This document shows positions 1 through 25,902 of a stretch of DNA of 25,902 nucleotides, one piece after another. The notes under the pieces were generated by a model. The model saw only the letters and a list, made by a program, of their open reading frames with translations, was not told where the DNA came from and ran no database searches. The position numbers were made by a program, and so were the translations under genes. Origin of the DNA: Armatimonadia bacterium (GTDB lineage Bacteria > Armatimonadota > Zipacnadia > Zipacnadales > UBA11051); the NCBI GenBank assembly GCA_039683575.1, contig JBDKRC010000123.1, positions 1 through 25,902 of the forward strand. Direction: 5' to 3'. The stretch's first letter is position 1; each line of letters begins with the position of its first letter.

Positions 1-362
1 CGGCCCATGCGCGGTAGGCCGGAACACGTCAAGACACGAAGGCACCCTCATTCGAGGGAGCCTTCTTGCGGTTCCCGGCGGCGCGGGCTTCCAGCCCGCC
101 TCGGGTCCGTCCTGTCTCCCCCCGCCCTTGCTCCACCGTCTCTCTTCCGTAGGCCCGAAGGGCCGCAAGGCCCTGGGCCGCTGTCTATCTTCCGTAGGCC
201 CGAAGGGCCGTCAGCCACTAGCCAGGGCCGCAAGGCCCTGGGCCGCGGCGCCCCTCCGCTAGAGCCCCGAAGGGGCGCCAGCCCCTCTCTATGCATGCCG
301 GCCCATGCGCCGTAGGCCGGAACACGTCAAGAAAAGAAGACCCCCTCATGGAGGGGGTCTTC
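1..362. repeat. Direct repeat of a ~65-bp unit (1-65 and 299-362), each copy ending in a hairpin
   Basis: 1-34 and 299-332 are identical except one base (CGGCCCATGCGC[G/C]GTAGGCCGGAACACGTCAAGA). Each is followed by a GAAG..CCCTC-loop-GAGGG..CTTC hairpin. The first copy may be cut by the window edge. Confidence 0.85.
143..280. repeat. Cluster of REP-like GC hairpins
   Basis: TCTTCCGTAGGCCCGAAGGGCCG occurs twice (143-165, 188-210), AGGGCCGCAAGGCCCTGGGCCGC occurs twice, and GCCCCGAAGGGGC once. A GTAG tetranucleotide sits at the foot of the GGCCC-GAA-GGGCC hairpins, as in REP elements. Confidence 0.6.
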
Positions 363-366
363 ATTT
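331..366 (-). terminator. Intrinsic terminator downstream of the DUF1559 gene (possibly bidirectional)
   Basis: 12-bp perfect stem GAAGACCCCCTC-atg-GAGGGGGTCTTC (336-362), followed on the minus strand by TTTTC, about 30 nt after the stop at 393. Confidence 0.7.
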
Positions 367-392
367 CGCACACTGAGCGAGGGCGAGGCCTT

Positions 393-1103
393 CTAGGGCA
401 GCAGCGAATTCCAGTAGCGGTTGGTCAGGTTGCTGGTATCAGCGAAAGCAACATCGTTCTTGCTGAGCCACTTGCTGTGCCCATCGCAGAAGGTCACGTT
501 CGTGCCGTCATTATGAGGGCACGTGAAGTTGCCGACGGCTTTGAAAGTGTTGTACTCGCCAACACCGGCATAGGTGCCATAGGTGCTGGCATAGTCCAGA
601 ACCATGATGATCTCGGCCGGTCGCGTGATCTCGCCGAGGCTCCGGGCCGGAGCTACCTCATAGTCGCTGACGCGCCGGTTGTAGCCATAGGAGGGCGACG
701 CGGCGCCGTCCCGCGGTACTATGGACGGACATACGAAGACCTGCCGGTTCTTGATGTACGGATACACCAGGTCCATCCAGCTAATCAGCTTGCCGGTGGT
801 GGTGCCGTTGTAGGCGGTGGTGAAGAAGTAGCCCGGTGCGCTGGTGTCCGGCTGAACCATGTTGATGCCATGCATCGGCAGGCGCTCGTCGTAGTCCTGA
901 GCGTACTGAATGAAGGCTGTGCCAATCTGTTTGAGGTTGTTCAGACAGGACGTCTGCCGGGCCTTCTCCCGGGCCTTGGCGAAGACCGGGAAGAGGATTG
1001 CGGCGAGGATCGCGATGATGGCAATTACCACCAAAAGCTCGATCAGCGTGAAACCCTTGCGACGGTTCTGGAGCCTCGTACCTTGCTTCCGCATCTTTTG
1101 CAT
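393..1103 (-). CDS. DUF1559 prepilin-type N-terminal cleavage/methylation domain protein with H-X9-DG motif
   Basis: Class III signal [28 protein letters not shown], then [30 protein letters not shown] and C-terminal [21 protein letters not shown] just upstream. Confidence 0.93.
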
Positions 1104-1278
1104 AGTCTCCTAACGAAGTGATAGTTGCTATACTTCTCTACCACCGTGATAGTTCCTCCTCCGCTTATGCTTTTTTGACACACAGTTTCAGAATTGCTCG
1201 CCGGGCAGGGAAACAGCGGCCGGAGTAGCGGCGCTCTGAGGAATCCGGAATTGTTCAGCTAGACCGTCGGCTGAGTCT

Positions 1279-1566
1279 GAAAATGGCTCTGAAGGGCCTC
1301 TCTGTGGCTCTCAGGCCGATTCGAAGTGTGTCACGTTCTGAATGGAGGGTGCAAACGCCCGCAGAGGCCCCTCAGAGCCCCGTAGCGGGCACTTTCTCTT
1401 TCCGCATGGGGCACAAAATCCCCCGTGATTTGGCGGTTTGGATCAGTTAGCCTTCGCCGCATCAACGAAAATGGCTCTGAAGGGCCTTTGCGGGGCTCTC
1501 AGAGCCATTTCGATGTGTAACAGTTCTTCTAGCGCCCGTAGAGGCCACTCAGAGCCACACAGCGCC
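1279..1566. repeat. Two diverged copies of a ~100-bp palindromic element (1279-1390, 1467-1566)
   Basis: Both begin GAAAATGGCTCTGAAGGGCCT and contain the near reverse complement AGAGGCC(C/A)CTCAGAGCC in the right arm. Confidence 0.8.
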
Positions 1567-1620
1567 GATCCCGCAACCCGCCAAAACTGGCAATGGAACA
1601 CTGGTTGCGAGGCTGCGGTC

Positions 1621-2241
1621 CTATACCTCCTCCAACACCGCTCGAACCGGCGACCCCTCCGCACCCCTTATTGACAAGGGCAGGCAGATCAACCGGTACC
1701 TTCCTGGCCGCACTTCCTCGAGGTTGATTCCTTCGAGCGCCAGCAGGCCATTGCCCAGGATTGTATGATGCGCTGGAGATTCGGGATCACCATAGGCATC
1801 GAGGCTGATGTAGTCGAGACCCACCAGCCTGAGCTTTCTATCCACACACCACATGGCGGCGCCCTGCGTCAGGTATACGTACTCTTCGGTGAACACTCCG
1901 TTTGTCACGCGGCCGCTGTGAGAGTTGCCGGTGCGGAAGAGTATGGCCTCCCCCGGCTCAGTCTCGAGGCCCTCCAGGTCGTCGGCCTGCACTGCCACCG
2001 GGTCGAGTATCTCGACGACCCGCGCCGGCATGATGAAATGGTCCACCGGGAAGTCGTCGAGGCGCTGGCCATCCTCGGGGAAGAAGTGCGCGGGGGCGTC
2101 GAGATGGGTGCCGGAATGGGCTCCCATCGTGAGGCGCATCGCCTCTCCCCCATCGGTCACGGCTTCACGGGAGAAGGCGGGGTCACCAGGGTAAACGATA
2201 TTCTGCTGCCCAAGCTTCACTGAGATGTCATACAAGGCCAT
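1621..2241 (-). CDS. Cyclase-family metal-dependent hydrolase (kynurenine formamidase/KynB-like)
   Basis: HSGTHLDAPAH matches HxGTHxDxPxH; also VGLDYISLD, H...LGNG...LEGINL and GAEGSPVRAV. RBS GAGGAG. Confidence 0.9.
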   Translation of the reverse strand: MALYDISVKLGQQNIVYPGDPAFSREAVTDGGEAMRLTMGAHSGTHLDAPAHFFPEDGQRLDDFPVDHFIMPARVVEILDPVAVQADDLEGLETEPGEAILFRTGNSHSGRVTNGVFTEEYVYLTQGAAMWCVDRKLRLVGLDYISLDAYGDPESPAHHTILGNGLLALEGINLEEVRPGRYRLICLPLSIRGAEGSPVRAVLEEV

Positions 2242-2336
2242 CTATAGCGGCTCCTCAGGGTCCAATCGACCATCCGGGTCTCGGGACATTGGTCGTCAGT
2301 GTGGTACCATACAGGGTATTGCCCAGCCGTACCTGG

Positions 2337-2406
2337 TAGACCTTCCGACCACGATTGGGATATAATCAGGATCGTCTGGACGTTTGGAAAAAGATAAGCA
2401 TATCTT
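2337..2406 (+). promoter_or_regulatory. Putative sigma70 promoter of the arn operon with downstream palindrome
   Basis: TAGACC (2337-2342), 18 nt spacer, TATAAT (2361-2366). Palindrome AAGATA-agca-TATCTT at 2391-2406. Confidence 0.45.
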
Positions 2407-2447
2407 GCACCACCGGGCCCACAGATTTGTCAAAGCGATAGAGTGTG

Positions 2448-4163
2448 ATGCAATTGCAGCGACAGCCACAACTTAAGCCACATTTCATCGCTTGCGCAGC
2501 CGTTATCCTACTGGCATTCACGGGCCTCAACTACCAGCTGGCGGACCCCGATGAGGGCCGCTACTCCGAGATCCCGCGCGAGATGATCGAGCGGGGCGAT
2601 TGGATTACCCCTACTCTCAACTATGCACCGTACTTCGAGAAGCCTCCTTTGGCTTACTGGCTCACCGCAGCCAGCCTGACGGTGTTTGGGGAGCACGAGT
2701 GGGCGGTTCGCCTTATCCCGGCCCTGTTCGCGCTTCTGGGGCTGCTGGTCGTGTACCGGCTGTCGAGACAGACCGTCGGCTCGGGCGCGGCCCGTTGGGC
2801 GCCTGTGCTGCTATTCACCTCCCCGTTGTACTTCGTCATGGCGCGTCTTCCGCTCACGGACACCGTGTTTGCGGTCTGTCTGGCTGCGACTATGGCAGCG
2901 TGGTGGGAATGGGAGCGCTCTGAGGGGCGGTCACGGTGGCTGGGGCTGGTGACCGGAGTACTGCTGGGGCTGGCAATCCTGTCCAAGGGCCCTGTGGCGG
3001 TGGTTCTGTTTGTCGGGTCGGTTGGCGTATATATGTTGGCCGCGCGGCGACTCACGTGGCAGCGGGTCGGTGGCGGGGTGTACGCGGTGCTGATCGGGTG
3101 TGCCGTGGCCACGCCGTGGTTCCTGGCGGTGCAGGCCTACAACCCCGGGTTCGCCAACTACTTCTTCATTGTCCAGAACTTCAACCGTTTTTCAGGCCAA
3201 AACTTCAGCGAACACGCCAAACCAGTGTGGTACTTCCTGCCCATGGCGGTGCTTGGGATGGGTGTCTGGGCTGCGCTGTGGCCGGGGGTGATCTGGCGCG
3301 TTCCAGGGGCCTGGCGGCGCAGTGTGCCGGAGCAGCGGCAAGGTTGGCTGTACCTGGCCGCCTGGGCGGCGTTCCCGCTTTTCTTCTTCAGCCTGAGCTC
3401 CTGCAAGCTGGTCACTTACATACTGCCGATTGAGTGGTCTCTGGCCGCCCTGAGCGCCTATGGCATTGACAGGCTGCTGGGCAAGACTGAAGTGACGCGC
3501 GCCGTGCGCTGGGGGGCAGTCGCCGTGGCGGTCGTATTGCTCGGAGTGCTGGCCTACGGCATTCCCAAGTTGGCGAGCAGGGACCCTCATCTGAGCTCGA
3601 CGCCGGTCACTACAACCACCTTCGCCATCGTCATAGGCACCTGGTTAGCGGCGGCAATCGGTCTGAGCATGGCGCCACGCCTGCGCCTGCCGCAGTGGCG
3701 GTGGGCAACGTTCTCGGTAGCCGCGACGCTGGTGTGGGCGGGGCTGATTCCCGTCTTTGGCGACCTGTCCGGGGGCATGCACCTCGCCGGCATACTGCCG
3801 AAGACCCTTCATGCGGATGGCCCGGGGCGCGCCTGCACGCTCGCGCAATACCGCGAGTACGATCAGTCGCTGACTTTCTACACCCATATGCGGGTCGTGC
3901 TGATTGACAAGGTTGACGAGATCAAGCTGGGGCTGCAAGAACCGGACGCGGCGGTCTGGTTCCGCAACGGTGAGGCCAGTATCGATGACCTCTCCGGCCG
4001 CGGGCCGCTGGCGCTGGTGGTGAAGGCGCGGAATGCTGAGGAACTGGCAGCAGCCCATCACTTGATGCTGTATCGTAAGAACTCCGATCGCGCTCTGTTG
4101 CTCAACTCGGCGGCGATGAAGCTCTTGGCCGTTTCTCCCGAAGAGGTGTACCATGCGCAATGA
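2448..4163 (+). CDS. arnT: 4-amino-4-deoxy-L-arabinose transferase (ArnT-like GT-C membrane glycosyltransferase)
   Basis: DPDEGRYSEIPREM, YFEKPPLAYW, LAILSKGPV, HAKPVWYF and SSCKLVTYILP motifs; many TM helices; first gene of the arn cluster. Start is ATG 2448 or GTG 2445. Confidence 0.85.
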   Translation: MQLQRQPQLKPHFIACAAVILLAFTGLNYQLADPDEGRYSEIPREMIERGDWITPTLNYAPYFEKPPLAYWLTAASLTVFGEHEWAVRLIPALFALLGLLVVYRLSRQTVGSGAARWAPVLLFTSPLYFVMARLPLTDTVFAVCLAATMAAWWEWERSEGRSRWLGLVTGVLLGLAILSKGPVAVVLFVGSVGVYMLAARRLTWQRVGGGVYAVLIGCAVATPWFLAVQAYNPGFANYFFIVQNFNRFSGQNFSEHAKPVWYFLPMAVLGMGVWAALWPGVIWRVPGAWRRSVPEQRQGWLYLAAWAAFPLFFFSLSSCKLVTYILPIEWSLAALSAYGIDRLLGKTEVTRAVRWGAVAVAVVLLGVLAYGIPKLASRDPHLSSTPVTTTTFAIVIGTWLAAAIGLSMAPRLRLPQWRWATFSVAATLVWAGLIPVFGDLSGGMHLAGILPKTLHADGPGRACTLAQYREYDQSLTFYTHMRVVLIDKVDEIKLGLQEPDAAVWFRNGEASIDDLSGRGPLALVVKARNAEELAAAHHLMLYRKNSDRALLLNSAAMKLLAVSPEEVYHAQ

Positions 4164-5313
4164 GTTTCTGCCGCTTAGCAAGCCCACTATTGGCCCGGAG
4201 GAGATCGCGGAGGTCGTGGACTCGCTGGAGTCGGGCTGGATTACCACTGGCCCGAAGGTGCAGCGTTTCGAAGAGCTTCTGGCGGACGTTGCCGGCGCCA
4301 AGCATGCGGTAGCCATGAACTCCGGCACAGCGGCCCTGCATGTCTCACTGCTGGGCCTGGACATCGGCCCCGGTGATGAGGTCATCACGACGCCGATTAC
4401 GTTCGCGGCGACTGTAAACATGATTCTGGCGGTCGGCGCGCGTCCCGTTCTGGTTGATGTTGACAGGACCTCGCTCAACATCATCCCTGAGCTAGTGGCC
4501 GCAGCCGTCACCCCGGCGACGCGGGCGATCATGCCGGTACATTTCGCCGGGTTGCCGTGTGACCTTGAGGCGCTGGGAGAGATCGCGAAGCAGCACGGCC
4601 TCGACATCATCGAAGACGCGGCCCATGCAATCGGAACTCTCTACCGAGGAAAGCCGATTGGAGCACTGTCGAAGGCCACCGAGTTCAGCTTCCACCCCAT
4701 CAAGAACATCACGACCGGTGAGGGCGGGGCGCTGTGCACTGATGACGACGCCCTCGCCGACCGGGCGCGGGTGCTGCGGTTCCACGGGATCGACCGGGAT
4801 GCCTGGAAGCGGTATGACGTCAAGGGCGTGCCGCATTACGACGTTACGGCACTGGGGTACAAGTACAACATGCTGGACCTGCAGGCGGCGCTGGGGATTC
4901 ACCAGATTGCGCGGCTGCCGGGGCTGGTAGCACGGCGGCGGGAGATTGCCGCCCTGTACCGAGAGCAACTGGCTGAGGTGCCCGGTCTGGCTCTGCCGCC
5001 GGACTCAACCGGAGAAGACCTGCACCCATGGCACCTCTTTGTGGTGAAGGTGGTTCCCGAAGTCATCGGCATGGACCGGGATACCTTCATGGCGACACTC
5101 AAGACCTACAATATCGGTAGTGCCCTGCACTTCCAGGCGATTCACCTGCACTCATACTTCGCAGCGACTTTGGGGTATGAACGCGGCAGCCTGCCGGAGG
5201 CTGAATGGGCCTCCGACCGGATTCTGTCCCTGCCACTGTTCCCAGGCATGAGCGACGAGGATGCCATGGATGTGGTAGAGGCCATCAAGAGCATTGCTGG
5301 GGGGCGAGCATGA
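4153..5313 (+). CDS. arnB: UDP-4-amino-4-deoxy-L-arabinose--oxoglutarate aminotransferase (DegT/DnrJ/EryC1/StrS family)
   Basis: SGWITTGPKV, IEDAAHAIG, FSFHPIKNITTGEGG (PLP lysine), GYKYNMLDLQAALG. Overlaps the arnT stop. Confidence 0.9.
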   Translation: MRNEFLPLSKPTIGPEEIAEVVDSLESGWITTGPKVQRFEELLADVAGAKHAVAMNSGTAALHVSLLGLDIGPGDEVITTPITFAATVNMILAVGARPVLVDVDRTSLNIIPELVAAAVTPATRAIMPVHFAGLPCDLEALGEIAKQHGLDIIEDAAHAIGTLYRGKPIGALSKATEFSFHPIKNITTGEGGALCTDDDALADRARVLRFHGIDRDAWKRYDVKGVPHYDVTALGYKYNMLDLQAALGIHQIARLPGLVARRREIAALYREQLAEVPGLALPPDSTGEDLHPWHLFVVKVVPEVIGMDRDTFMATLKTYNIGSALHFQAIHLHSYFAATLGYERGSLPEAEWASDRILSLPLFPGMSDEDAMDVVEAIKSIAGGRA

Positions 5314-6263
5314 GCGACGCTGTGCCCGTCCACGTGTCGATAGTCATACCGGTATATAACGAGGAGGCCAACCTGGAGGAACTGCTGCGGCGCCTGGTGG
5401 GTGCAGCGCAGGCTCTGGGGAAGCCGACAGAACTCATCTTTGTGGATGATGGCAGCAGCGATGGCACCCTGGCGGCGCTGAAGGCCTTCTCCAGTCCCGT
5501 AGTGGACGTCCGGGTCGTGGAACTCGCGCGGAACTTCGGCCAGCACGCGGCGGTCATGGCGGGCTTCACGCAGTGCCGGGGCGACATCGTTGTGACGATT
5601 GATGCCGATCTGCAGAATCCTCCGGAGGAGATCCCGCGGTTGGTGGCGGAGATGGAGCGCGGGTATGACGTCGTTGGCTCGGTTCGCAAGGACCGGCAGG
5701 ACCCGTTCGTGCGCAAGATATCATCGAGGATCGTGAACCGGCTGGTGGCGAAGGCCACAGGGCACGATCTGCACGACTACGGCTGCATGCTGCGAGCGTA
5801 CAACCACGACACCGTGCGGGCCATGCTTGACTGCCCGGAGCGGCGGACCTTCATCCCGGCTCTGGCGATGACAGTGGCCCGGACGGCCAGCGAGATCGAG
5901 GTCGGGCACGCCGACCGCTTTGAAGGCAAGTCCAAGTACAACATCTTCTCGCTGCTGCGGCTGAATCTCGACCTGATGATGGGTTTCACGCCCATTCCGC
6001 TGCGCCTGGTCAGTGTCACCGGCATGCTCATAGCAGCGGTGGGGTTGCTCTTCTCGCTGTTTCTCGTGATTCGGCGGTTCGTGGTCGGTCCTGAGGTTGA
6101 GGGCGTCTTCACGCTGTTCGCGGGGCTGTACTTCTTTGTCGGCGTCCAGATCATGGCTGTCGGTCTTATAGGAGAGTATATGGCACGGACGTATGACGAG
6201 GTGCGGGGGCGGCCGAGGTTCATCATCCGGCATGTACACGCCCGGGACGGTGAGGCGGCATGA
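5310..6263 (+). CDS. arnC: Undecaprenyl-phosphate 4-deoxy-4-formamido-L-arabinose transferase (GT2)
   Basis: VSIVIPVYNEE, FVDDGSSD, RNFGQHAA, IDADLQNPPEEIP, DYGCMLRAY and two C-terminal TMs. Start moved to ATG 5310, which forms an ATGA overlap with the arnB stop. Confidence 0.9.
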   Translation: MSDAVPVHVSIVIPVYNEEANLEELLRRLVGAAQALGKPTELIFVDDGSSDGTLAALKAFSSPVVDVRVVELARNFGQHAAVMAGFTQCRGDIVVTIDADLQNPPEEIPRLVAEMERGYDVVGSVRKDRQDPFVRKISSRIVNRLVAKATGHDLHDYGCMLRAYNHDTVRAMLDCPERRTFIPALAMTVARTASEIEVGHADRFEGKSKYNIFSLLRLNLDLMMGFTPIPLRLVSVTGMLIAAVGLLFSLFLVIRRFVVGPEVEGVFTLFAGLYFFVGVQIMAVGLIGEYMARTYDEVRGRPRFIIRHVHARDGEAA

Positions 6264-7210
6264 AGGCCGTAGTCTTTGCCTATCACAACATCGGGTGTGT
6301 CGGGCTGCAGGCGCTGCTGGACGCGGGCGTTGAGGTTGTGGCAGTGGTTACCCACGAGGACGATCCGGATGAGAACGTATGGTTCGATTCGGTCGGAAAG
6401 CTTGCGCATGCGCACCAGCTACCCGTCCTCACCCCGGACAACCCGAATACCGAGGACTTTGTCCAGCATCTTCGTGCGCTGGAGCCTGATTTTCTCTTCA
6501 GCTTCTACTACCGCTACATGCTCAAGCGCCCGCTATTGGAGTTGCCCTCTCTCGCAGCGCTGAACCTGCATGGCTCGTACCTGCCGGCCTACCGTGGGCG
6601 GTGCCCGGTGAACTGGGTGCTGGTGAACGGTGAGACGGAGACAGGTGTGACCCTGCATCACATGGTGGAGAAGCCGGATGCCGGGGACATCGTAGGCCAG
6701 CGGAAGGTGCCAATCGCGGACACCGACACGGCACTGACGCTCTATGGGAAGATGACCGAGGCGGCGGGCGTGCTGATGGCTGAGACGCTGCCGCTGCTCC
6801 TGGCGGGGAAGGCCCCGCGCATCCCCCAGGACCAGTCGCAGGCGAGTTACTATGGCGGCCGCAGGCCCGCAGACGGGCGGTTCGACTGGTCTGGCAGCGC
6901 GCGCGACATATACAACCTGGTGCGCGCGGTCACTCACCCGTATCCCGGGGCGTATGCCGACTTCCGTGGGGGACAGCTGCTGGTGTGGTGGGCTCTCCCC
7001 CACCTCGAGGCCTGCAATGAGGCGCCGGGCACTGTAACGGACCTGGGGGGCGATCACATCACCGTCGCTACGGGCCAGGGGCAACTGCGCCTGTTGTCGG
7101 TGCAGGTGGATGACGGGCCGATTCTGGATGGACGAAGTTTCGCCAACCGCTTTGGGTTGGTCGCAGGGAATAACCTTATGGCACCCGATGCAACTGCACC
7201 GCGGAGCTGA
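6260..7210 (+). CDS. arnA: UDP-L-Ara4N formyltransferase (stand-alone ArnA N-terminal domain)
   Basis: MKAVVFAYHNIG, FSFYYR, NLHGSYLPAYRGRCPVNWVLVNGETETGVTLH, YNLVRAVTHPYPGA, all characteristic of the ArnA formyltransferase domain. ATGA overlap with arnC. Confidence 0.88.
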   Translation: MKAVVFAYHNIGCVGLQALLDAGVEVVAVVTHEDDPDENVWFDSVGKLAHAHQLPVLTPDNPNTEDFVQHLRALEPDFLFSFYYRYMLKRPLLELPSLAALNLHGSYLPAYRGRCPVNWVLVNGETETGVTLHHMVEKPDAGDIVGQRKVPIADTDTALTLYGKMTEAAGVLMAETLPLLLAGKAPRIPQDQSQASYYGGRRPADGRFDWSGSARDIYNLVRAVTHPYPGAYADFRGGQLLVWWALPHLEACNEAPGTVTDLGGDHITVATGQGQLRLLSVQVDDGPILDGRSFANRFGLVAGNNLMAPDATAPRS

Positions 7211-7227
7211 AGAAAGCGAGTATCAAT

Positions 7228-8238
7228 ATGAACGTTCTTGTTACCGGCGGTGCTGGGTTCCTTGGCTCCCATCTCTGCAGTGCCTTCATCGCGCGCGGCG
7301 ATCAGGTGACTTGCCTTGACATGTCAGCGACAGCGAAGGTAAGCCACCTGCTGGATAACCCCAGTTTCCGCTACGTCCATGATTCGGTGCTGAATGCGCA
7401 GATGGTGGACGCCCTGGTGGCCCGCGCGGACCTGGTGTACCACATGGCGGCCGTGGTTGGCGTGGAACACTATGTAGCGGACCCCTATAACGTGCTCAAC
7501 GTTAACATCAACGGGACCCAGGAGGTTCTTCGGGCCGCCTACCGCCACAACAAGAAGGTTGTCTTCACGTCCACCTCGGAGGTCTACGGGCGGAACCCGA
7601 AGGTGCCGTGGTCGGAGCATGATGACCGCGTGCTGGGCTCCACCTCAATTGACCGATGGTGCTATTCCACCTCGAAGGCCACTGGCGAGCACTTCTGCCA
7701 CGCCTTTGGGCACATGGGCCTGGACTTTGTCATCGTCCGCTACTTCAACATCTATGGCCCCCGTCTGGACGCGCTCGATCGTGGCCGCGTGATCACGATC
7801 TTCCTGGGTCAGATCCTGTCCGGCAAGCCAGTCACCGTCGTCGGCGACGGCACCCAGACCCGCTGCTTCACCTACGTCACTGACGCGATGGCCGCGACCG
7901 TTGAGGCCGGCATCAACCCGGCGGCCTCCGGGGGAACCTTCAACATCGGTACCGACCGCGAGACCAGCATACTTGAGCTCGCCCAGACGCTCGTCAAGAT
8001 CTCGGGCACCAATACTCCCATCGAGATGGTGTCGCAGGAGAAGATCTACGGTGATAGCTACGAGGACATCCAGCGGCGCGTGCCCGATGTAACCGCCATG
8101 CGCACGATACTGGGCGTCACCGCCGAGACGTCGCTCGAGGACGGCATGCGCGCGACGTATGAGTGGTTTGAACAGGCCCGCAACTGTCCGGCCGGCAACG
8201 AGCCCGTCGCCATGAAGATGGCGCGCCGAGGCCGCTGA
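7228..8238 (+). CDS. Extended SDR NAD-dependent nucleotide-sugar enzyme, probable UDP-glucuronate oxidase/decarboxylase (ArnA C-terminal role)
   Basis: TGGAGFLG Rossmann motif, STSEVYG, RWCYSTSK (YxxxK), QTRCFTYV, YEDIQRRVP. Lies between the formyltransferase and arnD. Confidence 0.75.
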   Translation: MNVLVTGGAGFLGSHLCSAFIARGDQVTCLDMSATAKVSHLLDNPSFRYVHDSVLNAQMVDALVARADLVYHMAAVVGVEHYVADPYNVLNVNINGTQEVLRAAYRHNKKVVFTSTSEVYGRNPKVPWSEHDDRVLGSTSIDRWCYSTSKATGEHFCHAFGHMGLDFVIVRYFNIYGPRLDALDRGRVITIFLGQILSGKPVTVVGDGTQTRCFTYVTDAMAATVEAGINPAASGGTFNIGTDRETSILELAQTLVKISGTNTPIEMVSQEKIYGDSYEDIQRRVPDVTAMRTILGVTAETSLEDGMRATYEWFEQARNCPAGNEPVAMKMARRGR

Positions 8239-8240
8239 CC

Positions 8241-9134
8241 GTGCCATCGGAGCTGGGCATCAAGATTGACGTGGATACGCTCATTGGCTATCGCCAGGGC
8301 GTGCCGTCGCTATTGCGCCAACTGGAGACGGTCGGGGCCAGGGCTACCTTCTGCTTTGCGGTAGGCCCTGACCGCTCCGGGCTGGCCATCCGGCGGGTAT
8401 TCACGCAGCGCGGCTTCATAGCCAAGATGCTGCGCAACAAGGCTTTGACCACGTATGGTTTTCCCACGGTGGTCTACGGTACGCTCCTCCCTGCCCCCCT
8501 CATCGTCGCTGCAGACCCCGGTATAGCCAGAGCAGTCGCTGACGCCGGCCACGAGATCTGTGTCCATGGCTGGGATCATGTGAACTGGCATGATAACCTT
8601 GGGAGGATGCCGGCTGACCGCGTGAACGAGCAGATGAAGCGCGCTTTTGACGGATTGACACAGGCGGTGGGGTTCAGGCCGCGATGCTTCGCCGCTCCGG
8701 GGTGGCAGTGCTCCGCCGCCAGTCTGGCCTCACATGACGCGCTGGGGCTGGCCTACGCCAGCGACGTGCGCGGGAAGGGGGGGCCCTTCCGCCCGGTGTT
8801 AGGCGGCACTGAGTTCGTTACGCCTCAGATTCCGACGAACCTGCCGACACTGGACGAGATGTGGGGCGCGGAGGTGCAGGACTGCAGCATGGCGGCAGCC
8901 CGGTGGCTGAGCCTGCTGCAGCCCGAAGTGAACGTGTTGACGGCACATGCGGAGATGGAGGGTATGGCGCTAATCGAGGCGCTGCCGCTGTTTCTGAGAC
9001 GGGCTGGCGACAGTGGGATAGCGGGCGTCGATCTGGGTACCATCGTCAGCCATGTCACTGACTTCCCTGCTCGAACAGTCGCTCCAGTTCGTCTGCCCGG
9101 ACGGGCGGGCACGGTGTGGTCTGTGCTTGAATAG
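8241..9134 (+). CDS. arnD: 4-deoxy-4-formamido-L-arabinose-phosphoundecaprenol deformylase (polysaccharide deacetylase fold)
   Basis: GIKIDVDT..G.RQGVP, GPDRSG, YGTLLP, HGWDHVNW, AAPGWQ, QIPTNLPTLDE and TAHAEMEG match ArnD motifs. GTG start. Confidence 0.87.
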   Translation: MPSELGIKIDVDTLIGYRQGVPSLLRQLETVGARATFCFAVGPDRSGLAIRRVFTQRGFIAKMLRNKALTTYGFPTVVYGTLLPAPLIVAADPGIARAVADAGHEICVHGWDHVNWHDNLGRMPADRVNEQMKRAFDGLTQAVGFRPRCFAAPGWQCSAASLASHDALGLAYASDVRGKGGPFRPVLGGTEFVTPQIPTNLPTLDEMWGAEVQDCSMAAARWLSLLQPEVNVLTAHAEMEGMALIEALPLFLRRAGDSGIAGVDLGTIVSHVTDFPARTVAPVRLPGRAGTVWSVLE

Positions 9135-9161
9135 TCGCAAGCCCGTCGTATAGCTATCAGA

Positions 9162-10541
9162 CTAAGGTTTGGCGGGCGCCGCCGGACCTGCCTCGAGATC
9201 CTCCTCCAGATCGCCAATCGCCCTAAGCAAGTCCACCACTGAAGTCTGCAGATCGTAGCGTGCGTTGACAGTGGCCGCCTGGGCCGCCGCCAGCGCCGTC
9301 TGGGCATCCAGCACCTCAATGCCGATTGAGAGGCCCGCCGCGAAGCGCACGTCCGCCATTCGCAGCCGCTCACGGGCATTGACCTCCCCGGCCTCGGCCA
9401 CCTTCAATTGCTCCCGCGCCTCATCCACGGCCAGAACCGCGTGCTTTATCTCCAGCGAGATGTCCTGTTTGAGGCTCTCGATCTGCAGCTTCGCATCGGC
9501 AATGACAGCCCGCTGTTCCTCCTCCTCAGCCCGGCGCAACCCACCATCGGAAAGCGGTTTGGTCCAGGCAAGCCCGAGAACCCAGTTGAGCGGCTCATTC
9601 ACGGCTGTAACCGTCTGCTGGTTGACCTGGGCAACGAAACCAAGACTTGAGTTCGTGCTCTGGTGAATGACGTCGAGAGTCGCTTCAGCCACCCTGAGCT
9701 GGCGCTCTGCAAGGGTCATTTCCGGCCGCTTTTCCCAACCGAGCGCGAACAGGTCGGTGAGGGAGGCATCTGGCTGTTGCAGTGGCACGCCTTCCTCCAC
9801 GGTCAGAACGGTCGTCTGCGGCAGCACAAGCAGGTTGGCAAGTACCGCGCGGGCCTGCTGGGCAGCGGTCTGGGCGGCAATGATGTCACCCTTGGCGCTA
9901 GCGAGCTCGGTCTCGGCCTGCACCACCTCGAAATTGGGTACAGTTCCCGCAGCCTCCATGGCACGTGTGATTCTGAGGTGCTCAGCGACGGCGGTGGCGC
10001 GCTGGTTCGTGACACTCGCCAGCATGTCCAGACGCAGGATGTTGTAGGCCAGCGTTCGGGCCGCGAGCGCCGTTTCGCTGGCCGTAACCGCCGCCCGGGC
10101 GCTGGCTGCCTCGATGCCCCGCTTCGCCAGCGCCGTCTGGGTCTCCAGGCGATGCCCGGTGTACAGGGGCTTGTTCAGGGCAACGCTCAGGATTTCATTG
10201 AAGGGCCTTGAATTCTTGACCGGGGCCCTGTGCGTCAACGAGGCGCTGGCTGCCGTGGTAGTCTTGCCAATAGTCTGCGCCTGCTTCAGCCGTGCCTCGG
10301 CCTGTTCGACCGACTTGGCGTCCCGCTGCAGTTGCAGACTGTTGCGCAAGGCCAGCTCTGCGGCCTGCGCCGGCGTCAGGTTGAGTTCAGTGGGCGCCTG
10401 TGAGGCAACCGCCGGTTGGGCGGCCTGTGCTTCCTGGGCCAGCGCAGCGCCCGCCGTCAACCACAGCAAGCAGGCCAGCATCGCCGCCGCCAGTGCGTGC
10501 GGCAGCATCGGCTTGGATATTTCACGATAGTTGGTGTTCAT
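9162..10541 (-). CDS. TolC-family outer membrane efflux protein
   Basis: Signal peptide ending ALA-QE; two OEP-like helical repeats (PLYTGHR / PLSDGGLR; RFAAGLSIGIEVLDAQ). Start moved to ATG 10541 on RBS AAGGA spacing. Confidence 0.88.
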   Translation of the reverse strand: MNTNYREISKPMLPHALAAAMLACLLWLTAGAALAQEAQAAQPAVASQAPTELNLTPAQAAELALRNSLQLQRDAKSVEQAEARLKQAQTIGKTTTAASASLTHRAPVKNSRPFNEILSVALNKPLYTGHRLETQTALAKRGIEAASARAAVTASETALAARTLAYNILRLDMLASVTNQRATAVAEHLRITRAMEAAGTVPNFEVVQAETELASAKGDIIAAQTAAQQARAVLANLLVLPQTTVLTVEEGVPLQQPDASLTDLFALGWEKRPEMTLAERQLRVAEATLDVIHQSTNSSLGFVAQVNQQTVTAVNEPLNWVLGLAWTKPLSDGGLRRAEEEEQRAVIADAKLQIESLKQDISLEIKHAVLAVDEAREQLKVAEAGEVNARERLRMADVRFAAGLSIGIEVLDAQTALAAAQAATVNARYDLQTSVVDLLRAIGDLEEDLEAGPAAPAKP

Positions 10542-10594
10542 TGTGTGCATCCTTACTTGAGTGCGACTCCGGAGTCTCGTTAGAGAGCGCAACA

Positions 10595-13500
10595 CTAGGC
10601 GGCCGCGTCTTCATCATCAGGCGGGATGATCTTCTTGCGCAGACGACGGCCGAGCTTCAGCACGTCGTCGACCAGGGAGTAGATGACAGGTGTGGCGATC
10701 AGCGTGACTGCCAAAGAGAGCACCTGGCCCCCGATGATGACATGGCTCATGGCGCGGTTGGTGCCCGCTCCGGTGCCGCTGGAGATCGCCAGAGGGATCA
10801 TGCCGGCAACGAAGGCGATGGTCGTCATCAGGATGGGCCGCAGCCTGTCCTTACAGGCGGTCAGGATCGCCTGGGTGCGGTCCATGCCCTTCGTGCGCAG
10901 ACCGTTGGTATGGTCTACCTGCAAAATGGCGTTCTTCATGACCACGCCGAACAGTACTAATATCCCCAGCATCGAGAAGACGTTCAGCGAGCCATTCATG
11001 ACCCACAGCGAGAACATCGCGAAAGGCAAGGTCAGCGGCAGCACATTGAGGATTACCAGCGGGTAGATCCACGACTCGAACTGCGCGGCGAGGATCAGGT
11101 ACATGAACACGACTGCGAGGATGATGGCCATCCCGAAGCTGCTCATCGTCTTGCCGAACTCGGCCGCTCGACCGGTGAAGAACCCACGGTACAGCGTGTC
11201 CAGCTTCTGCGCTTTGAAGAGCTCGACGACCTTGGCCTGAAGCTCCTGCTCCGAGACCCCCGGCGCCGGGTTCACTGACACGGTAATGGCGTGCGTCCGC
11301 GCATACCGGTCTACAAGCGACGGCGCCCCGGCCTCCCGGTAGGACACCACCTGATCGAGCGGCACCGCGCCGACGGTCGGATCAGAGCTGCGCACGGTAA
11401 ATAGCGACAGGTCATCCGCGGAGTTCCGATACTCCGGCTTGGCGCGCAGGTTGATGTCGTATAGCTGCCCGCCCTCGGCATAGTCGGAGACCTTCTTGCC
11501 GGCCACGAGCGTCCGCATCGTGGTTGCGATCCCCGCCACCGATAGCCCCAGATCGGAAGCCACGTCACGCTCCACGCTCACGCCCAGTTCCGGCTTGCCG
11601 ATGACCGAACTCGTGTCCGCATCGGCTGCCAGCTTGCTCTGCTTGATCTCCGCCACGATGCGGTCCCCGGCCGCCATGACTTTCCGTAACTCAGGTCCGG
11701 TGATCGTGTAAGTCACCTGCGCCGAGGCGCCGCCACCAATCGGGCTGACCTCTGACACCGTCGTCCGCAGTTCCCGCGGGTAGCGCGTGAGTATCTCATT
11801 GCGAGTCCGCGTCATCAGGTCCTGCTGCGTGGTCGGCGTCTTGCGATCCTCGACCTCGCTCATGTGGACGTCAACGGTGCCGCGGTTCTGCGTGCGCTGC
11901 CTATCATCGGCGACCGTGACTACCGTGTACGAGACCTCCGGCAGCTTGCGGATGTCCTTGGCGATGCGGTTCATCAGCGTCTCGGTGCTCGACAGCGACG
12001 TGCCTTCAGGCGCGCGCACCGACACCACGTAGCGGCTTTGATCATCATCGGGGATGAAGTTCGCCTTCACCATCTTGCCCAGTGGCACCACGGAGAGGAA
12101 CACGAGAACCGCGATGGTGACCACGGCCCAGCGATGCCGCAGCGACCAGTCCAGCACCACTCCGTAGAACCCTTCGACGCGGCCAAAGAGACCGGTCTTG
12201 TGGCTATGGCTGGCATGGCTGGTCGCCTGCGCGACCGCGTCCGCCTCAAGCTGCTTAGGCCTGCGTAGCCACTTGGCGCACAGCATTGGCGTAAGCGTAA
12301 AGGCCACCAGCAGCGAGACCAGGATCGCGAAGGCCATCGTCAAACCGAAGGACTGGAAGAAGCGCCCGATGATTCCGTTCATGAAGGCGATTGGGACGAA
12401 GACCGCAACGAGCGCGAATGTCGTTGCCAGTACCGCTAAGCCGATCTCCTCCGTCGCCTCCAGCGTCGCCTGCCGCGCGCTCATCTTCTTTTCATGAAGA
12501 TACCGGTAGATGTTCTCCAGAACAATTACCGCATCATCAATGACGATACCCACCGCCAGCGTCAGCGCCAGCAGCGTGATGATGTTCAGGGAGAAACCCA
12601 TCATCGAGATCAGGGAGAAGGTCGCGATCAGCGAGGCCGGGATGGACAGCGCCGCGATCACGGCGGAGCGCCAGTTGCACAGGAACACGAGCACGATCAG
12701 CGAAGCCAGAATGGCCCCGAGGATCAGATGTTCCTGCACCGCATCCAGCGAGGACTTGATGAAGGTCGAGCCGTCGGACACAATGCGTGCCTCGTAGCCC
12801 GCCGGAAGCAAGTTCCTCGCTTGCTCGACGCGCGCCTTGACTGCATCAGCGACCGCCACGGCGTTCGCGCCGCTCTGCTTGGTGACGTTGATCAAGACGG
12901 CGCGCTCGCCGTTCACGTTGGCGATTGATTCCGCTTCCTCTTCCCCATCCTCGACGTCAGCCACATCGGCCAGACGAATGGGCTGTCCATCCTTTGTGGT
13001 GACAATCAGGTCACGCAAGGCCCCGAGATCCGTCGTGCGTCCCTGCGTCCGCACCGATACGCGGCGGGCGCCTTCGTCCAGCGCGCCACCGGGCACCTGC
13101 AGGTTCTGGCTGGCCAGCGCCGTCTCGATATCTGACGCCGAGAGATCATAGGAGCGCAGGGCGTAGGCATCCAGCGCGACGTTGATCTGTCGAGCCTGAC
13201 CGCCGATGATATCCGCCTGCCCCACGCCGTTGATATTCTCAAGCTGGGGACGGAACCGCTTGTCGGCAAACTCGGTGAGTTCCCGAATCGGCGCGGTTTT
13301 CGACGACAGCGCGATTGTCACAACGGCGACCGCGCCAGTGTCCAGCTTTTGGATTATCGGCTTTTCAACATCATCCGGCAGATTGGGCAGCGCCAGATCG
13401 ACCTTGGCGCGGACCTCGTTGGCGGCCTCCTCCGAGTTCTTCTCCAGGACGAACTTGGCCATGACGACCGAGACGCCCTCAGAGGAGGTGGAGGTCAGCG

Positions 13501-13738
13501 TATCGATGCCCGAGACGCTGTTGACCTGCTTCTCGATCTCCTCGGTGACCTGCGTATCCATCTCCTCGGGCGTCGCGCCGGGGAGAACGGTGCTGATCGT
13601 CACGATCGGGAAGTCGATGTCGGGAAAGCGGTCGATTCCCAGCTTGGTATATGACATCCCGCCAACGACGACGAGCACGAGGATCAGCACCATCGCGACG
13701 ACGGGTCTATGAACTGACAGTCTGGCAAGAGCTTGCAT
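10595..13738 (-). CDS. RND efflux permease (AcrB/AcrD/AcrF family)
   Basis: 1047 aa. RPV near the N-terminus; GIVIDDAVIVLENI, GVVMKNAILQVD and RLRPILMTT show the proton-relay residues intact. RBS GGAGG. Confidence 0.95.
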   Translation of the reverse strand: MQALARLSVHRPVVAMVLILVLVVVGGMSYTKLGIDRFPDIDFPIVTISTVLPGATPEEMDTQVTEEIEKQVNSVSGIDTLTSTSSEGVSVVMAKFVLEKNSEEAANEVRAKVDLALPNLPDDVEKPIIQKLDTGAVAVVTIALSSKTAPIRELTEFADKRFRPQLENINGVGQADIIGGQARQINVALDAYALRSYDLSASDIETALASQNLQVPGGALDEGARRVSVRTQGRTTDLGALRDLIVTTKDGQPIRLADVADVEDGEEEAESIANVNGERAVLINVTKQSGANAVAVADAVKARVEQARNLLPAGYEARIVSDGSTFIKSSLDAVQEHLILGAILASLIVLVFLCNWRSAVIAALSIPASLIATFSLISMMGFSLNIITLLALTLAVGIVIDDAVIVLENIYRYLHEKKMSARQATLEATEEIGLAVLATTFALVAVFVPIAFMNGIIGRFFQSFGLTMAFAILVSLLVAFTLTPMLCAKWLRRPKQLEADAVAQATSHASHSHKTGLFGRVEGFYGVVLDWSLRHRWAVVTIAVLVFLSVVPLGKMVKANFIPDDDQSRYVVSVRAPEGTSLSSTETLMNRIAKDIRKLPEVSYTVVTVADDRQRTQNRGTVDVHMSEVEDRKTPTTQQDLMTRTRNEILTRYPRELRTTVSEVSPIGGGASAQVTYTITGPELRKVMAAGDRIVAEIKQSKLAADADTSSVIGKPELGVSVERDVASDLGLSVAGIATTMRTLVAGKKVSDYAEGGQLYDINLRAKPEYRNSADDLSLFTVRSSDPTVGAVPLDQVVSYREAGAPSLVDRYARTHAITVSVNPAPGVSEQELQAKVVELFKAQKLDTLYRGFFTGRAAEFGKTMSSFGMAIILAVVFMYLILAAQFESWIYPLVILNVLPLTLPFAMFSLWVMNGSLNVFSMLGILVLFGVVMKNAILQVDHTNGLRTKGMDRTQAILTACKDRLRPILMTTIAFVAGMIPLAISSGTGAGTNRAMSHVIIGGQVLSLAVTLIATPVIYSLVDDVLKLGRRLRKKIIPPDDEDAAA

Positions 13739-13848
13739 GAAAACCTCCGGCGCCGCCCGTGAGCGGGCGCTGGCCTCCTTAGCCTTGAGCGATCAACAGC
13801 AGTGCGGAAAAGGGAATCCTTCAGCCCGCGGCGCGCGCGGGCTGATGA

Positions 13849-15447
13849 TCATGACGAGGTGCCAGTCCCCACGGTCACTGCCTCACCGTTGGTCAAGTCA
13901 CGCTGCCCCTGAGTAATCACCTGGGCCGTCTCGGGCAGGCCGCGTACCTCAATCCACTTCTTATCTTCGGTCTCAAGCCCGGTCCGCACCTGGTACTCGA
14001 CTGCCTTACCATTTTCGACGGTAAAGACACGGGCGACATCCTCCTGCCCCTCAATGCCGTTCTCGCGCATGAGCGCTTCGGATGGAACCAGCAGAGCGTT
14101 CTCATGCCGCTCGACCAGGATCCGACCCTGAGCGAACATCTCGGGCCGCAGCAGGCGGTTTTTGTTGTCGATGCTGATGCGAATGGTGAAGGTGCGGTTG
14201 GCCTGCGAACCTGCCGGGTAGATGACCGCCACGCGCCCCGCAAAAGGCGTCGGGGATAGCTTGTTGACGCTGACCTCTACCGGCTGCCCGACCCTGATCA
14301 GGCCCAATTCACGGGCGGGAACGGCCGGTTCAAAGCCCACCGAGCCAAGCGCCACCACGCGCAAAATCGCCGTACCTGACGATACAACCTGTCCCGGTTC
14401 GGCCGTCCGCGAGGCAACCTGTCCTGAGATCGGCGAGCGAATGAAGGCATCGGCCAACGCCTTGCGGGCGATAGCAGCAGAGTCATATGCCTGGCGCAAG
14501 GCTGCCCGGGCAGCCTGCACGTCCGCTGCGCGAACGTCAATCTGAGCCATCCCGGCCCTGGCAGACTCCAGATCAGCAGCGCGTACCTTGTCCAGGGCCT
14601 CAGCCGCCTTGGCCTGCCGCAGGCGCTCCTCGGCCTGCCGGACCGCCTGCTCAGCCTGGACTACTTCCTGTGTCCGAGCCCCCTCCTTGACGAGAGACAG
14701 GGCTTCCTGGGCACCACGCAGTTGCGCGCGGCAAACCCGCTCCGCCGTCTCATACTGCTCCAGGGTGGCTCGTGCGGCGGCTCCCTGGGTGGTAAGCGTC
14801 CGGTAGCGGGCGGTGTCGGACTCTGCCTTTTCGAGTTGAGCCTGCGCGATAGTGACCTGCTCTTGTGCCCGGCGGATATCCTGGGCCCGCGAGCCTTCGC
14901 GCACCTGCGAAAGCTGCGCCTGCGCGCTCTCGAGGGCAGCTTGTGCCGAATCTATGCCAGTGCGAGTATTCACGCGCTGCTGTGAGTAGGCCGCGTCGGC
15001 GACCTTAATGCCGCTCTGGGAGGTTACCAACTGCTGCCGATGGCTCGCCTTGGCCTGATCCAGGCGCGAGCTAGCGACCTGCACGGCGGACTGAGCCATC
15101 CGCAACTGCGACCGCTGGTCAGCCATGTCCAGCTCGGCCACGACCTGGCCTGCTGATACAGAATCGCCTTCTCGCACCAGGACGCGGGACAGGCGGCCAT
15201 TGATGCGTGATGACAAGGGCACGTCAGAGAGTGCAACAAGCGAGCCCGAGACAGGCACCCAATGGGTTACGGTGCCCCGCATGGAGCTTTGTACCTGAAC
15301 TGGTGTGCTCTCAGCGGTGGCAGCCTCCGGCTTCTTCTGAGTCTCTTTGCGGCCGCAGCCGCTCAAGCCCCAGGACAGCACGGCCAGTGCAGTCACAATC
15401 GCGGTGACGGCGACCCACTTGTTGTTGGTCCAAACCCTTCGCAACAT
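13849..15447 (-). CDS. RND periplasmic adaptor (membrane fusion protein), probable lipoprotein
   Basis: Lipobox-like LSGC; lipoyl halves (GRLSRVLVREGDSVSAGQ / IRSPISGQV); long coiled coil; LRPEMFA. Start moved to ATG 15447 behind AGGAGG. Confidence 0.9.
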   Translation of the reverse strand: MLRRVWTNNKWVAVTAIVTALAVLSWGLSGCGRKETQKKPEAATAESTPVQVQSSMRGTVTHWVPVSGSLVALSDVPLSSRINGRLSRVLVREGDSVSAGQVVAELDMADQRSQLRMAQSAVQVASSRLDQAKASHRQQLVTSQSGIKVADAAYSQQRVNTRTGIDSAQAALESAQAQLSQVREGSRAQDIRRAQEQVTIAQAQLEKAESDTARYRTLTTQGAAARATLEQYETAERVCRAQLRGAQEALSLVKEGARTQEVVQAEQAVRQAEERLRQAKAAEALDKVRAADLESARAGMAQIDVRAADVQAARAALRQAYDSAAIARKALADAFIRSPISGQVASRTAEPGQVVSSGTAILRVVALGSVGFEPAVPARELGLIRVGQPVEVSVNKLSPTPFAGRVAVIYPAGSQANRTFTIRISIDNKNRLLRPEMFAQGRILVERHENALLVPSEALMRENGIEGQEDVARVFTVENGKAVEYQVRTGLETEDKKWIEVRGLPETAQVITQGQRDLTNGEAVTVGTGTSS

Positions 15448-15669
15448 ACAGACTTCCTCCTTGCGCGCTCCAGGAGCCCGTATCAGCCTGGGGTGGTGAC
15501 GGGCCTTGACCTGATCGGCTACTGACAGAGACGGTGGTGAGTATGGGTGTCCAATTGAGGCGTAACCTACGTCGTCGTGAACGGAGGTGCAGTCTCGGCT
15601 GCTTGTGAGGGGGCAACACCTTTCAGGACAGTCCGCACCTAGAGGCGACGATTTTGCTTTGATTGCCAA

Positions 15670-15697
15670 AGTATATACGCTCTGCTTCCATTGTCCA
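15670..15697 (-). promoter_or_regulatory. Putative sigma70 promoter of the efflux operon
   Basis: Minus strand TGGACA (15697-15692), 16 nt spacer, TATACT (15675-15670). Confidence 0.45.
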
Positions 15698-15736
15698 GAC
15701 GTTTTTGAGGCGGCTAAAGCGGAAGAGTTTCTTTGG

Positions 15737-16012
15737 TCAGTCTACGGCAGGCGTGGCGTCAGACGGACAGGCTTCGTCCCTGACGCCGAAAACGCGCTGC
15801 ATTTCCTTCAGAATGCCAGGCAGCTTGTCAACCTTGACGAAGAGCACTCCACTGCCGCCCGGGTCTTTCAGCACAATCAGCTTATCCCCTGGCCCGATGC
15901 CCAGGGCCTTGCGGGCCTCCGCTGAGATCACTACCTGGCCGCGCTGACCCACAGTTGCGCCCCCCATGAAGTAGGGGGTGATATCATTTTCTTCCCCGGG
16001 GGGGCGTCTCAT
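15737..16012 (-). CDS. AbrB/MazE/SpoVT-family DNA-binding protein
   Basis: ATVGQRGQVVISAEARKALGIGPGDKL is a swapped-hairpin barrel signature. Confidence 0.85.
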   Translation of the reverse strand: MRRPPGEENDITPYFMGGATVGQRGQVVISAEARKALGIGPGDKLIVLKDPGGSGVLFVKVDKLPGILKEMQRVFGVRDEACPSDATPAVD

Positions 16013-16210
16013 CGTTCCTCAGATCCGATCTTTCGCATTCAAAACGGCGAGAGGCTTGCTCACACTGACCGGTCCAGTCTCCACGGGGCGCCGGAATGGT
16101 TCGAGTTAGGCTGGTGTCCCTGGGACGGGCTCATTTCCCGCCTCCGGGATAAGTACAGCGGGCTCCCAAACTGCAGGTTTCGGCAGCAGCCATGGGTTGC
16201 CCGCACGACG

Positions 16211-16258
16211 TGCAAGCATGTACTTGCATACCCTACAGAATAATGCTATTATAGTCAA
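16211..16258 (-). promoter_or_regulatory. Promoter for the AbrB/efflux direction with overlapping palindromic operator (probable TetR site)
   Basis: Minus strand TTGACT (16258-16253), 17 nt spacer, TAGGGT (16235-16230). Palindrome TGCAAG-catgta-CTTGCA at 16211-16228 covers the predicted +1. Confidence 0.6.
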
Positions 16259-16314
16259 GAGGTAATTTGCCCTGCGAGGGTTGCCGGGGGCGCGACTTTT
16301 GCAGGTGTGGTAGT

Positions 16315-16343
16315 TGGACACAAAAGGGGAAAACGGTTAAAGT
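16315..16343 (+). promoter_or_regulatory. Putative promoter of the TetR gene
   Basis: TGGACA (16315-16320), 17 nt spacer, TAAAGT (16338-16343), about 30 nt before the ATG. Confidence 0.5.
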
Positions 16344-16372
16344 ATTGTCAGAGAAGAACGACGAGGTGTTCC

Positions 16373-16975
16373 ATGTCAGGTGGCGAGAATCAGCGCAACG
16401 GAGAGACAACCTGTTCGGCGCGGGAGCGCCTGCTATCCGCTGCTGTTGAGGTGCTATTGGACCGCGGCTACCGCGGCGCCACCAGCCGTGAGATCGCTCG
16501 GGTTGCCCAGGTAAACGAGGTAACCCTGTTCCGTCTGTTCTCGACGAAAGACGATCTACTGGCGGAGGCCATCGTTCAGCGAGCGGCGACGGACCGCGAG
16601 AGCGTACCCGCCCCTACAGGGGATATGCAGGCAGATCTTGAGAATCTGGCCGAGTTGACGGTGCGCAGTCTCAGTGGCGGAGGACACCTGCTCGTCCGCA
16701 TCCTGCCCGAGATCCCGCGACTGCCAGCAGAGCAGCGGAAGGTCGTGCGCGAGGCGCTTGTAGAGACCCAGAAGTCCCTGGTAGCCATCTTCCGCCACTA
16801 TCAGGACCTCGGCAGACTAGTTGGAGAGCCTGCCGAGTTCCTGTGCACCAGTTTCATGGGGCCCATACTGATGGTGGTCGGAGCCGCCCATTCCAGGGAG
16901 GAACCGGTGCAGTTCGATGCCAGCCAGCATGTGCGGGTCTTTCTGGAAGGGGCACGCGAAAGAGCCGGGCAATGA
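16373..16975 (+). CDS. TetR/AcrR-family transcriptional regulator
   Basis: HTH RERLLSAAVEVLLDRGYRGATSREIARVAQVNEVTLFRLFSTKDDL; divergent from the efflux operon. Start moved to ATG 16373 behind GAGGTG. Confidence 0.92.
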   Translation: MSGGENQRNGETTCSARERLLSAAVEVLLDRGYRGATSREIARVAQVNEVTLFRLFSTKDDLLAEAIVQRAATDRESVPAPTGDMQADLENLAELTVRSLSGGGHLLVRILPEIPRLPAEQRKVVREALVETQKSLVAIFRHYQDLGRLVGEPAEFLCTSFMGPILMVVGAAHSREEPVQFDASQHVRVFLEGARERAGQ

Positions 16976-17062
16976 TGCCAGGCTCCTGTGAGACTTCTTC
17001 TCTGGCTGTAGACCGTCCCTCTCCCCCATCCCCCGCTCCCTGGCCGTCTGCTCGCTGTTCTT

Positions 17063-17785
17063 CTATTGCGCCATCCCCTTAGCCGCCTCCGTGTAGATGT
17101 CCTCAGCGCCCAATACAGCCCCAAAGACCTTCACCTCATCCATCAACCCGTCGAAAGCGTATGCGTTCTTCCGTCCGATGTAGTTGCCGATAGTCATGGT
17201 GCGCTTGGCAGCCATGATGGGGACCGTGAGGTCCTGTTCGGCCGCGAGTTCACAGTCAAGGTACAGGGTGAGCCTGTGCCCATCGTAGGTGAGGGCCACA
17301 TGACTCCAAAAGCCCGCCGGAACAGACCATTCTGGAGAAGAGACTGTCGGCTCGGTCGAATCGGCAGCCCCGAACTGGAACATCGCCCTGCTCCAGAAGT
17401 AGCGTAGACGCCATCCGGGCCAGGGGCCGTCGCCGCTCTTGTCACCCTTGTCGCTGATGATCTCATACGTGGCGCCACCGGCGGCCGGCTTTATCCAGGC
17501 CATTACCGTCATCGCCGCCGGGGCCCGGAGCTGCTCGGCCTGCTTGACCTCCAGGTACTGCTGCGACGCGCCTGTGAACCGCAGGCAGTTGCCTATGACC
17601 CCCGGAACGACTTCCGGCAACTTCCCGTCAAGGCCACTGGCCACCGCCTCATGTCCATTCCCCGAAGCATCCGCGACAACCCCGTTAGCGATAGTCTCCA
17701 TAGGCCAGTAGGCCAGTGGCTCCACCGCACAGGCTGCGCCACACCACAGCACACACAGGACAATCAGCACCCGGTTACTTCGCAT
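17063..17785 (-). CDS. Secreted LamG-like jellyroll (concanavalin A-like lectin) domain protein
   Basis: Signal peptide MRSNRVLIVLCVLWCGAACA; AYWPM, DASGNG, TVMAWIKP, WSHVALTYDG, FDGLMDEVKVF. Start at 17785 overlaps the upstream gene's 3' end. Confidence 0.85.
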   Translation of the reverse strand: MRSNRVLIVLCVLWCGAACAVEPLAYWPMETIANGVVADASGNGHEAVASGLDGKLPEVVPGVIGNCLRFTGASQQYLEVKQAEQLRAPAAMTVMAWIKPAAGGATYEIISDKGDKSGDGPWPGWRLRYFWSRAMFQFGAADSTEPTVSSPEWSVPAGFWSHVALTYDGHRLTLYLDCELAAEQDLTVPIMAAKRTMTIGNYIGRKNAYAFDGLMDEVKVFGAVLGAEDIYTEAAKGMAQ

Positions 17786-20684
17786 ACACCTCGACCTCCT
17801 GCAGAGCGCTCTGGGTCTTGTCGGGCTGCAACGCTGTGACAGAGATGCGGATGGTGCTCGTTTTGACGGGGTCGAAGGTGCCGCTGAGCGGCTGGCCGGA
17901 CAGCTTGCCAACGGTCTTCCACTGATCCGCTCCCGCAGGCACCTGCACTTCGGCTTCGAGAATGGTCGTCGTGTAGGCAACCACGCGCCCAACAGTCTGT
18001 TCGGCCGGCCAGATCACCTGGAGCCACTCACCGAGCTTCTTGGGGGTCTTTGACAGCCAGCCCATGCCGCGGGTGATACCGTCGAGGACGCGGTCGGGCT
18101 CGTTGCCATATTGCGAGCCACTGGATACCACCACGCGTGTGCCGTTGTCCTCGAAGGCCAGGTTGCCGGGCTTGGCCCGGGCAGCATTGTCCTTATCAAT
18201 GGCAGCCTGGGTCGCTGAGACCTGCTCACGGCCCGCGAGAGACTCCCGAGTGGTATACACGTGTGAAGCGTAGATGCCGAACTGGTCGGTGAAGCTGCCG
18301 TTGGCGAGGCTGACCTTGCGCCCTTCGGAGACTACGGAGAGGCTCGCCGGAGCGCCCTTCACTGTGAAAGTCGCTTCCTGGGGCTCTGTGGCGGTGTTAA
18401 CGGCGAAGAGGGTCAGTTCATTGCCAACCTTGCGCAAGCTGACATGCATGTGTTCCGGCTTGGCGGCCTTGACCGTCACGGCCTGCGGCACGTTATTGGC
18501 CAATACAGCATCCTTGAGGTCTGCTATCTCACGCGCCACGAAGGGCATGCCCAGATACAGGTCGGGGTAGTTGCGGTATTGGCTGTAGGTGTACCAGAGG
18601 AAGCCTTTGCCACCGTAGACCACTGCCTGGTAGGTCTGGTTGCGCAGTTCGGTCAGATTCGGGCCACGGTTGCCGGCTTTGCCATAGTCGCCGTAGTTGA
18701 AGCCCTGCGGCGTCACCCACGCCGGTTTGCGGCCATTGGTGGCGTCCTTGATGGCCAGCATGAACTGGCTGGTCTTCTCAATGGGGGAGGCGGCGAGGCC
18801 ACCCTTGAGAAAGCAGGGGTACGGATCAGGCATGAGGACGTCCCCACCACGTTCGTAGCGGTAGATGCCTGCGACGGTATCGTTGAGCATGATGCAGGGG
18901 TGATACGGGTCGGCCTCACGCACCGTCTCGTAGATCTCCTGCGAGCGTTGCGGCAACACCGGTACCAGCTCCGGCTCGTCGGCCATGTACCATGCCAGGA
19001 GCGCCGGATGGTCCTTGAGGGCGTTGACGCGGTTGCGAAGCGCTTCCCGCTCCTGATCGTTGAGCGGACGCTTGGCATCATCGCCGCGGTTCATGAAGGC
19101 CGGGCTGTAGGGGCTGAAGGTCACGTAGGCCCCCTTGGCGGCAATCGGGTTCATCCACTCGCGAACCACATCGTCTTTGAAGTACTCCCGGCTATACGTC
19201 TGCAGGATGGTGTAGCCTTCCCTGGCGTCCCAGTCCTCGATGTCCTGGCTGAACCAGCCGAAGGGGAGAAAGGGGGTGCCGTTGTGGAGAAGGACGTTGC
19301 TCTCGTCAAAGCGCCACTCCTGGCCGTTGGGGGGCGGTGGCAGCTTGCGGAGGAGCTTTTGCGCACTGTGGACCACCTGGCCGCTCTTGTCCACGAGGCT
19401 GACCAGGAGCTTGTAGTCACCGATGACCAGCTTGTCGGCAGGCAGGCTCAGCTTGACCTGCGGCGCAGCGGCCACCGGTGTCGCCTGCGCGATGGGCCGG
19501 GGCTCGCCCTCGGACTTAGCGGGCAGAAGAACAGCGTGAAGCTGCTTGCCAGCCAGTGATTGGGGCGACAGAGCCGAGGTGACGGTGAACTCTATATTGT
19601 CCAGCTTCTGGGTCGCATAGATACAGTCGCGGTAGCCGGGGCGAGTGATGTCTATCGCGAGGGGTGTGTAGCTGAGGGAGAGCGGAACCTGTTTGACGTA
19701 GAGGATGTCATCGGGGTTGCTGCGGTCGCTGATGACGAAGCGAAGCGCCACGTTGCCATCTTTGCGCACCGGCACGCTGAAGCTGATTTCCCGGGCCTGG
19801 CCGCCATCAAAGCCCTGAGTAGTGGCTTTGCCGGAGGTGTGGCCGCCATCAGGGTAGTAAAGCTCCGGCTTGATCCTGATGAACCGGAACTTGCCTGTGT
19901 CATTCGTCAGGTGGGTCTTGCCCAGATATGAGAGTTGCTCACCCTCCATCTGGAAGCTGGCCTCGTAGGGCGGGCGCATGGTCCACATGTAGCGGGTGAG
20001 GTCCGCGCCGGGGAGCTTGAGGGTGGCGTAGAGGTTGGGCTGGTGGAAGCCGCCGCGTCCTTCGGTGAAGCTGGAAAGCTCCTGCGTGCCCGCCTGCCGC
20101 TCACGAGCCACGTTGAGGGCCCAATCGCCCTTGGAGGCGCCTGTCAGGCCCAGTTCGACGAAAGGTATCGCGACCTCGACAGTCCAGGACTGCGGCCCCT
20201 TCACGATCTTGGCCTGCCAGTTGGCGTCCCATTCGGAGGTCCGCACGTTTCCGCCCTGCCGCAGCTCGGCGTCATACTGGGTTCCGAGAGCGTTTACGCA
20301 AAAGTGGTAGTAATCGAGCCGGGCACTGTTGGGCACCACCATGAGCTCGATCACGTCATCGCTATGGACCCGGCCGTCACGCTTGGTCTCCCGGGCCACC
20401 AGCTTGTCCATCTGGGGCTCGAGCAACTCGACTGCGAAATACAGGTTCTGCTGGTCAAAGGCGACCTTGAAGCGGGTCTGGGCGGTCGCTGGCTTCAGGC
20501 CCTCGCCGAGGAGGGTGAAGTTGTTGTACCATTCGCCCTGCTGCCAGACAGCGTCGTCGAGCTTGCCGTCCAGCACCGGGGCCGCGGCGGCTTTGAGGGC
20601 GGTCACGGTCGGTGGAGCAGCAACGGCAAGGGCCACTGTCAGGAGGAACAGTGTGGAGAGGATAAGCGTCTTGATGGGGCGCAT
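17775..20684 (-). CDS. Large secreted carbohydrate-active protein: CBM9-like domain, glycoside-hydrolase-like TIM barrel, C-terminal discoidin-like domain
   Basis: Signal peptide; PVLDGKLDDAVW...WTVEVAIPF (CBM9-like); NGTPFLPFG, DHPALLAWYMADEP, DVLMPDPYP, VYGGKGFLWY (GH-like barrel); NLAF...EWLQVIW...EVEVY (F5/8-like). Start moved to 20684 behind AGGTGA. Confidence 0.7.
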   Translation of the reverse strand: MRPIKTLILSTLFLLTVALAVAAPPTVTALKAAAAPVLDGKLDDAVWQQGEWYNNFTLLGEGLKPATAQTRFKVAFDQQNLYFAVELLEPQMDKLVARETKRDGRVHSDDVIELMVVPNSARLDYYHFCVNALGTQYDAELRQGGNVRTSEWDANWQAKIVKGPQSWTVEVAIPFVELGLTGASKGDWALNVARERQAGTQELSSFTEGRGGFHQPNLYATLKLPGADLTRYMWTMRPPYEASFQMEGEQLSYLGKTHLTNDTGKFRFIRIKPELYYPDGGHTSGKATTQGFDGGQAREISFSVPVRKDGNVALRFVISDRSNPDDILYVKQVPLSLSYTPLAIDITRPGYRDCIYATQKLDNIEFTVTSALSPQSLAGKQLHAVLLPAKSEGEPRPIAQATPVAAAPQVKLSLPADKLVIGDYKLLVSLVDKSGQVVHSAQKLLRKLPPPPNGQEWRFDESNVLLHNGTPFLPFGWFSQDIEDWDAREGYTILQTYSREYFKDDVVREWMNPIAAKGAYVTFSPYSPAFMNRGDDAKRPLNDQEREALRNRVNALKDHPALLAWYMADEPELVPVLPQRSQEIYETVREADPYHPCIMLNDTVAGIYRYERGGDVLMPDPYPCFLKGGLAASPIEKTSQFMLAIKDATNGRKPAWVTPQGFNYGDYGKAGNRGPNLTELRNQTYQAVVYGGKGFLWYTYSQYRNYPDLYLGMPFVAREIADLKDAVLANNVPQAVTVKAAKPEHMHVSLRKVGNELTLFAVNTATEPQEATFTVKGAPASLSVVSEGRKVSLANGSFTDQFGIYASHVYTTRESLAGREQVSATQAAIDKDNAARAKPGNLAFEDNGTRVVVSSGSQYGNEPDRVLDGITRGMGWLSKTPKKLGEWLQVIWPAEQTVGRVVAYTTTILEAEVQVPAGADQWKTVGKLSGQPLSGTFDPVKTSTIRISVTALQPDKTQSALQEVEVYAK

Positions 20685-20827
20685 GAGGTCACCTACCAGG
20701 GGAATCATAGTATGTTCAGCTCTGCCGGACGGGAGTAGGTTGAACGGCGCCATGCCGCTCTCCTTCTCCGCAGCTCGCAGTAACTGTCAACTTGCGTTCC
20801 CCTGGCAGGTTTGGTCGTTAGAAGCTA

Positions 20828-22249
20828 TCAGAAGCGCAGGTCACGCTCGCCTTGCTTGATGCGCGTCAGGAACTCCTTGGCCTTCGCGCGGGTCTTGTCG
20901 CTGGGTATGGCCTCTAGTTCGCGGGTAATAGCCTGCTCTCCCAGCTTGCGCAGGGGCTCGTCAGCATAGTCTTCGAGGTATTCCTGGAAGGTCAGGATTG
21001 CGTTCGCCTGGCAGACGTTGCCGATCTGCCCTGCTTTGGCCAGTTTCATGAACCGGTCACCCGTGCGCCCCTCGCGGTAGCACGCGGTGCAGTAGCTGGG
21101 GATGTAGCCTTCCTGAATGAGGCCGGTTAGTACCTCCGTCGGCGCGCGATGGTCTTCGGGCTCAAACTGCGGCGCTACGTCCTCGAAGCCCAGTTTGCCG
21201 GCGTGTGCATACCCACCGACGCCGGTGCAGGACCCTGCACTGACCTGGGAGATGCCGACGGCGACGACTTCTTCGCGGAAGCCCTGGGGCTCACGGGTAG
21301 AGAGGATCATGCCGGTGTAGGGAACCGCCAGACGCAACACGGCGACGAGCTTCTTGAAGTCGGCATCGGCCACAATGTGGGGGAATCCAGAGGAGTCGAT
21401 CCCTTCCGCGCTGCGAATCCGAGGCACCGAGAGGGTATGGGGGCCGACGCCCCTGGCCGCCTCCAGATGCTCGGCGTGCATCAGCATCCCGATGGTGTCG
21501 TACTGCCAGTCATACAGGCCATACAGCACGCCCAGACCCACATCATCGATGCCCCCCTCCATGGCGCGGTCATGGGCTTCGGTGTGCCAGGCGTAGTTGT
21601 GCTTGGGACCGGAGGGGTGAACCTGTTCGTATGTCGGCTTGTGGTAGGTTTCCTGGAAGAGGATGTAGGTGCCGATGCCCGCGTCTTTCAGCCGCCGATA
21701 GTCTTCCACCGTCGTGGCGGCGATGTTTATGTTTACCCGGCGGATAGCCCCGTTGTCGAGCTTGAGCGAGTACACAGTCTCGATGCATTCGATGATGTAG
21801 TCGAGGGGACAGTTGACAGGGTCCTCCCCCGCCTCCAGAGCCAGGCGTTTGTGGCCCATTCGCTCCAGTACCTGAACCTCTTCGAGCACTTCCTCCTGAC
21901 TGAGGCGCCGCCGGCTGGAGCAGTTGTCATGGTTGTAGGCGCAATAGGTGCAGCGGTTGACGCAGTGGTCGGACAGATAAAGCGGGGCGAAGAGCACAAT
22001 CCGGCGTCCGTAGATATGCTCTTTCACCTTGCGGGCGAGAGCATAGACAGCTTCCAGCGTCTCGGGATCATCCACGTTCAGCAGCACGGCGGCTTCACGA
22101 TGGGTCAAACCCGCGAAAGTGGCGGCCTTGTCCAGGATGGCCTGCACGCGCGCGGGATCGCTCGCTTCGCGCTTGCCCTGGGCCAGTGTGGCCTCTACCT
22201 CCTCATGATCGATGAAATCCACGGCCTTCGACGACTTCGGGTCATACAT
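20828..22249 (-). CDS. hydG: [FeFe]-hydrogenase H-cluster radical SAM maturase HydG
   Basis: FAPLYLSDHCVNRCTYC (CxxxCxxC), GHKRLALEAGE, GAIRRVNINIA, LFQETYH, and C-terminal YCTACYREGRTGDRFM...IGNVC (CxxC-x22-C auxiliary cluster, which distinguishes HydG from ThiH). Start moved to ATG 22249. Confidence 0.93.
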   Translation of the reverse strand: MYDPKSSKAVDFIDHEEVEATLAQGKREASDPARVQAILDKAATFAGLTHREAAVLLNVDDPETLEAVYALARKVKEHIYGRRIVLFAPLYLSDHCVNRCTYCAYNHDNCSSRRRLSQEEVLEEVQVLERMGHKRLALEAGEDPVNCPLDYIIECIETVYSLKLDNGAIRRVNINIAATTVEDYRRLKDAGIGTYILFQETYHKPTYEQVHPSGPKHNYAWHTEAHDRAMEGGIDDVGLGVLYGLYDWQYDTIGMLMHAEHLEAARGVGPHTLSVPRIRSAEGIDSSGFPHIVADADFKKLVAVLRLAVPYTGMILSTREPQGFREEVVAVGISQVSAGSCTGVGGYAHAGKLGFEDVAPQFEPEDHRAPTEVLTGLIQEGYIPSYCTACYREGRTGDRFMKLAKAGQIGNVCQANAILTFQEYLEDYADEPLRKLGEQAITRELEAIPSDKTRAKAKEFLTRIKQGERDLRF

Positions 22250-22308
22250 AATGATGGTTCCTTCCTGCCTCAAGCATGCCATAGTGCACACACGCGCGTG
22301 CGCGCTGA

Positions 22309-22554
22309 CTATTCCCTGGTGAGTGCCGTCTTGACGGCGACGTGGCGAACGCGGCCCAGACGCCCTGTGAGTGCGCTAATCTCATCAGTCGCGCCATCCA
22401 CGATGATCGAGATGACTGACACCCCGCGCTCGCGATACGGGATACCCATACGGCCAATGATGAAAGGAGCGTATTCGTGGAGGACCGCATTCACTTCTTC
22501 GGCCGCAGAAAGGTCCTCCACGACGATTCCAACCACTCCGAGGCGTTTGTTCAT
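22309..22554 (-). CDS. TM1266-family iron-only hydrogenase system putative regulator
   Basis: MNKRLGVVGIVVED...VNAVLHEY...IIGRMGIPYRERGVSVISIIVDG...ISALTGRLG; adjacent to hydG. RBS GAGGAG. Confidence 0.9.
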   Translation of the reverse strand: MNKRLGVVGIVVEDLSAAEEVNAVLHEYAPFIIGRMGIPYRERGVSVISIIVDGATDEISALTGRLGRVRHVAVKTALTRE

Positions 22555-22592
22555 TGCTGTCTCCTCGCCTCCGACGGGTACCAACCGGATGC

Positions 22593-22627
22593 AAAAACAC
22601 CCTCTCGCGAGCATGCAAGAGGGTGTT
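22593..22627 (-). terminator. Intrinsic terminator inside the TM1266-hydG 5' leader
   Basis: RNA AACACCCUCUUGC-AUGCUC-GCGAGAGGGUGUU-UUU: 13-bp stem with one G-U, ending in a U5 tract about 38 nt upstream of the ATG. Confidence 0.8.
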
Positions 22628-22737
22628 ATCCCTTATCTGTCATATGCCCGCGCCTGGCGCGCCTTCCCGCTTGGGTGTTAAGCCTCACGGTCAGGTCTGA
22701 ATTCGCACCGACAGGAGAATCAATCCTCCTGTCCGTT
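22593..22737 (-). ncRNA. Candidate cis-regulatory RNA (riboswitch/attenuator), class unassigned
   Basis: Lies between a promoter and a leader terminator, and contains three hairpins (22710-22733, 22662-22695, 22649-22661). Confidence 0.55.
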
Positions 22738-22743
22738 GTCGTA

Positions 22744-22772
22744 AGTGTAACTCCTCAAAACCTGGCCGTCAA
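22744..22772 (-). promoter_or_regulatory. Sigma70-type promoter for TM1266-hydG
   Basis: Minus strand TTGACG (22772-22767), 17 nt spacer, TACACT (22749-22744). Confidence 0.7.
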
Positions 22773-22902
22773 CCGGGTAATGGGGATCAACAGTCGCGGC
22801 TGGCGGGGAGGATGACCGGCGCGGACGAAGAAGCTGACAGACTAATCTGACCATACAGCGGCCGCAAGCGGCGCTGGCGTTCCCGCATCAAGGAGATCAA
22901 CC

Positions 22903-23727
22903 ATGTTTCTGAACCACTGCCACATCTTCCCCCACGGGGCCTTCCCGGATCAGCCTGAGTTGGGGACGCTGCCAGAACTGGACCGGTTCATGAATGAGAC
23001 GGGGATCGAGAAGACACTGGCCATCGCTCCCTTCTGGGGACCGAAGAGTGCAGAACTCCTAGGGGGCGAGGAGATAAATGGATGGCTTTACAGGAACCTG
23101 CAGGAGTACCCCCGCATTCAGGGGCTGGTGACAGTGTCGCCGAAGGACCCGCGGGCCTGTGAGCTCGTTGAGGAGTACGTCAGCAAGGGCTTCGTGGGCA
23201 TCAAGACCCACCCACCCGTCATGGGCTTCCGAATTGACGAGCCTGCCTGCGATGACATGTACGCCCTGGCGGCGGAATTGGGCGTGTTCGTGCTCTTCCA
23301 CACCGGAGTACATGGTGGGCGTCTGGAGGACTACCAGCCGCTACTCGTTGACAATATCATGCAGCGCCACCCGCGCCTCAAGGTCATCATCGAACACATG
23401 GGGGTCTCGGATGGCATCGGGCGGGGCTTCTTCGACCAGGCGCTGGCAGTGGTCTACAACCATGGCTCCGACTGGCGCAACGGCGGGGTCTACGCGGGGA
23501 TAACGGGCATTGCCAAGCCACAGCACCGCCAGCTTGTGGCCGATACGGTCCGAGAGGCGGGGGCAGGCCGGACGATCTTTGGGCTGGATTGGCCTCACAT
23601 GCGCGGGCACACGGCCGCTATCGCACGCTTTGAGGCGGAAATGGCAGTAATGAGGTCGCTCGGCCTGTCTGAGGAGCAAGAGCAGATGATCTTCGGGGGA
23701 ACGTTAACCGCGGCGACCGAAGGCTGA
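22903..23727 (+). CDS. Amidohydrolase-family (Amidohydro_2-like) TIM-barrel metallohydrolase
   Basis: NHCHIF (HxH), GFVGIKTHP, FHTG, IIEHMG, IFGLDWP. RBS AAGGAG. Confidence 0.87.
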   Translation: MFLNHCHIFPHGAFPDQPELGTLPELDRFMNETGIEKTLAIAPFWGPKSAELLGGEEINGWLYRNLQEYPRIQGLVTVSPKDPRACELVEEYVSKGFVGIKTHPPVMGFRIDEPACDDMYALAAELGVFVLFHTGVHGGRLEDYQPLLVDNIMQRHPRLKVIIEHMGVSDGIGRGFFDQALAVVYNHGSDWRNGGVYAGITGIAKPQHRQLVADTVREAGAGRTIFGLDWPHMRGHTAAIARFEAEMAVMRSLGLSEEQEQMIFGGTLTAATEG

Positions 23728-23754
23728 AAAGTCTGAGCCAGTGCCGACAAGCTA

Positions 23755-23797
23755 AGACCCGCGGAGCCGGTAACGGCGCTCCGCGGGTCTGTTGTTT
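23755..23797. terminator. Hairpin/terminator between the convergent amidohydrolase and ABC permease genes
   Basis: 13-bp perfect stem AGACCCGCGGAGC...GCTCCGCGGGTCT (23755-23790), followed on + by GTTGTTT. Confidence 0.65.
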
Positions 23798-23814
23798 CTG
23801 CTGTTACCCAGGTT

Positions 23815-24573
23815 TCAGTCGCGCACCAGGCCCCAGCGTCTGGCCAGTAGATTCTCCAAGGGGCCAAACACAAGGCGGTTCACCGCCAGTCCGATGATCA
23901 GAATGACGATCATGGCCGCCAGCACTTGCGCCATGTCCCCGAGGTCACGGCCTAGTGTCAGAACGCGCCCCAGGCCCTTCTCCGAATATAGCAGCTCACC
24001 CGCCATCAGCGAGCGCCATGCGAAAGACCAGCCAAGCTTGAGGCCGGTCACAATCGTCGGCAGGGCAGCCGGAAGAACAACCCGGAATTGCAGTGCCAGC
24101 CCTCTGGCACCCAAGTTGCGGCCAGCCTCGATGAGCTGCGGGGAGACGTTGCGGATACCGCCGTCTACGGCGGTGATGATGCTGAAAGTCGCCCCCATGA
24201 CCACCACGAAGATGATGGCCTTCTCATTCAGGCCAAACCACAGCAAGGCCAACGGCAGCCAGCAGATGCTGGGGAGGGTCTGCAGGCCCACCGCGGCACC
24301 ACCCAGCGTGTCCCTGAGGAGGTCGAACCGGGCCATGGCGAAACCTGCGCAGAGGCCAATGAGCACTGCCAGGCCGTAGCCGATGACCATCCGTACCAAA
24401 CTGGCCAGGACCGCCACTGGCAGGCTGAGGTTGCGGACGCCATCCACCAACGACTGCGCCACACTCTTGGGGCCGGGCAGGAGCAGAGGCGACCACAAGT
24501 GCAGGCTAACGACGATCTGCCAGATCGTCAGCACCAGTAGGATGAATCCGACTTTCCTGGTAAGACCAACCAC
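23815..24573 (-). CDS. ABC transporter permease, NitT/TauT (SsuC/TauC-like) family
   Basis: LLPGPKSV, SLVRMVIGY, LQTLPSICWLPL, EAA loop IEAGRNLGA, WRSLMAGEL. GTG start 24573 lies 7 nt after AGAGGAG (alternative TTG 24579). Confidence 0.92.
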   Translation of the reverse strand: MVGLTRKVGFILLVLTIWQIVVSLHLWSPLLLPGPKSVAQSLVDGVRNLSLPVAVLASLVRMVIGYGLAVLIGLCAGFAMARFDLLRDTLGGAAVGLQTLPSICWLPLALLWFGLNEKAIIFVVVMGATFSIITAVDGGIRNVSPQLIEAGRNLGARGLALQFRVVLPAALPTIVTGLKLGWSFAWRSLMAGELLYSEKGLGRVLTLGRDLGDMAQVLAAMIVILIIGLAVNRLVFGPLENLLARRWGLVRD

Positions 24574-25333
24574 TGTCAAACTCCTCTTGCTCGACCCTCT
24601 GAATCTCTTCCCTCAGGTGATCAAGCACCACGTGCGCAATCTGCGCCAGATTGCCATCGCTCACTTCCCGGGGCCGGGGCAGGTTGACCTTGATGATGCT
24701 CTTGATGCGCCCGGGCCGCGCTGTCATCAGCACCACTCGGTCAGCCAGGCAGACCGCCTCGCGGACATTGTGTGTCACGAAGATGATGGTCTTTCCCGTC
24801 TCGGACCAAATGCGCTGCAACTCCTGGTGCATGATGTCGCGGCTCTGGGCGTCGAGTGCGGCAAAGGGCTCATCCATCAGCAGCACCGGCGGGTCCACCG
24901 CCAGCGCCCGGGCGATAGCCGCCCGCTGCCTCATGCCTCCGGATAGCTCGTGCGGCTGGGCGTCTGCAAACTGCCGCAGCCGCACCCGGGTCAACTGGTC
25001 TGAGGCGATGGCACGCCGCTGTGCAGGCGGGACCCCGCGCACCTTCAATCCGAACTCCACGTTGCCCTGAACGGTGAGCCACGGGAAGAGCGCGGCCTCC
25101 TGGAAGATGAGCACCGGCGGCCCCTGGTCGGCCTGGTCGAGGACAATCTCCCCGCAGTCCGGTTGCTGCAGCCCCGCTATCAGGTGTAGAAGGGTGGACT
25201 TGCCACAACCCGAGGGTCCGACGACGACAATGAACTCGCCCTCCTCGACCTCCAGGTTCATGTCCTCGAGGGCCGTCACTTCCCGTTGGCCACCGCTATA
25301 TCGTCGGCATACGCCGGTGATTCTAATCTTCAT
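24506..25333 (-). CDS. ABC transporter ATP-binding protein, NitT/TauT (SsuB/TauB-like) family
   Basis: Walker A GPSGCGKST, FQEAALFPWLTV, LSGGMRQR, LLMDEPFAALD, FVTH, RPGRI. Confidence 0.95.
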   Translation of the reverse strand: MKIRITGVCRRYSGGQREVTALEDMNLEVEEGEFIVVVGPSGCGKSTLLHLIAGLQQPDCGEIVLDQADQGPPVLIFQEAALFPWLTVQGNVEFGLKVRGVPPAQRRAIASDQLTRVRLRQFADAQPHELSGGMRQRAAIARALAVDPPVLLMDEPFAALDAQSRDIMHQELQRIWSETGKTIIFVTHNVREAVCLADRVVLMTARPGRIKSIIKVNLPRPREVSDGNLAQIAHVVLDHLREEIQRVEQEEFDSGWSYQESRIHPTGADDLADRR

Positions 25334-25404
25334 GTGACATCACAATTCACTATGACTTCTGCAGACAGCTAGTGTTTCGCCACAGATCAGGGCAGTGCCG
25401 GCCC

Positions 25405-25902
25405 CTAGGAGGGGTTGCGCCGCCACTGGTTCGTGTTGTAGCTCGTCCAGCTTGTCTCGACTCGTAGCCATTTCGCATGGCCATCCGCGTAGGCGGCATT
25501 GGCGCCGTCATTGTGTCTGGCAAGCATGCGGGCCTGGGTAGTGACATTGAAGGCCCAGGGCTGCGGATACATGCCACCGCGCGAAGCTGTCCCGTCGGAT
25601 CGGCCGGCGTCGCCGATTAGCAGGAAGTTGGCCGGGCTGGCAATCTGCCCGACCGTGACTTTCTCGTTGACCCCGAAGTCGGGGTTGGCGAGGTACCAGG
25701 CCTGTTGCGAGGCGCTGGGAAGGAGTGCTTCGTTCTCGTTGTTACCATAGTCGGCGTTGTACCAGGCACCGGGCGCGGGGGCTGGCCACGCCGGAGCCGA
25801 GGGGCACTTGAAGATCTGTGTGTTCTTTATATATGGCAGGAGCTTGTTTTGGTAGCTGTACTGGGCGCGGGCAGCGGCGGTGTCGGCTGTGCCCGCGGGA
25901 GC
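25405..25902 (-). CDS. DUF1559/H-X9-DG prepilin-like protein, C-terminal part (5' end beyond window; absent from the ORF track)
   Basis: Manual translation gives an open frame from 25902 to TAG at 25405: ...LLPYIKNTQIFKCPS...IASPANFLLIGD...RH-NDGANAAYA-DGHAKW...NQWRRNPS*. Confidence 0.88.
   Translation of the reverse strand, partial: APAGTADTAAARAQYSYQNKLLPYIKNTQIFKCPSAPAWPAPAPGAWYNADYGNNENEALLPSASQQAWYLANPDFGVNEKVTVGQIASPANFLLIGDAGRSDGTASRGGMYPQPWAFNVTTQARMLARHNDGANAAYADGHAKWLRVETSWTSYNTNQWRRNPS

Follow-up and report, generated by a model that had tools for sequence, protein, structure and literature searches.

The window, as we call the whole 25,902-nt stretch of DNA from an Armatimonadia bacterium that was analysed (contig JBDKRC010000123.1, assembly GCA_039683575.1), carries on its minus strand an operon in which a gene of the TM1266 family and hydG follow a leader of 183 nt (Table 1). 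The initial annotation had named both genes, and profile scores bore this out: the TM1266-family product scored 114 bits against PF21699 and 114 bits against TIGR03959 (cut-offs 27 and 60.8), and HydG scored 709 bits against TIGR03955, for which the curated cut-off is 312. The product of the gene after hydG (17775-20753, minus strand), a protein of 992 aa, has CBM9 and DUF7402 domains and no relation to hydrogenase maturation. Elsewhere in the same genome, two copies of hydE and a hydF were found on other contigs, where the leader does not precede them, and a second, weaker HydG-like gene (contig C12, 7913-9217, minus strand) scores 315 bits, just above the cut-off.

Table 1. Positions of the TM1266-hydG operon and of its leader elements in the window; energies are those of the individual hairpins.
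Feature	Position	Strand	Details
Promoter, sigma-70 type	22744-22772	minus	TTGACG 22772-22767, 17-nt spacer, TACACT 22749-22744
H1 (module A)	22707-22736	minus	12-bp hairpin at the transcript 5' end, -17.0 kcal/mol
H1-H2 linker	22696-22706	minus	variable sequence, near-constant length of 10-12 nt in the leader alignment
H2 (module B core)	22662-22695	minus	-12.4 kcal/mol; GA/GA loop and second purine-purine loop
H2 3' strand	22662-22675	minus	proposed antiterminator partner of the terminator 5' arm
H3	22649-22661	minus	CGCGC/GCGCG hairpin adjoining H2, -6.2 kcal/mol
Intrinsic terminator	22593-22627	minus	13-bp stem 22627-22596, -22.3 kcal/mol; 5' arm 22627-22615, 3' arm 22608-22596, U5 22597-22593
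Ribosome-binding site	22561-22566	minus	GAGGAG, 6 nt upstream of the ATG
TM1266-family gene	22309-22554	minus	81 aa, single domain, NikR C-terminal/ACT fold
hydG	20828-22291	minus	radical-SAM maturase of [FeFe]-hydrogenase

Upstream of these genes the initial annotation had described a promoter, the hairpins H1 to H3, a 13-bp terminator with five U residues and a repeated UAACACCC. All of these elements were present on the minus strand, with UAACACCC at 22680-22673 and again at 22628-22621, and the succession of promoter, structured RNA, terminator and gene that it had read from them was confirmed by promoter scanning, by folding and by the leader alignment. The promoter scan found one promoter-like site within 22200-23100, the TTGACG/TACACT pair, against 0.4 in shuffled sequence, which places the predicted transcription start near 22737. 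A 211-nt stretch was found to fold more stably than all of its dinucleotide shuffles (200/200, z = -4.70). Within it, H1 has two conserved features, a GGA...UYC top and, close to its base, a G-G mismatch, and H2 is built from 3 bp, the GA/GA loop, 4 bp, the second purine-purine loop, 2 bp and a variable end loop. The U run of the terminator ends the leader structure about 38 nt upstream of the ATG at 22554, such that a promoter, a GC-rich hairpin with a U run and a start codon follow one another in that order. A simple terminator scan listed no site, because it applies a U-run rule that fails when, as here, two of the five U residues belong to the stem. The one metatranscriptome run searched gave a single 181-nt contig, which lay inside the TM1266 coding region.

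The leader did not match any known RNA class. Searching with cmscan against Rfam 15 (4227 models) at gathering scores gave no match in the leader, and a search of 22450-22950 at E <= 10 returned just two irrelevant chance matches, both on the plus strand. Likewise, for 20 related leaders from other phyla, a search of Rfam 15 with the limit set at E <= 1 brought up two weak matches of no relevance (29 and 25.8 bits, where the gathering scores are 105 and 41, respectively), which agrees with the view of the initial annotation that the element was unassigned. Its suggestion that fragments of the leader recall the SAM-I and TPP riboswitches failed for the same reason: on 22450-22950 neither the SAM-I model (RF00162, a four-way junction of P1-P4), at the gathering score or at E <= 10, nor the TPP model (RF00059), whose UGAGA element is missing from the leader, gave a match. 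A kink-turn was also discarded, as both H2 loops are symmetric (2x2) and have no three-nucleotide bulge. Far from the leader, a full-length Acido-Lenti-1 RNA at 196-241 (minus strand; 40.2 bits, gathering score 37) was the sole Rfam match in the window at gathering score. We found no description of the leader RNA in the literature, where supplements might still list such an RNA, and the leader apparently belongs to a widespread RNA family that has so far gone undescribed.

Conserved, covarying structure in homologous leaders, which the initial annotation had put forward as a check on its proposal, was found for H1, for H2 and for the leader as a whole. Among 40 other genomes searched, the leader DNA was 77-84% identical in four relatives, of which three belong to a different family. 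When 19 Armatimonadota leaders were aligned, all four helices were kept, with 92.2% of cells paired, and compensatory changes were seen in 19 of the 39 pairs, a value that none of 500 shuffles reached. These changes were spread over H1 (8/12 pairs), H2 (4/9) and the terminator (7/13); H3 showed none in its five pairs, although 91.6% of its cells were paired across the alignment. In 14 of 14 Armatimonadota leaders (10 scored by script, 4 judged by eye), a -35 box of the TTGAC type stands 17-18 nt upstream of a TAnnnT -10 box that ends 7-9 nt before H1, and therefore the transcript should begin just upstream of H1. G-U pairs in H1 and in H3 were each conserved in 17 of the 19 leaders, and therefore the RNA strand is fixed. 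This strand assignment bears on the idea that the conserved sequence is not an RNA element at all, and acts instead as a DNA operator for a transcription factor such as Rex, for which a DAP-seq study (PMC8457756) gives predicted sites in Clostridium thermocellum, both at hydG and at the TM1266 gene. On the other DNA strand, however, the conserved G-U pairs would become C-A mismatches; moreover, the compensatory changes preserve pairing rather than sequence, and the elements are located past the promoter, over a stretch of about 140 nt. We therefore regard a DNA operator as very improbable.

The hairpins were also found well beyond the Armatimonadota. H2 was located just upstream of TM1266-relative genes in 63 of 80 loci drawn from several phyla, including Bacillota, Nitrospirales, Hydrogenedentes, Holophaga, Treponema and others. 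In an alignment of 53 H2 sequences, six of the nine pairs showed compensatory changes (for example CCG/CGG replaced by CUG/CAG or UUG/CAA), and none of 500 shuffles reached the observed pairing. The corresponding alignment of 24 H1 sequences gave compensatory changes in 9 of 12 pairs with 92% of cells paired, again reached by none of 500 shuffles. Judged from these comparisons, H2 is the most widely conserved part of the leader. H1 accompanies H2 in the Armatimonadota and occurs alone or in tandem in Ruminococcus-like loci, whereas the Bacillota leaders have a different conserved 5' domain ahead of H2. In many Bacillota leaders, L051, L075 and L085 among them, a U-rich run directly follows H3 and a conserved UGCCGU box stands before the terminator; H3 together with this run might serve as an initial, weak terminator. 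Covariance models built for H2 (R2) and H1 (R3) scored 44.4 bits and 39.7 bits at the respective hairpins of the window, the R2 match being the sole one in that genome. Across 151 Clostridia genomes R3 gave weak matches alone (E 0.004-0.01), and across 151 Spirochaetota genomes R2 gave no match beyond the genome from which the search started. Of 30 further Clostridia leaders, 11 contained looser CUGA...GRAAG hairpins, some in tandem, where 3-4 would be expected.

The association of H2 with the TM1266 gene was strict in the Armatimonadota. R2 matched 8 of 151 genomes, once in each and every time directly 5' of TM1266, with H1 just 5' of H2 in seven of the eight. HydG was found in 38 of these 151 genomes, and the 29 that lacked a TM1266 gene beside hydG gave no R2 match. 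The HydG proteins themselves fell into two score groups: nine genomes scored at least 660 bits, all nine having TM1266 beside hydG, and the other 29 scored 325-547 bits, none having TM1266 beside hydG. This match between score group and TM1266 adjacency suggests that TM1266, hydG and the leader form a cassette that is inherited or transferred as one unit. Metagenomes gave a similar picture with a strict H2 pattern, for which 54 sites were found; 28 had TM1266 behind them at a distance of +71 to +227 nt, 9 were cut by contig ends, and the remaining 17 were set aside as chance occurrences, as they lie inside open frames of GC-rich DNA. The gene of the candidate regulator is thus genetically tied to the RNA (8/8 in Armatimonadota and 28/54 metagenome sites).

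Outside the Armatimonadota, exceptions to the association were seen in adjacency, but none in whether a genome with the RNA has TM1266 at all. In the Clostridia, R2 matched 10 of 151 genomes, six times before TM1266, twice before aspA and twice before hydG, in one of the latter cases with TM1266 coming after hydG; all 10 of these genomes carry TM1266, compared with 97 of 150 overall. The aspA copies consist of a diverged H2 and a terminator before aspartate ammonia-lyase genes (L128, 1480-1680, and L130, minus strand), in two genomes with TM1266 genes elsewhere. In a Treponema locus (L121, contig C15, 1440-1660) a complete second leader, with the 5' domain, H2 and terminator, was found before hypC-hypD about 8 kb from the copy at TM1266, and in it the CAG of H2 is matched by a CUG in the terminator arm.

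It could be argued that such a leader is not regulated at all, with H1 serving as a 5' stability hairpin, the terminator as a leaky brake or insulator, and the distribution simply following the inheritance of a mobile TM1266-hydG cassette. In the window the terminator does win on energy alone, and in the Armatimonadota the RNA, TM1266 and the distinct HydG clade (>=660 bits, that is, at least 660) travel together, and therefore their co-occurrence must partly reflect shared descent. Against this, covariation across several phyla has kept the structures despite sequence drift, the nucleotides of the loops and mismatches are conserved along with the helices, in Treponema the 3' strand of H2 shares nucleotides with the ribosome-binding site, and the motif recurs before the unlinked aspA and hypCD genes. 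An unregulated leader thus seems unlikely to us.

If the leader is a switch, it would work as follows. Transcription would start just upstream of H1, and the nascent RNA would present its sensor hairpins at fixed spacing, H1 first and then H2 stacked on H3. A factor that holds H2 folded would leave the terminator free to form, turning the operon off, whereas opening of H2 would release its purine-rich 3' strand, which could then form a duplex with the terminator's pyrimidine-rich 5' arm, so that polymerase reads through. We lean slightly towards this polarity, in which folded H2 means that the genes are off. It is favoured by three Treponema loci, which have no terminator and in which the 3' strand of H2 carries the ribosome-binding site; with this arrangement, folded H2 should mean off.

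The alternative pairing on which read-through would depend was examined across the family. In 48 of 61 leaders the H2 3' strand found its best partner in the terminator 5' arm, and in 42 of 56 the cognate duplex was somewhat stronger than non-cognate duplexes (-12.97 vs -12.06 kcal/mol, p = 2.7e-4). In spirochaetes, the change of CGG to CAG in H2 is matched by a change of CCG to CUG in the terminator arm, and 6 of 8 H1-only leaders showed an analogous arrangement. In the window itself, the duplex between the H2 3' strand and the terminator 5' arm was weak, at a calculated -10.8 kcal/mol compared with -22.3 for the terminator. A control with shuffled 3' strands was not significant (median z -0.47, with 6 of 61 leaders below -2), because both strands are biased in composition. 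The H2 3' strand resembled the terminator 3' arm at >=8/10 positions (at least eight of ten) in 23 of 62 leaders, and in the window at 7 of 10 (p = 0.67). At the level of sequence comparison, family-wide support for the putative antiterminator pairing is therefore best described as modest.

A different two-partner switch had been suggested in the initial annotation, in which UAACACCC, present once in H2 and once in the 5' arm of the terminator, would give the terminator 3' arm a choice of partners. The repeat is real in the window, where the H2 copy pairs with the terminator 3' arm at -11.4 kcal/mol, but relatives do not share the mechanism. In the closest ones 5-6 nt of the repeat are left, and other Armatimonadota leaders that have all of the helices lack it; this pairing was therefore dropped. 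A helix closing around H2 (GGUGCG/CGCGCC), which appeared in folds of the nascent transcript, was rejected as well, as its positions are not kept in relatives.

What might hold H2 folded? The factor in the scheme above would most likely be the first product of the operon, TM1266, possibly loaded with an effector and feeding back on its own leader. A fold search gave as its nearest solved structures 2NZC and the NikR C domains, consistent with the fold of the NikR C-terminal tetramer domain, and TM1266 has no DNA-binding domain. R35, R41, R43 and K75 are invariant basic residues, and R4 is present in at least 90% of sequences. This fold and these residues, together with the almost invariable position of the gene as the first behind the RNA, favour autoregulation through RNA binding. 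The same fold search turned up no relative that specifically binds RNA, the likeness to ribosomal protein uS10 being generic. However, we know of no ACT or NikR C-terminal domain that binds RNA, which counts against TM1266 as the ligand. Three further observations count against it: the conserved motif of the protein is the same behind every type of leader; many TM1266 genes have no recognisable RNA motif, as R2 matched 10 Clostridia genomes of 151 while TM1266 is carried by 97 of 150, and the looser hairpins reached 11 of 30 leaders; and variants of H2 stand before aspA, hypCD and hydG at sites that do not adjoin TM1266. Weighing these points, we give the proposal that TM1266 protein is the ligand of the RNA a chance a little below even.

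The main competitor is a true riboswitch, in which H2, with H3 and either the 5' domain or H1, would bind a small molecule or ion linked to assembly of the H-cluster, and TM1266 would merely be the first of the controlled genes. Several features of the family speak for this. The leaders combine a conserved, covarying sensor with different output stages, a terminator in most of them and overlap with the ribosome-binding site in the three Treponema loci, as riboswitch classes show; the extra conserved 5' domain in Bacillota would bring the sensor to about 100 nt; and the genes controlled (TM1266-hydG, hydG, aspA and hypCD) make up one functional set. The unrelated H1 and H2 each stand alone in some lineages, in the manner of alternative aptamer classes for one ligand. 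The TM1266 motif GRMGxPYRERGVSVIS gave no sign of following the RNA, being unchanged among proteins behind H1+H2, H2-only and H1-only leaders, and this constancy, the TM1266 genes without the motif RNA and the copies before other genes fit a small-molecule riboswitch equally well. On the other hand, the part that is universally kept is no more than a hairpin, some 30 nt long and containing two purine loops, and two of the Treponema leaders (L086 and L088) show nothing beyond it. Moreover, the strict motif stands almost always directly before TM1266 rather than across the genes of the pathway, and it is absent from HydG genomes in which TM1266 does not lie beside hydG. We consider a riboswitch of this kind a real possibility, yet one that we would not expect to be the answer.

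Returning to TM1266, we therefore tentatively view the leader as a ligand-dependent transcription attenuator of an undescribed family, for which TM1266 would be the most likely factor; as a whole, this description has in our estimation somewhat less than an even chance of being right. With rather more reserve, TM1266 may be the first example of a new class of attenuation proteins that bind RNA, and would then clamp its own leader and those of aspA and hypCD. In such a class, a bare ACT/NikR C-terminal domain, perhaps loaded with an amino acid or a metal, would clamp hairpins with tandem purine loops, and by doing so TM1266 would set the production of hydrogenase-maturation enzymes.

Known attenuation systems offer partial parallels. 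PyrR governs attenuation of the Bacillus pyr operon and HutP acts on the hut operon; as in those systems, a small regulator is encoded by the first gene behind its own leader, and a hairpin stabilised by the regulator would choose between antiterminator and terminator. TM1266 differs from both in having the NikR C-terminal/ACT fold rather than that of a PRTase or of HutP, its RNA binding is putative, and the RNA motifs of its leader are unrelated to theirs and absent from Rfam. TRAP acts on the trp leader and on trpG by reading 11 GAG/UAG repeats in single-stranded RNA. The resemblance here is that one RNA signal would serve both for termination and for hiding a ribosome-binding site, at unlinked genes of a pathway, whereas the TM1266 leaders present a signal that is itself folded, a hairpin carrying purine-purine loops in tandem. 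Among terminator-type riboswitches for cofactor pathways, the Moco RNA motif and the NiCo riboswitch likewise combine a conserved, covarying sensor before cofactor-assembly genes with varied outputs. In contrast to these, the leader described here has no Rfam match, its sensor is much smaller, and it is tied to one small gene instead of to many genes of a pathway.

To our knowledge, the control of HydE, HydF and HydG production, the proteins that build the active site of [FeFe]-hydrogenase, is largely unexplained, and TM1266 has carried the label 'regulator' for some twenty years without a mechanism that we know of. The conserved leader before TM1266 in several phyla provides a concrete control point for hydrogenase maturation, at which the RNA probably switches the maturation genes off in response to a signal. 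Either TM1266 is a new kind of RNA-binding protein, or the leader represents a new riboswitch class that reports on H-cluster assembly, and either outcome would be useful for the engineering of hydrogen production.
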